This document shows positions 1 to 64,000 of a stretch of DNA of 64,000 nucleotides, piece by piece. The stretch comes from an uncultured archaeon. GTDB lineage: Archaea; Aenigmatarchaeota; Aenigmatarchaeia; CG10238-14; SCSR01. Position numbers and translations under genes: made by a program. The number at the start of each line of letters is the position of its first letter. Positions within the stretch are counted from its first letter, which is position 1. The notes below the pieces were generated by a model. That model was not told where the DNA came from and ran no database searches. It saw only the letters and a list, made by a program, of their open reading frames with translations. The DNA is taken from assembly GCA_964372485.1 (NCBI GenBank), contig CAYJQI010000001.1:523714-587713 (forward strand), given 5' to 3'.

Positions 1-1
1 A

Positions 2-247
2 GGAAGAATAACAAATACAGGAAGAATAACTCTAGGAAATATAACCTTGCAAATTATTTACCAGAATGCAACGTTCAGAAGTATAATTCTAAATGACACT
101 GCAGGAGTTGCTTTGGCGCTTAAAGTTAATCAAATATCCACTTTCAATCAAACTGTTCACGGTACAAATTATGAGAAAATATGGGTTTACACGAATTGTA
201 CTGGTGTAACCGACATTGTAAGTAGTGGCGATGTAGTTTCTTGTTAA
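2..247 (+). CDS. C-terminal fragment of an unidentified, probably secreted/glycosylated protein (5' end outside window)
   Basis: Frame is open from base 2 (GRITNTGRITLGNITLQIIYQNATF...) to TAA 245-247. Several N-x-S/T sequons. No family motif recognised. Confidence 0.35.
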   Translation, partial: GRITNTGRITLGNITLQIIYQNATFRSIILNDTAGVALALKVNQISTFNQTVHGTNYEKIWVYTNCTGVTDIVSSGDVVSC

Positions 248-285
248 ATTTTTAATTTTCTACTTAGTAAATTTAGACTTTATCG

Positions 286-1110
286 TTAAGCAAATAATAT
301 GAATATTATAACTCCAGCAACCATCATGAAAAAGCTATGTTTAACACCGCCAACCAATACGCCTTCTGACATTTTTCCTACAGTAAGTCCAGCAAATAAT
401 CCTTCCAATAAAATAAGATTTCTGAAAAGATCTTCATATTCTGCTGCTAGTTGTGGTTGAGGAATAGTTTCAGCTAATGATGTCAAACTTGTGCTTGCCC
501 GACCTAGACTGGGAACAAGGAATCTATTCAAACCTATTATGACCGCAAGGAAAACAAAGAAAATTATATATCCTGTGATTATTTGCGAATTAAGGAATAA
601 TTTTCTTTCAGCTCTCATTCTTTCTACTTCTACCGCAGTCCCGCTTAGAGCCTCAATTGTATTGGTTAATTTACTACCAAATCTATGACTTTCGACAATG
701 GTTGATGTTGTTCTGAAAATGATTTTTGATCGAGTCTCTATCGCAAATTTCAATAAAACTTTCTCTGCAGGTATTCCCCAGTCAAATTGCGCCGCCATTT
801 TTTTAACGAGAGGTGTCATAATACCGTAATGGTTACTTGAGACTGCTTTGAATGCCTGTGGCAATGTCATACCACCTCTAAGAGCTTCTACTAAATCCTG
901 CAAGAATATTGGAAAATTTTTTTCCATTTCTCTCTGGCGTTTATTTTCTGAATATTTAATAAGAATTAACGGTAAACTTATAACCGCAGCGCCGATCATG
1001 TAGAGTGATGTTTCATATGTTATTATTTTTGAGAGATAGTAAAAATTGAAAAGTGCAAATCCAACATAAACTACAAATGCACCTATTGACAAAATTGCAA
1101 ATGGGATCAT
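286..1110 (-). CDS. Type IV pilus/archaellum-type membrane platform protein, T2SS-F domain (TadC/FlaJ-like)
   Basis: 274 aa with TM helices at both ends around a soluble helical domain. Its start overlaps the stop of the upstream paralogue by 4 nt (1107-1110). Same strand and operon as the secretion ATPase. Confidence 0.65.
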   Translation of the reverse strand: MIPFAILSIGAFVVYVGFALFNFYYLSKIITYETSLYMIGAAVISLPLILIKYSENKRQREMEKNFPIFLQDLVEALRGGMTLPQAFKAVSSNHYGIMTPLVKKMAAQFDWGIPAEKVLLKFAIETRSKIIFRTTSTIVESHRFGSKLTNTIEALSGTAVEVERMRAERKLFLNSQIITGYIIFFVFLAVIIGLNRFLVPSLGRASTSLTSLAETIPQPQLAAEYEDLFRNLILLEGLFAGLTVGKMSEGVLVGGVKHSFFMMVAGVIIFILFA

Positions 1111-2003
1111 ATTTCAACCTCGACTCCCCTTAGGAATAGGATAAATCCTACATTAAGTATAGGGATGAATGCATAGATGCTCAATTTCGTTAATGTTAAT
1201 ATGTCAAACCCTCCTATGTTTGGCTGGATCATGCTCATTACTGCAAATAATGCTATAATGAATAATGGTGCAGCGATCAAAATACCTGTGTAGAATTCTG
1301 CATATGCAGACAATTGTTGCATGAATTTTTCTCTTTTCAATTTCCAATTGAACAACGCCTGGTCACCTGCATTTTTTATATAAGTTTTAATATCACCACC
1401 ACTCTCTGATGTACTGATAACACCTAAAAGTAATTGTCTTAATTCTGCACTGGGAGTCCTTTCAGCAGCTTCTTTTATAGCTGTAACCGGATCAATTCCA
1501 AAGACATCTATATTTCTTACCAGTAATTTCATTTCTCTGGAAAGTTCCCCATACTCTTCGAACTTGCTCATCAGCTTGAATATCATATATGGTGGAACTC
1601 CTGATTCAGAAATTGCTCCCATGTGAATAAGTGCAAATGGAAGACTAGTATCAATGCTTCTTCTCATTCCATTCATTTTTTGATATGGAAGAAAAATTAG
1701 TACAATAAACATGATGATCGAAAGCATCACAGGCATGTAAATATACAGAATAAATTTCAAAGATCCTGGAATACTTAGAAACATGAAAACTATTGTCAAA
1801 AATAAAATAGAAACAAAGTACATCACGATTGAACTCAGAAAAGTTGCACTAAGGTAAGTTCTGAATGGAACTTTTATTCCTGCTTTCGGTAAACTTTCCT
1901 TCAGAAATCCAAACTGTTTGCCAAATTTGTCTACCAAACCTCCAAATAAACTTGTAGCAAATCCATAGTAGGAAATCATTATTATCTGTATTAATATTGG
2001 CAT
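1107..2003 (-). CDS. Type IV pilus/archaellum-type membrane platform protein, T2SS-F domain (TadB/FlaJ-like)
   Basis: 298 aa with the same TM - helical domain - TM layout. It lies 19 nt downstream of the ATPase gene and overlaps the next gene by 4 nt. Confidence 0.6.
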   Translation of the reverse strand: MPILIQIIMISYYGFATSLFGGLVDKFGKQFGFLKESLPKAGIKVPFRTYLSATFLSSIVMYFVSILFLTIVFMFLSIPGSLKFILYIYMPVMLSIIMFIVLIFLPYQKMNGMRRSIDTSLPFALIHMGAISESGVPPYMIFKLMSKFEEYGELSREMKLLVRNIDVFGIDPVTAIKEAAERTPSAELRQLLLGVISTSESGGDIKTYIKNAGDQALFNWKLKREKFMQQLSAYAEFYTGILIAAPLFIIALFAVMSMIQPNIGGFDILTLTKLSIYAFIPILNVGFILFLRGVEVEI

Positions 2004-2022
2004 TCAGCATAGGTAAAGTTTT

Positions 2023-3810
2023 CTAATGAGCAGCTTCTTTTATCATTTTGAATCCAAGCAAATCAAGAATAGATGTTCTCCTTCTTCTTTCTTCAGGAAT
2101 AGGTTCGGGTTGAGGTTCATTGATAATTTCTGGTTTTTCAATCGGTACAACTTGTTTTACTTCTTCCTTCTTTTTAGTATCTTGTAGCTTATCCATCAAC
2201 TGATTCAATTTTTCAGGTTCCTTGTAATACATGTTAATGTAGCTTACAACTTCCATGTAGTCTTTTATATTCTTGGATAACAACCATTCTAAAACTTGCT
2301 GTCTCTTTACCAGTTCTTCTTTCGCATCTTCAAGAGTTCCACCCTTTGCCTCAGCCAATCTTTCTATTACTTGACTATCATTTACTTTTTCAAACGTATC
2401 GCCTGTAGGATTCCAAAGGAAAACGAGATTTGTTTTTACCTCATCAGATTTTGGATCGACCGAAATTATCTCGACAATTTCTTTTACACGTCGTGCAGAT
2501 TCTCCTTTTTCTCTTGCGTGGGTCATAATTGTGACTATATTCAAACTTTCTAGGAGAATCGGTGAAAGTTCGATTGGTGGAGATGTTAATCTTTTGACAA
2601 CAGCATCTACAGAATTCGCGTGGAATGTGCTTAATGAACTGTGACCAGATGCCATTCCCTGAAACATAACATAAGCTTCTTTACCACGTGTTTCACCGAC
2701 TATAACATAATCAGGATTCTGTCTGAAACTTTCTCTAAGCAAATCGAACATTGTAACTTCACCGTATTTAGCACCAGATGCCATAGGAATTCCAAATCCT
2801 GTTCTTGCCAATCCGGACACCCAATGTTCATGTGGAATTCTAATTTCCTTCGTATCTTCAATCGAAACTATCTTTTTCTCAGTTGGAATGAACATGCAAA
2901 CAGAATTCAAAAGTGTTGTTTTACCTGTTGCAGTACCTCCAACAAAAAGAACATTTGCACCATTTTCAAGCATATACCAAAAATAAGCCATGATTTCTGG
3001 GCTTGCGGTTTTTACATCAATCTGTTCAACAGGTGATAAAGGTTTTTCACCAAATTTACGAATAGTGAAAGTAGGGCCTCGTGTAGCAACATCACCGGCA
3101 ATTGTTGCGGAAATTCTAGAACCATCAGGTAAAGTTCCATCAAGCATAGGTTCTGCATAACTAACATACCTTCCACTCACTTCGGCAAGTTTTACAACAA
3201 ATTCTCTCAAAACTTCTTCATTTTCAAAACTCAACGATGTTCTGATAGATCCGTATTTACGATGAACGACAAAAATTGGTGTGTTAATTCCATCACAGCT
3301 TATATCCTCTATATTTGGATCTTGCATCAATACATCAATGTCATTAAATCCAACAAAATTTCTGTAGATATAGTACATGAATTTAACATATTGGTTAAGG
3401 CTTAGTCTCCATCCAAAATCTTCCAAGACTTTGCTGAACTGACTTTGTAAATATTCAACTGCCTTGGTTTTTTCTTTCAATGCCGATAGCTCAACTTCTA
3501 CTAGTTGAATTAATGCATCAGAAATTTTTGCAATAGAATCCTTTTCATCATCTGACAAGACAGGTTCTATTACATTATAAACAATCTCTTTTGTATCAGG
3601 ATCCCATTTGATGTTGACATAAGCGAAAGGATCTACAACAGGATATATAACATTTACTTTTGAAGGATCTGTAGCATCTGGCAATTCGATTATCTTCGTA
3701 ACCTTTTCCATCCTCATTCCTGGTAAAGGCTCTTCATTTGTGTGTTTTTCAGTAAGTTTTCTGTAAAACAGTCCTCTCAATTTCTTGATCTTATCGAGTA
3801 CCATCGCCAT
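2023..3810 (-). CDS. Type II/IV secretion-family ATPase (FlaI/TadA/VirB11-like pilus assembly ATPase)
   Basis: 595 aa. Walker A FVGGTATGKTTLLNS, Walker B region PDYVIVGETRGKEA and a His-box-like GHSSLSTFHA. Lys/Glu-rich C-terminal tail. Confidence 0.85.
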   Translation of the reverse strand: MAMVLDKIKKLRGLFYRKLTEKHTNEEPLPGMRMEKVTKIIELPDATDPSKVNVIYPVVDPFAYVNIKWDPDTKEIVYNVIEPVLSDDEKDSIAKISDALIQLVEVELSALKEKTKAVEYLQSQFSKVLEDFGWRLSLNQYVKFMYYIYRNFVGFNDIDVLMQDPNIEDISCDGINTPIFVVHRKYGSIRTSLSFENEEVLREFVVKLAEVSGRYVSYAEPMLDGTLPDGSRISATIAGDVATRGPTFTIRKFGEKPLSPVEQIDVKTASPEIMAYFWYMLENGANVLFVGGTATGKTTLLNSVCMFIPTEKKIVSIEDTKEIRIPHEHWVSGLARTGFGIPMASGAKYGEVTMFDLLRESFRQNPDYVIVGETRGKEAYVMFQGMASGHSSLSTFHANSVDAVVKRLTSPPIELSPILLESLNIVTIMTHAREKGESARRVKEIVEIISVDPKSDEVKTNLVFLWNPTGDTFEKVNDSQVIERLAEAKGGTLEDAKEELVKRQQVLEWLLSKNIKDYMEVVSYINMYYKEPEKLNQLMDKLQDTKKKEEVKQVVPIEKPEIINEPQPEPIPEERRRRTSILDLLGFKMIKEAAH

Positions 3811-4105
3811 ACCTTCCCATAGGACGGGAGAACCCCTTTTTTCTCACTGCTTTTCCAGGTTGCACAATGTGCCTGAACCTAGCACAGCTTGGACAATATC
3901 TCATGACTCTGCTCATCATGCTTACCATTCTTTTGTCCATCTGCTGGAGCACAAAAGGATCATTTATTCTCATGCCTCGTCTAACAGTGAATGTTTTGTA
4001 TCTAGGAACATCTCTGCCACAGCCGTCGCAAGTGACTTTTCTTTCATTTCCCCTTGATGTGCCATGCTGATATGATCTTTTATATGGTGCTTCACTGATT
4101 GGCAT
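3791..4105 (-). CDS. rps26e: Ribosomal protein S26e (eS26)
   Basis: 104-aa basic protein. RGNERKVTCDGCGRDVPRYK ... YCPSCARFRHIV matches the eS26 zinc-ribbon pattern as I recall it from eukaryotic RPS26. Its 3' end overlaps the annotated ATPase start by 20 nt. Confidence 0.7.
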   Translation of the reverse strand: MPISEAPYKRSYQHGTSRGNERKVTCDGCGRDVPRYKTFTVRRGMRINDPFVLQQMDKRMVSMMSRVMRYCPSCARFRHIVQPGKAVRKKGFSRPMGRYGDGTR

Positions 4106-4163
4106 AAATAAACTTATTCTTCAATCGTAATAAAGGTTTTAATACTCTAGTCCAATTTAGGTT

Positions 4164-4820
4164 ATGTCGACATTGGATGATATATCATGGTTTGGACATG
4201 CCAGTTTCATGGTCGAGAATAAACTAGGAGGAAAATTCTATTTTTTGGATCCATTTGATATAAAGAGACTTCCGAACGAAAAGATGGATGCTATTTTTAT
4301 TTCACATGCACACTTTGATCACTGGAGTCCGAATGATATCAGGAAATTGATAACTCCAGATACAGTTATTGTAGGTGTGAATGGGTGTCAGAATCTAAAC
4401 TTGCCCAATAATGCATTCATGATTGTTGAACCAAACAGGCTTTTTACAGTCTCTGATATAAAAGTTAAAACAATTCCAGCCTACAACATAAAACCTGATA
4501 GAACAACATTTCATCCGAAAGAAAATAAATGGGTTGGATATGTCCTAGATGTTGGAGGTATGAAAATATATCATGCTGGAGATACAGATTTGATACCTGA
4601 AATGAAAACTCTTTCTGATATTGATGTGGCGATGCTTCCAATCGGCGGAACATATACAATGGACGTGAAAGAAGCAACAGAAGCTGCGAATATAATCAAG
4701 GCGGATGTTACTATACCAATGCATTATCGAAGACTTTTGGGAAATAATGCAAAATCTGCAGAAGAAGAATTCAAAGCTGGTGTAAAGGGGAAGGTAGAAG
4801 TATTAAGAGAATTGTCTTAA
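4164..4820 (+). CDS. Metallo-beta-lactamase-fold hydrolase (UPF0173-like)
   Basis: 218 aa with the HAHFDHW (HxHxDH) motif and later His/Asp ligands (YHAGDTD, PMHY). Confidence 0.7.
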   Translation: MSTLDDISWFGHASFMVENKLGGKFYFLDPFDIKRLPNEKMDAIFISHAHFDHWSPNDIRKLITPDTVIVGVNGCQNLNLPNNAFMIVEPNRLFTVSDIKVKTIPAYNIKPDRTTFHPKENKWVGYVLDVGGMKIYHAGDTDLIPEMKTLSDIDVAMLPIGGTYTMDVKEATEAANIIKADVTIPMHYRRLLGNNAKSAEEEFKAGVKGKVEVLRELS

Positions 4821-4859
4821 CTCACTTAACTATTAAAATCTTATAACTTATTCTTAGAT

Positions 4860-5045
4860 ATGCCATATTGGTTATGTGAAAAATGTGAGACGGTATATGT
4901 AGAAGATAGAGAAGCTGTAAGATGCTATCTCTGCGGAAATAAAGAACTGTCTAAATATGACCAATGGGAAAATTTGAGAAATGAAATAAAACCACTAAAA
5001 CCGGGTGTTCTTCGGAAACAAAGATTATCAATGGCCGATTATTAA
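4860..5045 (+). CDS. Small zinc-ribbon protein
   Basis: 61 aa with a CEKC ... CYLC pair of CxxC knuckles. Sits in an intergenic-sized slot between supported genes. Confidence 0.4.
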   Translation: MPYWLCEKCETVYVEDREAVRCYLCGNKELSKYDQWENLRNEIKPLKPGVLRKQRLSMADY

Positions 5046-5083
5046 AGTTAATATTATAAATTTAAGGGAGGTGACAAATAAAA

Positions 5084-6591
5084 ATGCCGTTTAGTAACAA
5101 AGTATTCAAGAAACCTGAGTTCAAGAAAATATCAGATGTAATCTGGGAAATACCTACAAGTTTCAAACCTGGAATGAGAGTTCCTGCTAGAGTATATGCT
5201 AGTAAAAAAATTGTAGATCAAATGGACTTGCATGTGTATGATCAGATAACAAATGTTGCCAACTTACCAGGAATCCAAAAATATGCATTCTGCATGCCCG
5301 ATGGCCATATCTCTTCTAGTTAATTCTAAAGAGAGACAATTCCGGGTACGGATTTCCGATAGGAGGTGTTGTAGCATTAGATCCAGAAGAAGGTGGAGTT
5401 ATTTCACCCGGAGGAATTGGTTATGACATCAATTGTGGAATGAGACTCGTTCTAACAAATCTAACTTTGAATGATGTTAAACCTCATCTGAAAACTTTGG
5501 TTGATAAATTATTTGATCGAGTTCCTGCTGGTGTTGGTTCAAGCGGATTTGTAAAATTAACAAAAGATGATTTTAGAAAAGTTGTGATGGAAGGTTCTGA
5601 ATGGGCTATTGAAAAGGGATATGGTTGGAAGGAAGATTTGGAACGAACAGAATTAAATGGTAGAGCTGATTGGGCAGATGTTTCTAAAGTTTCATCGAAA
5701 GCTGTTGAAAGAGGAGTTAATCAAATAGGAACTTTAGGTTCTGGTAATCATTATCTGGAAATTCAAGTTGTGAAGGATGAAAATATTTTCGACAAGGAGC
5801 TTGCAAAGAAATGGGGACTATTTCCAAATCAGATTGTTATAATGTTCCACTGCGGATCACGAGGATTTGGTCATCAAATCGGAACAGATTATTTGGAATT
5901 ATTCCTTTCAGTGATGGAAAAGAAATATGGAATTAAAATTTTGGATCCAGAACTAGCATGCGCACCATTCAACTCTCCGGAAGGACAAGATTACTTCAAA
6001 GCGATGGCATGTGGTGTGAATATGAGCTTCGCTAATCGTCAAGTTATTCTACATAGAATTAGAGAAGTATTCTCAGATGTCTTTAAACAAGATGCAGAAA
6101 AATTAGGAATGAAAATGGTTTTTGACGTTTCACATAACAGAGCTTCGTTAGAAGAACATGAAGTCGATGGAAAGAAGAAAAAGTTAGTTGTTCATCGAAA
6201 AGGTGCAACAGGTTCTTATCCTCCAGGTCGAGTGGAAATACCAAAATTGTATCGTGATGATGGTAGTCCAGTAATTATAGGTGGAAGCATGGAAACAGGA
6301 TCATATCTTTTGGTCGGCGGTGATAAAGCCAATGAGACTTTTTGTAGTACTGCGCATGGGAGTGGAAGAACAATGAGTAGAACTGCTGCTACACGACAAT
6401 TTAAAGGCGAAGTATTGCATAAAGAGATGCTTTCCCGTGGGATATATGTCAAATCTGTATCATGGTCAGGACTTGCTGAAGAAGCCGGTGGTGCATACAA
6501 GAATGTTGATGATGTCATAGAAGCTACCCATCAAGCGGGGATTTCTAAAAAAGTAGTAAAACTTTTACCAATTGGTAATTTGAAAGGCTGA
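5084..6591 (+). CDS. rtcB: RNA-splicing ligase RtcB, reading frame interrupted by a 32-nt insert at 5309-5340
   Basis: ORF 5084-5323 ends ...LPGIQKYAFCMPDGH. The shifted frame from 5341 reads SGYGFPIGGVVALDPEEGGVISPGGIGYDINCGMRL and runs into ORF 5440-6591. That ORF carries the GSGNHY, HCGSRGFGHQ, HRKGAT and STAHGSGR blocks typical of RtcB. Confidence 0.85.
5309..5340 (+). other. 32-nt intervening sequence inside the rtcB active-site motif (candidate mRNA intron, indel artefact or disruption)
   Basis: Sequence atctcttctagttaattctaaagagagacaat. Removing it restores MPDGH-S-GYGFPIGG in one frame. Internal pairing: 5310-5315 with 5331-5336, and 5317-5319 with 5326-5328. Confidence 0.6.
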
Positions 6592-6596
6592 TTAAC

Positions 6597-7466
6597 TCAT
6601 ACTTGAAACCACATTTCATTAATCTTCTCTACCTTACTTTCATGTCTTAAAGGTAATTGACTAATTAAACTAAATACATCTTTTCTGTTAGAAACTTCCA
6701 CTGCAAAATAGTCTGATCTATAAGTTATTAATTTTCCATCATAATATCTGATGTCACCATTCCTACCGAACATATGGATGTGTACTTTGAATCCGAAATC
6801 TTCTAACTTATGTTGAATAATCTGAAGCAAATCTTTGTTAGTGTTATATAATCTAATTACAAACTGCAAGAATTTATCTGATCTCTTAATCATTATGCTA
6901 CCGTCAGCATCTATAAAACCAGCAAGGAAATGTAGGAATTCTTTCTTATTTAGATCATTAACAAACGAAATATCTTTCTTTGCTTTAATTAAAAATTCAA
7001 AACTTTTTAGATCTAGATCAATAGATAATCCGAATTCTTTAATGCGTTTTTTATTTTGGCGAATGGTTATATGACCATATTTACTAAAGGTATTTTGAAA
7101 AAGTTCAACAAATTGGTTAACAGTAGTGTTTGTTATTAGTCGAAGAGTGTATTTTGATTTTTTGTACGTGGAAATATCTCCTACAACTAGACCAGTTAAA
7201 TATGCCTTTTCTTTTTCATCTCCATTAAAAATAAATCTCTTATATTTTCTATTCGTTGTTATAACTTCTTCACTAGTTCTTACTAGAATGTTGTTCTCTT
7301 CTAAAATTTTATGAATAGTTTGTTTTGAAGAATTGAAAAGTTTAGATAATTTTCTCAGAGAGAGCATATCTTCTGTATAGAGTTTCACTATTTCGTCAAT
7401 AGGTAAATGCTTTCTTTTCGCATCTTTTATGTTGTTTATAGTTTCTGGATCCATCTCGGTCACCAA
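6597..7466 (-). CDS. Free-standing double-motif LAGLIDADG homing-endonuclease-like protein with N-terminal HTH-like region
   Basis: 289 aa with two LAGLIDADG-type motifs, YLTGLVVGDIS and FLAGFIDADGSI. N-terminal LSLRKLSKLFNSSKQTIHKILEEN looks like a helix-turn-helix. Convergent with rtcB, stops 6 nt apart. Confidence 0.75.
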   Translation of the reverse strand: MVTEMDPETINNIKDAKRKHLPIDEIVKLYTEDMLSLRKLSKLFNSSKQTIHKILEENNILVRTSEEVITTNRKYKRFIFNGDEKEKAYLTGLVVGDISTYKKSKYTLRLITNTTVNQFVELFQNTFSKYGHITIRQNKKRIKEFGLSIDLDLKSFEFLIKAKKDISFVNDLNKKEFLHFLAGFIDADGSIMIKRSDKFLQFVIRLYNTNKDLLQIIQHKLEDFGFKVHIHMFGRNGDIRYYDGKLITYRSDYFAVEVSNRKDVFSLISQLPLRHESKVEKINEMWFQV

Positions 7467-7536
7467 TCTATATACATTGATATTTAGAATATATAAGTTT
7501 TTCGGATGTTTATTTCTTTTACAATATGTTTAATAT

Positions 7537-7866
7537 ATGAAACTTTCAGAAAAGAAATGTGTTCCATGTGAAGGTGATGCGGAACCATTTGATACTGACG
7601 AAGCGAAGAAATATTTACAATATGCTCCTGGATGGAAGTTAGTTGGAAATTCAATTGAAAAAGAATTCAAGTTCAAAGATTTCAAAGAAGCATTGGATTT
7701 TGTTAACAAAGTTGGAGAAATTGCTGAAGATGAAGGACATCACCCTGACATTTTACTTCATGGATGGAATAAAGTTAAATTAACTCTTACTACACATGCA
7801 ATTAATGGTCTGAGTGAAAATGATTTTATTATTGCTGCTAAAATCGGTGAATTGCCAAAAGGTTAA
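7537..7866 (+). CDS. Pterin-4-alpha-carbinolamine dehydratase (PCD/DCoH family)
   Basis: 109 aa with EDEGHHPDILLHGWNKVKLTLTTH, the family signature, and the typical N-terminal CVPCEG segment. Confidence 0.85.
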   Translation: MKLSEKKCVPCEGDAEPFDTDEAKKYLQYAPGWKLVGNSIEKEFKFKDFKEALDFVNKVGEIAEDEGHHPDILLHGWNKVKLTLTTHAINGLSENDFIIAAKIGELPKG

Positions 7867-7886
7867 TAAATCGCTTAAGGATTTAT

Positions 7887-8888
7887 ATGCCTTCATGGAC
7901 TCATAGAACAAGAAAACAATTGTTCCGATATCTGACAGTGAAAGAGAAAGAAAAAAGATATCATAATCATGTACATATGAGACCAGGTGATGTTACTTCC
8001 ACCTCGGATGTATTTTATCTGGTTTCAACATTAGGACCAGAAGATTTAATTTATCTGCCAACTAGTTATTCAATTCTCGAAGGAAGAACCGCACGACAAT
8101 TTATGCGATATGGTGAATTTGTTTCTATAGGAACACAAGAAAAAAACATGATCAAGTCTGCTAAATATGCATTAGGATTTGACACAGATACTATACCAGC
8201 AGGTGTTTCATGGAGTACAAAAGATGTAATATCTCAACTTACTTTTCTTTCAGCTATACATGGCCAAATTATAGTAGAAGTTGTTGAAGGTGAACATGCA
8301 GATGAATTATTTAAATTCCAAGGTATGACTAGAGAAAGAATAGTTGTAACTCCGAATTATCGTGAAAATAATATAGGATGTATAGTTCCTTCTCGTTCAC
8401 GACAAGGTATTACGATGCATATAATATCAATAAATAATCCACCAGGCATTTTAAGCGGGTTTGAATGGTATGATACAGTTACAAAGCATGTATGTGGTGA
8501 CACGACATTTAATAAAGAACTCAACGTAGGTGCACAAGTTACAGGTATAGAAGATCATTCCGTAGCTGCATTGATAATGGCAGAAAGATTTATGCGTAAT
8601 TTTTCTCCTTTCAAATCTTCTTTAGTATTGCCCCCAACAAAAGAATTTGCAGATGTCAATCGAAAATTAGCTAATCAATTTGTTAAACTTGAATGGAAAA
8701 GGGGGGAAGTTACGCCAAGAAATTTGAATGAGGGGGAACTAAATTCATTGTTGGGAAGTTATATTAACATAAGAAGAAAACGATTAGGTAGAAATGTGGG
8801 CGATAATATGTTTCTTGATAGCATGGAAGAGTTTGAAAGAGAATTAAGAAAAGATAACTATATTCTTGAAATTCTCTTTCCAAGTTAG
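7887..8888 (+). CDS. Hypothetical protein (333 aa), no motif recognised
   Basis: Long uninterrupted ORF filling the gap between PCD and archease on the same strand. No shadow-ORF explanation applies. Confidence 0.5.
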   Translation: MPSWTHRTRKQLFRYLTVKEKEKRYHNHVHMRPGDVTSTSDVFYLVSTLGPEDLIYLPTSYSILEGRTARQFMRYGEFVSIGTQEKNMIKSAKYALGFDTDTIPAGVSWSTKDVISQLTFLSAIHGQIIVEVVEGEHADELFKFQGMTRERIVVTPNYRENNIGCIVPSRSRQGITMHIISINNPPGILSGFEWYDTVTKHVCGDTTFNKELNVGAQVTGIEDHSVAALIMAERFMRNFSPFKSSLVLPPTKEFADVNRKLANQFVKLEWKRGEVTPRNLNEGELNSLLGSYINIRRKRLGRNVGDNMFLDSMEEFERELRKDNYILEILFPS

Positions 8889-8925
8889 TTTTAAAGATTT
8901 TATTGTTGACAATTCAAGTTTTATT

Positions 8926-9357
8926 ATGTCATATAAATTTCTTGAGGATGTAGCAATAGCAGATGTTGCGTTTGAGGCTAGTGGGAAAACTCTTAAAGAA
9001 TTATTTGAATCAGCAGGTCTAGCGGTTACAAATACCATGGTGAAAGATCTGAAATCTGTAAAACAAATTATTGAAAAAAAGATTGCAATTGAATCAGATA
9101 ATGTAGAGATGTTGCTTTTCAAATTTTTACAAGAAATAATTTTTTACAAGGATGCAAAAATGTTACTTTTCAATAAATTCGAATTAAATATATCCAATGA
9201 GAAGAAAAAATGGAAACTTTCTGGTAAATTGCATGGAGAAAAACTAAATATGAAAAAACATGAGCTTTTAGTTGATGTTAAAGCAGTTTCGCTTCATCAA
9301 TACAAAGTTGAAGAGACTAAAGAAGGATGGAAAGCTGATGTTATATTGGATGTTTGA
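8926..9357 (+). CDS. Archease (RtcB activator)
   Basis: From the internal Met: MSYKFLEDVAIADVAFEASGKTLKELFESAGLAV ... DVKAVSLHQYKVEETKEGWKADVILDV matches the archease N- and C-terminal consensus. The track ORF 8866 start overlaps the upstream gene, so I prefer 8926. Confidence 0.8.
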   Translation: MSYKFLEDVAIADVAFEASGKTLKELFESAGLAVTNTMVKDLKSVKQIIEKKIAIESDNVEMLLFKFLQEIIFYKDAKMLLFNKFELNISNEKKKWKLSGKLHGEKLNMKKHELLVDVKAVSLHQYKVEETKEGWKADVILDV

Positions 9358-10168
9358 GTTTCTCAAAGGTTTCTTTCATTTTCAAACTATCTATTTCCAA
9401 TAGAGGAGTTTCTGAAATTATTGTAATGCTAGTTTTCTTTTTAATTAATTCTTCTGCCAAAGGCTCAAATGGAGGATACTCGCTCATGGGTGTGTGGACA
9501 TCAACGAATTCTCCTTTCTTATTTTTGTCAACTCCTGTGAATTGAGAATTTATATGATCAAGTTTTAGTACATCTAATTTATTTAAAATTTCTTTGTAAT
9601 CTATTCTACCTTTGCCTCTCACATAAAGATGTCCCCAATCAAGATATGGGACTAGTTGTTTATTTTTCACTTCTTTACACATTTTTATTATTTCTTCTAA
9701 ACTTCCAAACTGACTTGATCTCCCCATAGTTTCCAAACCGAATTTTGCATTTTTAATTCCTCTTGATTTCATTTCGTCTAAAATTTCTAAAATATTTTCT
9801 TTCAACTTTTCATATGCCCGATCGGGTGTAAGACCAGAATAATATGCCGCATGCACTGCAATAGCATCTGCATTTAGAATCTCAGATATTTCCAAACTTT
9901 TCAATATTCTATTTTTCGATGCAGCTATAGTTTTCTCTTCCTTTGAACACAGATTAATAAAATATGGTGCATGGACAGACAATCTCACCCCAAATTCTTT
10001 TGCAGCTTCGCGAGTTTCAGCCGCAGTTTTATCATTTAAATAAATCGATCGTACAAATTCTATTTCCATCGCATTTAATCCAATCTCTGCAACTTTTTTT
10101 AATCCTTCCACTGTTGATGAACCTTTGGAAGATATAGGTAATCCTCCTGGTCCCAAGAAAATGTTCAT
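9341..10168 (-). CDS. nfo: Endonuclease IV-family AP endonuclease (xylose-isomerase-like TIM barrel)
   Basis: 275 aa. Ligand-bearing blocks are spaced as in Endo IV: HAPYFINL, AVHAAYY, GLETMG, LDWGHLY, VDVHTP, IISETP. Confidence 0.65.
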   Translation of the reverse strand: MNIFLGPGGLPISSKGSSTVEGLKKVAEIGLNAMEIEFVRSIYLNDKTAAETREAAKEFGVRLSVHAPYFINLCSKEEKTIAASKNRILKSLEISEILNADAIAVHAAYYSGLTPDRAYEKLKENILEILDEMKSRGIKNAKFGLETMGRSSQFGSLEEIIKMCKEVKNKQLVPYLDWGHLYVRGKGRIDYKEILNKLDVLKLDHINSQFTGVDKNKKGEFVDVHTPMSEYPPFEPLAEELIKKKTSITIISETPLLEIDSLKMKETFEKLKHPI

Positions 10169-10227
10169 AATAACTGTTTTCTTTCGTATAGATAATATTT
10201 AAGCCACCAAAAAGCGAATATTTATAA

Positions 10228-13104
10228 ATGAAATGGGCGGCTTATTTCTCTACTACACTCATGCTGCTTTCTATCTTATCCACCCCAATATCTTTTGCAC
10301 AAACTACTCCGGACTTTGATGAGACAGGTGGTGTTGCGCCAGACAGTTTTTGGTATACTTTCGATACTCTTTGGGATGATACAAGAATAGCCTTTACATT
10401 TGATGCTGAAAGTAAAGCACAATTAACAGCCGAAGTTTCTCTAGAAAGATTAGCTGAGATGCAGGCAATGATGGACTCGTCTAATTATGATGCAGTTGCA
10501 CGTGCGGCAGCTGAAAGTCAAGATTATTTGCAAGCATTGCAATCTCGTATAAATTCCATAACGGATACGAATCCTGAAGTTATTGCACAGATTGAACAAG
10601 CTATCGTGTACAATAATGCGTTCGCTGATAGTTTGCACGAACAAATACAGCAAAAGGTTGAATCAGGTGAAATAACACAAGATGTTGCGACTGATATTTC
10701 TATTGATACTGTGCAGGAATTAACAGTTGACGCGGGATCAACTTTCACAGACCATGAAGAAGAACTAATATCTGAATATGCAGCAGAGCAAGGAATTCCT
10801 GTTATCGAAGCAGAAATAATTTATAAAAACGCTGAAGATACAGTCGGTTTGACAGATGTAAAACAAACTGAAGTTACTGAAGAATTGACGCAAGCTGTAG
10901 AAACTATAGAAACACTTGAAGATGAATATTATGCCTTACCAGAAGATTCAGAAGAAAGAGTGCCATTAGCCAATATGATAGAAGATGCCAAACTTGATTT
11001 GCAGGTAGCAGAAACTGCATTCAAAGCTGAGGATTATGATGAGTCATTCCAGCAATTAGTTGAAGCGCAGGATGTTATTTTCACAGCAGAAGGTTATCTA
11101 GATCAGAGTCTGCCTCCAGAAGAAATTCAGCAGGTTGAAACACATTGGGCCACTTTTGATGCAATTCAAAATGAAGTAGTCGAGGAAAATGAAAGATTCG
11201 CGACAGAATTTGCACAATACAAAGATGAACTTGCGCAGAAATATCCTGACAAGATAGAAGCTCTTGAAAAATTATTTGAACATGCTGATAAGGTTCGTGA
11301 GCTTGCAACAGCACTTTCTGACGACTATTCACAGGAATTTGAGAAATTAGTTGCAGAAGGAAGAAGCAATGTGGAAGCAACTGAAATTTTGACTGCACGA
11401 TTTGCAGACGAATATAGGAAAGCATATGGTGAAGAATTCGTTCCTCCAGGATTTGTTGTAAACGGTGAACATGAATATGATCCAACTGCTCCAGAGAAAT
11501 TTGGCGAGAAGAAGATAGAAGCTTCTGCAGGAGGAGGATTTGTTGTAGGAACTCAATACACCGATCCAGTATCAGGTTACAAGTATGAGTTTACTGAAAC
11601 AGGATGGAGATATACAACACCATCTGGACAGGCTTATGAAAAAACATATCCAGACGGTTATGTCCCACCAAAGGCGTACGAGAAAGGAAATGAAATGTAT
11701 AATTATAAGATTGACACCCCACAAGGAGTGGTGGAGTATGTTTATACAGCAACTGGTTACGAAGTAGTTCAGCCTGATGGTAAACGAGAAGCATTCGCAT
11801 ATTCTCCTGGACAGTACAAATTACCTGATGGAAGAGCGGTTGAGTACAAACCAACAGGATATGAAATAAAATCAGGCAATACTGTCCAAGCGAAATATGA
11901 TTACAATCCAGAATTCAACACTTACATCGCAACGGACGGATCAATATACAAACCTCCAGAAGGAGCATACTACCACAACAATGTTAATTATGATACTGCA
12001 CAGAAATCATATAACTATGCATATGGAACTGACACTTGGACATACGATCCAACAGCCGGGAGTTGGAAATCTTCTACAGGTGAAACTTACAAACCAGAAG
12101 CCCGGGTAGTTGCACCAGTTGGATATGAATCCCAGCAAAGTTATACTTCACAATCAGGAAATACATGGACTTATGATGCTTCAACTGGATGGACTTCATC
12201 AAAAGGAGAAGTTTACAATCCAACGAGCGGTCAGTTCAAATCTTCTACAGGTGCTACATCAACAGTTAATTATGATTACAGGCAGCCAGAGTATACGTTT
12301 AACGCACAGACAAGGGAGTATATATATGAAACTCATACTGAGACGGGAACAGGTGCATGGATATATGATCCTACTGCAGGATCATGGACGTCATCAACAG
12401 GACAGACTGTAACAGGAGGATATATACCACCTACAGATTACCCAACTCCAGCTTATCCTTCGCCATCAATTACTACTTATCAGACTCCAACATACATTAC
12501 GCCATTCTTTACTTACCCAACACCATACTATACCTATCCTTCACCATCATATCCATATCCTACACCTGGAACTTATTTGACGCCTTATAGTTATCCAACT
12601 CCTTCATCCTATACATATCCTAGTCCATACACGTATCCTACCCCTGGAGAGAGTTATTCTTATCCTACACCAACAACGTATGCGACGCCATCCTATTCAT
12701 ATCCTACTCCCGGAACATCATACGCTACCCCAGGCTATTCATACCCAACTCCTGGATATAGTTATCCAACGCCTTCATACCCAACCCCGTCATACAGTTA
12801 TCCTACTCCAGGATATGCCTACCCATCACCAAGTTCATATTCATACCCATCGCCTTCTTACGCCTATCCAACTCCTTCATATGCTACTCCTTATGATACA
12901 CCATACGGAACACCTTATGGTACACCAGATTCCTATTCTAGTCCATACGGTTCACCTTATGCATCACCATATGCTAGTCCATATTCAACTCCGACAGGCG
13001 GATTCGTTCTCGTCGACATTCCGAATTACATCAGGACAATTTTAGAAAATGCAGGTTTTACTTGCGTCCAAGATTCAGACGGATTGTGGAACTGCGAATA
13101 TTAA
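10228..13104 (+). CDS. Large secreted protein: signal peptide, acidic helical region, W-x-YD-x3-G-(x)-W-x-SS-x-G repeats, Tyr/Pro/Thr/Ser low-complexity tail
   Basis: 958 aa. N-terminus MKWAAYFSTTLMLLSILSTPISFAQ looks like a signal peptide. Three repeats: TWTYDPTAGSWKSSTG, TWTYDASTGWTSSKG, AWIYDPTAGSWTSSTG. The tail is annotated separately. Confidence 0.8.
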   Translation: MKWAAYFSTTLMLLSILSTPISFAQTTPDFDETGGVAPDSFWYTFDTLWDDTRIAFTFDAESKAQLTAEVSLERLAEMQAMMDSSNYDAVARAAAESQDYLQALQSRINSITDTNPEVIAQIEQAIVYNNAFADSLHEQIQQKVESGEITQDVATDISIDTVQELTVDAGSTFTDHEEELISEYAAEQGIPVIEAEIIYKNAEDTVGLTDVKQTEVTEELTQAVETIETLEDEYYALPEDSEERVPLANMIEDAKLDLQVAETAFKAEDYDESFQQLVEAQDVIFTAEGYLDQSLPPEEIQQVETHWATFDAIQNEVVEENERFATEFAQYKDELAQKYPDKIEALEKLFEHADKVRELATALSDDYSQEFEKLVAEGRSNVEATEILTARFADEYRKAYGEEFVPPGFVVNGEHEYDPTAPEKFGEKKIEASAGGGFVVGTQYTDPVSGYKYEFTETGWRYTTPSGQAYEKTYPDGYVPPKAYEKGNEMYNYKIDTPQGVVEYVYTATGYEVVQPDGKREAFAYSPGQYKLPDGRAVEYKPTGYEIKSGNTVQAKYDYNPEFNTYIATDGSIYKPPEGAYYHNNVNYDTAQKSYNYAYGTDTWTYDPTAGSWKSSTGETYKPEARVVAPVGYESQQSYTSQSGNTWTYDASTGWTSSKGEVYNPTSGQFKSSTGATSTVNYDYRQPEYTFNAQTREYIYETHTETGTGAWIYDPTAGSWTSSTGQTVTGGYIPPTDYPTPAYPSPSITTYQTPTYITPFFTYPTPYYTYPSPSYPYPTPGTYLTPYSYPTPSSYTYPSPYTYPTPGESYSYPTPTTYATPSYSYPTPGTSYATPGYSYPTPGYSYPTPSYPTPSYSYPTPGYAYPSPSSYSYPSPSYAYPTPSYATPYDTPYGTPYGTPDSYSSPYGSPYASPYASPYSTPTGGFVLVDIPNYIRTILENAGFTCVQDSDGLWNCEY
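12421..12996 (+). repeat. Coding low-complexity region: degenerate (S)YPTP(G/S)Y / YSYPTPG-type repeats (~190 aa)
   Basis: Translation is almost entirely Y, P, T, S, G, A, for example PSYSYPTPGTSYATPGYSYPTPGYSYPTPSYPTPSYSYPTPGYAYPSPSSYSYPSPSYAYPTPSY. Confidence 0.85.
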
Positions 13105-13136
13105 ATTGATTTAATTCCAAGCATATTACAGTAATT

Positions 13137-15554
13137 ATGTTATCCACCTGGTATGGTCGATTTTCTTTCTTAGCTTTAATCACTTTTTTGCTTCTTGTCA
13201 ATGTCGCAATTGGTCATGATGATCATGTTGTCGTTGATGTGACAGATGATGGGTTCTCACTCGAATCGGTAAAAATAAAAATCGGCGAGGAAGTTACATG
13301 GATCAACAAAGGAAATTCTCCACGTTGGCCAGCAAGTGATATACATCCAACACACACACTTTATCCAGGATCGGACATTACTAAATGTGGTAAAGAACAG
13401 AATTTGTTGGATTCCTGCGGTTCATTGAAATCGGGACAAGAGTTCACATTCACTTTCAGTCAAAAAGGAAAATGGGGAATTCATGATCATTTGAGTCCTG
13501 GACATACGATGTATATTGAAGTTGTAGATGATGAGGAAAAATCTTTCAATCTGTTTTCAATTTTAAGGAAATTACTCAGTTTCATTACAGGATTCTTTGC
13601 AAAAACTTCTGTCTATGTGCCTGAAATAAATGAATTCCGTTTGATGGGGTATGTTGATCAGAAAAATATCATAAAAGAAATCAGTGCAAGTGATCCTGCG
13701 AAAGCATGGGGGTATTTGAAATCTGCATATACTGTTGACGGACAAATTAAAGAAAATCCTCATGAATTATCACACATAGTCGGCAATGCACTTTATACCA
13801 AGAATGGATTGGATGGGATATCAGTTTGTGATCCTGCTTTTGCATTCGGTTGTTATCATGGTGTGGCTGAAGAGATGCTATCTGATGTAGGAGTGGACGG
13901 TATATCCGAAATCGAAGATTCATGCTACAAATTCTTTTCTAAAGATACCGCGCTTGCAGCAAGCTGTATTCATGGAATTGGTCATGGACTAGCAACATGG
14001 GAATCGTTGGATGTAGCAAAAGCCCTCAATGATTGTGATGTTCTTGCATCTAACAACAGAATTTATTGTTATGACGGAGTTTTCATGGAATATAGTTTTG
14101 GTGCAGTTGCAACTGATGACGAGTGGAAATTCTGTGGAAGTTTGGATGAAAAATATCAATCAATGTGCGCAAAATATCACGTCTACATTTATGGAAGAAA
14201 CAATGGATGGAATTTCTCAGAACTAGGAGAATCATGCGATAACGCACCTAATGAAATATTGCGAAGTAATTGTTTGTCTGGTCTAGGATTCTCTGTTGCA
14301 AATGCTGCACAAGGTAATCCCGATAAAATAAATGAAATTTGTTCAACAATTCAATCAGATGGAAAATACACGTGCATTACATTTGCCGCAGTGGAAACTA
14401 TTTTCCAAGCATATTCAAATTGGTACACTTCATTCGTTGTTTTGTGTAACAGCCTTCCGTCGGAATGGAAAGAAAACTGCATGCAACGAACAACTGAAAC
14501 GATAACTGCATACAATAGAAAGATTGAATATCCGGAAGAGATACAAAAAATAAAAGCGACTGAAAATTTAGATGAGCAGGCTCTACATTACAAAGAATTG
14601 ATAGAACGAGTTGGACCAGAGCAGGCACAAGAAGATCTTTACAGGTCCGGCATGCCATTCACAGGGCAAACTCATCTTTTGAATCATGTTGTTGGTGATT
14701 ATTTGTATGAAAAGTACGGTGCGACAGGGCTTGTGTATTGCAAAGATTACTTCTTGGCATCATGTTATCATGGTGTGATTTTGCATGCGATAGGCGATTA
14801 CGGAATTGATGGTATGGATGAAGTTATCAATGAATGTAAGAAGTTCGGAATAACTGTGACTGCACAATGTTCGCATGCACTTGGACATGGCTTCTTGACA
14901 TGGACGGGATATGAAAAACTTGATCAGGCTCCATATCTTTGCGATGACATTAGCAAGAAAGTGGATGGATTTCCTGTCTTCAATTGTTTGGATGGAGTTT
15001 TCATGGAAAATATTTGGGGAGTGCATGAAGGTAAACCTTCTGAGAAAAGATGGGTGAATGAAAGTGATCCTTTCTATCCTTGTAATGATTCGAGAATAAA
15101 CCCAAATCATCTGAGTGGATGCTGGGCAAATCAACCATCGTTAATGTACCAAATGTTTAAGGGAGATCTTGCAAAAGTTGGTGAATATTGTTTGAAAGTT
15201 GAGAATTCTTCATTGAAGACAGTTTGTTTCAATGCATTGGCGCGTCAAATACACCCATTAACAAAAGGAGATGTGAATTCTACATTTCAATTGTGTAATC
15301 TTTTGCCTTCAGAGTGGGTCAATTACTGTTTGACAACAATAGTATTGTCAGATTTTTCAGTGGGCGGAAGAGATCTGTCGTACAAAATTTGTGAGAAAAT
15401 AGATGATATAGAAAAAAGTAATTGTTATGCTAGTCTTTTCGGAGTAATTGGAACTTATGCAAAATCTTTTGAAGAATACAATAATTGGTGTCTGAAAATT
15501 TCAGATGTAAAATGGCAGAATACATGTATGAGTTTTAAAAGTAAATCACTTTAG
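13137..15554 (+). CDS. Secreted protein: cupredoxin-like N-domain plus two copies of a Cys/His-rich module (HExxH, CYHG, CxHGxGH, GVFME)
   Basis: 805 aa with a signal/TM segment FSFLALITFLLLVNVAIG. N-domain: EEVTWINKGNSPRWPASDIHPTH ... IHDHLSPGHTMYIEV. Module motifs occur twice: CYHGVAEE/CYHGVILH, CIHGIGHG/CSHALGHG, CYDGVFMEY/CLDGVFMEN. Starts 32 nt after the upstream gene. Confidence 0.8.
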   Translation: MLSTWYGRFSFLALITFLLLVNVAIGHDDHVVVDVTDDGFSLESVKIKIGEEVTWINKGNSPRWPASDIHPTHTLYPGSDITKCGKEQNLLDSCGSLKSGQEFTFTFSQKGKWGIHDHLSPGHTMYIEVVDDEEKSFNLFSILRKLLSFITGFFAKTSVYVPEINEFRLMGYVDQKNIIKEISASDPAKAWGYLKSAYTVDGQIKENPHELSHIVGNALYTKNGLDGISVCDPAFAFGCYHGVAEEMLSDVGVDGISEIEDSCYKFFSKDTALAASCIHGIGHGLATWESLDVAKALNDCDVLASNNRIYCYDGVFMEYSFGAVATDDEWKFCGSLDEKYQSMCAKYHVYIYGRNNGWNFSELGESCDNAPNEILRSNCLSGLGFSVANAAQGNPDKINEICSTIQSDGKYTCITFAAVETIFQAYSNWYTSFVVLCNSLPSEWKENCMQRTTETITAYNRKIEYPEEIQKIKATENLDEQALHYKELIERVGPEQAQEDLYRSGMPFTGQTHLLNHVVGDYLYEKYGATGLVYCKDYFLASCYHGVILHAIGDYGIDGMDEVINECKKFGITVTAQCSHALGHGFLTWTGYEKLDQAPYLCDDISKKVDGFPVFNCLDGVFMENIWGVHEGKPSEKRWVNESDPFYPCNDSRINPNHLSGCWANQPSLMYQMFKGDLAKVGEYCLKVENSSLKTVCFNALARQIHPLTKGDVNSTFQLCNLLPSEWVNYCLTTIVLSDFSVGGRDLSYKICEKIDDIEKSNCYASLFGVIGTYAKSFEEYNNWCLKISDVKWQNTCMSFKSKSL

Positions 15555-17261
15555 ACTTTTCAGAAAATCTTTTGAATTTTGTGTGTTAATAATATTCTTT
15601 GCTTCAGCCCATCCTCTTCTAGCTTGCGCTATTCCAAATTCAAGATAATGTATTTGATTTCTGTTATGTGCATCAGAATCAATTACTAACTTTGCTCCAT
15701 TCTCTACAGCCATCTTTATGTGATCATCTTTCAAGTCCAATCTATCTGGAAATGCATTCACTTCGAGAATTGTATTTGTTTGTTTTGCCGTATCAATTAT
15801 TTCTCCAATATCTACATCATATGGTTCTCGTGCGTGTATCTGTCTACCTGTTGGGTGAAATAAAATATCAACATTTTCATTTTCCATAGCTTCTATTATT
15901 CTATTTGTCTGTTCAGCTCTCGGAAGATTGAAATTAGAATGAACTGATATACCCACAACATCCAATTGAGCAAGAACTTTATTGGATATATCCAACTTAC
16001 CATCTTTCAAGATATTTACTTCGGCACCAGACAAAATTTGAATTCCATTCAATTCTTTATTTACTTTTTCAATTTCCTTTTTTTGTTGTAATAATTTCTT
16101 TTCATCTAGTCCGCCAGTAAAAGCTAAACTTTTCGTATGATCCGTAATTGCAATATATTGTAGTCCTAATTTCTTCGCTTCTTCTGCCATTTCCTTTATA
16201 GAATTTGTTCCATCGGTCCATTTTGTTTGCATCTGCAAATCACCTTTCAAAGAATTATATTCTATCAGGCGTGGTAATTTGTTTTTCATCGCCATATCTA
16301 TTTCTCCAGTATTTTCTCTCATTTCAGGCGGTATCCATTTCATTCCAAGTTTTTCATAAACATCCTCTTCAGTCTTCCCAGCAATTTGTCCACCTTTATT
16401 ATCAAATATCCCATACTCACTCAATTTCCAACCTTTAGAAATAGCAATCTTTCTCAACGTGACATTGTGATCTTTGTTTCCTGTGAAATATTGCAAAGCT
16501 GCCCCATAACTTTCTTCAGGCACTACTCGAAGATCTACATCAAGACCAATCTTTAATCTTACCATCGATCTGGTTGGACCTTTGCTGTAAACATTGACAA
16601 CATCCGGCATTGATGTAAAAAAATCCATAACTTTCTGTGGTTTGTTGGAAGTTGCAAGAAAATCCGCATCACCAATGGTTTCTTTCATTCGTCGAGTACT
16701 TCCACCAATAACTACTCTCTTAACTTCAGGAAGTTTTTCTAACTGTCTCTGAATATCTCTGAGAATTGGTAGAGCATACCCTATTAGAAATCTTCCTTGC
16801 CCTTTTTTGAAGAATTCTATTCCTTTCAGAATTTTTTCTTCACTTTTTTCACCAAATCCTTCAAGTTCTCTTATTTTGTGTGTCTTTGCAGCTTTCTCAA
16901 GATCTTCAACGGTTTTGATTTTCAAATTTTTATAAAGTATTTTCACTCTTTTAGGCCCAACGCTTTCTATGGATGTTAAACCTTCTACATCGACAGGAAT
17001 TTTCTTTTTCAACTCTTCATAATATTTCAATTTCCCAGTCAATATCAGCTCTTCAATCTTCAGTGCTATATTTTCTCCAACACCCGGTATTTCCATCAGT
17101 GATTTAATATCGCCTTTTTTGTAAATTTCTGAAATATCTTCTGTTAATGCTTCTATAGAACGTGCTGCCTTTTCATATGCTCTAGGTTTGAAAAATTCAC
17201 CTTCCATTTCTAAATAAACTGCGATGTTATAGAGAATTTTGGCGATTTCGAAGTTTTTCAT
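15546..17261 (-). CDS. polX: Family X DNA polymerase with C-terminal PHP domain (PolX)
   Basis: 571 aa. N-terminal HhH region FEIAKILYNIAVYLEMEG..FKPRAYEKAARSIE, pol-beta nucleotidyltransferase block GGSTRRMKETIGDADFLA, and PHP motifs ITDHTKS and DSDAHN. Confidence 0.85.
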   Translation of the reverse strand: MKNFEIAKILYNIAVYLEMEGEFFKPRAYEKAARSIEALTEDISEIYKKGDIKSLMEIPGVGENIALKIEELILTGKLKYYEELKKKIPVDVEGLTSIESVGPKRVKILYKNLKIKTVEDLEKAAKTHKIRELEGFGEKSEEKILKGIEFFKKGQGRFLIGYALPILRDIQRQLEKLPEVKRVVIGGSTRRMKETIGDADFLATSNKPQKVMDFFTSMPDVVNVYSKGPTRSMVRLKIGLDVDLRVVPEESYGAALQYFTGNKDHNVTLRKIAISKGWKLSEYGIFDNKGGQIAGKTEEDVYEKLGMKWIPPEMRENTGEIDMAMKNKLPRLIEYNSLKGDLQMQTKWTDGTNSIKEMAEEAKKLGLQYIAITDHTKSLAFTGGLDEKKLLQQKKEIEKVNKELNGIQILSGAEVNILKDGKLDISNKVLAQLDVVGISVHSNFNLPRAEQTNRIIEAMENENVDILFHPTGRQIHAREPYDVDIGEIIDTAKQTNTILEVNAFPDRLDLKDDHIKMAVENGAKLVIDSDAHNRNQIHYLEFGIAQARRGWAEAKNIINTQNSKDFLKSLK

Positions 17262-17281
17262 AATAAAAATTATCTCAGTAG

Positions 17282-17881
17282 TTATATCTTTTTGATTCTT
17301 TCAAGAAGTGCATTTTTTTCTTTTCTGTTTGTATAGGTTTTTCCGAAAACAACTAGAATACTATTAACTTTCATCCAGTACTTTTCCGGAAATAGTTTCT
17401 TCAAATCTTCCTCAATCTTTGCAGGTTCTTTATTCCTTGTCCATCCTAATCTCTGTGAAATGAATGCAACATGTGTATCGACTGCCAGAGAATTTCTGCC
17501 CATCGCGATTAGAAAAACATTTGCAGTTTTTCTTCCAACACCAGGAAGTTCAAGCAATTTATCAAAATCTAACGGTGGTTTACCATTATAATTCTTTACA
17601 AGAATCTTTGCACAATTTTTGATATTTTTTGATTTGGTTTTATAAAAATTGATTGGTCGTATTATTTTTTGGACATCTTTTATATTCGCATTTGCGAGAG
17701 ATTTTGATGTACGATAAATTTTGAATAACGAATTTGCAGTTGGTATTGTTACTTCATCTCTTGTTCGTGCAGATAATATTGTTGATATTAAAGTTTGCCA
17801 TGGTTCAGTCCATTCTTCAGCAGCTAGTCGCATGGGAGACCCCATCCTTTCCAATTCTTTCAATTGCTCCAAAACTTTCAT
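17282..17881 (-). CDS. nth: Endonuclease III-like HhH-GPD DNA glycosylase lacking the Fe-S cluster cysteines
   Basis: 199 aa with LELPGVGRKTANVFL (HhH-GPD) followed by AVDTHV. There is only one Cys in the whole protein and no C-terminal Cx6Cx2Cx5C. Confidence 0.75.
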   Translation of the reverse strand: MKVLEQLKELERMGSPMRLAAEEWTEPWQTLISTILSARTRDEVTIPTANSLFKIYRTSKSLANANIKDVQKIIRPINFYKTKSKNIKNCAKILVKNYNGKPPLDFDKLLELPGVGRKTANVFLIAMGRNSLAVDTHVAFISQRLGWTRNKEPAKIEEDLKKLFPEKYWMKVNSILVVFGKTYTNRKEKNALLERIKKI

Positions 17882-19116
17882 AAATTCAATAGTTTTCTAA
17901 TATATTCAAAAGGTTTTACAATTGCCCATCCTAGCCAAATACCCATCATCACGATCATTACCATTCCTATACCCATGATGCTGGGAGGGGTTTGGTTCTT
18001 TGAAACACCTAAGCCACTATACATCTTCAGAAATTGGTTTCCAACTCTGTCCCATGAATATTTTTGTGCGGTAATCAAACCGTAATTCCCCATTTTTCTT
18101 CTCAATTTTTCATCTTCTATCAAACGATCTATTTCTTTTGAAAGTGAAGTTGCATTTTTTGGTTTCGCGAATGCAATTCCTTTTGATTCACCATAAACTT
18201 CTCTATATCCAGTTATATCTGTCGCTACCACAGGTTTGCCAGTTGCCATCGCTTCACCTATTGTCAATCCGAAACTTTCATCACTCACAGTTGGAGCGCA
18301 GAACAAATCGCAAGTTGCATAATATTGGGGTAGATCCTTATCACTTACGTATCCAGTAAATACAACATCTTCCAATTTATTTTCTTCTACGAAATTTTCA
18401 TGGTTTTCTTTTGAATATCCCTCCCCAACAACTATGAGTCTTATGTTGGGATGTTCAGTTTTCAAATTTTTGTATGCTTTTAACAAATACCCTAACCCTT
18501 TTCTCTTATCCATTCTTCCTACGAAAAGTATGTTTAACTTTCCATCCTTGAATTTTTCAATTTTTTTATTCGAAGGTTTGAATGTTGTTGTATCTATCCC
18601 ATTTGGAATTACTTGAACTGTTTTGATGTAATCCTTCATGAGATATTTGAGCACCGGTTTTGATGGTACAGTACCTTTATTGAATTTATCCAGATAGTCC
18701 CGCATGAAATAATTCATCATGTGAGAAAATACTTTATACGTCATGCTGGTTTCAGGTAGTATGTGATATGTTAACACATTTTTCGAGGTTGATTTTCTAA
18801 GAATTTGCAGCGTTGAGAAAATTCCTATACTGTGAAAGTGGAGAATATCAAATTTTTCCTTCTTTAGAATATTTTCCAGTTCTTCATTATCATAAATCAT
18901 GCTCCAATTTGCCTTGCTTCCATTCCCATATTCAAATGCTGTAGTTGTCCCTAGTAATATGACATCCTTACCATGTTTTTCATTCTTTTTGTACCTAGGT
19001 GCAATTATCTTTACGTCATACTTTTTTGATTTCAGAAACTTGTAAAGACCTTTTACTTGGTCTTGTATACCGCCCGGTAAAGAAAGTGGGTCTGCACATA
19101 CTAGCCCTATTTTCAT
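17878..19116 (-). CDS. Family 4 (GT-B) glycosyltransferase with C-terminal TM segment
   Basis: 412 aa with DESFGLTIGEAMATGKPVVATDITGYREV, an E-x7-E type GT4 signature. Overlaps the nth start by 4 nt. Confidence 0.8.
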   Translation of the reverse strand: MKIGLVCADPLSLPGGIQDQVKGLYKFLKSKKYDVKIIAPRYKKNEKHGKDVILLGTTTAFEYGNGSKANWSMIYDNEELENILKKEKFDILHFHSIGIFSTLQILRKSTSKNVLTYHILPETSMTYKVFSHMMNYFMRDYLDKFNKGTVPSKPVLKYLMKDYIKTVQVIPNGIDTTTFKPSNKKIEKFKDGKLNILFVGRMDKRKGLGYLLKAYKNLKTEHPNIRLIVVGEGYSKENHENFVEENKLEDVVFTGYVSDKDLPQYYATCDLFCAPTVSDESFGLTIGEAMATGKPVVATDITGYREVYGESKGIAFAKPKNATSLSKEIDRLIEDEKLRRKMGNYGLITAQKYSWDRVGNQFLKMYSGLGVSKNQTPPSIMGIGMVMIVMMGIWLGWAIVKPFEYIRKLLNL

Positions 19117-19186
19117 AATCTAAACATCGAAAAACTGGTTTATAAACCCTATTATATTTAAATAGCTATCTGGTCGTAGTAAATTT

Positions 19187-19426
19187 ATGTCTAAAAGAAG
19201 ATTGTTACCATATATTGCAGGAGGATTTGTCGCAACAACAGCTATTCTTGCAACCGTTGGAACTATGCATGCTGTAAGAGCGGCTGGTTTACCACGTGGT
19301 TCAGAGGTTGGGATGAGTGGACCTGAAGCGACCAAAGCCATCCAATTTTATATCGGTGGTGTATTGACTCTAACAGCTGGTGCCTTGGCGTATTACGGCG
19401 CACGAGGACAAAGAAATACAGAGTAA
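19187..19426 (+). CDS. Small two-TM membrane protein
   Basis: 79 aa with two hydrophobic helices (IAGGFVATTAILATVGTM and IQFYIGGVLTLTAGALAYYG). Confidence 0.4.
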   Translation: MSKRRLLPYIAGGFVATTAILATVGTMHAVRAAGLPRGSEVGMSGPEATKAIQFYIGGVLTLTAGALAYYGARGQRNTE

Positions 19427-19475
19427 CTGACATTGTAAGAGATTTTATATTTTAGAATGTTTTAATTAATAGTTA

Positions 19476-22013
19476 ATGAAAACCGAAAGTTTCCGTCTCT
19501 CTTCAACCATTTGTCCTGTGAATTACGATCTCTTTTTTGAAGTGGATTTAACTAAATTCGAGTTTCATGGGAAAGAATCAATTGACCTGGAAATAAGTAA
19601 ACCGGCTTCAAAAATAGTTCTTAATGCTCGTGATTTGGCAATAACACATGTTTATTTGATTCATCATAAGAAATCTATAACACCCAAAGTTAAGATAGAT
19701 AACGAAAAGGAATTGGTAACTCTAACTCTAGGTGAGAATGTTAAAGGATCTGTGAAACTTTGTCTAGATTTTGATGGAAAATTAACAGATAACTTGGTAG
19801 GTTTCTACAGGAGCAAGTATCTTCAAAATAAATCTGAAAAATATCTTGCAACAACACAATTTGAAGCACCTTATGCAAGAAGAGCATTTCCATGTTTTGA
19901 TGATCCTGAATTTAAAGCAACATTTGATGTATCTCTAAGCATTGATAAAAAATTCCAAGGCATATCCAATATGCCAATAAAACAATCTACCACAGATAAG
20001 GGGAAGAAAATCGTAAAGTTCCAGCGAACACCTAAAATGTCAACATATCTTCTTTACATGGGTGTGGGTGAATTTGAGTTTTTGGAAAGTAAAATGAAGA
20101 ATGTTCTAGTTAGAATTGTAACAACTCCAGGAAAGAAAAAACAAGGTGAACTTGCACTCGAGATGACGAAGAATATCTTGTCGTATTTCGAAGATTACTC
20201 GCAGATTAAATATCCATTACCAAAACTCGATGTTATAGCCCTACCTGATTTTGCTTGGGGTGCAATGGAAAATTGGGGCGCTATCACATTTAGAGAACTC
20301 TATCTTTTATTCGATCCAAAAATGACATCGACTGCAGTTAAGAAAAGAATAGCCATGATAATTGCGCATGAATTATGGCATCAGTGGTCAGGTGATTTGG
20401 TGACAATGCGATGGTGGAATGATTTATGGTTGAATGAGAGCTTTGCAACTTTTATGGGATACAAGGCTGTTGATCATTTCTATCCAGAATGGAAAATGTG
20501 GGAAGAATTTATTGATGATGAAACAGAACGTGCCTTTGGCGATGATTCTTTGAAAACAACCCATCCAATCGAGGTTGATGTTAGAGATCCACATGAGATA
20601 GAAGAAATTTTTGATGCTATCAGCTATTCGAAGGGTGGGAGTATATTGAGAATGTTAGAAAGTTTTCTAGGTGATGAAGTGTTCAGGAAAGGTGTGAGTG
20701 ATTATCTTAATGCAAACAAATACGGCAATGCAACTTCAGAAGATTTGTGGAAGTCTCTCGCAAAAATTTCACAAAAACCTGTAAAGGAAATAATGATAGA
20801 TTGGATACGACAACCCGGATATCCGCTTGTTGAAGCTGTTTTAGAAAATCAACACTTGTTATTACGGCAGAAAAAATTTGTTTTCAATCAAAATGATGCG
20901 AAAACAACATGGAAAATACCATTGACAATTAAATTGAGTAATAATTCTGTGATGAATTATATTTTGGATAAAAGGGAAAATCAAGTACCCATTGAAGCAG
21001 CTCTAGAATGGTTTAAAGTAAATCATAATCAAAGCGGGTTCTATCGTGTCAAATATCCGAATGGAATGATGCAGAAATTTGATTATCTTGTAGGAAGTAA
21101 ATCATTGGAATCTATCGATAGATGGAGTGTCCAGAATGATTTGTTTGAACTTTCTCGACACGGTGAAGATAATCTTGACAATTATTTGAGATTAATAAAA
21201 TCTTACGGAAATGAAGACAGTCATTTGGTTCTTAGTAGTATCTATACTAATCTCCGAAGTATATACTTTGTTTTCAATCAAGAGAAATTCTGGTCACATA
21301 TATGGCCAAGTTTCAAAAATCATTTCACAGAAGCTCCAAGACGAATGTTGGAAAAATTAGGATGGGAACCTAAACCAAATGAAAGTCAAGAAGATGCCCT
21401 TCTCAGGGAATCTGCAATAAGATTTCTAGGATTTGCAGAAGATCCAGATGTTATTTCAAAAGTAAGAGAACTTTATCAGAATTATCTTAAAACAAAATCA
21501 TTACATCCCGATATAAAATCACCAGTATTTTTCATAACTGCATTAAATGGCGATGAAAAAACTTATAAGGAGCTTTTGAACTTGTATTCCACAACTGAAA
21601 GTCCAGAAGAGAAAAGAATATTCCTTGCTGCACTTGGACAATTTAAGAGTGTCGAATTGATCAAGAAATATTTGGACTTCTCACTTACTTCAAAAGTCAG
21701 AACACAAGATTTGATTATTTCATTCTCATCAGTTGCATCCAATCCACATTCTCGGCAAATATTTCTGCAATGGGTAAAGAAAAATTGGAGTAAAATTAAG
21801 AAATATGAAAAGAGTGGAAAAATCCTGGTGACATTTCTTGAATCCTTTATCGCAGCTAACGTGAATGAAGATGCTGTTAAGGAATTGAAAGATTTCTTCA
21901 AGAAAAATCCAATAAAGTACAAATTAACATTGGATAGATCATTTGAAAAGGTGGAAAGAAATCTAAATTGGTTGGAAAATAATAAAGAGAATTTGGAGAA
22001 ATATTTTAGTTAA
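19476..22013 (+). CDS. M1-family aminopeptidase (aminopeptidase N / tricorn-interacting factor F2/F3-like)
   Basis: 845 aa with the GAMENWG exopeptidase motif and HELWHQWSGDLVTMRWWNDLWLNESFA (HExxH-x18-E). Confidence 0.9.
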   Translation: MKTESFRLSSTICPVNYDLFFEVDLTKFEFHGKESIDLEISKPASKIVLNARDLAITHVYLIHHKKSITPKVKIDNEKELVTLTLGENVKGSVKLCLDFDGKLTDNLVGFYRSKYLQNKSEKYLATTQFEAPYARRAFPCFDDPEFKATFDVSLSIDKKFQGISNMPIKQSTTDKGKKIVKFQRTPKMSTYLLYMGVGEFEFLESKMKNVLVRIVTTPGKKKQGELALEMTKNILSYFEDYSQIKYPLPKLDVIALPDFAWGAMENWGAITFRELYLLFDPKMTSTAVKKRIAMIIAHELWHQWSGDLVTMRWWNDLWLNESFATFMGYKAVDHFYPEWKMWEEFIDDETERAFGDDSLKTTHPIEVDVRDPHEIEEIFDAISYSKGGSILRMLESFLGDEVFRKGVSDYLNANKYGNATSEDLWKSLAKISQKPVKEIMIDWIRQPGYPLVEAVLENQHLLLRQKKFVFNQNDAKTTWKIPLTIKLSNNSVMNYILDKRENQVPIEAALEWFKVNHNQSGFYRVKYPNGMMQKFDYLVGSKSLESIDRWSVQNDLFELSRHGEDNLDNYLRLIKSYGNEDSHLVLSSIYTNLRSIYFVFNQEKFWSHIWPSFKNHFTEAPRRMLEKLGWEPKPNESQEDALLRESAIRFLGFAEDPDVISKVRELYQNYLKTKSLHPDIKSPVFFITALNGDEKTYKELLNLYSTTESPEEKRIFLAALGQFKSVELIKKYLDFSLTSKVRTQDLIISFSSVASNPHSRQIFLQWVKKNWSKIKKYEKSGKILVTFLESFIAANVNEDAVKELKDFFKKNPIKYKLTLDRSFEKVERNLNWLENNKENLEKYFS

Positions 22014-22016
22014 GTA

Positions 22017-22259
22017 TTAAAAATTAATTGTCCATACAGATGGAATAGATTCGATGCTTTCTTCCCCAACTTTCGTTATTAACCATGTGTCATCTCCGTA
22101 TCTTTTTATCATATATAAGTAAACTTCTCGAAAACTTCTACCATTGTGAACGACTATTGGGGGATTTCCTCTAATTGCAACATATCCTTTGTGACGATTA
22201 AGTTGAAGCTTATGTCCTACATACCATTCGTACAATCTATCTAATTTTAGATTCGGCAT
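22017..22259 (-). CDS. Hypothetical small protein (80 aa)
   Basis: The only ORF of its size in this slot. No motif recognised. Confidence 0.35.
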   Translation of the reverse strand: MPNLKLDRLYEWYVGHKLQLNRHKGYVAIRGNPPIVVHNGRSFREVYLYMIKRYGDDTWLITKVGEESIESIPSVWTINF

Positions 22260-22273
22260 AAAATTATTTAATT

Positions 22274-22432
22274 TTAAAGTACAAACTTTAACGCAATTTC
22301 AAAAGCAGCAATTCCTACAACAATCCATACAACATGCATAGGCTTTAGTTTTACAACTTCCTTCTCTTCTTCAGAATAACGAATTAATCCACCAACCCCG
22401 GAAGGTACATAGACTTTATCCTTGCTTGCCAT
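22274..22432 (-). CDS. secG: Preprotein translocase subunit Sec61-beta (archaeal SecG)
   Basis: 52-aa ORF below the track cut-off: MASKDKVYVPSGVGGLIRYSEEEKEVVKLKPMHVVWIVVGIAAFEIALKFVL. It has the G-L-I-R-Y-x-E-E box followed by a single C-terminal TM helix, the Sec61-beta layout. Confidence 0.65.
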   Translation of the reverse strand: MASKDKVYVPSGVGGLIRYSEEEKEVVKLKPMHVVWIVVGIAAFEIALKFVL

Positions 22433-22449
22433 TATTATCAATTATCCTT

Positions 22450-22656
22450 CTATTTTAAAAACTTTAATGCTTTGTTGTTGACTATTAAAATTCCCAATCC
22501 AACGAGAAGAAGTACAATTCCATAAATGATATGGATGGAATGAGTTTCATTTTCAAATCCTATTGAAGTATGAAAAGCATGCGGTAAGAAAGCAAAAAGT
22601 AGTCCGGCAGCAATTAAGATTGTTCCTATGAAATCAAAAACCTTGTTATTTTTCAT
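22450..22656 (-). CDS. Small two-TM membrane protein
   Basis: 68 aa with two hydrophobic helices. Confidence 0.4.
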   Translation of the reverse strand: MKNNKVFDFIGTILIAAGLLFAFLPHAFHTSIGFENETHSIHIIYGIVLLLVGLGILIVNNKALKFLK

Positions 22657-22683
22657 AAAATCCCAAAAAGAAAGAAATGGGGC

Positions 22684-22959
22684 TCATTTCTTAAGCCCGT
22701 ATACAATTCCTAAAGCTACAGCACCAATTACGATGTGTAGTATTGCGAAATTCATGTCGAATGCGAAAACGTCAGCTAGTATATCTTTCGCTCCTGGTAC
22801 CAAACCAAGAACTCCTACAACAGCTGCTATTATTCCTAGCGCCATATTATAGGTTCGAGCGTTACCTTTCATTCCTAGCCAAACGCCTACGGCTCCTCCA
22901 ACGAGATGTAATATGTTTGCCACCATGTTTGAGCCTAACAAAACATCATTTTCAGGCAA
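22684..22959 (-). CDS. DUF4383-like small membrane protein; N-terminal helix lies upstream of any usable start codon (possible homopolymer frameshift)
   Basis: The frame stays open upstream to 23058 and encodes ...QKTFATVIGAVLILVGILGFVPNPLVG, with no ATG/GTG. A GTG at 23062-23060 with AAGG upstream is one frame off, across a 6-nt homopolymer run at 23034-23039. Confidence 0.5.
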   Translation of the reverse strand: MPENDVLLGSNMVANILHLVGGAVGVWLGMKGNARTYNMALGIIAAVVGVLGLVPGAKDILADVFAFDMNFAILHIVIGAVALGIVYGLKK

Positions 22960-23153
22960 ACCTACTAGTGGGTTTGGTACAAATCCTAATATTCCTACTA
23001 GAATGAGAACCGCACCTATTACAGTCGCGAAGGTTTTTTGTATATCCGCGATTTTGTATCACCTTAAAATGTAATTGTTGATAGACGGTATTTAAGATTA
23101 ACTAAGGATTGGAGATAATAATGGTTAAATAGTTTATGATTTAAACACTATTA

Positions 23154-23819
23154 ATGGTCAAAGCTGCCCTTTCCGATACAAAAACAAAAAGTGAGCCTAA
23201 AAAACCTACAAGTACAGAGTTATTTTCAAACGCAATATCTTTATTGACTGATTATGATGGATGGGCTTTTTGTTACGATGCTCTTTATGATGAGAATGCC
23301 GGCCTTTCAGCTTCTCATGTATGCACTAGTTCACAATTAACTCGCGGCAGAGATATTTATACAAAAGTGGGTGAGCAATTGCCTAGAGGTTTTGAGGGTG
23401 ACGATTTTATAATGTTGACCGTGGACAGTGATCTTCGTAAACAACTTGCAAGGAGTTCATCTTCCATCGATACCTACATAAAAAAGATAAGAAATCGAAA
23501 TGGTAAAATAACTATCGGATACATTCTACCTAATCCATCTTGGTTTATTCGTATGATAAGATGGCATCCAACTTACGCTTCAGTCATGGTATCTAGTCAT
23601 TTTGGAGATATGTTTAGTACCCCATTAGGATCTGTTCGACAAGAACTCAGATCAGCGGAAGTGGTAGTCAAACCCAAAAAACTGGCATATGAATTATCAA
23701 ATGTGGCCAACTACGCATTAGGTTCTATACATGCTCCACCAGCTGCAAAACCACTTGTAGAATATATTGACCGATTTTTATCTCCTCAGTTGCTTAAGTT
23801 AGTTAACGTTTCACAATAA
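23154..23819 (+). CDS. Hypothetical protein (221 aa)
   Basis: Long ORF with no competing feature. No motif recognised. Confidence 0.45.
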   Translation: MVKAALSDTKTKSEPKKPTSTELFSNAISLLTDYDGWAFCYDALYDENAGLSASHVCTSSQLTRGRDIYTKVGEQLPRGFEGDDFIMLTVDSDLRKQLARSSSSIDTYIKKIRNRNGKITIGYILPNPSWFIRMIRWHPTYASVMVSSHFGDMFSTPLGSVRQELRSAEVVVKPKKLAYELSNVANYALGSIHAPPAAKPLVEYIDRFLSPQLLKLVNVSQ

Positions 23820-23825
23820 AGAAAA

Positions 23826-24078
23826 GGCGTGCTGCCCATAGTCCCTCTTTTGTTTTGGTAGCATTTATCTAAGCCCTTACGGTTGCACCCAAGGTTATAC
23901 CAGACCGTTTCATTCCATTACCAGCACTTCACTTGAGCTCATCATACTGCTGTCATGGATCCGTTTCTGATTCTGGTTCTGACTTCTCAGCCAGCTGCTT
24001 TCACAGCACCTTAACGGGTGGAGAGAACTTCCTCATTCACACTTTGACATGTGAACGAAGCTACCTGTTCAGCTCGCC
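23826..24078 (-). ncRNA. rnpB: RNase P RNA (compact, about 250 nt)
   Basis: GC-enriched non-coding block. On the minus strand: P1 GGCGAGCUG/CAGCACGCC, P2 GGUAGC/GCUACC, P3 hairpin UUCACA...UGUGAA. CR-I-like GAGGAAGUUCUCU pairs with CR-V-like ACAAAAGAGGGACUAU to form P4. AGAUAAAUG resembles the bacterial AGAUGAAUG. TTTAAATA box at 24111-24118 upstream. Confidence 0.75.
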
Positions 24079-24152
24079 TAATTATTAGATGTGGGGATAG
24101 TATTTAAAGGTTGGTTAAACAACTTAATTTAATTCCAAATCTAAATTAAATC

Positions 24153-24725
24153 ATGCAGCTTATGGGAAATGTTGTTGAAAGTGTAAAAGCCAACAAATGG
24201 TGGGTAATTCTTGCAATTATTTTATATATTTTACCAGCAGCATATAGGTTAAGTACAGGAAATTCAATCATTCCCATTCTCAACAGTACATTGTTTCTTT
24301 ATCATGATGAATCTCAAATAACTCCAATTAATTTAGAAGTTCTAGGTGCACTTTTTCTGATTCCAGGGGTTCTTGGTGCAGTGTTAGGTGTTACATTTTT
24401 GGAAAAATTATCAGGTAGAAAACTTGTGGGTTGGGAAAAATATGTTGCACGAGTTTTTGGATCTCTTTCAGTTGCTTTAGGCTGGACTGCTATACAATTC
24501 TTTGGATTTTTATTCTTCAATCCATCTGGACCATGGGGAGATAGTTTATGGGCAAGTCCTGATGCGTATGCAAGAAATTTGTTAGTTGCTTTAATTGTAG
24601 CCCCACTAGTTCCTTATCTTATAGAGTTTAAAAGGAAGATGATAAAGAAAATAAAACTTCCAAAATTATCTGACTTTTTCTCTAAACCACCGCCAAAAAT
24701 GAAGATTACCAAATCTCCTGAGTAA
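24153..24725 (+). CDS. Multi-pass membrane protein, unknown family
   Basis: 190 aa with 4-5 hydrophobic helices and a Lys-rich C-terminal tail. Confidence 0.5.
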   Translation: MQLMGNVVESVKANKWWVILAIILYILPAAYRLSTGNSIIPILNSTLFLYHDESQITPINLEVLGALFLIPGVLGAVLGVTFLEKLSGRKLVGWEKYVARVFGSLSVALGWTAIQFFGFLFFNPSGPWGDSLWASPDAYARNLLVALIVAPLVPYLIEFKRKMIKKIKLPKLSDFFSKPPPKMKITKSPE

Positions 24726-24738
24726 ATATTCAATGAAG

Positions 24739-24809
24739 TGGGTTCGAAGAGAATCGAACTCTTGTTCAGTCCACGTCAAAGACTAGTCCTACCACTAGAC
24801 TACGAACCC
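24739..24809 (-). tRNA. tRNA-Val (anticodon GAC)
   Basis: Minus strand cloverleaf: GGGUUCG UA GUCU AGUGGUA GGAC U AGUCU UUGACGU GGACU GAAC AAGAG UUCGAUU CUCUU CGAACCC A. All stems pair. No encoded CCA. Confidence 0.9.
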
Positions 24810-24813
24810 TTGA

Positions 24814-25326
24814 TTAAATCTTATACAGATATGAATAAAAATGTCCTGTTCTTATTTTTTCAACTTCTTTCCATCCATCTATTGTATGGCTTGCGGAAAC
24901 TATTCTCGTTCCTTTCTTGAGTTTTTCAAATACAGGTTTTAATTTCTGTGTTAATTTATGTGATAGATATATCAAAATTACATCTGCATTATCATAACTT
25001 TCTTTGAAAATATCTCCGTGGACAACTTTTATTTTATTTTGTAATTTATTTCTTCTAATCCTCAATCTAGTCCACCATACCAATAATCTATTCTTTTCTA
25101 TTCCAAAAGATTTTGTACCAAATTCCTTACTAGCTAAAACCAGTGTTCGTCCATCACCAGATCCAAGATCATAAAATGTTTCATTCTTTTTTGTACGAGC
25201 TAATTTTAACATTTTTCTTATTGTATTTTTAGGAAGTGGAACAGGTATTGCTTCATCTCTGAACAATTCGATTAATATCCATAGCAAAATTGGCAAGGGT
25301 AATAATTGAAGTAATTGAATGTCCAT
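24814..25326 (-). CDS. Class I SAM-dependent methyltransferase with N-terminal TM helix
   Basis: 170 aa. Motif I is FYDLGSGDGRTLVLAS, with acidic residues after beta-2 (FGIEKN). Confidence 0.65.
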   Translation of the reverse strand: MDIQLLQLLPLPILLWILIELFRDEAIPVPLPKNTIRKMLKLARTKKNETFYDLGSGDGRTLVLASKEFGTKSFGIEKNRLLVWWTRLRIRRNKLQNKIKVVHGDIFKESYDNADVILIYLSHKLTQKLKPVFEKLKKGTRIVSASHTIDGWKEVEKIRTGHFYSYLYKI

Positions 25327-25330
25327 GTCA

Positions 25331-25549
25331 TCACAAATATCTCAAAAATTCATCACGATTTATTTTGGCATCTTTTAATATTGCATTTAAGGTTCCTTTG
25401 TCCAATTCATCGTGAAGTGGAATTGTAATAAACGATGTATCATTGGTAAGAGTTACATGACTTCCTTTTTGTCTCAATACTCTGAAATTAAAATTTTTAG
25501 TCAAGATTTTTATAAGATCATATCCTGAAACTACAGGAAGTTTGGCCAT
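25331..25549 (-). CDS. hicA: HicA-family toxin (YcfA-like mRNA interferase)
   Basis: 72 aa: VSGYDLIKILTKNFNFRVLRQKGSHVTL...IPLHDELDKGTLNAILKDAKI matches the HicA consensus. Confidence 0.8.
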   Translation of the reverse strand: MAKLPVVSGYDLIKILTKNFNFRVLRQKGSHVTLTNDTSFITIPLHDELDKGTLNAILKDAKINRDEFLRYL

Positions 25550-25554
25550 TCATC

Positions 25555-25767
25555 TCATCTTTTTGTGGGAACAATGTGACCTTTTTCCACATTCACTCTG
25601 CCATATTTCAGCATGTAATCCACCATAGATTCTAAGTGAACTTCTATAGCTTCACGTAAATTCTTTTTAGCCTCTAATAATGTTTTGCCTTGTGTAGTTA
25701 CACCTAACTCAGGAACTCTAGCAATATAATGTTTCTCACCTTTCCAAATCTTTATTGAAAGTTTCAT
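25555..25767 (-). CDS. hicB: HicB-family antitoxin (UPF0150)
   Basis: 70 aa: YIARVPELGVTTQGKTLLEAKKNLREAIEVHLE is the HicB N-domain consensus. It lies 5 nt upstream of hicA. Confidence 0.8.
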   Translation of the reverse strand: MKLSIKIWKGEKHYIARVPELGVTTQGKTLLEAKKNLREAIEVHLESMVDYMLKYGRVNVEKGHIVPTKR

Positions 25768-25801
25768 ATTGTTATTACACCTTCAGATAATTTAAATTAA
25801 G

Positions 25802-25885
25802 CGCCGAGGGTGGGATTTGAACCCGCAAGAGCTTGCGCTCGCTGGTTTAGCAAACCAGTGCCATACCAGATTAGGCGACCTCGGC
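25802..25885 (-). tRNA. tRNA-Ser (anticodon GCU), long variable arm
   Basis: Minus strand: acceptor GCCGAGG/CCUCGGC, anticodon stem CUGGU/ACCAG with loop UUGCUAA, variable arm GAGC-GCAA-GCUC, T-loop UUCAAAU. One C-A mismatch in the T stem. Confidence 0.85.
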
Positions 25886-25921
25886 ATTTCTATTTGTATA
25901 TTCTCACACACTCTTATTTAT

Positions 25922-26062
25922 ATGGTAGACTATCCCCAACATCCATTGTGTCCGCATTGTAATCAAGAAATAGGAGCTGTTAAAGAGCTGTTGATAGGTT
26001 CAAACAAAGTTTTCTATGCCTGTCCAAAGTGTATGAAAATTATTTCAATTGGTCGACCGTAA
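25922..26062 (+). CDS. Small zinc-ribbon protein (46 aa)
   Basis: From the internal Met: MVDYPQHPLCPHCNQEIG...FYACPKCMKIISIGRP (CxxC...CxxC). The upstream part of track ORF 25817 overlaps tRNA-Ser and is discounted. Confidence 0.35.
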   Translation: MVDYPQHPLCPHCNQEIGAVKELLIGSNKVFYACPKCMKIISIGRP

Positions 26063-26063
26063 G

Positions 26064-26762
26064 TTAGCTTAGTAATCCAGAAATTATAACTATTGTACTT
26101 CCATTCGTGCTTATAGATGCTGATGGAGGAATTCTTAAACCAGGAGCCACTGTTCCATTTATATCCATACCAATTGTTACATTGTCAACTACACTCCCTC
26201 CAGTTATTTCAACTATATTGCTGCTGGTTATTTGTACATTCGAATTAATTCGTGATTCAACTCGAATTACAGGTGCCATCACATAATCCTCTTCTTGAGA
26301 AACGTATAATGACTCATCTAGAAGGAAATCTAATGCAACTGTTGAAGTTGAGTTGGCATATACAAAAACATCTCCTGTGATTTTCAATTCATTTGCTGGG
26401 AGTTTTGCTTGATGTGCATTTGTTGAATTATCAACTACAACAACTTGTAAAATATGTAATTTTATTTGCTCGTATTTTCCTTCAGTTAGATTAACATCTG
26501 CGAGTAATCTTTGTGTACCGTCTGTTTTGAGTGCTACAAGATCATAAGTTTTTGGAGTATCTAAAATATCAATCCATCCTTCTGTAGCATTATAAACTTC
26601 TATATCATCTACAGTAACTCTAACGCTTTGAATAGAACTAAGATTAGCTGCCTCATCAGAAATTGTGAAAACTATTCTACCACTTTTAAGAGGTGCACTT
26701 CCTGCTTCTATACATCCAGCTAAAAACACAATTGAAATTAATAAAAATAAAAGAGGTTTCAT
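26064..26762 (-). CDS. Secreted lipoprotein-like protein, DUF4382-like beta-rich domain
   Basis: 232 aa. Signal peptide with a lipobox-like FLAGC. Pattern ...VRVTVDDIEVY..EGWIDIL..PKTYDLVAL......L.EGKYEQIKLHI resembles DUF4382 as I recall it. Confidence 0.55.
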   Translation of the reverse strand: MKPLLFLLISIVFLAGCIEAGSAPLKSGRIVFTISDEAANLSSIQSVRVTVDDIEVYNATEGWIDILDTPKTYDLVALKTDGTQRLLADVNLTEGKYEQIKLHILQVVVVDNSTNAHQAKLPANELKITGDVFVYANSTSTVALDFLLDESLYVSQEEDYVMAPVIRVESRINSNVQITSSNIVEITGGSVVDNVTIGMDINGTVAPGLRIPPSASISTNGSTIVIISGLLS

Positions 26763-26975
26763 TTATCCACCTCTTTCGCTAATTTCAATTCTACATTCCT
26801 CACACAACCAGTTTGGACCTTCTTGACCAAGATGTTCGGAAAGATCTTCACAATTATCGCATTTTCCAAATGCAATTTGATAATTTCTTTTTTTGAATAC
26901 GGGTAAAATTTCAGGATCTAATAATTCAAATCCCGAACTCATTCTTCCCTTAAACATCATACTTTCCTTTCGCAT
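26763..26975 (-). CDS. Small zinc-ribbon protein (70 aa)
   Basis: CDNC ... CEEC knuckles. Abuts the downstream gene with 0-nt spacing. Confidence 0.4.
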   Translation of the reverse strand: MRKESMMFKGRMSSGFELLDPEILPVFKKRNYQIAFGKCDNCEDLSEHLGQEGPNWLCEECRIEISERGG

Positions 26976-27055
26976 TTACTCACCTCATATTTTATGACCG
27001 ATGTTTCTACCATGCGAGGATTATTTCTCCGCGCATTGTTCCCAAAATTGATTAA

Positions 27056-27193
27056 TTAATTTTCCATCGATTCATTGAAATTTTCAGAAAACCATTCTAA
27101 GGGCCTGTCTGGATTTATTATTAGAAGTTCAGTGCTGCAATTTCTGCAGTATCTTTCACTAGTTGCGTTAAATGTAACGCATTTGATGCACAT
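27056..27193 (-). CDS. Small zinc-ribbon protein (45 aa)
   Basis: Hand-translated: MCIKCVTFNATSERYCRNCSTELLIINPDRPLEWFSENFNESMEN (CxxC-x12-CxxC). Below the track cut-off. Confidence 0.3.
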   Translation of the reverse strand: MCIKCVTFNATSERYCRNCSTELLIINPDRPLEWFSENFNESMEN

Positions 27194-27510
27194 AATGCTT
27201 AGATTACTTTTCATAAAATCCCTCTATAAATAGAAGTTGGAGAACATATGATTTTGGGAATCTTCCAAGGGGTAGTTCTCCAACTCCGAAAGATCGGCCA
27301 AAAGGAATATTTTTTGAATTGATTATTTTAGAATTTGACAGTACACCTTGTTTAGAATATTTGTTCGCATTGAAGGAATTTGAAATATTTTCTTGAACTT
27401 TAGTTGAACTCATGTTATCATCCTAATTTATAACAGCTTGTACAGGAGACTATAACTATATTTGTTGTTAAATTCTTTACAACACTTTTATACTTATAGG
27501 ACAATATTTA

Positions 27511-28239
27511 ATGATGGAAATATCAGAAATGCAAACCAGTTTAGAATCAATCGGTTTATCTGCAAATGAGGCAGCCATTTACTTGGCTCTGGCAAAACAA
27601 GGTTCGAGTAAAGCCGGAAAAATAAGTAAATTTACTCAACTCAATCGAACAACTGTTTATGATGTTCTCAAATCTCTACTAGATAAAGGATTTGTAAGCT
27701 ATATTGTAAAAGGCAAAGTAAAATATTTTGAGGCTGTTAACCCCAAACAGTTTAAGGAACTCCTTAATCAAATGCACGATGAGATAAATAAGATACTTCC
27801 TTCACTTGTAAAGATTTACAAAGAACCTGAAACAAAACATAACGTGACCTTATATTCTGGTGTTAGAGGAATACGATCAATTTTTGAAAATATACTTAGA
27901 GAAGCTAAAATTAATTACGTCCTAGATTCAGAAGGTCAGTTCGAAAATAAAATGCCATATTATGCGCAATATTTTATTAAAGGATTGGAAAAGAAAAAGG
28001 TCCAGATAAAACACATCGTACGAGAAGGGAGAAAAATAACACCATCTAAAACAACTGAGGTCAGATATATTAAAAAAGAAATTGCATCAGAAGCCACGTA
28101 CAATATATACAATGATAAAATTGCTATTTTAATTTGGTCTGATCCACCAGAAGGTATTCTAATTCAAAATAAAGATGCTGCCAATTCTTTAAAAGAATAC
28201 TTTGAAATATTGTGGAGTATTGCGAAGGTCAAGGTGTAG
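27511..28239 (+). CDS. TrmB-family transcriptional regulator
   Basis: 242 aa. The N-terminal winged HTH LGLSANEAAIYLALAKQGSSKAGKISKFTQLNRTTVYDVLKSLLDKGFVSYI is typical of TrmB. Confidence 0.8.
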   Translation: MMEISEMQTSLESIGLSANEAAIYLALAKQGSSKAGKISKFTQLNRTTVYDVLKSLLDKGFVSYIVKGKVKYFEAVNPKQFKELLNQMHDEINKILPSLVKIYKEPETKHNVTLYSGVRGIRSIFENILREAKINYVLDSEGQFENKMPYYAQYFIKGLEKKKVQIKHIVREGRKITPSKTTEVRYIKKEIASEATYNIYNDKIAILIWSDPPEGILIQNKDAANSLKEYFEILWSIAKVKV

Positions 28240-28273
28240 AAAGAATAAGTATTTTAAATAGATTTAATATTAC

Positions 28274-30490
28274 ATGCTACTAAAAGAACATCCTAACCTA
28301 GCTTTCATAGCCCCGGTAGCTAAAGATATAATACAGGATGCATGTACGCTAGGAGGATGCGGATTAATTCAAGCAGCTACTTTTGAAGCATTATGTAATA
28401 CATACGGACAACCTAAAAAAGCTTATCTCGTAACTTCTTTGGGATCAGATGCTAGACAAACTTCTGTAACTTACCAGGGAACTCGTATAACAGACATATC
28501 AGCATTATTAGAGTCGTTTAGACACATACGACCAATCATTCACTATTCTCCAGAAGAAACAACATCTTTTAGAGTTAAGAAAACGAGGGGTGAGATGGAA
28601 TATGAACCTGTTGGTAGATCTATACATGATTTAGAAAATCCTGCTAATGTAGATTCACTCCTTAAACGATTATACAGTGAAGGATTTCCAGGAATAATAA
28701 TTATTTCAGGCATTCCACCCAGAGCTGCTGATTTATTTATTGAGAAGGTTCAGAATTTTCGAGATCCTCCTCCCTATATTATGATTGACCCTGGTAAAAA
28801 TACAATTAGAGAATTTCGACAACAAAAAGGTCCTGACCTTTATCCAAATCTTTGGAAAGTAGATTTAGTAAGAGTCAATGATGATGAAAAGAGACTTTTA
28901 TTCAATAACTATGGAGAACCAGAAGAGTGGATGAATCAGTATCGCGTTAACACAGTAGTTGCAACACGAAGAGACGGTGTTTCTATTTTTAACAGGGAAC
29001 GTTCCATTTCAAATAAAGGATTAACTGAGATATTTAGAGAAATTATTCGTAATAATCAACATCCGGTAAGAGAAGATACTCTCGGAGTGGGAGATGTTTT
29101 AATGGGAGCTGTGGGTTGGCGATGCAGTTCCGAAACAGATATAAAATTTCCGATTATTCGTGATGCTTTTAAAAAAGGTGTAGCTGTTGCTCATAACTTT
29201 ATGACACAAAAAGATGGTAGACGAGGATTCACATCTTTTACTCCCAATCTAAATGAGATTGAAGAATCTCCCATTACTGTTAAACGTATATCAATTGAAC
29301 CAGGTTTATTATCTTCTGATATGCGACTATCACACTGGGGATCTAGAGAATTAACTAGACTTTATAGCATTCGTCAATGGAGTCCGCCCCATACTATTTT
29401 TAGAGCGATCAACGGAGCAAATGTAGATTATACGAGGGGGCATCATACTTTAGATGCAATAGAATTATTTTTCCCTACTTATAAGAAAACCCCAACAACG
29501 GAAATGCAATATGTAGTAATGGGTATACTTATTCACGATGCGCCGACCTCAGGTGGTAACCCACATGCAGATATTGATATCGATCCAAGAGAAATTCTTC
29601 GTGATAAAACATTAGGACAAGGGGAATTTGTAAATTCTGGAATACCAGAATATCTCAAGCATCATGGTCTTTCACCGACGGAAATGGTTACTCATATGGA
29701 AGATAATACCTATATCGCCAAAATCATTCAGGCATTTGAAAATCTAAGTCATATACTTGCAGATTCACTAAAACCACTTTCGAAAGAAGATATATTAAAA
29801 TTGGCTGAAAGTATCCGATTAAATAAAGATGGTAGCATTTCTATCCCTTACAACGTGAGATTGGGTGGAGAAAATGCATACAAATATTTGGAACGAAATA
29901 GTCAAAATGTTTTAAATGCATATCATGAACAAAATTGGAAAGCAGTTTTCTATCGAAGTATTCTTATGCAATTGCAAGAAAGAACACTGAGAGAACAAAA
30001 TATTCCGCGAGCATATCTTTACCAAATTGGTAATCTTGAATATGTAGCTATGTTATCAAGGGGTGATTTATCTCGTGTTGAAAGAGATGCATTGTGGGTA
30101 TTTGAAAATGGTGCATTACCATCCGATGAATCACAATTACCAGATCTTGTATTTTATGACATACATCGTATAGATTCTGAAATTGACGAACCTAGTGAAG
30201 CGTATATAAGATTTAAAGAAGGAACAGATACCTTTTTCAAAAATCCTCGTGCTAAAATGCCAGAAGAAGATATTGAATTAGTTCCTGTTCCCCTTCGTCT
30301 TAAAGGAGAAAATATACGAGTAGGGAAAAAAGTATTCAATCCTGTTGAAGAATTATCGTTAGGTATTTGTATTAAACAGGGAAGTAAATTAACAAGAGAT
30401 GAAGCCCTCACAATATTATCGCGTGACATTCATTTTGGACCTCACCTTGAATTAATTGAGAAAAGAAAACGCGACGGTTCAAATATTTAA
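28274..30490 (+). CDS. Fusion protein: PfkB/ribokinase-like kinase domain + HD phosphohydrolase domain (dGTPase/SAMHD1-like motif) + ~280-aa unknown C-terminal region
   Basis: 738 aa. PfkB-like motifs are GGCGLIQAA near the N-terminus and DTLGVGDVLMGAVG (nt ~29075-29116). HD pattern is RGHHTLDAIE (29441-) plus GILIHDAPTSGGNPHAD (29534-). Confidence 0.6.
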   Translation: MLLKEHPNLAFIAPVAKDIIQDACTLGGCGLIQAATFEALCNTYGQPKKAYLVTSLGSDARQTSVTYQGTRITDISALLESFRHIRPIIHYSPEETTSFRVKKTRGEMEYEPVGRSIHDLENPANVDSLLKRLYSEGFPGIIIISGIPPRAADLFIEKVQNFRDPPPYIMIDPGKNTIREFRQQKGPDLYPNLWKVDLVRVNDDEKRLLFNNYGEPEEWMNQYRVNTVVATRRDGVSIFNRERSISNKGLTEIFREIIRNNQHPVREDTLGVGDVLMGAVGWRCSSETDIKFPIIRDAFKKGVAVAHNFMTQKDGRRGFTSFTPNLNEIEESPITVKRISIEPGLLSSDMRLSHWGSRELTRLYSIRQWSPPHTIFRAINGANVDYTRGHHTLDAIELFFPTYKKTPTTEMQYVVMGILIHDAPTSGGNPHADIDIDPREILRDKTLGQGEFVNSGIPEYLKHHGLSPTEMVTHMEDNTYIAKIIQAFENLSHILADSLKPLSKEDILKLAESIRLNKDGSISIPYNVRLGGENAYKYLERNSQNVLNAYHEQNWKAVFYRSILMQLQERTLREQNIPRAYLYQIGNLEYVAMLSRGDLSRVERDALWVFENGALPSDESQLPDLVFYDIHRIDSEIDEPSEAYIRFKEGTDTFFKNPRAKMPEEDIELVPVPLRLKGENIRVGKKVFNPVEELSLGICIKQGSKLTRDEALTILSRDIHFGPHLELIEKRKRDGSNI

Positions 30491-30522
30491 ATTCATCTCC
30501 ACAAATAATAGAATAGATTATC

Positions 30523-30861
30523 ATGCCAGTTACCGTTAAAGATGTTTCTGAAATGTTTGCCAAAGATGTTTTCACTAACAAAGGTTTCTATTGTGGCAAG
30601 ATAAGCGATATGGAATTTGATTTGTCAAGATACAAGGTCAAGTCAATTGTTGTTGAGGCTGCAAGAGGTTCATTATTGGGAAAGATTGTTGCAGGAAAGA
30701 AAGGAGTTGTAGTTCCTTATAACATGGTTCAATCAGTTGGTGATGTTGTAATAATCAAACACATAAGCGAATCAGCATTGCCTGACATGGATATTCCTGA
30801 GGAGCCAGCAATGGAACCAGAAATGCCAGCTGCATCACCTAGATTCTCAAGAATGCGCTAA
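30523..30861 (+). CDS. PRC-barrel domain protein
   Basis: 112 aa: VFTNKGFYCGKISDMEFDLSRYKVKSIVVE ... VVPYNMVQSVGDVVIIK is the archaeal PRC-barrel pattern. Acidic/Pro-rich tail. Confidence 0.7.
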   Translation: MPVTVKDVSEMFAKDVFTNKGFYCGKISDMEFDLSRYKVKSIVVEAARGSLLGKIVAGKKGVVVPYNMVQSVGDVVIIKHISESALPDMDIPEEPAMEPEMPAASPRFSRMR

Positions 30862-31644
30862 AACATTAGATTCTCTTACTGTTCTTTTGTAGAAACTATC
30901 ATCATAAGGTCTATCGCTTAAAGAAGCTGCTCTTTTCATAAGTTCATGTCCTAAGGTTGTTGCATTATGTTCTCGAGAATCAATTGCATCACCAAAACTC
31001 ACCACCATCAATCTACATACTTCAGGTATGGTGTAACCTTTTAAATAACCTACTTCTCCATCATTACATCCTATCCAGTTTGGTAAGCAGTTTATTTTTA
31101 TCCCAACTGGTTGACATCTAACACCTTCCCCACTCCATTTTTCATATTCTTTTGCATAAGTGAAGATTGATTCATCCCATTTGGTTACAGGTATTTCACT
31201 AGGTTTTATTATTCCTCCTTTCGCTTTCGTCCATATTTTTCTAGGCATATCCCCTTCTGGAAAATTCAAAGCAATTAAATTTCGATACCATGTTTCAAAT
31301 AATCTATCACGAAAATACGATGAGTTAAAATCTTCACCAAAAATAGAGGCCACTATATGTGTAAATTCTTTTCCTCCTCTCATGTGGCGTGAAGGAGTGT
31401 ATACAGATACAAGTCTTGTAGAAGATTTCTCTCTAACAGCTAGACCAACTGCAATAGGATCTGTGGCCCAAATATGTGCACCGACCATAATACCTGGTCC
31501 ATTTTGTAATGGAGTTCCATTAACTTGCAGCTGATATCCATAGTCATTGCTAAACACAGAACCAACGAACGGTATTAATGCTCTATAGGTTAATGGTCGA
31601 TGATCTACCAATCTTCGTAACAAATAATTCATTCTAGAATACAT
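30847..31644 (-). CDS. PlsC/LPLAT-like acyltransferase candidate
   Basis: H-x4-D (GAHIWATDP) and FPEG (LNFPEGDMPRK) lie 71 residues apart, the spacing of acyltransferase motifs I and III. The start at Met 31644 lies 2 nt after the upstream stop; the track start 31680 would overlap. Confidence 0.45.
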   Translation of the reverse strand: MYSRMNYLLRRLVDHRPLTYRALIPFVGSVFSNDYGYQLQVNGTPLQNGPGIMVGAHIWATDPIAVGLAVREKSSTRLVSVYTPSRHMRGGKEFTHIVASIFGEDFNSSYFRDRLFETWYRNLIALNFPEGDMPRKIWTKAKGGIIKPSEIPVTKWDESIFTYAKEYEKWSGEGVRCQPVGIKINCLPNWIGCNDGEVGYLKGYTIPEVCRLMVVSFGDAIDSREHNATTLGHELMKRAASLSDRPYDDSFYKRTVRESNVLAHS

Positions 31645-31646
31645 TG

Positions 31647-32813
31647 TCACTGGTTTCTGGACTTTAAAGTTTCTTCGCATGTTGTCTCAAACTCTTCTTC
31701 TGGAATCTTTCGACATTTATCTATTAATTCCTGTTCGTTACGCGACCAAACACTTACCTGAAAAGCCATTTCTTTGTAACAAATCTCCTTGTCTTGCACA
31801 TCTACTATGGAACAGAATTCTATCACCATTGATTCATTTCCACCATATCTTCCACTCAATCCACTAACAACACCCTGCACACAGCGTTTTCTCATTTCCA
31901 ATTCCTCGATCAAATAACAATCCTCCTTCATTACTGTAAAGTTTTGTGTATATCCAACCTGGTTCGATCCTACGATCATAAAGCAGCCATTACGATATAA
32001 CTCGGGTACTTGGTTGCACAAGTCTATTGTTTTCTCCCAGTCATAGCGCGTGATGATTGAGAAATATGAACTCTGGTAGGTGTAGCATAACTTCAGATAT
32101 CTCTCTTCAAGAATGTTACATGGATACATTGGATCGTCTGGATTTACAAACTTTCCTGGATGGTCTCTGCTTGTGGAACTGGAGGAACTTTCCATGAAAA
32201 CACCACTGTAACATCCTTCCCTATCTTTAATCGAGTTTAATCCATCGCAAAGTTTCAAAGAGTATGGCAAATCCCCATTGGTTATGAACATCATCGCATG
32301 CCCGATTCCATGAACACATTCATCATAAATTCTTTGATAGGAATGTTCCTGTGGAGTTTCGCAAACATCTCTAACTTCATTTAATATAACTGAATCATCT
32401 GAGTACAGCGGTATACCTTTCTTCATGAAATGGCTTTCAAGAGCACCATGATAACATCCTCCATGACATGCTTCGGTGCATTCGGCATACACATCCGGAA
32501 TATTTCCAACTTTTTCATATTCATTCCTGCTAAGATAATGTGTGACTTCATGGCAATGTGAAAAGATTTCTGTCAACTTCTCGTTCTTTTGGAATGTATC
32601 CAGTATTTCTCTTAATGAAAATCGTGCTGTGAAATCATCCGAGATTTTGCTGTAACAAGACGAGCTGTAATTTTGATTGTAGGTGCAGTCTGCCATTTTT
32701 GATAGGATGTAACTCTCGGCATTAACATCTTCTCTTTCTGGTAATATGAATACAAGTGCTACCAATCCGATCAGAATAAGTAAAATTTTGTAATTGCCGA
32801 CAGAATTTTTCAT
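31647..32813 (-). CDS. Secreted Cys/His-rich protein, single-module paralogue of 13137-15554
   Basis: From internal Met MKNSVGNYKILLILIGLVALVFIL (signal/anchor). Motifs: HEVTH (32538-32552), CHGGCYHGALE, CVHGIGHAMMF, GCYSGVFMES, LCNQVPELYRNGC. Confidence 0.7.
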   Translation of the reverse strand: MKNSVGNYKILLILIGLVALVFILPEREDVNAESYILSKMADCTYNQNYSSSCYSKISDDFTARFSLREILDTFQKNEKLTEIFSHCHEVTHYLSRNEYEKVGNIPDVYAECTEACHGGCYHGALESHFMKKGIPLYSDDSVILNEVRDVCETPQEHSYQRIYDECVHGIGHAMMFITNGDLPYSLKLCDGLNSIKDREGCYSGVFMESSSSSTSRDHPGKFVNPDDPMYPCNILEERYLKLCYTYQSSYFSIITRYDWEKTIDLCNQVPELYRNGCFMIVGSNQVGYTQNFTVMKEDCYLIEELEMRKRCVQGVVSGLSGRYGGNESMVIEFCSIVDVQDKEICYKEMAFQVSVWSRNEQELIDKCRKIPEEEFETTCEETLKSRNQ

Positions 32814-33047
32814 AAATATTATTATTAATCGTAAGTTTATTGTTGATACACAGAAAACCGTAGGTAAGAATAAGAAAAAATCCAAAAATTTTGGAAAAAA
32901 TAAAAAGAAGTTAGCCTTCATCGAATGAATCCAGCTCTTCTACTTCCACTTCTTCAAGTGGATCCCATATGTCTTCGTCCATTTTGTTTTTCGCCTCTTT
33001 TAATTTTTAAGTGAGTAAGGAAGGGTGGAAAAAAATTCCCTTCAAAT

Positions 33048-34199
33048 TCACCTAATTACGTCAATGCCTAATGTCTGGCTGATTTCTCTAACTACTGGTG
33101 CTTCTCTGCTTACTGGCCCTAGTATGTATGGTGAACGTACGCCTGTTATGATGGCTATTACCTGAACTTTTCCTTCGAATTCTGGCAATACTCTAGCTCC
33201 CCAGAAGACTTGTGCTTGTGGGTCTAGGTGTTCTGATACAGTTTCACCTATCATGTTTACTTCGTCCAATCTTAGGTCTGGACCGCCTGTAATGTGTACT
33301 AATGCTCCTGATGCTCCTGTGTAATCCACTTCTAACAATGGATTCATCAAAGCTTTTGTGATTGCGTCTTCAGCTCTGTTGCTTGAATTGCTTTCACCTA
33401 CTCCTATTGCTGCAACACCTCCTGAGTGCATGCATGATTTAACGTCAGCGTAATCTAGATTGACTAGACTTGGAAGTGTTATCGTTTCTGTAATTCCTTT
33501 TACCATGCTTGCTATCAACTCGTCTGCAACTGCAAACGCTTGTTGAATTGACATGTTTCCTGCGAATTTGAGTAATTTGTCATTTTCTATCACAATTGCT
33601 GTGTCGCACACCTGTCTTAGAGATGCCAATGCTTCCTCGGCTTTACCGATTCTTGCACCTTCTAGCTTGAAAGGCATTGTAACTACGGCAATTACGATTG
33701 CTCCCATTGATTTAGCAATTTCACAAGCTACTGGTACTGATCCGGATCCTGTTCCTTTTCCTAGACCTGCAACTGCAAATACTAGGTCAGATCCTTCTAA
33801 TACTTCTTTGACTTCGTTTCTTGATTCTTCTGTAGCTTTCTTACCAACTTCTGGAATTCCTCCAGCTCCTAATCCTTTAGTCAATTCTCTTCCTATGAGA
33901 ATTTTCTTATCAGCTTTTCCTACTGCCAAGTGTTTGGCATCTGTATTTATTGAAATAGTTTGTGCACCTTCGACTCCCATTTCTGTTAGTCGAGTTACTG
34001 CATTTTGTCCTGCTCCTCCGCAACCAATAACGGTTACCTTGGCTTTCTTTACAGAGAAACCGAATTCTTGTTCGGCTAATTTGTAATAGTCAACATTGCT
34101 GAATGTCGCACCAGATGATGACTCTAATCTGAATCTGTGCTGCAAGGATTCGCCCTCAGCGCCAGATTTTCCCATCGCATTTTTAACAATCGATTCCAT
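33048..34199 (-). CDS. ftsZ: Cell division GTPase FtsZ (variant tubulin signature GKGTGSG)
   Basis: VTVIGCGGAGQNAV, GLGKGTGSGSVPV (33738-33767) and a typical FtsZ C-domain. The start is taken at MESIV, preceded by ATAGGAGGAC; the track TTG start is 8 codons upstream. Confidence 0.9.
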   Translation of the reverse strand: MESIVKNAMGKSGAEGESLQHRFRLESSSGATFSNVDYYKLAEQEFGFSVKKAKVTVIGCGGAGQNAVTRLTEMGVEGAQTISINTDAKHLAVGKADKKILIGRELTKGLGAGGIPEVGKKATEESRNEVKEVLEGSDLVFAVAGLGKGTGSGSVPVACEIAKSMGAIVIAVVTMPFKLEGARIGKAEEALASLRQVCDTAIVIENDKLLKFAGNMSIQQAFAVADELIASMVKGITETITLPSLVNLDYADVKSCMHSGGVAAIGVGESNSSNRAEDAITKALMNPLLEVDYTGASGALVHITGGPDLRLDEVNMIGETVSEHLDPQAQVFWGARVLPEFEGKVQVIAIITGVRSPYILGPVSREAPVVREISQTLGIDVIR

Positions 34200-34498
34200 T
34201 TTTTGTCCTCCTATCTTTTGCAAAATATATTTTGCTTCATCGAAAATCCTTTTTTAAAGGATATCCAATTTACTTTTACCAAAACGAGATTTAGATTATA
34301 ACTTGTGACCAAACAAGATACACGAAAGTTACTTTACCAGAGTAACTTTACGAACCAAACGAGTTATAAGTGTAAAAATTTATTTCATTCCTACTTTTAA
34401 ATACTTTGACAAAATTTATTATATATATTCTACTATACATTACACGAAAAATAAAATTGTGTTTTCATTTTTTTGAATGCACAACAGGTTGTACCAAA

Positions 34499-34516
34499 AT
34501 GTCCTACGTAGGACAT
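34499..34516 (-). terminator. Perfect 18-nt palindrome immediately after the Gfo/Idh/MocA stop codon (candidate terminator hairpin)
   Basis: ATGTCCTACGTAGGACAT at 34499-34516, adjacent to the stop at 34517-34519 and followed on the minus strand by TTTTGG. Confidence 0.35.
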
Positions 34517-35620
34517 CTACAAAATATTTTTCAAACCATTCTGTACAAAAATTTTAATTTCATTTTCATCTTTTATCGGAGAAATTCCGCGTGAAATTTT
34601 TTGAAACATCCATTCGGGCGCATAAATTTTTTCAAAATCAGACAAACTAATGTGCGGTTTGTTTCCTTTCAACATGTTCATCATTTCTTCAATCATAATT
34701 TCGTATGAAAGTGGTCCAATTGGGTTTACAGTTTCCATTTCATCGGTCGTTATTATTTTCATTCGTCCCCTCCCACCGCTAGTTATTTCTTGTTCGGTGC
34801 TGAGATACTCCAAGTAGACTGTAGCATGTTCAAAATTGATCCGAATTTTCTTTTGTTCGACATCTAATCCCTTCCCAACTCGGATAATTGCATTTGCGTT
34901 TTGGAAATTCACCCCTTCGATCTGAAATCTTGCTTCAACTGCGGTAGGATTCACCTTATCATACTCGGGTTGCGCGATGAATGTCTTTGTGTTGCTCAAT
35001 CTCCAGTTGTCTGCACCTAAAACATTCGTGATTATCGATATCGGATGAACCCAATCCATAAACACTCCGCCATTCTCTGGTTTGAACAACCATGATCTTC
35101 TTGCATCCTCTTCATCAGTCTTCTCAAAAAACGTCGCGGATATACCGGTTATCTTACCATGTTTTCTAACTAATTCCGGTAATCTTCTTCGTAATTCAGC
35201 TGTCAAAGCTTTCGAAAGATAATGAAGATGGATTGTTACCTTGTTTTCCAGTCGATTGTTGCGGATGAAACTCAAAATTCTGTCGAAATCTTCCTTGTTT
35301 GTGGCGAAAGTCTTCTCAGTTACAGTAACTTTTCCATTTTCAAGTGATTGCATAGTTTGAAGTTTGTGAAATTGATTTGGACTGGCGATATGAACGATGT
35401 CTACACCTTCAAAGAAGTTGTTTGGAAGTGATTTACCTGCTTCAGCTTGATAATAATTGCTTTCGGATATACCATATTTCAGTAATTCTTCTTTTTTGTC
35501 GTCGAAAGATCTTGTTCCGACAGTTTTTACTAATTTTATCTCTTGTTTTTTCTTCAGAACTTCATGTAAACGTTTTACCCAATGACCTAAACCGATCGTC
35601 CCCAGATTATATGTTCCCAC
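34517..35620 (-). CDS. Gfo/Idh/MocA-family NAD(P)-dependent oxidoreductase
   Basis: 367 aa with GTG start. N-terminal Rossmann LGTIGLGHWVKRL, EKTFAT in place of the family EKP motif, and an alpha/beta C-domain. Confidence 0.7.
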   Translation of the reverse strand: MGTYNLGTIGLGHWVKRLHEVLKKKQEIKLVKTVGTRSFDDKKEELLKYGISESNYYQAEAGKSLPNNFFEGVDIVHIASPNQFHKLQTMQSLENGKVTVTEKTFATNKEDFDRILSFIRNNRLENKVTIHLHYLSKALTAELRRRLPELVRKHGKITGISATFFEKTDEEDARRSWLFKPENGGVFMDWVHPISIITNVLGADNWRLSNTKTFIAQPEYDKVNPTAVEARFQIEGVNFQNANAIIRVGKGLDVEQKKIRINFEHATVYLEYLSTEQEITSGGRGRMKIITTDEMETVNPIGPLSYEIMIEEMMNMLKGNKPHISLSDFEKIYAPEWMFQKISRGISPIKDENEIKIFVQNGLKNIL

Positions 35621-35651
35621 AGTTGTAATTAGATGTTAAAGGAATAAAAGT
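35591..35651. repeat. Direct repeat copy A (5' end of the Gfo-family gene plus its upstream spacer)
   Basis: Matches 36594-36654 with about six substitutions and one 1-nt indel. A 30-nt core, agattatatgttcccacagttgtaattaga, is identical (35604-35633 vs 36607-36636). Confidence 0.85.
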
Positions 35652-35989
35652 TAGTTATGTAACATTGGTTTGTGCTTAAATATTTTATTTGCCTACTATA
35701 ATTTGTGATAAATGGTGTATGTTTTAACTATCCTTAAAATAATGGGTCAGATTGCTTATACTGTTGTAAGACACCCAATGGAAACAACTGTTATTGAGAG
35801 GGAACATGGTAGTATCTTCAAACGTTTTGGTAGTCGTCAAGAATATATCGATTGCGGAATTACTTTTCCATACGATAATTATATTGTGATTGGTGGATTC
35901 AGAGGTCGTACTACCCCCTCTCGACCTTCTTAGAATACCTAACCAATGAAAACGATCTGTTTTATTTAAACCCTTCTCCCCTTTCCGAC

Positions 35990-36043
35990 TTCTTTGCAAT
36001 CATGAAGACAACAATCGCGATAATTACGAAATTAATTAATTCA
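35990..36043. repeat. 54-nt perfect copy of an internal mscL segment
   Basis: ttctttgcaatcatgaagacaacaatcgcgataattacgaaattaattaattca is identical to 36692-36745 inside mscL. Confidence 0.9.
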
Positions 36044-36047
36044 AGAA

Positions 36048-36284
36048 CTAGCTCTTCTCAGTTCTCTTCAATTCATCCAAGCTAACAAACTTATCTTTTC
36101 TGCCCTTCTTCCAGTCTTCCATTGCTTCGTTCATTGATTTCTTCTCCTCTTCAGTGAGGCTTTCTTCTGCCAGTTGTTCAACTATTATAGGCTCTTTTAC
36201 CATTGTTACCACCATTTTCCTGATGCTGACTACTTCTCTTTTAATCTGCCCTATTTCCTGCTCCAATTTTTCCAGTTTAGTCAT
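36048..36284 (-). CDS. Putative antitoxin / addiction-module component (coiled-coil, 78 aa)
   Basis: Overlaps the RelE-like gene by 8 nt. The C-terminal ...EEEKKSMNEAMEDWKKGRKDKFVSLDEL resembles 'putative addiction module component' proteins as I recall them. Confidence 0.5.
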   Translation of the reverse strand: MTKLEKLEQEIGQIKREVVSIRKMVVTMVKEPIIVEQLAEESLTEEEKKSMNEAMEDWKKGRKDKFVSLDELKRTEKS

Positions 36285-36522
36285 AACTTATTCTACCTCT
36301 AATATCTATTTCAAAGATAAGTATTAAATCATCTCCAGTTCTTATAAGCATTCTGTATTTACCTCTTCTTATCCTGTAAACATTGCCGCCTAGTTTTTTC
36401 GTGTCCAGTCTTGAAAAAGGAAATTGCTCCAATATTGTTGCTGTTTCAAGTATGTCATCTTTGACGTGCTGTGGGAACTTTTCCATTTTCTTCAGAACTT
36501 TATCGTGAAAGATTACTTTCAT
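36277..36522 (-). CDS. relE: RelE/ParE-superfamily toxin
   Basis: 81 aa: ...KKLGGNVYRIRRGKYRMLIRTGDDLILIFEIDIRGRISY matches the RelE/ParE core (yRiRvGdYRiiy...I..i.hR). Confidence 0.65.
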   Translation of the reverse strand: MKVIFHDKVLKKMEKFPQHVKDDILETATILEQFPFSRLDTKKLGGNVYRIRRGKYRMLIRTGDDLILIFEIDIRGRISYD

Positions 36523-36569
36523 AAATTGATTATTGTCTAGAATAGGTTAAATAATAAAATTACGTTTCG

Positions 36570-36623
36570 TCAACCCCTTTCCTTTGCGGGAAGACCGATT
36601 GTAGCAAGATTATATGTTCCCAC
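36570..36623 (-). pseudogene. Remnant of the Gfo-family gene 5' end (17 codons then stop)
   Basis: GTG GGA ACA TAT AAT CTT GCT ACA ATC GGT ... gives MGTYNLATIGLPAKERG*, against the intact gene's MGTYNLGTIGLGHW. Confidence 0.6.
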
Positions 36624-36654
36624 AGTTGTAATTAGAATGTTAAACAATAAAAGT
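36594..36654. repeat. Direct repeat copy B
   Basis: See copy A (35591-35651). Confidence 0.85.
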
Positions 36655-36657
36655 GAC

Positions 36658-36957
36658 TTACTTCTTCGTAACTTTCTCTTCTTTCATAACTTTCTTTGCA
36701 ATCATGAAGACAACAATCGCGATAATTACGAAATTAATTAATTCACCTAAGAATGGACCCCACCCGATTACTATCGAACCTAATGTGAAAGTTGCTGTTT
36801 TCCAGGCACCACCAGGAATAAATGGAGTTATAATCGGCATTATTATGTTATCTACAAGAGATTTTACTAAAGCAGTTGCCGCTACACCTATTATGAATGC
36901 AATAGCCAGTGCAATTACTTTGTATTCTCGGAGAAATTCCAAAAATTCTTTCAGCAT
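36658..36957 (-). CDS. mscL: Large-conductance mechanosensitive channel MscL
   Basis: 99 aa: MLKEFLEFLREYKVIALAIAFIIGVAATALVKSLVDNIIMPIIT... is the canonical MscL N-terminus, followed by a second TM helix. Confidence 0.85.
   Translation of the reverse strand: MLKEFLEFLREYKVIALAIAFIIGVAATALVKSLVDNIIMPIITPFIPGGAWKTATFTLGSIVIGWGPFLGELINFVIIAIVVFMIAKKVMKEEKVTKK
36692..36745. repeat. Source copy of the 54-nt mscL segment duplicated at 35990-36043
   Basis: Identical 54-mer. Confidence 0.9.
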
Positions 36958-37008
36958 AATAATTCTATGATTTGTTGAAATATAAATTATCTTTGGGCAT
37001 CTGGTCCA

Positions 37009-37575
37009 TTATGAATATCTGATTTTCAAATTGCCTTTGACATCATATTTGTGTGAATTGAAAATCCTGTGGAATGACTTTCTTTGCGGAACAGTTTTTT
37101 GCAAGTTATCCAATCCTGTAAGAAATGCATCGCTTACTACATTTTGTTCCTGTTCGGTCAATTCAGTAACTGGATAAGGTCTGGTGCCGGATTCTACATT
37201 CGCCCAATCAACCTTTCCATCACATCCTATATCTTGATTATCTTGGCCGTCAAGAAAACTGCTAGTTCTCCCACCTCTAACCAAACTACAAATCGCTGTT
37301 TTTCTATTTTCAAGGTGATGATAATGTAGGAGGTAAAGTGGTTTCCCATCTGGCATCGATCCTCTATAAACATTTACTACATACCCTCTTTCTTGTCTTG
37401 TTTCTGATGGTACCCCTTGCTCAATTATGTGATTCAATAGAGTGTATTCCGGATTTTTAGGTCGAGGTGAACGATTTGTGTCATTAAAAAGTATGAATCC
37501 CGCCGCTGTTAATATTGCGGCACCTACACCCATCCCTAATAGAATCTTATCGACCATTACCGATAAAATGACCAT
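37009..37575 (-). CDS. Membrane-anchored hypothetical protein (188 aa)
   Basis: N-terminal TM helix LLGMGVGAAILTAAGFILF, then a soluble domain with no recognised motif. Confidence 0.45.
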   Translation of the reverse strand: MVILSVMVDKILLGMGVGAAILTAAGFILFNDTNRSPRPKNPEYTLLNHIIEQGVPSETRQERGYVVNVYRGSMPDGKPLYLLHYHHLENRKTAICSLVRGGRTSSFLDGQDNQDIGCDGKVDWANVESGTRPYPVTELTEQEQNVVSDAFLTGLDNLQKTVPQRKSFHRIFNSHKYDVKGNLKIRYS

Positions 37576-37682
37576 TGATTTATTTATCAGTTTTCTTAGT
37601 ATAATCTAACATCTATACTTCATTGACTTTCATTCTATGGTATAAACTCTTGGATATACAACAAGTTCCACATCAAATTTTC

Positions 37683-39077
37683 TTACCAATCTGTGTGAAA
37701 TGTACCTTCTTTGTCAATTCTTTTGTAGGTATGTGCACCAAAGAAGTCTCTTTGTGCTTGAATCAAGTTTGCAGGTAACTTTTCTGAAAAATAACTGTCA
37801 AAGTATGTCAATGAAGATGAAAATCCGGGAACAGGTATCTTATTTTTCACTGCAAATGATATAACATGCCTCCAATCTTGCTCATTTTTACTAATTACAT
37901 CAAGAAAATTCTTATCTGTCATCAAATTTTGTAGATTTCCATCTCTTTCAAACGCAGATTTCACATCTTCGAGGAACTTTGCTCTAATGATGCATCCTCC
38001 TTCCCAGATATGGGCAATAGTTTTCATATCCAACTTCCAATTATATTCCTTCGAAGCAGCATTAAGAAGTGAAAATCCTTGAGCATAAGCACAAATCTTC
38101 GAAACATACAACGCATTATGAACATTTTGAATGAATTCTTCCTTGTTTTCCACATTAACAGAGATTTTATCAACAAATCTGCTCGCATTTACTCTTTCTT
38201 CCTTCAATGACGACATGAAACGTGCCATAACTGCACTATTGAGACTGTAAATGGGAATTCCGAGATCAAGACTGTGTTGCGATGCCCACTTTCCAGTTCC
38301 TTTCTGTTCAGCTTCATCCAAAATAACATCCACGAGGTGATTTTCTGTCAACTCATCCTTCTTTTTTAGTATTTGTGAAGTGATTTCGATCAAGTACGAG
38401 TTCAATTCCCCTTTGTTCCACTCAAAAAATATATCCGCCATCTCATCATTTCCTATTCCTATCTCCCTCAGAAGGTGATAAGCTTCACTAATCAATTGCA
38501 TGTCGATGTATTCTATCCCATTATGAACCATTTTGACGTAATGTCCTGCGCCATCTGGCCCAAGATAAGCACAACAAGGTGATCCGTCGAATGCTTTTGC
38601 TGCAATTTGTTCGAGCATCGGTCTCATTTCTTTCCAAGCATCTTTATTTCCTCCAACCATAATACTTGGACCTTTCAATGCACCTTCCTCCCCGCCGGAT
38701 ATACCACATCCAAGAAATCTAACACCTTTCCCTTCCAAATATTTCATTCTTCTCACTGTATCCTTGAAGTAAGAATTCCCACCGTCGACAATTATATCAT
38801 TCTTTTCAAGATATGGTAGTAATTGTTCAACAACAGCATCTACAGCCTCACCCGCTTTGACCATCAGAATTATCTTTCTTGGTTTTTCCAAACTGTTAAC
38901 AAATTCCTCGATGGATTTAGTTCCAATTACCTGCTTTCCTTCAATTTTTTTAAGAAATTCTTCTGTCGTAGATGTTGTACGATTGAAAACTGAAATGGGA
39001 AATCCCCTACTTTCAAAATTAAGAGCTAGATTCTGCCCCATGACTGCTAGTCCTATCAAACCGAGTTTGCTCCCCAC
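37683..39077 (-). CDS. gnd: 6-phosphogluconate dehydrogenase, decarboxylating
   Basis: 464 aa with LGLIGLAVMGQNLALN, GGNS.F.DT and GISGGEEGA..GPS.M.GG blocks. Full-length similarity to Gnd as I recall it. Confidence 0.9.
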   Translation of the reverse strand: MGSKLGLIGLAVMGQNLALNFESRGFPISVFNRTTSTTEEFLKKIEGKQVIGTKSIEEFVNSLEKPRKIILMVKAGEAVDAVVEQLLPYLEKNDIIVDGGNSYFKDTVRRMKYLEGKGVRFLGCGISGGEEGALKGPSIMVGGNKDAWKEMRPMLEQIAAKAFDGSPCCAYLGPDGAGHYVKMVHNGIEYIDMQLISEAYHLLREIGIGNDEMADIFFEWNKGELNSYLIEITSQILKKKDELTENHLVDVILDEAEQKGTGKWASQHSLDLGIPIYSLNSAVMARFMSSLKEERVNASRFVDKISVNVENKEEFIQNVHNALYVSKICAYAQGFSLLNAASKEYNWKLDMKTIAHIWEGGCIIRAKFLEDVKSAFERDGNLQNLMTDKNFLDVISKNEQDWRHVISFAVKNKIPVPGFSSSLTYFDSYFSEKLPANLIQAQRDFFGAHTYKRIDKEGTFHTDW

Positions 39078-39144
39078 GAAATCCTCTTAATTAATATCCG
39101 GTTAAGTTTTTTATAGGGAATACGTATTATCAACTGATGATAAA

Positions 39145-39699
39145 ATGAACAAGTCGAAAATTCTAGATGAGATAGCTGAAGAAATTGAAAAATGTGACGA
39201 ATGTAAGGAAAATACATCCGGATTACCTGTTCCAGGAGAAGGTAACCCTAACGCGAGGATAATGTTTATCGGTATGGCACCTGGAAGAGAAGAATCAAAA
39301 ACGGGTAGACCATTTGTTGGAAGATCTGGTAGATATTTAACAAAATTACTCGACGCAATCGGAATAAATCGGGAGGATGTTTACATAACTTCGCCTGTAA
39401 AGTATTTCCCTGGTCAAAGATTATTGAAAAGCAGCGAGATTGAACATAGTAAAGTTCATTTGTCAAAACAAATCCAAACTATCCAACCAGAACTGATGGT
39501 ACTTCTTGGAGATACTGCGGTGAAAGCTGTGTTGGGTAAAGGAATCAAAATATCGGAAAACCATGGGAAGACTATTCGGAAAGATAGAGATTATTTTGTT
39601 ACCTTACATCCTTCTGCTGGACTAAGATTTGAGAAATTCAGGGAAATTATTAAAAATGATTTCAAAAAATTAGGTAAGCTAGTCAAAAACTACCAATAA
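39145..39699 (+). CDS. udg: Family 4-type uracil-DNA glycosylase (only 2 of the 4 usual Fe-S cysteines present)
   Basis: 184 aa with GEGNPNARIMFIGMAPGREESKTGRPFVGRSGRYL (motif A) and a C-terminal HPS motif. The only Cys residues are in KCDEC. Confidence 0.8.
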   Translation: MNKSKILDEIAEEIEKCDECKENTSGLPVPGEGNPNARIMFIGMAPGREESKTGRPFVGRSGRYLTKLLDAIGINREDVYITSPVKYFPGQRLLKSSEIEHSKVHLSKQIQTIQPELMVLLGDTAVKAVLGKGIKISENHGKTIRKDRDYFVTLHPSAGLRFEKFREIIKNDFKKLGKLVKNYQ

Positions 39700-39754
39700 C
39701 TCCTCCAAATATTAATATTCACGAGTACAAAATTCCACTGATTCTAAATGTGGT

Positions 39755-40138
39755 GTGAAAATGTATATTCGATTTCATCTTCCAACGAGTATAGAAAAAA
39801 TGATGCAATTGGAAATGGAAAGGCGTAAGATGAAATTTATTCCTCAGTATCGAATCATGCGGGGAGCCGTAGTTGATTTTGCTTTTCCATCAAAGAAGAT
39901 AGCTATTGAATGTGATGGAGACTATTGGCATGCAAACCCTTCCAAATACAAGGACAAGGATTATACACAGAAGAAAAATTCAATCATAGACAAGGAAAGA
40001 GAAGAACTCATACGAGCATCTGGGTGGACGATAATGAGATTTTGGGAAACTGATATTAGGAATAATGTAAAAGAATGTGTGGATGTAATTGAACGGGAAC
40101 TGGCTAAAATACAAGTTCTTTCTGCTTATCGGAATTAA
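39755..40138 (+). CDS. Vsr/DUF559-like PD-(D/E)xK endonuclease
   Basis: VVDFAFPSKKIAIECDGDYWHANP ... GWTIMRFWETDI resembles the very-short-patch repair endonuclease core (D..., xxDGxFWH, GW.vl.vWE). Confidence 0.55.
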   Translation: MKMYIRFHLPTSIEKMMQLEMERRKMKFIPQYRIMRGAVVDFAFPSKKIAIECDGDYWHANPSKYKDKDYTQKKNSIIDKEREELIRASGWTIMRFWETDIRNNVKECVDVIERELAKIQVLSAYRN

Positions 40139-41240
40139 TCCCTTTGTTTCTTATTCTAATACCAGGTTCTTTAGTGATTTCTCCACCAACTTTACTTTCA
40201 ATTTCATACTGTCCAGCAATTTTCATTACAGTATCCGGATTCGGTGTGATCACTATCATTCCCTGTCCCATATTCCATGTTCGATATGCTTTTTTATCAG
40301 TTACATCACCTACCTCCTGACAATGTTTCATTAAATCACATGGATCAAAGGGATCGTCCAAATATGCTCCTAAATTACTCGGCTTTAAAACTCTATGTAG
40401 TTTTTCTGGAATTCCTCCACCTGTAACGTGAGAAATACCATGCACTTCCGCTTTAGGTTCTCCTTCAAATCCACCTATCATATCAACAACTGCTCTCGTG
40501 TAAATTCGAGATGGAATAAGAGCTAATCCACCTAAATTTTGACCATTGTAATTTTCCCTATGCCATTCTTCACCATATTTTGTATATAATATTCTTCTTA
40601 CAAGAGATAGCCCATTTGATCTGAAACCGTTTTCTCTTAATATAACAAGTTTATCCCCTTCTTTTATTTCACGTCCAGTCAACATTCTATTTTTTCTTGC
40701 AAACCAGACAACTGCTGCTCCCCAATTATAATTAAATCTATTTAGTTTGTCGTAACCTCTAATTCTTGCACCCAATTCTGCAACTTCTCCGTTGATGACA
40801 GCCACGTTAGCAGCCAATGCAGCATTAACATAACCAATCGCCAACTGTTTTACAAAATCAATATAAGAAAGATTACCTTTTCCCAATCTTCTAACATCTA
40901 GAATAGAACCAACAAGAACAGGCTCCGCTCCTCTAACCAGGGCATCATCACAAACCATAGCTAAAAGATCATGTCCCACTGTATAATGTTTCAAAGTTCT
41001 TTCGGCAAGTTCTACTTTCGATCCGATTCCATCAAACCCTATGCCCATATAGGTATCTTCAGGCAACCCACCAACGTTAACAGCTCTTAATCCTGTAAAA
41101 TCCTCAAAAACTTCAACAATTTCACCCAATCTCCCACTTCTAGTTTTCCAAGTTTGTTTAGCGGCATCATAAAGAACTTTTGAAGCTTCCTCCTTTAACT
41201 CATTGTTTACATCATAACTTGTCAAAGTCCTGCCGCCCAT
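40104..41240 (-). CDS. purM: AIR synthase-family protein, probably phosphoribosylformylglycinamidine cyclo-ligase (PurM)
   Basis: 378 aa with GFDGIGSKVELAE (compare DGVGTK), DDALVRGAEP, and a C-terminal ISHVTGGG block. Confidence 0.65.
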   Translation of the reverse strand: MGGRTLTSYDVNNELKEEASKVLYDAAKQTWKTRSGRLGEIVEVFEDFTGLRAVNVGGLPEDTYMGIGFDGIGSKVELAERTLKHYTVGHDLLAMVCDDALVRGAEPVLVGSILDVRRLGKGNLSYIDFVKQLAIGYVNAALAANVAVINGEVAELGARIRGYDKLNRFNYNWGAAVVWFARKNRMLTGREIKEGDKLVILRENGFRSNGLSLVRRILYTKYGEEWHRENYNGQNLGGLALIPSRIYTRAVVDMIGGFEGEPKAEVHGISHVTGGGIPEKLHRVLKPSNLGAYLDDPFDPCDLMKHCQEVGDVTDKKAYRTWNMGQGMIVITPNPDTVMKIAGQYEIESKVGGEITKEPGIRIRNKGINSDKQKELVF

Positions 41241-41281
41241 GAATAGATCTGGTAGTAAAACTTTAATTCCTTTATTTTGAA

Positions 41282-41587
41282 ATGTTAATTGTAGATATGT
41301 CAGATTATATGAAGATAGAGAAAGATCTTGTTAAAAGAATTTCTGATATCGCTAGATTGAAATTAAATGAAGATGAAACTGAAAATTTTACAAAACAAGT
41401 TTCTGATATTATCGATGCATTCAAAAGTTTAGATGAGGTGGACACTAAAAATGTTAAACCATCTTTCCATCCACAGGGAATTTCTGATGTTTATCGTGAA
41501 GATAAAGCTGAGAAGTTTGATTGGGATCCACTTTCTAATACCAAACACAAAGATGGAAAGAATTTCAAAGGACCAAAGATTATATGA
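41282..41587 (+). CDS. gatC: Asp/Glu-tRNA amidotransferase subunit C
   Basis: VKRISDIARLKLNEDETENFTKQVSDIIDAFKSLDEVDTKNVKP is the GatC consensus. Overlaps gatA by 4 nt. Confidence 0.8.
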   Translation: MLIVDMSDYMKIEKDLVKRISDIARLKLNEDETENFTKQVSDIIDAFKSLDEVDTKNVKPSFHPQGISDVYREDKAEKFDWDPLSNTKHKDGKNFKGPKII

Positions 41588-42903
41588 ATGACAAAATGTT
41601 AAGCAAATTAAAATTGATACAGAAAAAATATTCACCATTCATTACATTACCAGAAAAATTGCAGACTAATTCAAAGAAAGGAAAATTATCTGGAATTACG
41701 GTTTCAGTTAAAGATAACATTTGCACGAAAGGAATTCAAACTACTGCAGGTTCAAAAATATTAGAAGGATATATTCCACCATTCAATGCAACAGCTATTC
41801 AAAAAATTATTGATGCAGGAGGAATTATTTTAGGTAAGACTGCAATGGATGAATTTGGATTCGGTACTTTCTCAACTAATTGTGCTTATGGAATTCCAAA
41901 AAATCCATTAGATCCATCAAGAAGTGCAGGAGGATCATCAGGTGGTGCGGGTTCTATTACAGCTGCTGCAGATTTCCCACATATTGCATTAGCTGAATCA
42001 ACAGGAGGAAGTATATCATGTCCTGCAGCATTCACAGGAACTGTCGGACTAACTCCAACATATGGAAGAGTTTCACGATGGGGATTAATTGATTATGCAA
42101 ATAGTTTAGATAAAATTGGATGTATTAGTAAAACCGTACATGATGCCGCATTAATGTTATCAGTTATATCCGGACATGATAAATTGGATTCTACTTCATT
42201 GAATTTACCATCGGAAGATTTCACAAAATATCTTAAGAAAGATGTGAAAGGAATGAGGATTGGTGTACCAAAAGAATATTTCGAGGGACTGGATGAAAAA
42301 ATTTCAAAACTTATTTGGAATGCAATTAAAAAATTGGAAGATCTTGGTGCAATATACAAAGAAGTTTCATTACCACATACAAAATACGCATTACCATCTT
42401 ACTACATTATTGCAATGGCTGAATCATCAACAAATCTCGCGAAATATTCTGGATTAAGATACGGTCTTCATAAAGAATTGAATGGAAATTTTGACGAATA
42501 CTTTACATCTGTAAGAACTGCAGGATTTGGTGAAGAAGCGAAAAGAAGAATTGTTCTTGGAACATTTGCACGAATGGCTGGATATAGAGATGCATATTAT
42601 TTGAAGGCTTTGAAAGTAAGAACAAAGGTTATAGAGGATTTCAAGATTGCTTTTAAGAAATTCGATGTTCTTGCAGCACCAACAATGCCAGTGATAGCTC
42701 CAAGATTCGATGAAATAAAGAAGCTATCTCCGATAGAAAATTATATGATGGACGTGTTAACTGTTGCACCGAATCTTGCTGGTATACCAATGATATCTGT
42801 TCCCGTTGGGAATGTAAATAAAATGCCGATTGGATTACATTTGATGGGAGATCATTTACAAGAAGGAAAGATTCTACAAGTTTCTCAATCTTTTGCTAAA
42901 TAA
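41584..42903 (+). CDS. gatA: Asp/Glu-tRNA amidotransferase subunit A (amidase signature enzyme)
   Basis: 439 aa with the amidase signature GGSSGGAGSITAA and a KDNICTKG.QTTAGSKIL block. Confidence 0.9.
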   Translation: MNDKMLSKLKLIQKKYSPFITLPEKLQTNSKKGKLSGITVSVKDNICTKGIQTTAGSKILEGYIPPFNATAIQKIIDAGGIILGKTAMDEFGFGTFSTNCAYGIPKNPLDPSRSAGGSSGGAGSITAAADFPHIALAESTGGSISCPAAFTGTVGLTPTYGRVSRWGLIDYANSLDKIGCISKTVHDAALMLSVISGHDKLDSTSLNLPSEDFTKYLKKDVKGMRIGVPKEYFEGLDEKISKLIWNAIKKLEDLGAIYKEVSLPHTKYALPSYYIIAMAESSTNLAKYSGLRYGLHKELNGNFDEYFTSVRTAGFGEEAKRRIVLGTFARMAGYRDAYYLKALKVRTKVIEDFKIAFKKFDVLAAPTMPVIAPRFDEIKKLSPIENYMMDVLTVAPNLAGIPMISVPVGNVNKMPIGLHLMGDHLQEGKILQVSQSFAK

Positions 42904-42954
42904 AAATTTCTATTCATTTATAAACCATGGAAATTGAATTAATTTGGTATAATT

Positions 42955-43929
42955 ATGGTAGATGATAACGCAATCGAAGTAAAAGGATTGATGAAATCGT
43001 TTAAAAAACTTAACGTACTTAATGGTATTGATTTTTCTGTGAAAAAAGGAACTGTTGTAGCATTACTTGGACCTAATGGCGCGGGAAAAACTACAACTGT
43101 ACGAATATTGAGCACATTACTTCTTCCTGACGGTGGTCAGGCATTGATTAATGGTTTTGATGTTGTTAAAGAATCTAATAAAGTTCGAGCTTTAATTGGA
43201 CTAACAGGACAAAATGTTGCGATTGATGATTATCTGACAGCTGAAGAAAATCTTCACATGATGGGCAGATTGTATCGTATTAATCATGCAGATATAAAAA
43301 AACGTTCGCAAGAATTAATTGAATTGTTTGATTTGAAAGATGCAGCGAAACGTGTAGTGAAAACATATTCTGGAGGAATGAAAAGACGATTAGATCTTGC
43401 TGTTAGTTTACTTTCATCCCCACCAATTATTTTTCTTGATGAACCAACAACTGGTCTTGATCCACGAAGCCGTTTGTTAATGTGGGATATTATTGAACAT
43501 TTAACTGAAGCAGGAACTACCATCCTTCTCACAACACAAGATATGGATGAAGCCGATCATCTTGCAGATAGAATTATTGTTATTGACAATGGAAAAGTAA
43601 TTGCAGATGGTACGTCCGATGAATTGAAACTTCGTGTAGGATCCGAAAGATTGGAGATTACAATTGCTGAAGGAAGTAATTTTGAAAGTGCAAAAACTAT
43701 TGTTGATGGTGAAGGTCTTCATTTTGATGAAAAAAGACGAACATTAAGTTTGGCAACCAAAGGCGGAGTACATCAACTTAAACAAGTTCTCGGTAGCTTG
43801 GAAGACGCAGGTGTTGTTGTAGAAAATGTATCATTCCATCGTCCAACACTTGATGATGTTTTTCTAACGTTTACCGGACATGCTACAAAAACAAATGAAG
43901 AATCAGAAAAAATCGAGGTGAAGAAATGA
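42955..43929 (+). CDS. ABC transporter ATP-binding protein (DrrA/ABC-2 type)
   Basis: Walker A GPNGAGKTTT, signature YSGGMKRRL, Walker B IIFLDEPTTGLD. Confidence 0.9.
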   Translation: MVDDNAIEVKGLMKSFKKLNVLNGIDFSVKKGTVVALLGPNGAGKTTTVRILSTLLLPDGGQALINGFDVVKESNKVRALIGLTGQNVAIDDYLTAEENLHMMGRLYRINHADIKKRSQELIELFDLKDAAKRVVKTYSGGMKRRLDLAVSLLSSPPIIFLDEPTTGLDPRSRLLMWDIIEHLTEAGTTILLTTQDMDEADHLADRIIVIDNGKVIADGTSDELKLRVGSERLEITIAEGSNFESAKTIVDGEGLHFDEKRRTLSLATKGGVHQLKQVLGSLEDAGVVVENVSFHRPTLDDVFLTFTGHATKTNEESEKIEVKK

Positions 43930-44744
43930 GTGAAGAGGAAGCTTTTATTACTGAAGTAAAAACAGAAAAACGATCTGGCATATTTTGGACAATCAGCGAT
44001 TCATGGGTACTTGCAAAAAGAAGTATCAAACACATTACACGAAATCTTGATCAATTAATGTCAGCTGCAATGTTTCCGATAATGTTTTTCCTTTTGTTCC
44101 GTTATGTATTCGGCGGTGCAATAAATACAGGTGATGTAAGTTATGTTAATTTCCTTGTAGCTGGAATTCTTGTACAAACTCTTGCATTCGGTGCAAATTA
44201 TACAACACTAAATATAGTTATTGATCTTCAACGAGGGATTGTGGATAGATTCCGTTCGATGCCAATGTCTAGTTCCACTCTATTAATCGGTCATATTACA
44301 GCAGATCTAGTGAGGAATGTAGTTTCGGGAGTAATAATTATTGCTGTCGGTCTTTTAGTTGGATTTAGACCAGCTGCAGATCCAGTTGAATGGTTGTTGG
44401 TATTTGGTCTTGCTCTCGTTTTTTCATTTGCAATATCATGGATATCTGCCATCATGGGATTGATTGTTAAAACTATAGAAGCAGCACAATGGACAGGATT
44501 CATTGTCATCTTTCCATTAACATTTGTTAGTAATGCATTCGTTCCAACTGATACAATGCCTACAGTATTGAGAGTTTTTGCCGAGAATCAACCTGTTACT
44601 CAAGTAATTGAAGCAATGAGAGCATGGTTAGTAGGCACACCGATAGGAAATACAGGATGGATGGCATTTGGTTGGTGTATTGGAATAATTATTGTTGCGA
44701 TCCCTGTTGCAACATGGCTCTTTAAACGTCAGTCGGTTAGATGA
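43926..44744 (+). CDS. ABC-2 type transporter permease
   Basis: 272 aa with six predicted TM helices. 4-nt overlap with the ATPase gene. Confidence 0.8.
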   Translation: MSEEEAFITEVKTEKRSGIFWTISDSWVLAKRSIKHITRNLDQLMSAAMFPIMFFLLFRYVFGGAINTGDVSYVNFLVAGILVQTLAFGANYTTLNIVIDLQRGIVDRFRSMPMSSSTLLIGHITADLVRNVVSGVIIIAVGLLVGFRPAADPVEWLLVFGLALVFSFAISWISAIMGLIVKTIEAAQWTGFIVIFPLTFVSNAFVPTDTMPTVLRVFAENQPVTQVIEAMRAWLVGTPIGNTGWMAFGWCIGIIIVAIPVATWLFKRQSVR

Positions 44745-44780
44745 AAAATACTTAAATCTTTTTTTTACGGGTAATTTATA

Positions 44781-45458
44781 ATGCCTCAAGTGGAAGCTTA
44801 TCTTCCTATTGGCGAATATTTCATATATCCGGATATTTTTCTTGATATGAATTTAGTCGATACAGAAAGAATAGCGAACGACAATTCATTGGTTGTGTTA
44901 CCATCAGCGGCTGTTTTAGAGATTGCCAGAGCAACATTACCAGAACTCACAGATCGTAATATCAAAGATATTCGAGATGTAAACCCCGAATTAAAACGGG
45001 ATGATATAATAAGAGATTTTAGACATTTGCATAAATTCTTATGGAAAGAACAACGATGGGTTAGACCTAAAGAAGTTCGTGCATATTTGGAACGACGATT
45101 TCCCGAACACCCGTCTATAAATTCCGATCCATCTATCTCCCGTAAAGATGTGGTTCAAATAATTCTTGCCGATTACAAAATATCTGATGGTGAAAAACCT
45201 TTTGATATAAATGGTATGAAAAAAGATCCCCGTATAGTAATATCATCGACAGCTCAAATGATAAGACAATTGGGAATGTCTAAGTATCCAAAAATAATTG
45301 GAACACAGAATAGTTTTGATGACGGAGGGATAAGAACCTTCTACTGGGAATTTGTAGAAAATAGGCCTTATCAACCAAATCTTCATTGTGAACAGAGCTA
45401 TAAGGAAAAGGTGCCATATGGCGGGTCGATTCTTGGCAAAAGAATAAATTCAATTTAA
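44781..45458 (+). CDS. Hypothetical protein (225 aa)
   Basis: Long ORF with no competing feature. No motif recognised. Confidence 0.45.
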   Translation: MPQVEAYLPIGEYFIYPDIFLDMNLVDTERIANDNSLVVLPSAAVLEIARATLPELTDRNIKDIRDVNPELKRDDIIRDFRHLHKFLWKEQRWVRPKEVRAYLERRFPEHPSINSDPSISRKDVVQIILADYKISDGEKPFDINGMKKDPRIVISSTAQMIRQLGMSKYPKIIGTQNSFDDGGIRTFYWEFVENRPYQPNLHCEQSYKEKVPYGGSILGKRINSI

Positions 45459-45481
45459 CAAATGATACCCATAATTAAAAC

Positions 45482-46282
45482 ATGAACATGATAAAATTTT
45501 CATTGTTATATATCATATTTTTATTTCCCGTAACATCTCTTGCACAATCACCGGTTGGTTTTGTAAATGATTTTGCAGATATAATTGATGATACTAGTGA
45601 ATATTTTATCGAAAGTGCTATCTCAGAGTTGGAAGAAAATACAAGTGTTGAGATAGCTGTTGTGACTGTAACTAATTTGCCACAAGATGAAACTGTCGAG
45701 TCATATATCAACAAACTTTTTAATGAATGGGGTGTTGGTAAAAAAGGTGAAGACAATGGAATCATGATTTTACTTTCACTTGAAGAAAGAGTAATCAGAA
45801 TAGAAGTTGGATATGGTTTGGAAGGAATTCTACCTGACGGAAAATTAGGAAGGATACTTGATGATAACCTTGTTGCATTGGAAGAAGAAAATTATGGCGC
45901 TGGTCTTGAAGGAATCGTTTTGGATATATCACAGATCATATACGAAGATTATAATCCTTCTATTCAATCGTCAGGAAATAATTTTCTAATCTATTTAATA
46001 GCAGGTTTGATTATTGCAGCTGTCATAGGAGGTTTTATCCTGGTTGGATTTGCGATCTACAATTATAATAGATGTCCAAAATGCAGATCATATCTTAATA
46101 GTTCGGTCGTTCATTCTGACAAGTTTTCCACAAGGACGCAATATGTTTGTCCGAAATGTGGATACAAGACAAATTATACTCGCATGAATTCGCCTCATGG
46201 ATATCCAGGCGGTGGTCATCGGAGTGGCGGAACTTTTGGAGGTGGGAGTTCTGGTGGTGGTGGAGCCGGAAGAAAATTTTAA
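45482..46282 (+). CDS. TPM-domain protein (DUF477) with TM helix, zinc ribbon and Gly-rich tail
   Basis: VNDFADII...VEIAVVTVTNL...LFNEWGVGKKGEDNGIMILLSLEERVIRIEVGYGLEGILPD is the TPM consensus. This is followed by CPKC...CPKC and GGGSSGGGGAG. Confidence 0.75.
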   Translation: MNMIKFSLLYIIFLFPVTSLAQSPVGFVNDFADIIDDTSEYFIESAISELEENTSVEIAVVTVTNLPQDETVESYINKLFNEWGVGKKGEDNGIMILLSLEERVIRIEVGYGLEGILPDGKLGRILDDNLVALEEENYGAGLEGIVLDISQIIYEDYNPSIQSSGNNFLIYLIAGLIIAAVIGGFILVGFAIYNYNRCPKCRSYLNSSVVHSDKFSTRTQYVCPKCGYKTNYTRMNSPHGYPGGGHRSGGTFGGGSSGGGGAGRKF

Positions 46283-46857
46283 GGATAAATGTTAACATCT
46301 GGTGCGACTTCGCTTCCGGGTGTTGATGAGAAATAAAGCTTCTGTTCAAATCCAAACATTGATGCTATTATACTTCCCGGAATTCTTCTAATTGCACCGT
46401 TAAAATCTCTGACATCATTATTATAACGCATTCTTTCAACTGCGATTCTATTTTCAGTTCCCGCAAGTTCATCCATTAATTGTACAACTGTTGTATCACT
46501 TTTTAATTCTGGATAATTTTCAACAACAACCAAAAGTCGAGATATTGCGGAATCAAGTTCTGTTCCGTATTTTATTCTATCTTCCTGTGTGGAAGATGAT
46601 TGCCATTGACTTCTTAATGCAGTAATGTTAGTGAGAAGATCTCTTTCAAATTGTAAATATCCTTGAACTGAAGAAACAAGATTAGGTATCAAATCCGATC
46701 TTCTTTGATATTGACTTTCAACATTTGCCCACTGTGCATCAACTTTCTGTTCTTTCGTGACAAGTCCATTGTAAGTTAATAATGACCAAAGTACTAGGAT
46801 ACCAATAACTACCAGAACAATAACAGGAACAGATAGGAAATTAAATTTCTTTGCCAT
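46279..46857 (-). CDS. lemA: LemA-family protein
   Basis: N-terminal TM helix, then YNGLVTKEQKVDAQWANVESQYQRRSDLIPNLV, the LemA consensus. Convergent 4-nt overlap with the TPM gene. Confidence 0.85.
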   Translation of the reverse strand: MAKKFNFLSVPVIVLVVIGILVLWSLLTYNGLVTKEQKVDAQWANVESQYQRRSDLIPNLVSSVQGYLQFERDLLTNITALRSQWQSSSTQEDRIKYGTELDSAISRLLVVVENYPELKSDTTVVQLMDELAGTENRIAVERMRYNNDVRDFNGAIRRIPGSIIASMFGFEQKLYFSSTPGSEVAPDVNIYP

Positions 46858-46888
46858 AATAATTGATTCAGATTTGAGTTATTAAAGA

Positions 46889-47494
46889 TTATCGGAAGAA
46901 TTGATTGAAGAGTGATTTACGTTTAACTGGTCTAGGCTTAGAAGCTGATCTGGATCTAGTTCTTTTAACACGTTTCACTATTTGTGGCTTTTCAGTCGCT
47001 ATTTTCCAATATATTTTTCCAGCTTTCAAAAGATTTTCTTTATTTGTAAGTTCTCTCAGTGTTTCTCCAAGCTTTGTCTTTTTGTTCATAACGGTTTCTA
47101 TCTTTCTCTCCAGTCTATTTATTTCACTAATTAATTTTCTTTCTTCTGCCAAGACTTTCTCTTTGGCTTTTCTACCAACTATTGCTGAACGATGAAGCTT
47201 TGGTATTTCTTCTCGCATTCTTTTTATATCTCCGGTCATTTGCAATATTCTTCTTTTATCAAATCTCTCCCTCTCAATCATATTTCGTATTCTATCGCTC
47301 AATCTTCTGACCTTAGCTGCTGTATTTTTTTCAAGATTTTTTAAACTTGACTCATGAGTTCGTAATCTGTTTAATTCACGTAAGACTTCGTTATAAGAAG
47401 ATCGATATTTATTGGTAATTTTGTTTATTTTCGAAAAAACCCTTCCTTTCTCACGAGCAAATTTTTTCTCGATTTGATTTATGAAATCAGACAT
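46889..47494 (-). CDS. Basic coiled-coil protein, unknown function
   Basis: 201 aa, Lys/Arg/Glu-rich heptad-like sequence throughout. Confidence 0.45.
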   Translation of the reverse strand: MSDFINQIEKKFAREKGRVFSKINKITNKYRSSYNEVLRELNRLRTHESSLKNLEKNTAAKVRRLSDRIRNMIERERFDKRRILQMTGDIKRMREEIPKLHRSAIVGRKAKEKVLAEERKLISEINRLERKIETVMNKKTKLGETLRELTNKENLLKAGKIYWKIATEKPQIVKRVKRTRSRSASKPRPVKRKSLFNQFFR

Positions 47495-47529
47495 TAATTA
47501 GTATTAGTTTTCTATTTAAAAATACTTTT

Positions 47530-48678
47530 CTATTTAAAGAATCCGCTCAAATGAGTCTGTTTTAATAAAACACTCTGTTTTTTGTATCTTGAAAATGGTA
47601 ACCAAAGTTTCCCGGAAATATAATCTAGTGCAGATTTCATATCATAAAATTCCTTTGGTCTCTTACTCATTGCACTTCTTGTTGATTCTCTAACTAACCA
47701 GACCCCTAAGGGAGTGTAATTAGGATAGCTTTCTCTAAACACAAGTGCACCAGCTTGTAGTTTCATTCTTTCCAAATGTTCCAATATTCCTAATCGAGTA
47801 CTGTAAAAACATCCACCGATAGTTGCATATTCTTTCTTTCCAGTATTTGGTTCCCAATCAGAGAAAATAACTTCCTCATTTCCAAGAACTCGTATGAATG
47901 CTTCAAGAAATTCATATTGCCAATAAGTCGGCATTAGTAAAATGAAAAATGTATTGTTCATTCGTGTATATTCGAAGACTTGATAATGATCGATTAATTG
48001 AAAATCTCTAACTTTTTCTAATAAATTCAATCCGAGTGTATCATCAACTGCTGTAATACTCCATCTTGTTGGTACAAGTTTTCTATTCTTCTCCATTCCA
48101 AATGCACCAACACTCAATGCTTTTTGTATGGTTGAAACAGGAACATCTTTCTGGTACATTGTAATAACAGCTTCCTTTGATTTCAAATCAGTATCATAAT
48201 ATGCTTTCTCAAGATGCGGTTCCATTTTTGTATTGTTTATTGTAACTTTTTTCAATGGTGCACTGGGACCAAATGGTTGGATATCTTCGTTGAAAAATAT
48301 TCCTCGAGGTTTTTTCTTAAATTCAGCATCCATTTCCAAAGAATCTTTTGCAAGTGCGACTTCTTGGAATAATCTCGCAGTTTTATGTTGTGTATCGTGA
48401 ATGTTTAATGTTTCTTTCCCTCGAATCAATGTAAATCGGAAATTAATAACATCTGAAACTGTTTTGTTTGTTCTAAACCAATCTTCTGGAAGATCCATTA
48501 TTTGGGTATTTCCATGTTCAGGTGGAATTAATGGGCCAACAAAAACTTTCGGATATCCAAATCTCCCAACAAATATCGATGGTGGGCTAGCACCGGAAAT
48601 ACTCTCCCCTACCTCGATCGTTTTGAAATTGATCTTAGAATACAATCTATTGAGGTAAGCAGACTTGCCTGTAATCAT
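47530..48678 (-). CDS. Nre-family (NreA-like) archaeal DNA repair protein candidate
   Basis: The N-terminal GASPPSIFVGRFGYPKVFVGPLIPPE block is what I recall from archaeal Nre_N domains. Length (382 aa) fits. Confidence 0.45.
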   Translation of the reverse strand: MITGKSAYLNRLYSKINFKTIEVGESISGASPPSIFVGRFGYPKVFVGPLIPPEHGNTQIMDLPEDWFRTNKTVSDVINFRFTLIRGKETLNIHDTQHKTARLFQEVALAKDSLEMDAEFKKKPRGIFFNEDIQPFGPSAPLKKVTINNTKMEPHLEKAYYDTDLKSKEAVITMYQKDVPVSTIQKALSVGAFGMEKNRKLVPTRWSITAVDDTLGLNLLEKVRDFQLIDHYQVFEYTRMNNTFFILLMPTYWQYEFLEAFIRVLGNEEVIFSDWEPNTGKKEYATIGGCFYSTRLGILEHLERMKLQAGALVFRESYPNYTPLGVWLVRESTRSAMSKRPKEFYDMKSALDYISGKLWLPFSRYKKQSVLLKQTHLSGFFK

Positions 48679-48760
48679 AATGTAATAAAGTCAGTGAAAT
48701 TAGAAATAGTTATCTGAGGTTCATTTCCTTAGATTTTAATCTTGATTACTAATTGATATT

Positions 48761-50155
48761 ATGAAAGTCATTATGGGACTGGAAGTTCACGTCCACTTAC
48801 TCACTAAAAGTAAACTCTTCTGCAGTACATCGGCAGATTACGAAAATAAAGGACCCAATGAAAATACTTGTCCAATATGTTTGGGATATCCGGGATCAAA
48901 GCCTGTATTGAATAGAAAAGTTGTTGAATCTGCATTAATGGTGGCTAAAGCATTGAACTGTAAACCATCTCCTGAAATGTTCTTCTCCAGAAAATCATAT
49001 TTCTATCCAGATATGCCGAAAAATTATCAAGTAACACAATATGAAATTCCCTTGGCTGTTAATGGTTCACTTCAGATATCTGATAAAAAGATTCGAATAA
49101 GGCGAATACAAATTGAAGAAGATCCTGGAAAATTAGTTCATGTTGGAGGAAGCATAACAAACGCACAATATGTTTTGATAGATTACAATCGTGCGGGAAT
49201 TCCATTAATAGAAATTGTTACTGAGCCTGATTTTGAAAATCTTGAAGAAGTTAGAACATTTCTGTCAAAACTACAATCAATATTAGAACATCTTGAAGTT
49301 TATGATCCGAACAAGGAAGCATCTTTGAGAATTGATGCAAATATTTCTGTTGAAGGCGGTGAGAGAGTTGAGATTAAGAATATAACAGGATTTGCAAGTG
49401 TCGAGAAAGCATTGAGTTATGAAATTGTTCGTCAACAAAATCTTGTAAGAATGGGAATGAAAGTTGAAAGAGAGACACGACACTTTGATGAAGTTACAAA
49501 AACTACATCCACATTAAGAAAAAAAGAAAATGAAGAAGATTATGGATATATCTACGAACCCGATCTGCCACAATTTAGTATATCCGGAAAAATGGTTGCA
49601 TCTATAGAAGAACAAATGCCTGAATTACCTGACGCAAGAGTTGGAAGATTTATTAAAGAGTATAAATTACCAGAAAATCAATCACAAATTATTGTATACA
49701 CTGATAAAGCATTGGCAGATTTCTTTGAAGAATGTGTGAAATTATTTAACAAACCGGATTTTGTATCGAGATGGATTGTAACTGATTTGTTAAAAGTTTT
49801 GAATTGGAATAATCTCACTATTAGAAAATCTAAAATTACGCCAAAAATATTTGCAGAATTTTTAAAATCCATGGATAAAGGAGATATTACTGAGAGATTG
49901 GGAAAGGAATTAATCAAAGAACTAGTGCCCAGCGGAAAATCTGTTCAGGAACTTGTTGAATCAAAGGGACTTTCAAAGAAAATAGATTTGGAGACTGTTA
50001 TCAAGGAAGTAATCAAGGAAAATAAAAAAGCGGTTGACGATTATAAGGCTGGTAATGAGAAATCTATCCAGTTTTTAATTGGCCAAGTGCTTAGGAAAAC
50101 TAAATCTGCTGGAGATCCAAATAAAATTAAGGAACTGATAAAGAAAATTATTTGA
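48761..50155 (+). CDS. gatB: Asp/Glu-tRNA amidotransferase subunit B
   Basis: 464 aa: GLEVHVHL.TKSKLFC, CPICLGYPGSKPVLN, YFYPDMPKNYQVTQ, DYNRAGIPLIEIVTEPD, plus a C-terminal YqeY-like tail. Confidence 0.9.
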   Translation: MKVIMGLEVHVHLLTKSKLFCSTSADYENKGPNENTCPICLGYPGSKPVLNRKVVESALMVAKALNCKPSPEMFFSRKSYFYPDMPKNYQVTQYEIPLAVNGSLQISDKKIRIRRIQIEEDPGKLVHVGGSITNAQYVLIDYNRAGIPLIEIVTEPDFENLEEVRTFLSKLQSILEHLEVYDPNKEASLRIDANISVEGGERVEIKNITGFASVEKALSYEIVRQQNLVRMGMKVERETRHFDEVTKTTSTLRKKENEEDYGYIYEPDLPQFSISGKMVASIEEQMPELPDARVGRFIKEYKLPENQSQIIVYTDKALADFFEECVKLFNKPDFVSRWIVTDLLKVLNWNNLTIRKSKITPKIFAEFLKSMDKGDITERLGKELIKELVPSGKSVQELVESKGLSKKIDLETVIKEVIKENKKAVDDYKAGNEKSIQFLIGQVLRKTKSAGDPNKIKELIKKII

Positions 50156-50172
50156 TTTCTGAAATCCAGTTT

Positions 50173-50703
50173 CTACTGTATAGCATTTTTCACAATTGAA
50201 AGTTCTTGTCCCACAGTTAATAAACCTGAATTAAGTACAAAATGATACATATTAGGATTTCTATAATCAAATCCGAAAAGTCTCTTACATCTTTCTACAT
50301 CATCTGTTTCTCGATCAGAAAGTAATTTTTTAATTACATCATGAGGTAGTTCTTTATTTCTTCCAGATGTTCTGGCAGCTCTGGTATCCAAGGATGCTTG
50401 CACAAAAACAAGTAAAGTTCCTGAATCGTCTAAATTCCACGGATATCTTGCATCACATATAACATTCCCCTTTCTAACAATGTCACTCATTTCCCGGTTA
50501 ACTCTTATATTCTCTTCATCCGATGTCGATCTCATGTATTCTTCAAAACCGATGCTACCATCTGGATATTTTCTTCCCCATTCATTTCTGAACAACTGTC
50601 CTATAGAATGAACAGGCCACTTGTATTTAGATGATAATCTTTGTGCCAAAGTCGATTTTCCAGATCCAGGTAATCCGGATAAGAATATGCTCTTATACTT
50701 CAT
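50173..50703 (-). CDS. P-loop nucleotide kinase (archaeal cytidylate kinase-like / AAA-family)
   Basis: 176 aa with Walker A LSGLPGSGKSTLA. Size and layout fit small NMP kinases. Confidence 0.55.
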   Translation of the reverse strand: MKYKSIFLSGLPGSGKSTLAQRLSSKYKWPVHSIGQLFRNEWGRKYPDGSIGFEEYMRSTSDEENIRVNREMSDIVRKGNVICDARYPWNLDDSGTLLVFVQASLDTRAARTSGRNKELPHDVIKKLLSDRETDDVERCKRLFGFDYRNPNMYHFVLNSGLLTVGQELSIVKNAIQ

Positions 50704-50723
50704 TTCATTATGTTAAGATTAAA

Positions 50724-50734
50724 TTTATTTAAAT
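50724..50734 (+). promoter_or_regulatory. TATA-like box upstream of tRNA-Asn
   Basis: TTTATTTAAAT is centred about 29 nt upstream of 50758. This is consistent with archaeal TATA spacing if transcription starts just before GCCCCAG. Confidence 0.3.
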
Positions 50735-50757
50735 CCACTTATTTCTAATTCATTATT

Positions 50758-50854
50758 GCCCCAGCAATGCCCCGGTAATTCATCGGGAAAGCTCAGTAGG
50801 TAGAGCGGCACGCTGTTAACGTGATGGTCGAGAGTTCGAGTCTCTCCTGGGGCG
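50758..50854 (+). tRNA. tRNA-Asn (anticodon GUU) with a non-canonical intron between acceptor stem and D-arm; mature 5' end probably at 50769
   Basis: D-arm GCUC AGUAGGUA GAGC, anticodon loop CUGUUAA, T-arm GAGAG UUCGAGU CUCUC, 3' acceptor CUGGGGC plus G73. Both GCCCCAG (50758-64) and GCCCCGG (50769-75) can form the 5' acceptor strand. Confidence 0.8.
50777..50789 (+). other. Predicted 13-nt tRNA intron at position 8/9 (bulge-helix-bulge-like)
   Basis: Helix CCCG (50771-74) / CGGG (50784-87) is flanked by 3-nt bulges GUA (50775-77) and AAA (50788-90). Cutting after the second bulge nucleotide gives GCCCCGG-U-A-GCUC, i.e. U8-A9, and a 73-nt tRNA. Confidence 0.5.
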
Positions 50855-50856
50855 CC

Positions 50857-51483
50857 TCATTTTTCAATAATATACAAATCCACGCTAATTTCTTTCACAG
50901 GTTTTTCATGAAACTTGAATAGATGTGGAATAGGAAACTTGTACGGAAGTATTTTCTCCACCTTACCCCCTTTACTCTCCACGAGATTAGATATAAATTG
51001 TCGTGTTTTCTCGTAACCATTTTTATGTAAACTATAAATATTCTTTCCGCATTCCAATGCTTTTTCTAAAAATGTTTTGTCTGCATGTTCAGTTTGAATT
51101 CCAAATGGAGGATTTTGAATAACAGTATCGCATTTACCCGAGAATTCTTTTATATCAGACGGAACAAATTTTATCGATCCTTTTACAGGCATATTTTCAG
51201 TTAATATTATTTGCAAGTTTTCTTCTGCCGTATCAAGGACTTTACTATCCGTATCTACAGCAACAACTTCCCTCGCTCCAAGCAATAAAGCTCCAAATGC
51301 TAATCTTCCAGTTCCACATCCAAAATCAAAAACAACTTTGTCTTCAATATCTCCATTCAAATGTGCAAAATGTAGTATATCCGCTGCCAAATCACCTGGG
51401 ATTGTATATTGTTCTAATGTTGGTTTTGGGTTTTCGATAGGTTTCAATTTTGATAAAATTATTTCGAGTTGTTTCTTGTTCAT
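50857..51483 (-). CDS. N6-adenine-type (NPPF) SAM methyltransferase, METTL5/RsmD-like RNA methylase candidate
   Basis: Motif I is VFDFGCGTGRLAFGA and motif IV is VIQNPPFG. Confidence 0.7.
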   Translation of the reverse strand: MNKKQLEIILSKLKPIENPKPTLEQYTIPGDLAADILHFAHLNGDIEDKVVFDFGCGTGRLAFGALLLGAREVVAVDTDSKVLDTAEENLQIILTENMPVKGSIKFVPSDIKEFSGKCDTVIQNPPFGIQTEHADKTFLEKALECGKNIYSLHKNGYEKTRQFISNLVESKGGKVEKILPYKFPIPHLFKFHEKPVKEISVDLYIIEK

Positions 51484-51716
51484 GTAATCGATTAATTATT
51501 TTTAGCGATAATTCCTTCTTTTCTTTAATTCTCCATAAAGGTCATTTCTACCGTAACCTGCTCCGAGGGGGATAGTATTCGAACCATAAAGGCGTTCATA
51601 TGAATATGTCTGCTCACGAGAGTCTATGCCCAAAAAATGATCCAATTTATTCCTGTATTTCATAAATTACTTTCTTTCGACAATCTATTTAACTTTTATT
51701 ATCGATTTTAAATTTA

Positions 51717-52202
51717 ATGAGCGGATCTATACACTTTTCTTATAAATCAGGAGGGTTCTCGGATGACGAGAAAACAGCTGCTCTACAAGAAGAATTGGAC
51801 AGAATAGGTCGAATGATTTCTAACGGTGTCGATGAAAGAGATTTGCCAAGGTTGGTGGGTAGATTATGTTTTTATGCACGTTCCCTCAAGAGATTCAAAC
51901 AAGACGAGATTGCAAGAATTCTTGGAGTTAGTGCTACAGATATAGTGATGCTTGAAAATGGTTTGAAAAGATTTCCACGTCAATATGTTGATGACTATTT
52001 GCTTGTAGTAGGACATGAAGGTGCTGAAGGTTATTTTTCAAAAAGTCCGTATTCGGATACAGTAACTATTGTTCCACCTTCTGCTATTTCACAATCATAT
52101 GCTGCACCAAAACAAGAAACATCGCCTACTCCCACTAAACCGACTACAATTCAAAGAGTTTTTCCCTTCGGTCGTCGGCGACATCCAAAACTAGCTGCTT
52201 GA
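51717..52202 (+). CDS. XRE-family HTH protein
   Basis: FKQDEIARILGVSATDIVMLENG is a Cro/C1-type HTH. Pro/Thr-rich C-terminus. Confidence 0.55.
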   Translation: MSGSIHFSYKSGGFSDDEKTAALQEELDRIGRMISNGVDERDLPRLVGRLCFYARSLKRFKQDEIARILGVSATDIVMLENGLKRFPRQYVDDYLLVVGHEGAEGYFSKSPYSDTVTIVPPSAISQSYAAPKQETSPTPTKPTTIQRVFPFGRRRHPKLAA

Positions 52203-53141
52203 TTTCACAATTTGTTCAAAATTTAACATTGGTATTTCAAATCTATCTGTATCATCTGTTCCAACTCGTGGACACATTGTATTAACAATAAAATCTAACT
52301 TTAATCCCATTATTTTTTCTTGTGTTATCTCATCTCCCGCCAAAATATATGCTTCCTTCTTCAATTTCTTCTCCAAGTAATTCTTGATTGAATATGGCAG
52401 AACCATCTGTCCCTTCTTGAATGATACAAGGATTCCAATTCTTTTCGCATCCTTAAATGCAGATTTATTCCATGCGATTATTTTCTGTATTCGTTTCTTC
52501 TCGTATGCAATATCGGTAATTCCTTTTCTTTCAACATCAAGTGTAAGCATTGGTTTGTCTGTATTCAGAATTAATCCTATTCCATAGAATTTCGCAGCGG
52601 ATACACACAAGAACGCATCAACTTTATCCTCGATTTCTTTACCAGATTTCAATCTACAACCCAGAATCTGTCCTGGATATTTCACACCTTCGACTTCGGC
52701 AACAAAAACTTTCTTACCTTTCTTCTCAAGATACTTTTTTACTTCCGGAACTTTGTCCATGTATTGAAGTGACCCAACAAGACCGATCTTTTTGTAATTA
52801 TCAAGTTTACTGAATTCCTTTTCGAGAATAGTTACAGGATCTGAATCAATAAAATATTCCCAATACACAACAGGTACGTCAGACTTTACTCCAAAATCAA
52901 CATGTCCGACATGTAAGATAGCATCGCATTGTAATCTTTGAGCTTCAACATCTCTTACATCACATGCTCCATAAGTTGATTCTATGCACAATATTGATGT
53001 AATTCCTTCCTTATCCAATCTTCTCGACACTTCCTGTATCTGATCATTCTTCAATCCTAATGGAAACTGAACAAATACCCTCTTTGCTTTTAGTTTCTTC
53101 AACTGTTCAATTATTTCTTGAAATCCTTTCATCTGCATCAC
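52191..53141 (-). CDS. dph2: 2-(3-amino-3-carboxypropyl)histidine synthase (diphthamide synthesis, Dph2)
   Basis: RVFVQFPLGLK, YGACDV, CDAILHVGH, PGQILGC, VSFKKGQ and CPRV blocks match archaeal Dph2 as I recall the Pyrococcus enzyme. Confidence 0.85.
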   Translation of the reverse strand: MMQMKGFQEIIEQLKKLKAKRVFVQFPLGLKNDQIQEVSRRLDKEGITSILCIESTYGACDVRDVEAQRLQCDAILHVGHVDFGVKSDVPVVYWEYFIDSDPVTILEKEFSKLDNYKKIGLVGSLQYMDKVPEVKKYLEKKGKKVFVAEVEGVKYPGQILGCRLKSGKEIEDKVDAFLCVSAAKFYGIGLILNTDKPMLTLDVERKGITDIAYEKKRIQKIIAWNKSAFKDAKRIGILVSFKKGQMVLPYSIKNYLEKKLKKEAYILAGDEITQEKIMGLKLDFIVNTMCPRVGTDDTDRFEIPMLNFEQIVKSSS

Positions 53142-53228
53142 ATTAAATCTGAGTTGTTAGTTTTAAAACATTATCATTACCTTTCAGATTCCTATTAATA
53201 ATTTGAGTTAGATATATCAAAAGATCCC

Positions 53229-54530
53229 ATGAAAGTTTGTGTAATTGGTTCCGGGGGAAGAGAACATTCTCTTGGAAGAAAAATTTCTCAAAGCTCTAGA
53301 GTCGATTCACTTTATTTCGCGCCGGGAAATGGCGGAACTGCTTCACTAGGTACGAATATTCCAATTTCTGTAAATGATTCTGATGGGATTCAGGCGTTGA
53401 AGCGAGAGTTGAAGAGGCGAAAATTCACTGAAAATGACTTGATAATTGTGGGGCCAGAAAAACCTTTAGCTGCTGGTATAGTTGATGAACTACAAGGATT
53501 GAGAGTGTATGGCCCAAATAAAAGAGCTGCACAAATAGAATCGAGCAAAACATGGGCATTACAATTAATGAAAGATTATGAGATTCCAGGACTTGTACCA
53601 TTTGTCCCGTTTGGATACAATACCCGTGAGAGATCATTTAGAAATGTAGTAGAATATATTCAACAATCAAATCTTTCCGAATTCGTCGTAAAGGCAGATG
53701 GACTAGCTGCAGGCAAAGGAGTGTTTATCTGTGATAGTAAAGAAGAAGCAATAGAAGCTGCTCGAAAGATGATGATTTCAAGAAAATTGGGCGATGCCGG
53801 TAGAAGAATAGTTATTCAAAGAAGATTATATGGAAGTGAATTAACACATACCGCTATAACAGATGGTAGAACTTCTAGGGAACTGGAAACTGCCAAAGAT
53901 CATAAAAAACGTTTCGATGGAGATAAGGGTCCAAATACAGGAGGGATGGGTGCTTATTCACCAACCGATATACCACATGATCAAATTAATCGAATTCAAA
54001 ATGGGATAGTTAGACCAACTCTAGCAGCATTGAATGCTGAAGGCATTGTTTATAAAGGAACGTTGTATGTTGGACTTATGCTAACTGCTGAAGGATGGTA
54101 TGTTCTAGAATTTAATGCAAGGTTAGGAGATCCTGAAGCAAGTGTTATACTACCGAGAATGAAATCCGACATTGTATCTTATCTTGAAGCGTGTGTTAAT
54201 GGAAATCTAAGGTATCTACCTGAAATTGAATGGGATTCAAGGCATGCGGTGTGTGTTGAAATTGTTCATAGAGGATATCCAGAAAGATCTGGAAGAGGTC
54301 AGGAAATAACTGGACTCCAAGAATTAGAAAAAATGAATGATGTCTATGTCGATCATTGTGGAACTTTTCAACAAAAGGGTAAAGTTTATACTAATGGTGG
54401 AAGAATTGTTAGTGTAACTGCTCTGGGATCTAATCGGAAAGAAGCGCGAAGGAGAGTGTACGAAGTTTTACCACTCATTCATTTTAACGATATGGATTAC
54501 AGAACAGACATTGCTCGTACGGGACATTAA
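53229..54530 (+). CDS. purD: Phosphoribosylamine-glycine ligase
   Basis: MKVCVIGSGGREHSL N-terminus, ATP-grasp core (VVKADGLAAGKGV, GPNTGGMGAYSP) and C-terminal GGRIVSVTALG. Confidence 0.9.
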   Translation: MKVCVIGSGGREHSLGRKISQSSRVDSLYFAPGNGGTASLGTNIPISVNDSDGIQALKRELKRRKFTENDLIIVGPEKPLAAGIVDELQGLRVYGPNKRAAQIESSKTWALQLMKDYEIPGLVPFVPFGYNTRERSFRNVVEYIQQSNLSEFVVKADGLAAGKGVFICDSKEEAIEAARKMMISRKLGDAGRRIVIQRRLYGSELTHTAITDGRTSRELETAKDHKKRFDGDKGPNTGGMGAYSPTDIPHDQINRIQNGIVRPTLAALNAEGIVYKGTLYVGLMLTAEGWYVLEFNARLGDPEASVILPRMKSDIVSYLEACVNGNLRYLPEIEWDSRHAVCVEIVHRGYPERSGRGQEITGLQELEKMNDVYVDHCGTFQQKGKVYTNGGRIVSVTALGSNRKEARRRVYEVLPLIHFNDMDYRTDIARTGH

Positions 54531-54554
54531 TTAAACAAAAGCCATTTTTAATTA

Positions 54555-55808
54555 ATGGGATTGAAAAATTCGTTTATACTGATATCACCTATTTTTATAA
54601 TTCTCCTAAGTGGATGCACTACAGAAAATGTCGATACGAATGAACCTAATACAATAATTGAAAATAAATCAGTAATCGATACACAAGAAATAAACCAATC
54701 ATTAGGTAGTATTTGTTCTGGTGAACTGGAATGTATATCATACTGCCAAATCAATCGGGAAGAATGTGAAAATTACTGCAATAGAGAACAAAATAAATTC
54801 TGTCCGATTGCACTCACTCAAGATCCTATCGACAGGATATGGGAAAAGAGATGTACAAATAATTCAAATCCTAGCTTCACTGAACCTTTCACAGAGAATG
54901 AAAAAATTCTTAGTGTTTCGCCTCTCGGAGGAGCGTCTTTCCCCAATCCAGGTTCCTCAATGCGGAGCTATATTTCAATGAAACGTGAAGAAGTTGGCGC
55001 ACCTATGATCCCAGTGTACGCTCCTGTAGAGTCGTATCTCCTAATAATAGTATATGCAGATCGTCATTTTGAAGAGGGTGTGCGCGCAGAGTATCGTCTA
55101 GATTTCCAAGTCAGTTGCGAGGTCACATACTCATTTGATCATCTGGCTGAAGTTTCCGACAAAGTGAAAAAATTTGCACCCAAGACCTCTGCAGATACAA
55201 CTGGATACAAGACAGCTCCTTCTGTGTTAGTGTACATTCCCATTAGTGCAGGTGAGTTAGTTGGATATACTAACAGAAATACGATAGCCAATAACTGGGA
55301 TTTTCTGGTGGTAAACAAGATAATTAATAGAACATTCATCAATCCCAGCAGATGGGTAGCTGATCACTCACTATACGGTACCTGTCCTTACGACTACTAT
55401 ACTGAAGATTTGAAAAACTTTTATTATTCACTTCTCAACGAATTGCATCCCAGCCAACCAAAATGCGGCGATACGATAAAGGAAATACGCGGTACACTTG
55501 CAGGCGCATGGTTCCAGGGAGACGCAAATGAAAACAAAGGTTCGAGAATGTCTTTGCAAGCCAATGTTCAAGTTCTTGTAATCGACATTATAAGAGAAAA
55601 TGGGGAAAGATTCAACCTTCGCGATACTTCTGGCGGGAAAATACTACCAGAGGATATAAGTGTTGGTGAAAATGTTTGTTATCACGATAATCAGAAAAAT
55701 GTTTTCGCATTCTTCAAATTAATATCGGAAACAGAAATGAAGCTGGTGACCGGCAACGGTTCATGTCCATCAAGTTTTCCTTCCGGCGAAGAGACATGGA
55801 TAAGATAA
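54555..55808 (+). CDS. Secreted lipoprotein-like protein with Cys-rich N-terminal segment, unknown family
   Basis: Signal peptide ending LLSGC, then CSGELECISYCQINREECENYCNREQNKFC. The remainder is unrecognised. Confidence 0.55.
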   Translation: MGLKNSFILISPIFIILLSGCTTENVDTNEPNTIIENKSVIDTQEINQSLGSICSGELECISYCQINREECENYCNREQNKFCPIALTQDPIDRIWEKRCTNNSNPSFTEPFTENEKILSVSPLGGASFPNPGSSMRSYISMKREEVGAPMIPVYAPVESYLLIIVYADRHFEEGVRAEYRLDFQVSCEVTYSFDHLAEVSDKVKKFAPKTSADTTGYKTAPSVLVYIPISAGELVGYTNRNTIANNWDFLVVNKIINRTFINPSRWVADHSLYGTCPYDYYTEDLKNFYYSLLNELHPSQPKCGDTIKEIRGTLAGAWFQGDANENKGSRMSLQANVQVLVIDIIRENGERFNLRDTSGGKILPEDISVGENVCYHDNQKNVFAFFKLISETEMKLVTGNGSCPSSFPSGEETWIR

Positions 55809-55847
55809 ATACATTTCTAATTTAACTTCCCATATTAATTTACAATA

Positions 55848-56360
55848 ATGAAGAAATTTGAAAAAGCAACTCTTGCAGCAGGATGTTTTTGGTGTGTTGA
55901 AGCTGTTTTCCAAAGACTAAAAGGAGTGGAATCAGTAATTCCCGGATATACAGGAGGTAAAACTCCAAATCCAACATATGATCAAGTATGTGGCGGAAAT
56001 ACAGGTCATGCTGAAGCAGCACAGATAACATTTGATCCAAAAAAATTAACTTTTGAAAAATTATTGGATACTTTCTGGAAAGCACACGATCCCACTTCAT
56101 TAAACAGACAAGAAGCAGATGTCGGTGAACAATATCGATCCGCAATATTTTACCATGACGAAAAACAGAAGAAAATCGCAGAGAAATCCAAAGAAAAAGA
56201 ACAAAAATTATTTGACAAACAGATTGTTACAGAAATAGTTCCATTAAAAAAATTCTACGAAGCAGAAGATTATCATAAGAATTACTATAACAGAAACAAA
56301 TTAAATCCTTATTGTCTGCTTATTATTCGACCGAAATTGAAAAAGTTAAAACTCGATTAA
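55848..56360 (+). CDS. msrA: Peptide methionine (S)-S-oxide reductase
   Basis: ATLAAGCFWCVEAVF active-site motif, plus GHAEA.QI.FDP and DPT..NRQ..D.G.QYRS blocks. Confidence 0.9.
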   Translation: MKKFEKATLAAGCFWCVEAVFQRLKGVESVIPGYTGGKTPNPTYDQVCGGNTGHAEAAQITFDPKKLTFEKLLDTFWKAHDPTSLNRQEADVGEQYRSAIFYHDEKQKKIAEKSKEKEQKLFDKQIVTEIVPLKKFYEAEDYHKNYYNRNKLNPYCLLIIRPKLKKLKLD

Positions 56361-56998
56361 CCAAAAATATCTGCCAATAATCTAGGAATCAATAGGATGA
56401 GAATGATTACAATTATAAACAGTACCAATCTCTCCATTCTTTTCTCTCCAAACACAAGTCCGAAAATTAATCCAGCTAACATTCCAAATAGATGAGCTGG
56501 ATAGGCAACTCCAGTTACCGCGAAGAGCGAGGTTAATGTCGAAATTAGGTATATCGCACCCGCAATTACGAAAGGAATCGGTAACAAAATAGGAAATGAT
56601 ACAAAACTATTAGGATTCAAAAATATTCCTAGACCAATTATAGCGGAGATTGCACCAGATGCACCAACAAGTATAGTCTCTTCTGAATAACCAAAGATTG
56701 GCACAAATATCGAAAGTGAAGCAATAATACCTCCTACAAAATATGCAAGTAAAAATTTCCCAGCACCTTTACTCTCAACACTTCCTCCAAGAACTAAAAG
56801 TGCAAACATGTTTGACAATAAATGAAGAAGATTGGCATGAATGAACATTGATGTTAAAAGTGTGTAATATCTGCCTTCGTTAATTGCATTAATACTCACA
56901 CCAAATTCTCCGATAAAGTAATTTAAATTGGGTGCACCAACAAAAAATACGAATACATTCGCCAATATAAGTAATAAGGTTAACTTCATTGTTATCAA
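56357..56998 (-). CDS. Rhomboid-family intramembrane serine protease
   Basis: HANLLHLLSNM, GASGAISAIIG (catalytic Ser) and AHLFGMLAGL (catalytic His), with six TM helices. Confidence 0.85.
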   Translation of the reverse strand: MITMKLTLLLILANVFVFFVGAPNLNYFIGEFGVSINAINEGRYYTLLTSMFIHANLLHLLSNMFALLVLGGSVESKGAGKFLLAYFVGGIIASLSIFVPIFGYSEETILVGASGAISAIIGLGIFLNPNSFVSFPILLPIPFVIAGAIYLISTLTSLFAVTGVAYPAHLFGMLAGLIFGLVFGEKRMERLVLFIIVIILILLIPRLLADIFG

Positions 56999-57006
56999 TT
57001 ATTATT

Positions 57007-57249
57007 ATGACAACAGCTTCTAATGAAATCGTACGTAAGGGAAGAATATTATTTGAGATGGATAAAGTGACGAAGGAGATTGATTCCGAACGCAGAACTT
57101 ATTTTACAGTCGAAGGGGATTCTGAAGAGCATTCAGTAATTTTTGAAAAAGAAGAGAAAGAATGGAAATGTGATTGCAAATACAATTCATTGCACCAGAA
57201 GCAATGTTCGCATGTATTTGCCTGTATGTTTAAGGAGAATTTAATCTAA
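57007..57249 (+). CDS. SWIM zinc-finger protein
   Basis: WKCDCKYNSLHQKQCSHVFA fits the CxCxnCxH SWIM motif. The start is taken at ATG 57007 rather than the track TTG. Confidence 0.55.
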   Translation: MTTASNEIVRKGRILFEMDKVTKEIDSERRTYFTVEGDSEEHSVIFEKEEKEWKCDCKYNSLHQKQCSHVFACMFKENLI

Positions 57250-57350
57250 ATTATGCTCGTTTTCTTCTTTTTGCCAAAGCCAACACCTCCATGGGGATAT
57301 TCTAATATTATTTGGCTTTCAGAACATAAATATTGAGTGGTTATTTAGAA

Positions 57351-58664
57351 TTACGGTAGAACTCTCTGAACATCTCGTGGGAATAATGTTGCTTCTCTAA
57401 CATTTTCCAAATCAAGCAACCTTGCTGTAAATCTTTCAATTCCTAATGAAAATCCACCCATTGTAGGCACTCCAAATTTGAAAACATCAGTGAACCATTT
57501 CAAAGATTCAGGATTCAAACCCTTTTCTTTTATCTGTGCCATTAATTTGTCATGTCTATTCTCTCTTTGTCCACCGGATGAGAGCTCTAGTCCTTTGAAA
57601 ACAAGGTCAATGCTTCTCGCCCATTCAATTTCATTGTCAACTCTCATTACATAGAACGGTTTTATTGCAAATGGGAATCTATTCACAAAAAAGAACTCGC
57701 TTTTGTATTTTTCCTTAACATAATTTCCTAATGCTTCTTCAACATCTCTGTTAAGATCTTCACCTCGTTTGATAGGTTTGCCTAATTCTTTCAATATGTC
57801 GTATATTTTTGGAAATTGAAGTTCTGGAAATGGTGTTTTTGGTACTTTGATCTCTTTTCCAAGTAATTCCAGTTGCTCACCGCATTCTTTTTTGACTTTT
57901 TCCAGCGCATAAGCAACCATTCCCTCCTCAACTCTCATTACATCCTGTTCATCTTCGATAAATGCTATTTCTGCCGCGATGGTTCTATGTTCTGTCATGT
58001 GTCGAACAGTGTGGCTTTTCTCTGCTCTCCAGCTTGGTCCCATTTCAAATATCTTTTCCACTCCACCCGCGATCAATAATTCTCGATGAAGCTGTGGGTC
58101 CTGCCTTAAGAAAACTTGTCTATCAAAATAAACAACCGGAAATACCTCTGACCCACCTTCAGATATCCCACCAATAAGAGATGGTGTGAAAACTTTGAGG
58201 AATTTTTCACTTGATAGATATTCTTCCATTGCAGTCATTAGTTTTGATTGAATTTTGAAAATTGCCAAGTTTTCTGGAGTTCTAAGATCAACCGATCTCC
58301 AGTCCAATCTCGTATCAAGGTTAGTTTTAGTCACTTTTCTCGGATCAAGTGGAAGAATTGGTTCTGATGGATATAAAATCTCTATCTTTTCTGGAATAAT
58401 TTCCAATCCTGATTTAGTCTTTGTAGTTTCTTTCACAGTTCCTTTGACAGCTATGACATCTTCGTTATGCAATTTTTCAATTTTTTTCAAGATTTCAGGA
58501 GGCGCCTTATTTTTCATCACAGTTACTTGAATAATTCCATCAAAATCTCGCAACAAAAGAAAATTTATTCCACCCATGAGTCTAACATCATGGCACCATC
58601 CCTGAACAACAACATCCTTTCCGATAGATTTCTTCAATTCTCCAGTATAATGAGTTCTTTTCAT
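57351..58664 (-). CDS. aspS: Aspartyl-tRNA synthetase, archaeal type
   Basis: 437 aa with an N-terminal OB fold, class II motifs (FRQDPQLHRE; GPSWRAEKSHT.RH..E; GGFSLGIERF) and a C-terminal LFPRD. Confidence 0.9.
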   Translation of the reverse strand: MKRTHYTGELKKSIGKDVVVQGWCHDVRLMGGINFLLLRDFDGIIQVTVMKNKAPPEILKKIEKLHNEDVIAVKGTVKETTKTKSGLEIIPEKIEILYPSEPILPLDPRKVTKTNLDTRLDWRSVDLRTPENLAIFKIQSKLMTAMEEYLSSEKFLKVFTPSLIGGISEGGSEVFPVVYFDRQVFLRQDPQLHRELLIAGGVEKIFEMGPSWRAEKSHTVRHMTEHRTIAAEIAFIEDEQDVMRVEEGMVAYALEKVKKECGEQLELLGKEIKVPKTPFPELQFPKIYDILKELGKPIKRGEDLNRDVEEALGNYVKEKYKSEFFFVNRFPFAIKPFYVMRVDNEIEWARSIDLVFKGLELSSGGQRENRHDKLMAQIKEKGLNPESLKWFTDVFKFGVPTMGGFSLGIERFTARLLDLENVREATLFPRDVQRVLP

Positions 58665-58668
58665 TTTA

Positions 58669-58908
58669 TCACAAATTGTATATGAAAATCCAGGTTACAA
58701 GCCACACCAAAATGAAGGTGACCAGTGTGTTTGTTATATACCATGAAGTTTTCTTATCTCTAGCCATTTTTCTGAACACAAAGAAAGATACTGCGTATAA
58801 TATTGCTGCAACTCCGACAATAATTGATACATCCAAGAAAAGTGAAACCACTCCCATGAAAATTCCGAGCGTGAAATAAATAAAGGTTAGTGTTCTTTCA
58901 GTATTCAT
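58669..58908 (-). CDS. Small two/three-TM membrane protein
   Basis: 79 aa, hydrophobic. 4-nt overlap with the upstream rnhB stop. Confidence 0.4.
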   Translation of the reverse strand: MNTERTLTFIYFTLGIFMGVVSLFLDVSIIVGVAAILYAVSFFVFRKMARDKKTSWYITNTLVTFILVWLVTWIFIYNL

Positions 58909-59612
58909 TCCAATTCCCCTATTTTTTCATTAGTTCTTTTAAGCATAAAGTCCATCACTTTCTTCTGCCAGGATTTTTCCTGTAGTAATTCAGTTGTTAC
59001 CCAAGATTTTCTTATATAATCTGGAAGTTGTTTACCATTAGTTTCTTTTATTATCTTTTCAAGAAACTGTATTGTCAGTTGATCATGTGGATACCCTACA
59101 CCAAAATCAACACCGACTTGCTGTTTTAATTCTTCAATTTCCTTATCTCGTTCTACCTTTGCTACAATTGATGCTGCGGATACAGCTGTATTTGATTCAT
59201 CCATGTAATTTTCAACTATCAGTTCAATACCTTTGTTCTTAACAAATTTCTCAATTAAACTTTTAAATCGTGGTGGATTATGGGTTAGAGAATCGACATA
59301 AACTTTCCCACTGCTTTTGAAGTCAATTATCTCTGCCATTTTCATAGCTTCAATTCTATCAAGATTAATTCCCATTTTTCTATAACTGTCTATTTTGCAT
59401 GGTCCGACTTTGAGAACAAAAATATCTTTCGCAACCTTTTCAATTTCTCGGTAAAGCTCCACTCTTTTTGCAGGTGGAACCTCCTTAGAATCTTTTACAC
59501 CTAAAACTTTGAGCTTTTTTGCAGATTTTTCCTCTAACGTTACTCCTGCAACTACCATAGGACCGATTACGGCACCCCGCCCGGCTTCATCGATACCGGT
59601 GAACAATTCCAT
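58905..59612 (-). CDS. rnhB: Ribonuclease HII
   Basis: From the internal Met: MELFTGIDEAGRGAVIGPMVVAG, the RNase HII catalytic DEAGRG. The track N-terminal extension to 59780 overlaps the divergent gene and is discounted. Confidence 0.85.
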   Translation of the reverse strand: MELFTGIDEAGRGAVIGPMVVAGVTLEEKSAKKLKVLGVKDSKEVPPAKRVELYREIEKVAKDIFVLKVGPCKIDSYRKMGINLDRIEAMKMAEIIDFKSSGKVYVDSLTHNPPRFKSLIEKFVKNKGIELIVENYMDESNTAVSAASIVAKVERDKEIEELKQQVGVDFGVGYPHDQLTIQFLEKIIKETNGKQLPDYIRKSWVTTELLQEKSWQKKVMDFMLKRTNEKIGELE

Positions 59613-59650
59613 AAACCTGTTTATATTTTCAATTTTATTAAGTTGTTCTA

Positions 59651-60127
59651 ATGTTGATAGAAGAAATCGAAAATCAGTTAAGAAAAGGCAAGAACATCGA
59701 AGATGTACTTGAAAAATATGATTGGAAAAAGTTTGAAAGTGTGATTGCAGAAATTTTTCAAGAAAATGGTTTTCATACACGACAAAATTTCAGATTCAAA
59801 ACCAAGAGACGGTATGAAATTGATGTCATTGCCGTCAAAAATAACAAAATATTTTGCATCGACTGTAAATGGTGGGGAAGAGGTAGATATAAGAAAACTG
59901 GGTTTAGACAAGCAATTATTTCACAAGAAGGAAGGGTTAAAGAACTACAGAAATTTCTTCGAAAGAATCCCATAGCTTGTAATTTATTGAAAATTATGCC
60001 CTGCTATATGATGCATCCGCTTCTAGTCACATTACATGAAGAAGATATAATAAAAGAAAGAGACACGTTTCTAGTGCCCGCATGGAAACTTAATAATTTT
60101 GTTGTAGATATGCACAACTATTTCTAG
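59651..60127 (+). CDS. PD-(D/E)xK nuclease-fold protein (Mrr-cat/Hjc-like)
   Basis: FESVIAEIFQENGFHT ... YEIDVIAVKNNKIFCIDCKWW fits the D-x(n)-(D/E)-x-K restriction-endonuclease-like core. Confidence 0.5.
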   Translation: MLIEEIENQLRKGKNIEDVLEKYDWKKFESVIAEIFQENGFHTRQNFRFKTKRRYEIDVIAVKNNKIFCIDCKWWGRGRYKKTGFRQAIISQEGRVKELQKFLRKNPIACNLLKIMPCYMMHPLLVTLHEEDIIKERDTFLVPAWKLNNFVVDMHNYF

Positions 60128-60450
60128 AATTCTTTCGGATATATGAATTCAGGAAATTCCTTTTTAAAAATGCGAGCATAACTACCTGTAATGTAGAGAT
60201 TAATGGAAGAAAATTTTGAACCTCGGGGATTTATATCAGTTTCAGGTATTTTTATGCGAAATCCACCTGGATACGACTCAAACTCTCTGATTTTTCTATT
60301 AGTTGCATATTTTTGCAGAATCTTATAAGCCCTCACATGTCCGAAACTGCACATATCTTTCCAATATTCGGGAAAAAGCGATCGCGAGATTTCATCTACA
60401 TCCGTTCCGGTCACTTCTGCCAAATGCTTGAAAAACAATTCTGTGTTCAC
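60124..60450 (-). CDS. Hypothetical protein (108 aa)
   Basis: ORF with no competing feature. No motif recognised. Confidence 0.35.
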   Translation of the reverse strand: MNTELFFKHLAEVTGTDVDEISRSLFPEYWKDMCSFGHVRAYKILQKYATNRKIREFESYPGGFRIKIPETDINPRGSKFSSINLYITGSYARIFKKEFPEFIYPKEF

Positions 60451-60615
60451 GGCAACTTCTAAAAAATGATGATTGTAACAATTAAAACATATGAAGAATA
60501 CCTCCTAAGACAAAATTCTGCATTTGTAATGCATATATGGAATTAGATTATTTTATCCAAGATGGACTTTTAAAATGAATACCATCATGTTTTAAAGTCT
60601 ACAGTCTAATAGGAA

Positions 60616-61161
60616 TTGATAAAAATGGCTATTGTGGAAGTTCCGGAACCAACTAGTGAATGGAGGGTTATATTTGCCGACGGTTATTTTGACAACACCC
60701 GATTATCCGATTCGAGAAGAACATTGATAGAAAGAGAATATCCATTAAGAGAAAGTGAACGTATGGAAACTCTTGTGCTTGCAGCAGAAATATTGCTTCT
60801 TCCTCGCTTAGTTAAGAATGATGGTTATTTCGATGCTTTTTTGATCAGACCAAATGAAAGAAAACATTCTCTTAAAATTAGTCAAGGAATAATAGATGCA
60901 TTTGATACGGCTCAACCAAAAGATGATTATGTTATGCTGTGTCTTGTTGAAGAGAAACCAATTCAAACGACTAGATCCTATAAACCATATTTAGAGTCTA
61001 TTGGCTTGCATCTACGAGATGCAAAATCATATGCTAGCTATAGAGATTTCCGGGAAGCTTGTAGAAAACTGGGTGAAAAAATCATAGTGCCATATGTAGC
61101 ACCGTGTATAATTGCTGAAAGAATCATGCAAAAAGAAGGTTTCGATGTTATATTACCATAA
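60616..61161 (+). CDS. Hypothetical protein (181 aa)
   Basis: ORF with no competing feature. No motif recognised. Confidence 0.4.
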   Translation: MIKMAIVEVPEPTSEWRVIFADGYFDNTRLSDSRRTLIEREYPLRESERMETLVLAAEILLLPRLVKNDGYFDAFLIRPNERKHSLKISQGIIDAFDTAQPKDDYVMLCLVEEKPIQTTRSYKPYLESIGLHLRDAKSYASYRDFREACRKLGEKIIVPYVAPCIIAERIMQKEGFDVILP

Positions 61162-61256
61162 TAATTTTTCCCAAAAATGTAATTACATTTGATTATTTAA
61201 CCTTTGCGAAAGGGATATAAAAGACTTTAAATACTTATCGGTTAATAATATATCTA

Positions 61257-61817
61257 ATGCCTAAAGATTTTAAGATTCGTGTTGAAAATATCGTTGCTTC
61301 TGCGACATTGAACGTAATAATTCCTTTGGAAAAAATCGTTTCAAAATTAGAAGGAATGGAATACGAACCAGAGCAGTTTCCAGGTTTAGTATACAGAATG
61401 GAAAAACCAAAGGCTGCTGCATTAATTTTCGGTTCTGGTAAAATTGTCTGTACAGGCGCACGAAGTGTTTCTGATGTTAAAGAAGTTTTCAAAAAAGTAA
61501 TAACTATTGTTCAATCAGTTCGTGTAAAGGTTCCGAAAAATTACAAGACACAAATAGAAAATATTGTTGCAAGTGCCAAGTTGGATGCAAAATTAAATCT
61601 TGATGGAATTGCTTTTGAGCTTGAAAATTCCGAATACGAACCAGAACAGTTTCCAGGTTTGGTATATAGAATGACTGAGCCTAAAGTAGCATTCTTGTTA
61701 TTTGGTTCAGGTAAGGTTGTATGCACTGGTGGAAGAAGTGTAAATGATGTCAAGATCGCTGTAGAAAAATTAAATATTCGACTACGAAGACTAAAAGGCG
61801 CAATGACAAAAGAGTAA
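61257..61817 (+). CDS. tbp: TATA-box binding protein
   Basis: Two direct repeats: ENIVASA...EYEPEQFPGLVYRM..PK.A.L.FGSGK.VCTG..S occurs twice. Confidence 0.95.
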   Translation: MPKDFKIRVENIVASATLNVIIPLEKIVSKLEGMEYEPEQFPGLVYRMEKPKAAALIFGSGKIVCTGARSVSDVKEVFKKVITIVQSVRVKVPKNYKTQIENIVASAKLDAKLNLDGIAFELENSEYEPEQFPGLVYRMTEPKVAFLLFGSGKVVCTGGRSVNDVKIAVEKLNIRLRRLKGAMTKE

Positions 61818-61893
61818 TTGCCCAACTCAAAATTAATTCTGAAACATTTCAAAATTGAGAAACAGATTTATATCTACAAGAATATTGCTATTC

Positions 61894-63906
61894 ATGGATA
61901 ACGATCTTCTAGATAAGTTTGTAGATTTTTTGAATGAATTTTATAGAGACGAATTAGTCCATGCCGTCAATGAAGGTAACAAGTCAATGAGTATTGATTT
62001 CACGCTTTTGGAAAAATTTGATGTAGGAATTGCAGATTATCTTCTGGAAAAACCGGTTGAAACATTAGAAATAATAGAAAAGGCTGTAAAACAAATCGAT
62101 GTGGGTCAACTTGATCCGAATTTTCGAATTAGATTCCATACTTTACCAGAACATAGAAATATCAGAATAAGAAATGTTCGTGCAGAGCACATAGGAAAAT
62201 TTATTGTAATTGACGGATTTGTTAAACGTGCTAGCGAAGTCCGACCAGAAGTACATGAAGCTGTGTTCCAATGTCTTGATTGTGGAAGTAACATAACAAT
62301 AATTCAAACAGAAAGATTGATGAAAGCACCTATTGAATGTGAAAATCCTGCATGTAGAAACAGAAAAACCTTCAAGCTTGTGGATCAAAAATTATATGAT
62401 GCACGATGGGTTGTTGTGGAAGAACCGTTTGAAATCACTTCAGGTGAACGACCATCCGATCTCAGAATATATCTTAAAGAGGATCTTACAACTCCAAAAC
62501 TCCAAAATAAAACAGAACCTGGAAACAGAATTAAAATTTCAGGTATTCTGAAAGAATTACCGAGAAGAGTCAAAGGTACAGCATCACGACAAATGGAAAT
62601 TTATTTAGAAGCAAATCATGTTGAATCTGTTGAAACAGAATGGGAAGAATTGGAAATAACTCCTGAAGATGAACAACGAATTTTAGATTTGGCAAGAGAT
62701 CCAGAAGTTTACACCAAGTTGATGAATTCTATTGCACCGGGTTTGTACGGATTGGAAGAAATTAAGGAAGCTATCGTTCTACAACTTTTTAGTGGAGAAA
62801 CTCATGTTCAGAAAGATAGATCACGTGTAAGAGGTGACATGCACATTTTGTTGGTTGGTGACCCCGCAACAAGTAAGTCATCATTAATGAAAGTTGTGTC
62901 AAGTTTAATTCCACGAGGGAGATATGTAAGCGGGAAGGGTGTAACTGGCGCTGGGTTGACTGCAACTGTTGTAAAGGATGAAGAATTTCTCGGTGGGTGG
63001 GTGTTGGAAGCAGGCGCATTGGTTATGACGAATCGATCTTTATGTGCGATCGACGAATTCGAGAAGATCGAAAAAACAGATCAAGTCGCACTGCACGAAA
63101 TGATGGAGCAACAAACAATATCCATTGCGAAAGCAAACATAGTTGCAACATTGCCAGCAATGACTTCTATTCTTGCAGGAGGTAATCCAAAGCTGGGAAG
63201 ATTCGATCCATATCTTCCAATCAAAGAACAAATTGATATACCAGAAACTATTCTATCCCGTTTTGATTTAAAATTTGCATTGAGAGATGTTCCTAATGTT
63301 GAAACTGATACAAAAATAGCTGAACATATTTTACAATCACGACATTTTGGTGTGGAACAGGCAGCACCAGTTGTTGATAATGACATGTTTAAAAAATATG
63401 TTGCATATGCACGCAAGAATTGTCATCCTAGATTATCACGTGAAGCTGCAGATGAACTTAAAAATTTTTACTTGAGTTTGAGAGAACGTTCAGGAGAAGA
63501 TTCTCCAATATCAATTACACCTAGACAATATGAAGCTCTGATAAGAATGGCAGAATCTTCTGCAAAAATTCGATTGAGTGAAGATGTTACACCTGAAGAT
63601 GCTTTACGTGGAATAAATTTAATGAAAGCATCTCTTAGGCAATTTGGTCTTGATATTGAAACTGGTAAAATTGATATAGATAGAGCAGAGGGTGCAACAG
63701 CAACAGCTGCACAGAGAAGTAGAATAAGAATTGTTTTGGACGTTATTGATCAACTTGAGAAAACTTTTGGTAAAGACATACCATCTGATGAGTTGGTTAG
63801 AACTGCACGATTGCAAGGTGTTGACAATCCAGATGATATCCTTAAGAAAATGCAACAGGAAGGGATGTTGTTTAGCAGTAAAGTTGGATTTTTGAGTAAG
63901 GTGTAA
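61894..63906 (+). CDS. mcm: MCM replicative helicase
   Basis: Zinc motif CLDCGS...CENPAC, Walker A LLVGDPATSKSS, Walker B CAIDEFEKI, arginine finger SRFDL, and a C-terminal winged helix. The start is taken at ATG 61894. Confidence 0.95.
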   Translation: MDNDLLDKFVDFLNEFYRDELVHAVNEGNKSMSIDFTLLEKFDVGIADYLLEKPVETLEIIEKAVKQIDVGQLDPNFRIRFHTLPEHRNIRIRNVRAEHIGKFIVIDGFVKRASEVRPEVHEAVFQCLDCGSNITIIQTERLMKAPIECENPACRNRKTFKLVDQKLYDARWVVVEEPFEITSGERPSDLRIYLKEDLTTPKLQNKTEPGNRIKISGILKELPRRVKGTASRQMEIYLEANHVESVETEWEELEITPEDEQRILDLARDPEVYTKLMNSIAPGLYGLEEIKEAIVLQLFSGETHVQKDRSRVRGDMHILLVGDPATSKSSLMKVVSSLIPRGRYVSGKGVTGAGLTATVVKDEEFLGGWVLEAGALVMTNRSLCAIDEFEKIEKTDQVALHEMMEQQTISIAKANIVATLPAMTSILAGGNPKLGRFDPYLPIKEQIDIPETILSRFDLKFALRDVPNVETDTKIAEHILQSRHFGVEQAAPVVDNDMFKKYVAYARKNCHPRLSREAADELKNFYLSLRERSGEDSPISITPRQYEALIRMAESSAKIRLSEDVTPEDALRGINLMKASLRQFGLDIETGKIDIDRAEGATATAAQRSRIRIVLDVIDQLEKTFGKDIPSDELVRTARLQGVDNPDDILKKMQQEGMLFSSKVGFLSKV

Positions 63907-63908
63907 AT

Positions 63909-64000
63909 ATGCCTGAAAGATTGAGTGCAAAAAAAATTCGTATATGGGATTTGTTAAATGGAAAGTATTTTTATGGAAGCAAGGAAGAAATGAAACCAAG
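63909..64000 (+). CDS. 5' fragment of an unidentified gene (continues beyond window)
   Basis: ATG lies 2 nt after the mcm stop. MPERLSAKKIRIWDLLNGKYFYGSKEEMKP is open to the window end. Confidence 0.3.
   Translation, partial: MPERLSAKKIRIWDLLNGKYFYGSKEEMKP

Follow-up and report, generated by a model that had tools for sequence, protein, structure and literature searches.

What is the function of an exported protein that joins a cupredoxin-like domain lacking the type-1 copper Cys to two modules rich in Cys and His? The question is raised by an ORF of 805 aa (13137..15554, plus strand) in the window, i.e. the whole stretch of 64,000 nucleotides analysed here. It encodes a hydrophobic N-terminal segment, the cupredoxin-like domain, a linker helix and two modules, A and B, all modelled together by AF2 with a pLDDT of 90.4 and a pTM of 0.76. 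Residues 1-27 (FSFLALITFLLLVNVAIG; 13137..13217) read, from the sequence itself, as a signal peptide or N-terminal membrane anchor, and residues 2-27 form a helix in the AF2 model. Such a hydrophobic segment is present in 308 of 355 family proteins (87%), in line with the initial view that the protein is exported or anchored at its N-terminus. The cupredoxin-fold domain occupies residues 28-132 (13218..13532). An amphipathic helix seen in the AF2 model (residues 139-154; 13551..13598), which also occurs in the sequences of CPR homologues, links it to module A (residues ~161-466; 13617..14534). The latter consists of N-terminal cap helices and seven hairpin repeats of ~34 aa. Module B (residues ~478-805; 14568..15551) follows the same repeat plan with one additional C-terminal repeat. 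All these features are on the plus strand. So is the upstream gene (10228..13104), which ends 33 nt before the ORF and encodes a secreted DUF5667 protein of 958 aa with a Tyr/Pro/Thr-rich tail. This pairing is kept only in close archaeal relatives, and a functional link between the two proteins is therefore uncertain. The other neighbours of module genes within the window are housekeeping genes.

A third module is encoded elsewhere in the window, on the minus strand. The ORF ending at 31647 encodes 424 aa if it starts at the ATG at 32921 and 388 aa if it starts at that of 32813, which is the start adopted by the database gene call P0121 (31647..32813). This single-module protein, of p2 type, has an N-terminal anchor (residues 10-24; 32742-32786, minus strand) and an additional Cys pair, C87/C116. 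Module A (residues 161-490) matches module B (residues 491-805) with 30% identity (BLASTP, E = 2.9e-26) and the 31647 protein with 25% identity (E = 4e-18), while module B matches the latter with E = 4e-13. The three modules of the window are paralogous, their resemblance being far above chance. The preliminary description had reported the module twice after a cupredoxin-like domain and once at 31647-32813, and the BLASTP matches (E = 3e-26 to 4e-13) agree; the motifs it quoted were all found and align column by column across the three modules. A family HMM run over every frame of the window retrieved these three modules and no further copy.

The family extends well beyond this locus. It comprises at least 7577 clusters at 50% identity, and its hosts are mainly CPR bacteria and DPANN archaea, together with Dehalococcoidia, Gemmatimonadales, Nitrospirales and Methylocystis rosea. 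The last of these encodes a B-type homologue in the isolate genome of strain SV97, and single-copy homologues were found in MAGs of Nitrospirales, Gemmatimonadales and Dehalococcoidia. Only one module locus was found in 2.9 million viral contigs, so this is not a phage family. The module was initially said to fall outside any named family, and our searches bear this out. It was unmatched when the window proteins were scanned with Pfam and NCBIfam and 85 members were scanned singly with Pfam. Single-sequence and profile searches of the PDB retrieved cupredoxins only. Foldseek comparisons of the module model with the PDB and BFVD gave nothing but generic solenoids (PPR, ARM, TPR and HEAT; E >= 0.01, TM ~0.2). 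We found no account of the module in the literature, nor any for DUF5667 or for the combination of cupredoxin, CPR and cysteine-rich.

We then consider the fold. The AF2 model of a single module is all alpha (pLDDT 92.6), as expected from the helical character first noted. Its seven sub-repeats of ~34 aa match one another with hhalign probabilities of 92-97% among R3-R7, in agreement with the helix pattern of the model. This sub-repeat structure was absent from the preliminary description. Cys content is 4.4%, against 0.63% in the other proteins of the window, and the Cys pairs of module A are 231/239, 263/277, 300/311, 333/344, 367/379, 402/413 and 437/448. Counts over 292 modules show that Cys pairs appear and vanish as units: for 231/239, both Cys are present in 258 modules, neither in 31 and a single one in 3. 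The pair 208/235 varies independently of the others (276, 176 and 91 modules in its three pair states), and the top DCA coupling also supports pairing. From this covariation, we read the pairs as probable disulfide staples, one per repeat, as in the Hcp/Sel1-like proteins of Helicobacter. HcpA/B/C are, like the module, secreted solenoids of alpha/alpha hairpins. Their repeats have ~34-36 residues, each with one Cys pair at the junction of its two helices, as seen in the structures of HcpB and HcpC. The local pattern C-D-x5-G-C-x-x-x-G is also similar in both. However, the module has no Sel1 (PF08238) match (E <= 1 for window proteins, E <= 0.5 for 85 members), Hcp structures are not among its top Foldseek matches, and we know of no invariant His/Glu/Met ladder or cupredoxin partner in Hcp proteins. 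TPR HMMs also fail to match the window proteins and the 85 members, save for one chance-level match to TPR_GEMI5. Extracytoplasmic disulfide machinery (MdbA-like oxidoreductase and VKOR) is enriched in CPR (preprint 10.1101/335083), and a VKOR gene lies two genes away from one stand-alone cupredoxin of the module-partner type.

The most conserved residues of the module are His, Glu and Met. The ladder comprises H209, H213, H241, E245, H279, H283, D313, M317 and E318 in module A (13761..14090, plus strand), H513, H517, H545, L549, H580, H584, D619, M623 and E624 in module B (14673-15008, plus strand), and H88, H92, H122, E126, H168, H172, S203, M207 and E208 in the 388-aa protein (32190-32552, minus strand). 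Among 292 modules, H241, H279 and H283 are 100% conserved, H209, H213 and E318 99%, and M317 98%. In the five exceptions to the latter, Met is replaced solely by His, an exchange typical of what would be a metal ligand. The preliminary description had staked its reading on conservation of the Cys and His positions among homologues; since they are conserved, it survives this test. In a DCA of 587 modules the helices are offset by 27-28, 37-39 and 33-35, and at these offsets the invariant residues of four parallel helices come into register. Coevolution thus places the His, Glu and Met residues in what would be a contiguous ladder across these helices. The AF2 model conflicts with this topology: it shows residues 209-230 as one unbroken helix, with H209 and H213 ~15 Å from the other ladder residues. 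Because the ladder extends over four helices (~28 Å), it is not a single mononuclear site.

The resemblance of the partner domain to cupredoxins, suspected from the start, was recovered by a family profile search of the PDB (amicyanin, E = 1.1e-6) and by Foldseek, with target-normalised TM of 0.68-0.78 to amicyanin, plastocyanin, 5fc9 and 4hcf/4hcg. The early remark that it lacks the type-1 Cys also proved right: Asp117 aligns with the Cys92 ligand of amicyanin, and among 195 cupredoxin domains this position holds 185 Asp (95%), 9 Asn (5%) and no Cys. The other canonical ligand positions (His, His and Met) are not conserved either: position 63 is His in 47% and Arg in 39% of the domains, position 122 His in 48% and Gly in 24%, and position 125 Gly in 69% and Met in 26%, the window copy having R63, G122, H123 and M125. 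Instead, the family-invariant residues are N57, W64-P-A-S67, H70-P-T-H73, D92, H116-D117-H118 and P121, with H70, H73, H116 and H118 conserved in 99-100% of the 195 domains and D117 in 95%. The window copy scores 13.5 bits against PF13473 (Cupredoxin_1; cut-off 27), and 17 of 85 family members match this profile at E <= 0.5 (best 4.2e-8). Of 80 GTDB loci, 47 encode cupredoxin and module in one fused protein, 6 encode them in two neighbouring genes and 27 have no cupredoxin within 4 kb. When homologues were searched with the cupredoxin domain alone, only 7 small proteins were found.

To judge from these residues, the Cys-less cupredoxin is not a blue-copper electron carrier, and its logic appears closer to that of EfeO and FtrB, which act in Fe2+ uptake and are extracytoplasmic, as proposed for the window protein. 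FtrB is a Cys-less cupredoxin that binds Cu2+ through Asp118 and oxidises Fe2+ (PMC11966278). The likeness lies in a cupredoxin fold without type-1 Cys in which Asp and His are the proposed Cu2+ ligands (PMC11966278). In EfeO, moreover, the cupredoxin ('Cup') is fused to an all-helical M75/imelysin domain with conserved His/Glu metal ligands. Members of the module family also reach PF13473, and the fold neighbour 4hcf/4hcg is a Cupredoxin_1 protein of B. anthracis with Cu or Zn bound. There are differences. For the helical module, neither a match to M75 (PF09375) nor a Foldseek similarity to imelysin or EfeO was found. The window cupredoxin is nearer to amicyanin in sequence, 8VUK/EfeO being unmatched at E <= 10, and its residues H70/H73/D92/H116/D117/H118 contrast with D118/H121/E84/E86/E93 in FtrB. 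The EfeU/FtrC permease was not found nearby: neither an EfeU/Ftr1-type permease nor other metal-transport genes adjoin the members at loci L001-L008, at six non-CPR loci with Pfam-scanned flanks or at either of the two window genes.

From the invariant His/Glu/Met ladder and the persistent His-rich, Cys-less cupredoxin partner we infer a metal-binding or redox role, and we tentatively favour the reading that the helical module and the cupredoxin form an extracytoplasmic metal-binding, possibly redox, pair. Each module would be an exported alpha-solenoid of seven helix-hairpin repeats of ~34 residues. Within each repeat, the Cys pair would join the end of the short helix A to the second turn of the long helix B, and the resulting disulfide staples would line the solenoid along one edge. 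In repeats one to four, the long helices (B0-B3) would run parallel and present on one face an invariant grid: H209; H213/H241/H279/D313; and R-or-N217/E245/H283/M317-E318. This grid may be a groove for two or more transition-metal ions, copper or iron being favoured, and the groove residues in repeats 4-7, which vary more, would tune specificity. The module would act with the Cys-less cupredoxin, fused or encoded alongside, and its cluster H70, H73, D92, H116, D117 and H118. By a logic like that of EfeO and FtrB, metal ions would be captured outside the cytoplasm and possibly oxidised; blue-copper electron transfer would not be involved. The preliminary description had proposed an extracellular metal-binding or redox protein, or a metallohydrolase. 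Its views on export, helical fold and conserved Cys and His are supported here; the metal-binding or redox part may hold, whereas the metallohydrolase is not supported. Several observations speak against a metal centre. Many hosts live anaerobically, and Cu/O2 chemistry is less evident there; the giant fusions to GH3, FG-GAP or LamG domains are more reminiscent of surface scaffolds or of proteins acting on glycans; the ladder is spread over four helices, some loci are cupredoxin-free and metal-transport neighbours are absent.

The alternative that survives best, possible though on balance unlikely, is a surface scaffold or adhesin without catalytic function. The module would then be a solenoid of TPR/Sel1-like type, stabilised by disulfides, with a groove for a peptide or glycan ligand of the host or envelope, and the His/Glu ladder would serve as a ligand contact or a structural feature, not as a functional metal centre. 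The structural neighbours, solely generic binding solenoids, fit this reading, as do the tandem arrays of 3-6 paralogues in CPR loci, the giant proteins with up to 11 modules per chain and the fusions just mentioned. The enrichment of the family in episymbiotic CPR/DPANN lineages points the same way, and the subfamily-specific covariation of groove residues 313/381/420 suggests ligand specificity. Against it, binding solenoids rarely hold five His, a Glu and a Met at 98-100% conservation over thousands of divergent clusters and all of three module subtypes. Metal chemistry is also suggested by the Met to His exchange at 317 and by a His-rich cupredoxin partner that looks obligatory. Informative partner genes were not found next to the paralogue arrays of CPR loci, and the genes flanking the module in Dehalococcoidia, Gemmatimonadales, Nitrospirales and Thermoplasmatota serve unrelated metabolism or chemotaxis.

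A role as metal-dependent hydrolase or lyase, with Zn bound by HExxH, or by the HGxGH helix and E318, and a polymer substrate in the groove, is distinctly improbable for the module. The HxxxH motifs H209-H213 and H279-H283 do lie on helices, with the invariant E318 on an adjacent one; position 210 is Glu or Asp in 77% of the 292 modules, and one of the giant proteins also carries a GH3 glycosidase domain. Yet the would-be catalytic residue varies (Glu 54%, Asp 23%, Leu 10%, Gln 6%); 20% of the modules have L, Q, T, P or A there, among them module B with HLLNH as its first motif. We rejected a zincin protease as unlikely on these grounds: both His of 'HExxH' are 99% conserved, but its Glu is kept in just 54% of the modules. 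The fold is all alpha in the AF2 model, without the zincin beta-sheet; Foldseek similarity to a hydrolase, peptidase or lyase was not found; and among the 85 members there is no recurrent peptidase match in Pfam, with a single M35 match at E = 0.049. The earlier suggestion of a metallohydrolase, based on a 'true HExxH' in two of three modules, is not supported.

We give little credence to a more ambitious reading, in which a multinuclear centre of copper or iron would form between the two domains, from the Cys-less cupredoxin and the His ladder of the module, and so define an unrecognised class of extracellular oxidases. This class, e.g. a ferroxidase or a polymer-oxidising enzyme, would be characteristic of CPR/DPANN and now mis-annotated as 'plastocyanin'. 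The HxxH and HDH of the cupredoxin would provide four invariant His, by analogy with half of a multicopper-oxidase trinuclear site. The C-terminal loop of the cupredoxin, H-D-H-L-x-P-H, resembles the motif H-C-H-x3-H of multicopper oxidases and gave one weak profile match to ascorbate oxidase (494-522). However, multicopper oxidases combine at least two cupredoxin domains and have four HxH motifs and an HCH motif, whereas here there is one domain with HDH, one HxxH and one HxH; because this domain is single, a trinuclear-cluster partner of the multicopper-oxidase type is lacking. Finally, a classical plastocyanin-type blue-copper carrier with the helical part as a docking domain is hardly credible and is refuted by sequence for module-partner cupredoxins: JGI annotations call members 'plastocyanin', some match PF13473 and PF00127, the fold is shared with amicyanin and plastocyanin (TM about 0.7-0.78), and a study of Patescibacteriota reads single CPR cupredoxin proteins as electron carriers to NirK (PMC12931201), but none of the 195 domains has the type-1 Cys, the His/His/Met positions vary and the window copy has Arg63 for the first His.

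The tiny genomes of CPR bacteria and DPANN archaea consist largely of genes for unannotated surface proteins. Among these, the module represents one of the big families that are still uncharacterised, often with several genes per locus, and its unusually sharp signature of conserved residues points to chemistry, not mere scaffolding. The 'plastocyanin' labels on the fused cupredoxin are misleading, and metabolic reconstructions that cast such proteins as electron carriers should check for the Cys ligand. The homologue in Methylocystis rosea SV97 and the single-copy homologues in MAGs may open the family to genetic and biochemical work. Should copper or iron bind to the ladder, this would be a new extracellular metal-handling device common to both domains of ultra-small prokaryotes.

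The module is a helical repeat, probably stapled by its Cys pairs, that carries an invariant His/Glu/Met patch, and its partnership with a Cys-less, His-rich cupredoxin looks obligate. We recovered both ORFs and all three paralogous modules of the preliminary description. The 805-aa ORF (13137-15554, plus strand), read from the sequence, contains modules A (residues 161-490) and B (491-805), which are 30% identical (BLASTP E = 2.9e-26). The single-module ORF on the minus strand ends at 31647 and matches module A at E = 4e-18 and module B at E = 4e-13. It may start at ATG 32813 (388 aa), as in the public gene call P0121, or at the upstream ATG 32921 (424 aa). The family HMM found no further copies in any frame of the window, where G+C is 35% and the genes around include archease, PolX, FtsZ and an M1 aminopeptidase. 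The nearest homologues are 54-59% identical and come from Candidatus Aenigmatarchaeota and 'uncultured archaeon' MAGs. Gene neighbours and homologues together point to an archaeon of DPANN type. A secreted protein of 958 aa (10228-13104, plus strand) is encoded 33 nt upstream of the 805-aa ORF. It has an N-terminal DUF5667 (E = 3.8e-13), then a long acidic helical region and finally a low-complexity tail of ~250 aa rich in Tyr, Pro, Thr and Ser (YSYPTPGYSYPTP...). This gene pair is shared with Ca. Aenigmatarchaeota CP066684 and two further archaeal MAGs; it is kept among close archaeal relatives only and is absent from more distant ones. At its 3' end the single-module gene shares 34 nt with the start of an ORF without Pfam match (30847-31680, minus strand, longest reading 277 aa); this points to co-transcription, provided that the start codon of the ORF is genuine.

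No characterised family accounts for the module. The modules of the window proteins have no match in Pfam, the NCBIfam scan of these proteins was empty, and PDB searches by sequence and by profile returned only cupredoxins. Among 85 family members scanned singly, the only Pfam models that recur are Cupredoxin_1 (in 17) and Copper-bind (in 11). The AlphaFold2 model of module A, based on an alignment of 58 sequences, is all-helical, with ~20 helices (pLDDT 92.6, pTM 0.87). Foldseek of this model against the PDB gave nothing better than E = 0.01; the neighbours were generic solenoids (designed PPR, ARM, TPR, HEAT) at TM ~0.2, and BFVD gave the same picture. Hence, the early impression of a helical module outside any named family was correct, and the libraries and literature that were searched contain no description of the family.

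The module consists of seven sub-repeats of ~34 residues. In each, a short helix A that ends in a Cys is joined by a loop to a long helix B, whose second turn contains another Cys. In profile-profile comparisons repeats 3-7 are alike at 92-97% probability, and repeats 1-2 are weaker. Module A has 14 Cys, arranged as seven pairs with i/i+8-14 spacing, six of them essentially invariant across 292 aligned modules. The first pair, 231/239, is complete in 258 modules and missing in 31, and just 3 modules have one Cys of the two. The subtype of the single-module protein has an additional pair, 208/235, which behaves independently of 231/239: among 587 unique modules, 231/239 occurs alone in 276 and together with 208/235 in 176, whereas 208/235 occurs alone in 91. 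The Cys content of 4.4% compares with 0.63% in 26 other ORFs of the window. Of 355 family proteins, 308 have a hydrophobic segment at the N-terminus, and the 805-aa protein is exported or N-terminally anchored. VKOR is a quinone reductase that forms disulfides. At one locus (L089, 1757-2961) a stand-alone lipoprotein cupredoxin of the Cys-less type is followed first by a gene for a small membrane protein and then, as the second gene downstream, by a VKOR homologue. MdbA-like oxidoreductases and VKOR are enriched in CPR genomes (preprint 10.1101/335083). Because the Cys pairs are gained and lost as units, Cys content is high, hydrophobic leaders are common and MdbA/VKOR are enriched in CPR genomes, the pairs are most likely disulfide staples, as in the Helicobacter Hcp/Sel1-like proteins.

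The conservation of Cys and His extends to a ladder of His, Glu and Met residues. Across the 292 modules, H241, H279 and H283 are conserved at 100%, as are G242, G282 and G314, while H209, H213, F316 and E318 reach 99%. M317 is kept in 98%, its sole replacement being His (5 cases); E245 exceeds 90% in module alignments A2 and A3, and D313 is found in 51%, otherwise Ser, Thr or Gly. The set is kept in all three window modules: H209, H213, H241, E245, H279, H283, D313, M317 and E318 in module A; H513, H517, H545, L549, H580, H584, D619, M623 and E624 in module B; H88, H92, H122, E126, H168, H172, S203, M207 and E208 in the single-module protein. We analysed coevolution by mean-field DCA on 587 modules (Meff 521). 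The couplings define the long helices of the first four repeats, B0-B3, as parallel neighbours, with offsets of 27-28 for B0/B1 (208-235, 212-238, 216-243, 217-245), 37-39 for B1/B2 (244-281, 248-285, 237-276) and 33-35 for B2/B3 (286-319, 275-310). These offsets align the invariant residues in two rows, H213/H241/H279/D313 and R-or-N217/E245/H283/M317-E318, with H209 one turn below. Judged from this register, the ladder is predicted to form one contiguous patch over four parallel helices, near the disulfide edge. AlphaFold2 and coevolution disagree over residues 209-235 (window 13761-13841). AlphaFold2 models 209-230 as a single helix (pLDDT 93-98), which precludes contacts 208-235, 212-238 and 219-230, whereas the coevolution set and the Cys pair 208/235 require the chain to turn at the conserved G224 and to continue in a short helix, 226-231. 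We give more weight to this putative helix-turn-helix, since about eleven independent top couplings agree and it fits the repeat plan.

The N-terminal domain matches Pfam Cupredoxin_1 below threshold (13.5 bits, cut-off 27), and the family profile aligns with amicyanin across the whole domain (E = 1.1e-6). In the full-length AlphaFold2 model (pLDDT 90.4, pTM 0.76) it superposes on amicyanin, plastocyanin, a Nitrosopumilus cupredoxin (5fc9) and a B. anthracis Cupredoxin_1 protein with Cu or Zn bound (4hcf/4hcg), at target-normalised TM 0.68-0.78. As first described, the type-1 Cys is missing: D117 lies opposite the Cys92 ligand of amicyanin and R63 opposite His53. None of 195 unique domains has Cys at this position (Asp 95%, Asn 5%), and the canonical His, His and Met ligand positions are variable, so the sequence refutes a blue-copper electron carrier. 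Four His and two Asp make up a conserved cluster peculiar to this domain; N57, WPAS64-67, H70, H73, D92, H116 and H118 are 97-100% conserved. Its 'HDHLxPH' loop is reminiscent of 'HCHxxxH' in multicopper oxidases, with Asp in place of Cys, and the family profile matches ascorbate oxidase weakly. Brucella FtrB, which also lacks the Cys, is a documented precedent: this cupredoxin uses an Asp to bind Cu2+ and oxidises Fe2+ (PMC11966278). An amphipathic, Phe/Leu-rich helix (residues 139-154, window 13551-13598, plus strand; FNLFSILRKLLSFITGFF) joins the domain to module A and is also found in homologues from CPR bacteria (e.g. GIWEKLRNFFSNFWHRIF); it may rest on the surface of the membrane or serve for docking.

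Fusion to, or adjacency with, a cupredoxin is the only robust functional association that we found. The two are fused at 47 of 80 GTDB loci, and at six more a separate cupredoxin gene adjoins the module genes; the other neighbours are uninformative. Module genes typically form head-to-tail arrays, with at least two in 36 and at least three in 21 of the 80 loci. Two word-indexed searches yielded 161 and 145 proteins, each of which either has no name or is annotated as 'hypothetical' or 'plastocyanin'; their hosts are DPANN archaea and a wide range of CPR lineages (Saccharimonadales, Nomura-, Levy-, Roizman-, Davies-, Gottesman-, Doudna-, Jorgensen- and Blackburnbacteria). When 1.84 billion representatives at 50% identity were searched exhaustively with a profile, 7577 proteins matched at E <= 1e-3 and 2657 at E <= 1e-30. 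A GTDB scan (one genome per species) gave at least 451 loci, a minimum since the scan relied on one peptide pattern. Beyond DPANN and CPR these include Dehalococcoidia/SAR202, Gemmatimonadales, Nitrospirales, Thermoplasmatota and the isolate Methylocystis rosea SV97; viral contigs have one locus among 2.9 million. The Methylocystis ORF (NZ_KB889963.1, locus L081, 3899-5170) is of B type, 37% identical to module B (E = 6e-81). Its C-terminal TPYxTPYPTPYE repeat tail is of the same low-complexity kind as that of the DUF5667 neighbour. Its hydrophobic leader sits on an upstream ORF in a different frame (3594-3917), which may reflect a frameshift or a wrong start call. Several 'uncultured Gammaproteobacteria' MAGs have CPR-like cupredoxin-module arrays (L025-L028, with an identical five-gene array in all four, L032, L035, L038, L043, L044, L046, L047), and the labels of these TPA assemblies look doubtful. 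Architectures range from stand-alone modules (~400 aa) through a cupredoxin with one (~450-510 aa) or two modules (~800-850 aa, the type of the 805-aa protein) to multi-module proteins with up to 11 matches. Occasionally, cupredoxins are C-terminal, or modules are fused to a GH3 N-terminal domain with LRV/HEAT repeats, to FG-GAP repeats or to Laminin_G_3. For example, in the metagenomic P0241 (3580 aa) a GH3 N-terminal glycosidase domain and LRV/HEAT repeats come after 11 module matches, and P0258 has FG-GAP repeats and five matches.

We tentatively favour a role in metal handling, although the odds fall somewhat short of even: the patch would hold two or more transition-metal ions, and the module-cupredoxin pair, working like EfeO/FtrB, would capture or oxidise metal outside the cytoplasm. 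The main rival, a surface scaffold that binds a ligand, is rather unlikely; the generic solenoid fold, the arrays of paralogues and the giant multi-module proteins with glycan- or adhesion-related fusion domains speak for it. The preliminary description also read a true HExxH and a possible metallohydrolase, which found no support: the Glu at position 210 is variable (E 54%, D 23%, L 10%, Q 6% in 292 modules) and neither profile nor fold is peptidase-like, making such an enzyme improbable. Slimmer still are the chances of an oxidase with a multinuclear copper or iron centre formed between the two domains.

Neither component is of a new kind: alpha/alpha repeats stapled by disulfides and cupredoxins without the Cys are both known. 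What is new is a very large module family, its conserved ladder and its pairing with a cupredoxin, for which metal capture or oxidation outside the cytoplasm may be the shared function.

Follow-up and report, generated by a model that had tools for sequence, protein, structure and literature searches.

A divergent PfkB-type kinase joined to a SAMHD1-like HD phosphohydrolase domain in an uncultured archaeon, and its possible role in nucleotide pool control

What would a single archaeal protein that unites a PfkB-like kinase with an HD phosphohydrolase do, and are the genes that flank it its partners? The locus that raises this question lies in a 64,000-nt stretch of DNA from an uncultured archaeon (GCA_964372485.1 CAYJQI010000001.1:523714-587713; the window), in which a sequence-only reading had described a three-gene module formed by a TrmB regulator, a kinase-HD fusion of an architecture it did not know, and a PRC-barrel protein.

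The locus and the integrity of the fusion gene

The three genes are co-directional and separated by spacers of 34 and 32 nt, as had been claimed, and profile matches confirm the identities given to the two outer genes. The locus is organized as follows:

27511-28239, + strand: gene for a TrmB-family wHTH regulator, 242 aa (PF01978, E 2.4e-17, 63 bits)
28240-28273, + strand: spacer between the TrmB and fusion genes, 34 nt, with a TATA-like TTTAAATA at 28253
28274-30490, + strand: kinase-HD fusion gene, 738 aa (PfkB-type kinase, linker and SAMHD1-like HD phosphohydrolase)
29276-29344, + strand: linker and in-frame fusion site, residues ~335-357, where N-half homologues stop and C-half homologues start
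30491-30522, + strand: spacer between the fusion and PRC-barrel genes, 32 nt, without a TATA-like box
30523-30861, + strand: gene for a PRC-barrel protein, 112 aa (PF05239, E 7e-9, 36 bits)

The TATA-like element is best read as a pattern match in DNA of 65% A+T and not as evidence of a promoter. TrmB equivalog models, whose cut-offs are 500-650 bits, scored 33-55 bits and aligned with residues 1-140 only; no TrmB sugar-binding domain was found with Pfam or NCBIfam, and residues 141-242 matched nothing.

Used as the sole query, the full-length 738-aa protein had no match in Pfam, NCBIfam or the PDB sequences. An exhaustive HMMER search of ~15 billion proteins yielded homologues that form two clearly separate groups, one for the N-half and one for the C-half. 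The kinase and SAMHD1-like family, which is not seen by Pfam, has nine members among these sequences, and the 738-aa protein is the sole fused copy. No kinase appears anywhere in a survey of dGTPase fusions from 2026 (PMC13519002), so that the architecture does appear to be a new one.

A sole fused copy, in which moreover Ile replaces a conserved Asn of the kinase GG motif, could be an artefact of frameshift or misassembly, or a decaying two-gene pseudogene. We consider this very improbable, since an independent Logan assembly gives the same ORF, without a difference over 10,162 nt, and the junction lies within one open frame of 738 codons, the other two frames being full of stops. The remaining catalytic and invariant residues are kept in both halves, and the closest relative already has the two genes side by side in the same orientation. 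GC3 is equal in both halves of the gene, and its composition matches that of the host genome. Our best explanation as a whole, to which we give about an even chance, takes the gene to have arisen naturally, by in-frame fusion of two enzymes that are otherwise encoded by neighbouring genes.

Two divergent enzyme domains

The first ~300 residues had been read as PfkB-type, and this assignment holds. The features of the N-terminal half are:

28274-29275, + strand: PfkB/ribokinase-like kinase domain, residues 1-~334 (homologues, PF00294, hhalign)
28352-28378, + strand: GG motif GGCGLIQAA, residues 27-35 (motif comparison)
28877-28888, + strand: NxxE motif N202-D-D-E205, invariant in alignment A2 and placed on RbsK N187/E190
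29075-29095, + strand: DTLGVGD with the GxGD anion hole, residues 268-274, including the catalytic Asp274

The N-terminal half of the fusion is 39% identical to a stand-alone gene product (L002) and 28-30% identical to two further homologues (P0005 and P0007). The PF00294 cut-off of 25.8 bits is exceeded by the homologues P0010 (37.4) and P0007 (28.9), and the 738-aa protein as sole query gave no match at E<=1; PfkB membership is therefore transitive. The profile of the kinase family matches fructokinase and ribokinase structures in the PDB, the best being 5ey7 (E 1.4e-5), and hhalign to the validated E. coli RbsK sequence gave a probability of 77.6% and an E value of 1.9e-5. Judged by homology and motifs, the N-terminal ~334 residues are a divergent PfkB-type kinase domain.

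The motifs quoted in the sequence-only reading were all found at the places given, with DTLGVGDVLMGAVG at residues 268-281, and they are not due to chance, because their columns are invariant or nearly so in homologues and because they align with the motifs that serve catalysis in E. coli ribokinase. DTLGVGD aligns with RbsK DTIAAGD, which places D274 on the catalytic base D255, and also with fructokinase 5ey7. The NxxE and GxGD catalytic residues are invariant in the kinase family except in the rearranged P0009. Neither of the PROSITE PfkB signatures, 1 (GG...N) and 2 (DTxGAGD), is strictly matched by the 738-aa protein, which has Val for [SAG] in DTLGVGD and Ile for Asn in the GG motif, whereas its homologues carry the canonical DTTGAGD and GGCGLNQA. 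By motif comparison, the GG motif would be equivalent to ribokinase GGKGANQA (N46), and D18 near the N-terminus would resemble ribokinase D16. The fusion kinase differs from RbsK in having Cys for Lys43 and Ile for Asn46 and in being joined to an HD enzyme; it is ~20% identical to RbsK and by itself falls below every Pfam threshold. Its homologues carry a helical insertion of 40-60 residues.

The C-terminal half contains the following features:

29345-30466, + strand: SAMHD1/dGTPase-fold HD phosphohydrolase domain, residues ~358-731 (homologues, AlphaFold2, Foldseek)
29435-29446, + strand: R388-G-H-H391, an Arg followed by the His that is the first metal ligand of the HD motif
29534-29572, + strand: H421-D422-x-x-T425-x5-H431-x-D433, the HD dyad and flanking residues
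29738-29764, + strand: E489-N490-L-S-H493-I-L-A-D497, a helix with the candidate fourth metal ligand and sugar contacts

Sequence comparisons did not place this half. HD/dGTPase profiles (PF01966 and related, in Pfam and NCBIfam) matched neither the fusion nor five stand-alone homologues, the C-half family profile found nothing among the PDB sequences, and hhalign to SAMHD1 was not significant. The AlphaFold2 model of the domain (pLDDT 85.3, pTM 0.86) was matched by Foldseek to 2hek (E 8.9e-6), to the SAMHD1 structures 9mr6 (E 2.5e-5, TMq 0.54), 4mz7 (E 4e-4) and 8qxm, and to the Thermus dNTPase 2dqb, with a probability of 1.0, TM-scores of 0.41-0.54 and alignments that span the whole domain. 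No fold other than SAMHD1/EF1143-type dNTPases was found at E<0.1, and a BFVD search with the model matched SAMHD1-like HD phosphohydrolases of giant viruses. The domain can be assigned to the dGTPase/SAMHD1 structural class, as had been proposed from its motifs, and diverges strongly from the other HD metal-dependent phosphohydrolases of this SAMHD1/EF1143/dGTPase class.

The last ~280 residues, previously taken for an additional region with no recognisable motif, are instead the C-terminal lobe of the SAMHD1-like fold, since the stand-alone homologues (P0002, P0003, P0004, P0006 and P0008, together with those of L014 and L016), of ~405 aa, cover residues 354-731 of the fusion and the Foldseek alignments are full-length. 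With SAMHD1, EF1143, Aquifex O67745 (2HEK) and the Thermus dNTPase the domain shares a fold of ~390 residues, an HD core followed by a C-terminal lobe; 2HEK, a homologue of the EF1143 dNTPase (PMC3190883), is of similar size (369 aa).

Like SAMHD1-type dNTPases, the family has an H...HD metal-ligand motif, an H-x-D soon after it and, at the distance to be expected, an acidic helix. The sequence RGHHTLDAIE occupies residues 388-397 and GILIHDAPTSGGNPHAD residues 417-433; the only stretch aligned by hhalign sets R388/H391 on SAMHD1 R164/H167, an alignment that is not statistically significant. Residues H391, H421, D422, T425, H431, D433, E489, N490, H493 and D497 are invariant in an alignment of eight sequences. 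Judged by motif spacing, H421-D422...H431-x-D433 would resemble SAMHD1 H206-D207...H215..D218, with T425 at the position of H210, and E489...D497 would correspond to D311-K312..Y315..D319. The fourth metal ligand may be E489 or D497, both invariant, and could thus be a Glu and not an Asp. The catalytic His residues of SAMHD1 are H210, H215 and H233, and the catalytic residues of EF1143 are H114 and H129-E122 (PMC3190883). By motif spacing, residues 433-489 hold no invariant His that could match SAMHD1 H233 or EF1143 H129. Because of this, and of the Thr at the H210 position, the chemistry could differ from triphosphohydrolysis. Further differences are that the fusion HD domain lacks a SAM domain, shows no similarity to SAMHD1-type dNTPases detectable by HMM or hhalign, and belongs to a family always paired with or fused to a PfkB kinase.

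Taken singly, the 738-aa sequence thus has no significant PfkB or HD profile hit, a result that is overturned only by transitive homology and structure. Each domain falls into a known superfamily; what is new is the family and the pairing of the two.

Conserved gene pairing in related loci

Kinase and SAMHD1-like genes are directly adjacent in two related loci (L002 and L009), and in L003, L012, L013, L014/15 and L016 they are separated only by a gene encoding a wHTH-NrdD-like protein. Stop and start codons of neighbouring genes often overlap. The surroundings of the loci are syntenic and of a housekeeping kind, in genomes that are very small, and are not defence islands; they include genes for ribosomal proteins, EF-2/EF-1a, cytidylate kinase, DHH/HD/HIT proteins, tRNAs and RNase P. 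Within the explanation that we favour, with no more weight for it than against it, the pair is carried by DPANN-type archaea of one small clade, among them a source named Aenigmarchaeota.

The wHTH-NrdD-like protein matches PF13597 (NrdD) at E ~1e-40 and keeps the active-site segment GN...TINLPR of class III ribonucleotide reductases, so that all three genes relate to nucleotides. In contrast to class III NrdD, the family has Glu or Asp at the position of the finger-loop Cys, and it ends before CxxC...RITGY, lacking the Zn-ribbon and glycyl-radical tail (alignment A5). The Pfam match ends at model position 504/562, and the PDB alignment at residue 674/743 of 8p23. Compared with the archaeal HTH-ATP-cone-NrdD, it has a wHTH in place of the ATP-cone. 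From these sequence features the protein is predicted to be catalytically dead, without radical machinery. No gene for it was found in the window.

Proposed role and alternatives

DPANN archaea have tiny genomes, mostly lack de novo nucleotide synthesis and depend on hosts, and how they acquire and balance dNTPs is poorly understood. The role that we consider most likely for the kinase and SAMHD1-like pair, in an archaeon of DPANN type, is control of the (deoxy)nucleotide pool or salvage; its chance is about even against all other explanations taken together. The domain identities, the retention of NxxE/GxGD and H...HD, the gene pairing and the housekeeping context are results of this work, and we infer from them that both predicted activities act in sequence on one nucleoside skeleton. 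The HD domain would cleave the phosphates off a (deoxy)nucleoside triphosphate and so release the nucleoside, and the kinase would re-phosphorylate this nucleoside, or a salvaged one, on the hydroxyl of its sugar. Such a substrate cycle would supply salvage and would set the (d)NTP pool or restore its balance. In the relatives, the wHTH-NrdD-like protein would probably be a nucleotide-sensing regulator; in the fusion genome, where that gene is absent, a TrmB-family wHTH regulator lies upstream. A cycle of SAMHD1 and deoxynucleoside kinases is established in mammals, and the proposed one resembles it in leading from dNTP to deoxynucleoside and back by re-phosphorylation, with opposed activities setting the pools (PMC4646252). 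The mammalian proteins are separate and unlinked and the kinases are of the dNK/TK type, whereas here the kinase is PfkB-type and both activities are encoded in one polypeptide or operon. Several observations were counted against the nucleotide cycle: it would spend ATP with no net synthesis, Ile replaces the substrate-contacting Asn of homologues and ribokinase, the Foldseek TM-scores are low and no HD profile matches, a TrmB neighbour would suit sugar metabolism, and a Csm6-like gene adjoins the pair in L009.

A possible though rather unlikely alternative is that the proteins act in sugar or sugar-phosphate metabolism, the PfkB domain on ribose, deoxyribose, fructose or ribose-1-phosphate and the HD domain as a phosphatase or phosphodiesterase whose chemistry is not that of a triphosphohydrolase, under control of the TrmB-type regulator. 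The TrmB gene immediately upstream on the same strand, fructokinase and ribokinase as the best PDB sequence matches of the kinase profile, the catalytic His residues of dNTPases, for which motif comparison gives no clear sign of conservation and places a Thr at H210, and a 6-phosphogluconate dehydrogenase gene in the window would all suit it. However, TrmB is missing from every related locus and its sugar-binding domain was not detected, the third conserved partner is NrdD-like and points to nucleotides, and it is specifically dNTPases that the entire 390-residue fold, beyond the HD core, matches. The related loci bear equally on the notion that TrmB, fusion and PRC-barrel proteins act jointly and couple nucleotide supply to FtsZ-based division. 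The co-directional genes with their short spacers, the second without a TATA-like box, agree with it, as does the involvement of PRC-barrel proteins in archaeal FtsZ division (10.1101/2023.03.28.534520). The ftsZ gene (33048-34223) does lie 2.2 kb downstream, as had been pointed out, but on the opposite strand and beyond two unrelated ORFs, and PRC-barrel genes mostly stand alone, adjoining diverse housekeeping genes (10.1101/2023.03.28.534520). Since no homologue of TrmB, PRC-barrel protein or FtsZ occurs in any related locus, the trio is not supported as a module, the conserved unit being the PfkB-like and SAMHD1-like pair, and joint action of the three is improbable. The earlier interpretation is thus partly supported.

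An anti-virus effector, in which the HD enzyme depletes dNTPs and the kinase-fold domain is a sensor or regulator or inactivates viral nucleosides, is less likely than pool control or salvage, and we regard it as doubtful. Depletion of dNTPs by bacterial dGTPases and SAMHD1 restricts viruses, and dGTPase domains are often joined to sensor modules (PMC13519002; 10.1101/2021.04.26.441389). The family has extremely few members, the pair in L009 is directly followed downstream by a Csm6-like CARF-6H-HEPN gene, and the window has a HicAB pair 2 kb upstream of the fusion locus. Against this, the Csm6-like gene is the only defence-type neighbour in the otherwise housekeeping surroundings of these very small genomes, PADLOC gave no credible match for 10 proteins, no family member matched PHROGs, the fusion has the composition of its host genome, and the kinase catalytic motifs are kept, which would be unexpected in a mere sensor. 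Bacterial anti-phage fusions likewise combine a dGTPase-class effector with a second domain (TIR, NLR, CARD, SIR2; PMC13519002), but here the partner is a metabolic kinase with intact motifs.

The locus defines a very rare family in which a SAMHD1-class enzyme is obligately linked to a PfkB kinase and once fused to it. Where two activities are encoded as a fusion, the genome gives strong evidence that they serve a single pathway, and a kinase/dNTPase substrate cycle in archaea is therefore a directly testable hypothesis. For the SAMHD1/dGTPase class, our findings also widen the known sequence space and show domain partners other than those of immune-type fusions.

More speculatively, and with a fairly small chance of being correct, kinase, SAMHD1-like hydrolase and, in the relatives, the wHTH pseudo-NrdD could constitute a governor of the dNTP pool in ultra-small DPANN archaea that regulates itself and is of a kind not known before. 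A ribonucleotide reductase without activity would have been re-used as a dNTP-sensing transcription factor that controls the enzyme pair, and the pair, fused in the window genome, would interconvert salvaged deoxynucleosides and dNTPs. Organisms that obtain their nucleosides from a host may use it in place of a conventional RNR-centred route of supply. If confirmed, the wHTH pseudo-NrdD would be an instance in which the scaffold of an enzyme has been put to use as a nucleotide sensor.

The fusion gene and its relatives

The window, with a G+C content of ~35% and marked as archaeal by an archaeal RNase P RNA at 23827-24077, carries the gene of interest as the middle one of three co-directional ORFs.

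27511-28239, + strand: TrmB-family wHTH protein, 242 aa (PF01978, E 2.4e-17)
28274-30490, + strand: fusion protein, 738 aa
30523-30861, + strand: PRC-barrel protein, 112 aa (PF05239, E 7e-9)
30847-32921, - strand: ORFs of 277 aa and 424 aa, neither with a family match, separating ftsZ from the PRC-barrel gene

These coordinates reproduce the three-ORF layout and the spacers of 34 nt and 32 nt described earlier from sequence alone, and each of the four peptide motifs cited in that sequence-only reading was found at its reported residues. The distance of 2.2 kb to ftsZ is also correct, but ftsZ lies on the opposite strand, beyond the two ORFs without a family match. The 277-aa ORF has a 15-nt convergent overlap with the 3' end of the PRC-barrel gene, and the 424-aa protein begins with a hydrophobic segment and has a high Cys and His content. 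A search for a TrmB operator turned up nothing beyond weak palindromes, 71-75% complementary, in an AT-rich stretch, and no Thermococcales-type TGM motif.

Even with permissive thresholds, the 738-aa protein alone gave no match in Pfam, NCBIfam or PDB sequences, and neither PROSITE PfkB pattern was strictly matched. Taken literally, this lack of PfkB and HD profile hits counts against the earlier domain assignments for the single sequence, so the question had to be decided by homologues and structure. When 1.84 billion representatives were searched exhaustively with phmmer, nine relatives emerged, and they fall into two distinct groups. Five (402-413 aa) align with residues ~354-731 (the C-half), the best being P0002 (E 3e-69, 36% identity); the other four (377-404 aa) align with residues ~6-330 (the N-half). 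No second protein spanning both halves was among these matches. A word-index search of 5.8 billion clusters with the 738-aa protein returned only the protein itself, from a 791-kb NCBI contig and a Logan assembly; taken with a further search using the C-half alignment, only it and the homologue P0008 were recovered. Scans of genome and metagenome contigs with the C-half alignment re-found the known loci and nothing further.

The fusion is a single occurrence among ~15 billion proteins. It is genuine: over 10,162 nt the Logan contig and the window do not differ, only the gene's own frame is open across the junction (residues ~335-357), and G+C and GC3 are equal in both halves, which speaks against the earlier proviso that two genes might have been joined by a frameshift. 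A PfkB-dNTPase pairing or fusion was absent from the literature searched, and a 2026 survey of dGTPase architectures, which includes TIR, NLR, CARD, SIR2 and SAM fusions, never mentions a kinase (PMC13519002), in agreement with the sequence-only reading, which did not recognise the architecture.

A PfkB-type kinase and a SAMHD1-class domain

The assignment of a PfkB-type kinase to the first ~300 residues was borne out by the homologues. Two stand-alone relatives, P0010 (37.4 bits) and P0007 (28.9 bits), exceed the PF00294 gathering score of 25.8, and a six-member N-half profile matched, among PDB entries, fructokinase 5ey7 (E 1.4e-5) and several ribokinases. An hhalign alignment to E. coli ribokinase (query checked as identical to 1gqt/1rkd; probability 77.6%, E 1.9e-5) pairs N202/E205 with N187/E190 of the NxxE motif and D274 with D255, the catalytic base. 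Where the homologues carry the canonical GGCGLNQA and DTTGAGD, the 738-aa protein reads GGCGLIQA and DTLGVGD. The Asn of the GG motif is a substrate contact in ribokinase, and its position is occupied by Ile in the 738-aa protein only. Taken together, the profile scores, the aligned ribokinase residues and the motifs conserved among homologues make the kinase machinery look intact. An invariant Asp18, which at the motif level corresponds to ribokinase Asp16, and the ribokinase-like GG motif may point to a furanose or a nucleoside as substrate.

No C-half family member scanned matched Pfam, and the family profile found nothing credible among PDB sequences. Single-sequence AlphaFold2 of the full 738-aa protein was unusable (pLDDT 33), and modelling the C-half from six input sequences gave a confident model (pLDDT 85.3, pTM 0.86). 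Searched with Foldseek against the PDB, this model matched at probability ~1.0 Aquifex O67745 (2hek, E 8.9e-6), Rhizophagus SAMHD1 (9mr6, E 2.5e-5, TM 0.54) and human SAMHD1 (4mz7 and 8qxm), followed lower in the list by the Thermus dNTPase 2dqb (probability 0.75); no other fold scored below E 0.1. Hits in the viral library were "HD phosphohydrolases" of giant viruses and phages that belong to this class. The 2HEK protein, a tetramer, has been described as a homologue of EF1143, a dNTP triphosphohydrolase, and as biochemically uncharacterised (PMC3190883). The Foldseek alignments cover 400-480 columns, so the HD assignment stands, as a SAMHD1-class fold, and the separate C-terminal region that the sequence-only reading left without a motif is part of the same domain.

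Across eight family sequences and the window protein, H391, H421-D422, T425, H431, D433, E489-N490, H493, D497, Y550 and an N-terminal E-x-x-R-L are invariant. In none of the default, greedy-local and global modes did hhalign of the family against human SAMHD1 (query validated beforehand) reach significance, and residue equivalences are therefore read from motif spacing; the sole aligned stretch, without statistical support, places R388/H391 on R164/H167. By spacing, H421-D422 would correspond to SAMHD1 H206-D207, H431/D433 to H215/D218, and E489-N490-x-x-H493-x-x-x-D497 to D311-K312-x-x-Y315-x-x-x-D319, whereas T425 takes the place of H210 and H233 has no evident counterpart. E489 and D497 are the two candidates for the fourth metal ligand. 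Fold and metal site support membership of the SAMHD1 structural class, with putative dNTP triphosphohydrolase activity. Both domains come from known superfamilies, PfkB and SAMHD1-class, and nothing here is therefore categorically new; judged by its predicted structure, the C-half family is a new SAMHD1-class lineage undetected by any sequence profile.

Gene neighbourhood of the pair

Genes for the N-half and C-half families are linked wherever flanks exist, in the following related loci.

L002 (closest relative): PfkB-like gene, 39% identity to the N-half, immediately upstream of P0002
L009 (GCA_053529915.1): P0007, 11-nt gap, P0003
L003/L007 (Candidatus Aenigmarchaeota MAG GCA_016187385.1, 786-kb contig): PfkB-like gene, 641-660-aa gene (L003:7238-9163), C-half family gene
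L012: 641-660-aa-type gene cut by the contig end (2-1366), C-half family gene; PfkB position off the contig
L013: PfkB-like gene (cut), 641-660-aa gene (617-2545), C-half family gene
L014/L015: PfkB-like gene, 641-660-aa gene (L014:9215-11146), C-half family gene
L016: PfkB-like gene, 641-660-aa gene (1393-3375), C-half family gene

Stop/start codon overlaps are frequent in the loci with the middle gene. In its products (628-660 aa) a wHTH (HTH_24) precedes an NrdD core (PF13597, E 1e-40 to 1e-44), and the PF13597 match stops at model position 504/562. Compared with full-length archaeal NrdDs, this short family has Glu or Asp in the finger-loop Cys column and ends ahead of the CxxC...CxxC...RITGY (Zn-ribbon/glycyl-radical) tail. 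With both elements missing, it resembles a class III ribonucleotide reductase that has lost its activity and been turned to regulation; the product could not work as a glycyl-radical reductase and would most simply be a nucleotide-binding regulator. The literature search found no account of a truncated wHTH-NrdD.

We also considered the C-half as a glycyl-radical domain acting in trans for the truncated protein, and rejected this idea because the Gly of its "SLGVY" varies, being Ala in P0003 and Asn in L014, and lacks RVxG[FWY] context. The wHTH-NrdD-like gene as a constant companion of the pair was likewise ruled out: tblastn detects no NrdD-like gene in the window, and ~30%-identical relatives (P0017, P0018, P0020) stand alone beside housekeeping genes in other small archaeal genomes. 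It is thus an accessory of one clade and not an obligate partner. In the NrdD-type alignment, the full-length P0079 (Bathyarchaeia, 737 aa; HTH_5, ATP-cone and NRDD) has no finger-loop Cys ("SSSGTKF") and ends in "FDRFNS" in place of RITGY. It may represent another NrdD lineage that became non-catalytic independently. Among archaea, fusions of an HTH to NrdD seem to be common.

The context, in very small genomes, comprises ribosomal proteins, EF-2/EF-1a, cytidylate kinase and tRNAs, together with DHH/HD/HIT genes, PolX and UDG. Two features of these neighbourhoods are listed here.

L013:4196-6360, L014:13363-15540, L016:5089-6536: DHH/DHHA1 (NrnA-like), 205-aa HD (PF01966) and HIT cluster
L009:9309-10739: Csm6-like protein with CARF-like N-terminus, Csm6 6H and Csm6 HEPN (PF09670, E 1e-25)

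The DHH/HD/HIT cluster is conserved a short way downstream of the three-gene operon, on the other strand, with ribosomal L1/L10/P-stalk genes following it, and adds nucleotide-phosphohydrolase genes near these operons. In haloarchaea, the PRC-barrel gene cdpB1 was reported beside nrnA (10.1101/2023.03.28.534520).

Proposed function, alternatives and further observations

The conserved catalytic and metal motifs, the pairing up to fusion and the nucleotide-related third partner in relatives are consistent with a substrate cycle. The HD domain would convert (d)NTPs to nucleosides and the kinase would phosphorylate the resulting or salvaged nucleoside, setting or rebalancing the pool, analogous to the mammalian cycle of SAMHD1 versus deoxynucleoside kinases (PMC4646252). 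Transcriptional control would come from wHTH proteins; in relatives this would be the pseudo-NrdD, and in the window perhaps the TrmB-like protein. We give this model as a whole an even chance.

A pathway for sugars or sugar phosphates, with a different chemistry for the HD domain, is possible but rather unlikely. A defence effector depleting dNTPs has precedent among dGTPase-class systems (PMC13519002) and a Csm6-like neighbour, directly downstream of the pair in GCA_053529915.1 and the sole defence-type neighbour seen; housekeeping context and intact kinase motifs argue against it, and we regard it as a little less probable again. PADLOC and PHROGs scans for defence families gave no matches, and tblastn found no Csm6-like gene in the window. 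The TrmB-fusion-PRC division module of the sequence-only reading has become improbable. No homologue of the window TrmB, PRC-barrel, FtsZ or other neighbours was found by tblastn in the related loci, L002 flanks lying outside this comparison, and PRC-barrel genes mostly stand alone, one DPANN genome only having one near sepF/ftsZ (10.1101/2023.03.28.534520); the trio is therefore, as far as can be seen, a local juxtaposition. That the fusion is an artefact or pseudogene is very improbable.

Two further features were recorded in the window.

25331-25767, - strand: HicA toxin (PF07927, E 1.9e-15) and HicB/UPF0150-like antitoxin pair
50790-50846, + strand: partial tRNA match (Rfam, 43.6 bits, model positions 9-63 only)

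The HicA/HicB-type pair lies 2 kb upstream of the fusion locus, flanked by tRNA-Val and tRNA-Ser. The tRNA match, not called by ARAGORN, may represent an archaeal tRNA of unusual form, such as one with an intron or a split one. In the PfkB-like P0009 (L014:8001-9215), the GAGD motif (TETSGAGDTF) has moved to the very C-terminal end, behind the helix that it usually precedes; the order, seen in three contigs, is either rearranged/permuted or an assembly quirk. The EF-2 gene of the Aenigmarchaeota MAG (L003:1-2017) contains an intein with a LAGLIDADG endonuclease, and a free-standing LAGLIDADG ORF lies at L003:12286-13080.

Follow-up and report, generated by a model that had tools for sequence, protein, structure and literature searches.

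How can an intron be spliced from a tRNA precursor when its splice motif borrows a strand of the acceptor stem, and why does the gene that carries it begin with two near-identical copies of that strand? Both questions are raised by the tRNA-Asn(GUU) gene at 50769-50854 (+) of the window, the whole 64,000-nucleotide stretch of DNA analysed here, which comes from an archaeal genome of 812 kb in 7 contigs with 35% G+C (G000). An 11-nt leader (50758-50768) precedes the gene and is made up of a copy of the acceptor strand, GCCCCAG (50758-50764), and the spacer CAAT (50765-50768) that separates this copy from the mature 5' end. The 5' exon (50769-50776) holds the acceptor strand GCCCCGG (nt 1-7) and U8. 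It is followed by a 13-nt intron at position 8/9, AATTCATCGGGAA (50777-50789), and by a 3' exon that runs from A9 through the D, anticodon and T arms to the 3' acceptor strand and the discriminator (50790-50854). Read directly from the sequence, the anticodon GTT lies at 50815-50817, the 3' acceptor strand CTGGGGC at 50847-50853 and the discriminator G at 50854; CCA is not encoded. The sequence also reads as an oligo-T run at 50860-50864 (+), likely the transcription stop, as such runs are terminators in archaea. All coordinates of the original prediction are correct, and so is its reading that both 5' strands, GCCCCAG and GCCCCGG, can pair with CUGGGGC. The leader copy does so with seven of seven Watson-Crick pairs, the exon strand with one G-U.

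In its unspliced form the gene is hard to recognize. The Rfam tRNA model (RF00005) covers only 50790-50846, model positions 9-63, at 43.6 bits (cut-off 29), and ARAGORN run on the unspliced sequence missed the gene and reported no Asn tRNA on the main chromosome. With 50777-50789 taken out, ARAGORN called a 73-nt tRNA-Asn(gtt) that has U8 and A9 and whose 7-bp acceptor stem includes a single G-U, in agreement with the 73-nt U8-A9 product originally predicted and with the ARAGORN check that had been proposed for it. According to ARAGORN, Rfam and a T-arm-anchored scan, this is the sole tRNA-Asn(GUU) gene of the main chromosome, and its architecture is kept in six congeners. Since tRNA finders miss genes with this type of intron, the tRNA sets of DPANN archaea can look incomplete when they are not. 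In G000, ARAGORN and Rfam together give no Met or Trp tRNAs and only partial Thr and Pro sets, and further heavily disrupted tRNA genes probably escape detection in this genome; the segment C1:290623-290760 (-) resembles a tRNA-Asp with several inserts. A gene for GatB, subunit B of the Asn/Gln-tRNA amidotransferase (PF02934, PF02637), lies at 48761-50155 (+) of the window, 600 nt 5' of the tRNA-Asn.

The splice motif of the window gene is built on the acceptor strand itself. Exon nucleotides 3-6, CCCG (50771-50774), pair with CGGG in the intron (50784-50787) to form a central 4-bp helix, flanked by GT|A on one side and by the 3-nt bulge AA|A (50788-50790) on the other. In this geometry the four exon bases ending two before the 5' cut pair with the four intron bases ending two before the 3' cut. 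The originally quoted rule of cutting after the second bulge base holds with 4/4 pairing in the cleanly bounded canonical 37/38 introns of G000 (Gly-GCC, Gln-CUG, Glu-UUC) and with 3/4 pairing in four other canonical introns of the genome. Among 17 distinct homologous genes the central helix is 100% paired, with two-sided changes at all four pairs. The bulge-helix-bulge (BHB)-like fold originally proposed thus stands as far as CCCG/CGGG with GTA and AAA is concerned, but its inner helix of A-U and U-A is impossible as it would close a 2-nt loop. Because no inner helix can form, the motif is a relaxed one (bulge-helix-loop), and it departs from the strict hBHBh' form in that the 5' site lies in a 9-nt loop and the outer helix has at most 2 bp. 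A strict hBHBh' motif with the leader or spacer as the outer helix was considered, and no consistent pairing was found for it. The Lys homologues do have an inner helix, of 5 bp. As the intron and the 3' exon both begin with A, the product is identical whether the junction is placed at 8/9 or at 9/10; of these, the helix geometry favours 8/9.

Two side observations concern introns in related Asn genes. In G002 (L002/L088) and G009 (L005/L086) the stretch from the central helix to A9 is 5-6 nt long (TTAAA, TTTAAA) instead of 3, which could reflect either tolerance of the endonuclease for a larger 3' bulge or a different junction. In the Asn genes L002-L006, from the same genus, the anticodon stem (around 30/31) holds a second insert, about 22 nt long, that is missing from the window gene, suggesting rapid intron turnover within the genus.

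If the outer copy rather than the inner one were the mature 5' strand, 50765-50788 would be removed and the tRNA would carry A8 and begin GCCCCGGUAGCUC. ARAGORN recognizes this product as a cloverleaf whose acceptor stem is perfect, although the program cannot discriminate between the products, and the outer copy does lie at a normal distance from the promoter. However, the base at position 8 would then vary between A, G and U from gene to gene, whereas a U follows the inner copy in every homologue. The helix rule gives no pairing at the cut sites that such a product requires (CCCC vs TCGG). Moreover, eight Arg genes carry the identical intron and lack an outer copy, which requires the inner strand to be exon. 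Given the above, it is very unlikely that the tRNA starts with the outer copy. Splicing to the outer copy through leader nucleotides 3-6 and the intron would be possible for Lys and fails for Asn (A opposite C), and was therefore rejected as a mechanism of general validity; in the window, the leader copy pairs incompletely with the intron strand of the central helix (A63 opposite C84, last two digits of the positions).

The arrangement of leader and intron is not confined to the window gene. A search of G000 for similar leaders, suggested at the outset as a check, found a tRNA-Lys(CUU) gene with both leader and 8/9 intron and a second tRNA-Asn gene with the upstream copy. The Lys gene (C1:678660-678798, -) has the layout GGGTCCA-A-GGGCCCA-T|AACAACTAAAGTTGTGGGCAG|AGCTC... 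with the 3' strand TGGGCCC, and its intron forms a good 5-bp inner helix; it carries at least two more inserts (close to where the D stem meets the anticodon stem and within the variable region) and scores only 16.8 bits with Rfam. Outside G000, the same layout of leader and intron is present in the Asn orthologues of six congeners and one other family and in the Lys genes of six genera.

The frequency of the leader was assessed with a covariance model that spans G1 to the end of the D arm, with the intron and the two helices, and holds no upstream sequence, thereby avoiding a bias toward places where a leader is expected. G002 and G009, with their longer 3' bulge, were left out of the model alignment. 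After curation, a search of 118 genomes of the order gave 41 genes with an intron at 8/9 and 7 with an intron one base later; G016 (the 3' end of a neighbouring tRNA), G030 and G034b were set aside as false positives of the model. For each gene, the 30 nt upstream of G1 were scored for the 7-mer that pairs best with the gene's own 3' strand. The scores are bimodal, being either 7/7 or at most 6. Among genes with the 8/9 intron, a 7/7 copy precedes all 17 Asn genes, all 11 Lys genes and 4 of the 12 Arg genes, while the single Thr gene (G014b) reaches 6/7 at best (0/1). With the 9/10 intron, one of seven Lys genes has the copy. Scanning the phylum (151 genomes) added one case from another order, G197, with GCCCTCT-CTAATGA-GCCCCCC-T|... 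and the 3' strand GGGGGGC. In total, a 7-mer with full 3'-strand pairing within 10 nt of G1 precedes 32 genes in the order as well as the G197 gene, and the layout spans four tRNA families. Judging from tRNA family, acceptor sequence and spacer, we estimate that these represent perhaps 10-15 independent leader events and not 33.

The Lys genes with the 9/10 intron form a class of their own, in which the central helix uses nt 4-7, the inner helix has 4-7 bp and no leader is present (L094, L097, L098, L100, L103 and L071, from G003b, G005, G100, G027b, G020b and G024b). One gene, in G044 (L101), combines the 9/10 geometry with a leader. As eight Arg genes with the 8/9 intron and six of the seven Lys genes with the 9/10 intron are without a copy, the leader seems to be helpful but not essential. 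In the leaderless genes, a hairpin formed co-transcriptionally, before the 3' strand exists, could suffice.

In tRNA genes without such introns the upstream copy is rare. Of the other full-length tRNAs of G000, only 1 of 33 has a 7/7 copy and 30 of 33 have a best match of at most 5/7. Among 50 ARAGORN-called tRNAs in the fetched loci, the sole 7/7 match was a mis-called member of the 8/9 set, leaving 0 of 49 true controls, and none of the 10 Asn orthologues without the intron has an upstream copy. Similarly, the T-arm-anchored scan of G000 (42 candidates) found two tandem 7-mers complementary to the 3' strand in only three real genes. Taken over about 90 control tRNAs, the copy is absent save for two relic-like cases. 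A Fisher test gives p ~1e-22, a value uncorrected for relatedness and thus inflated by the relatedness of the genomes. The duplication of the acceptor strand exceeds chance. One tRNA-Asn gene without the 8/9 intron (L107, G034:C17:2098-2135) has an upstream GCTTGAGG complementary to its own 5' acceptor strand GCCTCAA, a reverse form of leader pairing that may be due to chance.

Termini of tRNA genes are common integration sites at which mobile elements leave direct repeats (PMC3293823), and the copy might accordingly be a leftover attachment-site repeat of an integrated element. Attachment-site repeats, however, measure tens of bases and enclose kilobases of inserted DNA, whereas the copies here are 7 nt long and 0-10 nt apart. 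No integrase or element lies near the window tRNA-Asn, and four tRNA families show this layout. An origin as an attachment site is therefore extremely improbable.

The sequence of the leader appears to be maintained for its pairing with the 3' strand. Among orthologues, the identity of the leader 7-mer is 0.90-0.92 as compared to 0.35-0.44 for the 14 nt just upstream, and the spacers vary in sequence as well as in length (0-10 nt). The leader is even more conserved (0.90) than the mature strand (0.83) in one Asn group. Between G000 (GCCCCAG/CTGGGGC) and G006 (GCCCCGA/TCGGGGC), two 3'-strand positions and the two leader positions facing them have changed, with the inner strand GCCCCGG the same in both; only the position of the G-U pair in the acceptor stem shifts. 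The G000-type genes, G006, G098b, G031b and G017 have leaders that complement the 3' strand perfectly, and where the two copies differ (G000, G006, G051, G098b, G031b, G017) it is the leader that matches the 3' strand and the inner copy that matches the intron. The 3' end of the intron pairs with the inner copy in 100% of the cells compared, and its pairing with the leader fails in four. Two G-to-A changes in leaders sit exactly opposite a U, and the remaining deviations are C-to-U changes that keep a G-U pair, the one departure from this being G014b with a U-U mismatch. The leader pairs less strongly with the 3' strand than the inner copy does in several Lys genes (GGGTCCA vs GGGCCCA). Overall, 99.2% of leader/3'-strand positions pair, a figure that is partly circular as the set was chosen by that pairing. 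The case is not rested on it but on the bimodality of the scores, the controls, the conservation relative to the flank and the positions at which the copies differ. On this comparative evidence, the pairing between leader and 3' strand appears to be selectively maintained.

Small tandem duplications are a likely source of the copy, and a simpler account is that it is nothing else: a functionless, neutral by-product of slippage near a hairpin. The leader of G095c is a fresh 17-nt tandem duplicate of exon 1 and the start of the intron (13/14 identical), and the two 11-nt units of the window, identical at 9 of 11 positions, look like an older version of the same kind of duplication. Copies without an intron and many intron-bearing genes without a copy might also be expected if the copy were neutral. 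However, a neutral copy would not account for a 7-mer that is 90-92% conserved across genera and families with spacer and flank scrambled around it, for deviations that nearly all keep the 3'-strand pairing, among them the G-to-A changes opposite U, or for the decay of the copy in genes that lack the intron. Neutral duplication accounts for how the copy arose and not for its maintenance, and as a full explanation it is quite unlikely.

That decay can be followed at one locus. A second tRNA-Asn of G000, on the 2.9 kb contig C5 (2956 bp), reads GCTCTGGTAAT|GCTCTGGTAGCTC, with an exact upstream copy and no 8/9 intron. At the orthologous locus of G057, which has the same flank and likewise no intron, the copy is eroded to GTTTCGG with 6/7 pairing, and at that of G070 it is gone. 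Erosion of the copy without the intron, from C5 to G057 to G070, fits a function that is tied to the intron. Duplicate genes for tRNA-Asn(GUU) and tRNA-Arg(UCG) lie on contig C5 (L126), and since both are most closely related to genes of another family, the contig is probably a mis-binned fragment, foreign to the genome bin. A copy without the intron, a similar remnant, was also seen at the tRNA-Lys-UUU of G020, where GGGCTCA-GGGAAAAG precedes the gene (L065, G020:C26, ~134550-134720); this upstream stretch looks like the remnant of a leader together with the end of a lost 8/9 intron.

Folding predictions place the two copies in competition for the same 3' strand. In the minimum-energy fold of the precursor with the leader, 50758-50764 pairs with 50847-50853, the intron forms a hairpin with the real 5' strand, and the D, anticodon and T arms are retained. 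Without the leader, the real 5' strand closes the acceptor stem. Constrained ensemble energies were computed for 39 valid genes, excluding the rows for G044, G002Asn and G009Asn. The difference between the splice-competent and the closed-acceptor fold is between +0.8 and +7.5 kcal/mol in the absence of the leader and between -1.6 and -12.3 kcal/mol in its presence, the window gene shifting from +3.2 to -7.1 kcal/mol. In the spliced RNA, the model predicts a leader helix as stable as the true stem in terms of secondary structure. With the two helices equal after splicing, release of the leader would rely on tertiary folding, which is outside the model.

For the leader to act in this way it would have to be transcribed, which the promoter spacing supports. 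In ordinary tRNA genes of G000, the best TATA-like box lies 29-39 nt before G1 in 22 of 30. The TATA-like box of the window gene, TTTATTTA (50724-50731, +), is at -34 from the start of the leader and -45 from the inner G1. The start of the leader thus falls where the box would predict transcription to begin, as had been proposed, within the range of ordinary genes. The same spacing trend is found in 8 of the 12 leader-bearing homologues with a clear box.

Starting from the gene and its intron, the competing helices with their conservation and covariation, and the modelled energy shift, we infer that the leader is transcribed and that a definite order of events and set of enzymes follow. As the central helix needs both nt 3-6 of the 5' acceptor strand and the end of the intron, splicing competes with closure of the acceptor stem. 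Transcription would probably start at or just before 50758. The leader GCCCCAG, which complements the 3' strand better than the real 5' strand does with its G-U, would hold the 3' strand, so that the remainder of the cloverleaf folds while the small hairpin displaying both cut sites retains the real strand. Cleavage by the splicing endonuclease would then follow, after U8 and before A9, and RtcB would join the exon ends, leaving a spliced intermediate that still carries the leader (GCCCCAGCAAUGCCCCGGU-AGCUC...). With the intron gone, the real 5' strand could displace the leader as a U8/A14-type core forms, and RNase P would trim the 11-nt leader by cutting after U50768, the presumed RNase P site. 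Genes for the presumed players are present. The window encodes an archaeal RNase P RNA at 23827-24077 (-) (Rfam RF00373, 107.7 bits), the presumed remover of the leader, and an RtcB RNA ligase at 5341-6588 (+) (PF01139, C1:529054-530301, E 3e-154), the presumed joiner of the exons. G000 has one homologue of the splicing endonuclease, a PF01974 match in a 199-aa frame (C1:120833-121111).

We consider it probable that the leader is a selected mimic of the acceptor strand that frees the 5' strand for the relaxed BHB motif and is later removed, presumably by RNase P. The idea of such a leader, put forward in the original prediction, finds support in its recurrence, covariation and conservation, in the promoter spacing and in the erosion of the copy without the intron; every prediction of it that sequence can test is supported. 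The main benefit of the same pairing could nevertheless lie elsewhere than at the splice site, with the leader serving as a tether that keeps the 8-nt 5' exon on the tRNA body once it is cut, as an aid to 3' trimming and CCA addition before splicing, or as a shield of the unpaired 3' strand against exonucleases. The evidence for pairing between leader and 3' strand applies equally to such roles, a 5' exon of only 8 nt would be held by just 4 bp once cut, and the leaderless genes keep their intron, so formation of the motif is not strictly leader-dependent. However, these roles do not account for the tie to introns that use the acceptor strand or for the absence of leaders from tRNAs with introns elsewhere, nor for the large energy shift toward the splice-competent fold. 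A main benefit away from the splice site is unlikely, and it overlaps with the acceptor-mimic model without excluding it; sequence data cannot separate the two.

The intron of the window gene has much in common with the non-canonical BHB and bulge-helix-loop introns of Crenarchaeota, Nanoarchaeota and other DPANN archaea (PMC4090602, PMC4033280). Like them, it is short, protein-spliced and placed outside 37/38, and it has a 4-bp central helix, cuts two bases into 3-nt single strands and a relaxed motif; as in that group, the endonuclease of the lineage is expected to be broad in specificity (PMC3239211, PMC5829648, PMC12397907). Endonucleases of the alpha4 type with an extra loop go together with highly disrupted tRNA genes in DPANN archaea (PMC5829648). 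The positions listed in two reviews are 3/4, 20/21, 22/23, 25/26, 29/30, 30/31, 45/46, 53/54, 56/57 and 59/60, with 8/9 absent (PMC4090602, PMC4033280). Unlike the described non-canonical introns, the one here uses the acceptor strand itself for its central helix, and its gene has an extra element, the leader.

The leader also has a parallel in the split tRNA genes of Nanoarchaeum equitans and Caldivirga (Randau 2005, reviewed in PMC4090602), where complementary pairing of leader and trailer, discarded non-tRNA extensions, likewise creates the helix on which the splice motif is built. In the split genes, the extensions of the two halves pair with each other and the endonuclease cuts them off (PMC4090602). 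In contrast, the leader described here imitates an exon strand, pairs in cis with its own 3' acceptor strand and lies outside the splice motif, so that another enzyme, presumably RNase P, would be needed to remove it. In the papers searched in full text, pairing by leaders was found only for split and permuted tRNAs, whose leaders pair with another extension and are removed by the endonuclease; no leader that imitates the acceptor strand was found.

Switching between competing helices is known from attenuators, anti-terminators and the leader-trailer pairing of bacterial and yeast pre-tRNAs. As in those systems, two exclusive helices would share one strand here and a third segment would decide between them. 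Unlike in them, the switch would be driven by removal of an intron and not by a ligand, ribosome or protein, and it would serve to put two processing steps in order. The leader would then offer a simple case of an RNA that sets the sequence of its own maturation steps. The usual description of archaeal tRNA introns is that they are transplantable, as the endonuclease reads nothing beyond the local bulge-helix-bulge. The leader suggests a limit to this view, in that a motif borrowing the acceptor strand makes folding competition matter and allows a built-in helper to evolve. It would also explain how an intron persists in the most constrained part of the tRNA. We lean, by a narrow measure, toward the broader proposal that DPANN archaea of the Aenigmatarchaeota type have evolved an undescribed class of cis-acting element in their pre-tRNAs, a transcribed decoy of the 5' acceptor strand that holds the 3' strand until an acceptor-proximal intron is removed. 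Such a decoy would order splicing before 5' maturation, permit intron positions that are otherwise blocked, arise by small tandem duplication and be lost with the intron. The leaders would accordingly offer a visible series of birth and decay, from duplication through selection to erosion after loss of the intron.

A 21-nt Lys intron, AACAACTAAAGTTGTGGGCAA, is near-invariant across genera and in two families (L061-L074; G023, G020, G017, G034, G089, G088 and G074). The tRNA bodies and other introns vary where this one stays the same, an unusually strong conservation for an intron.
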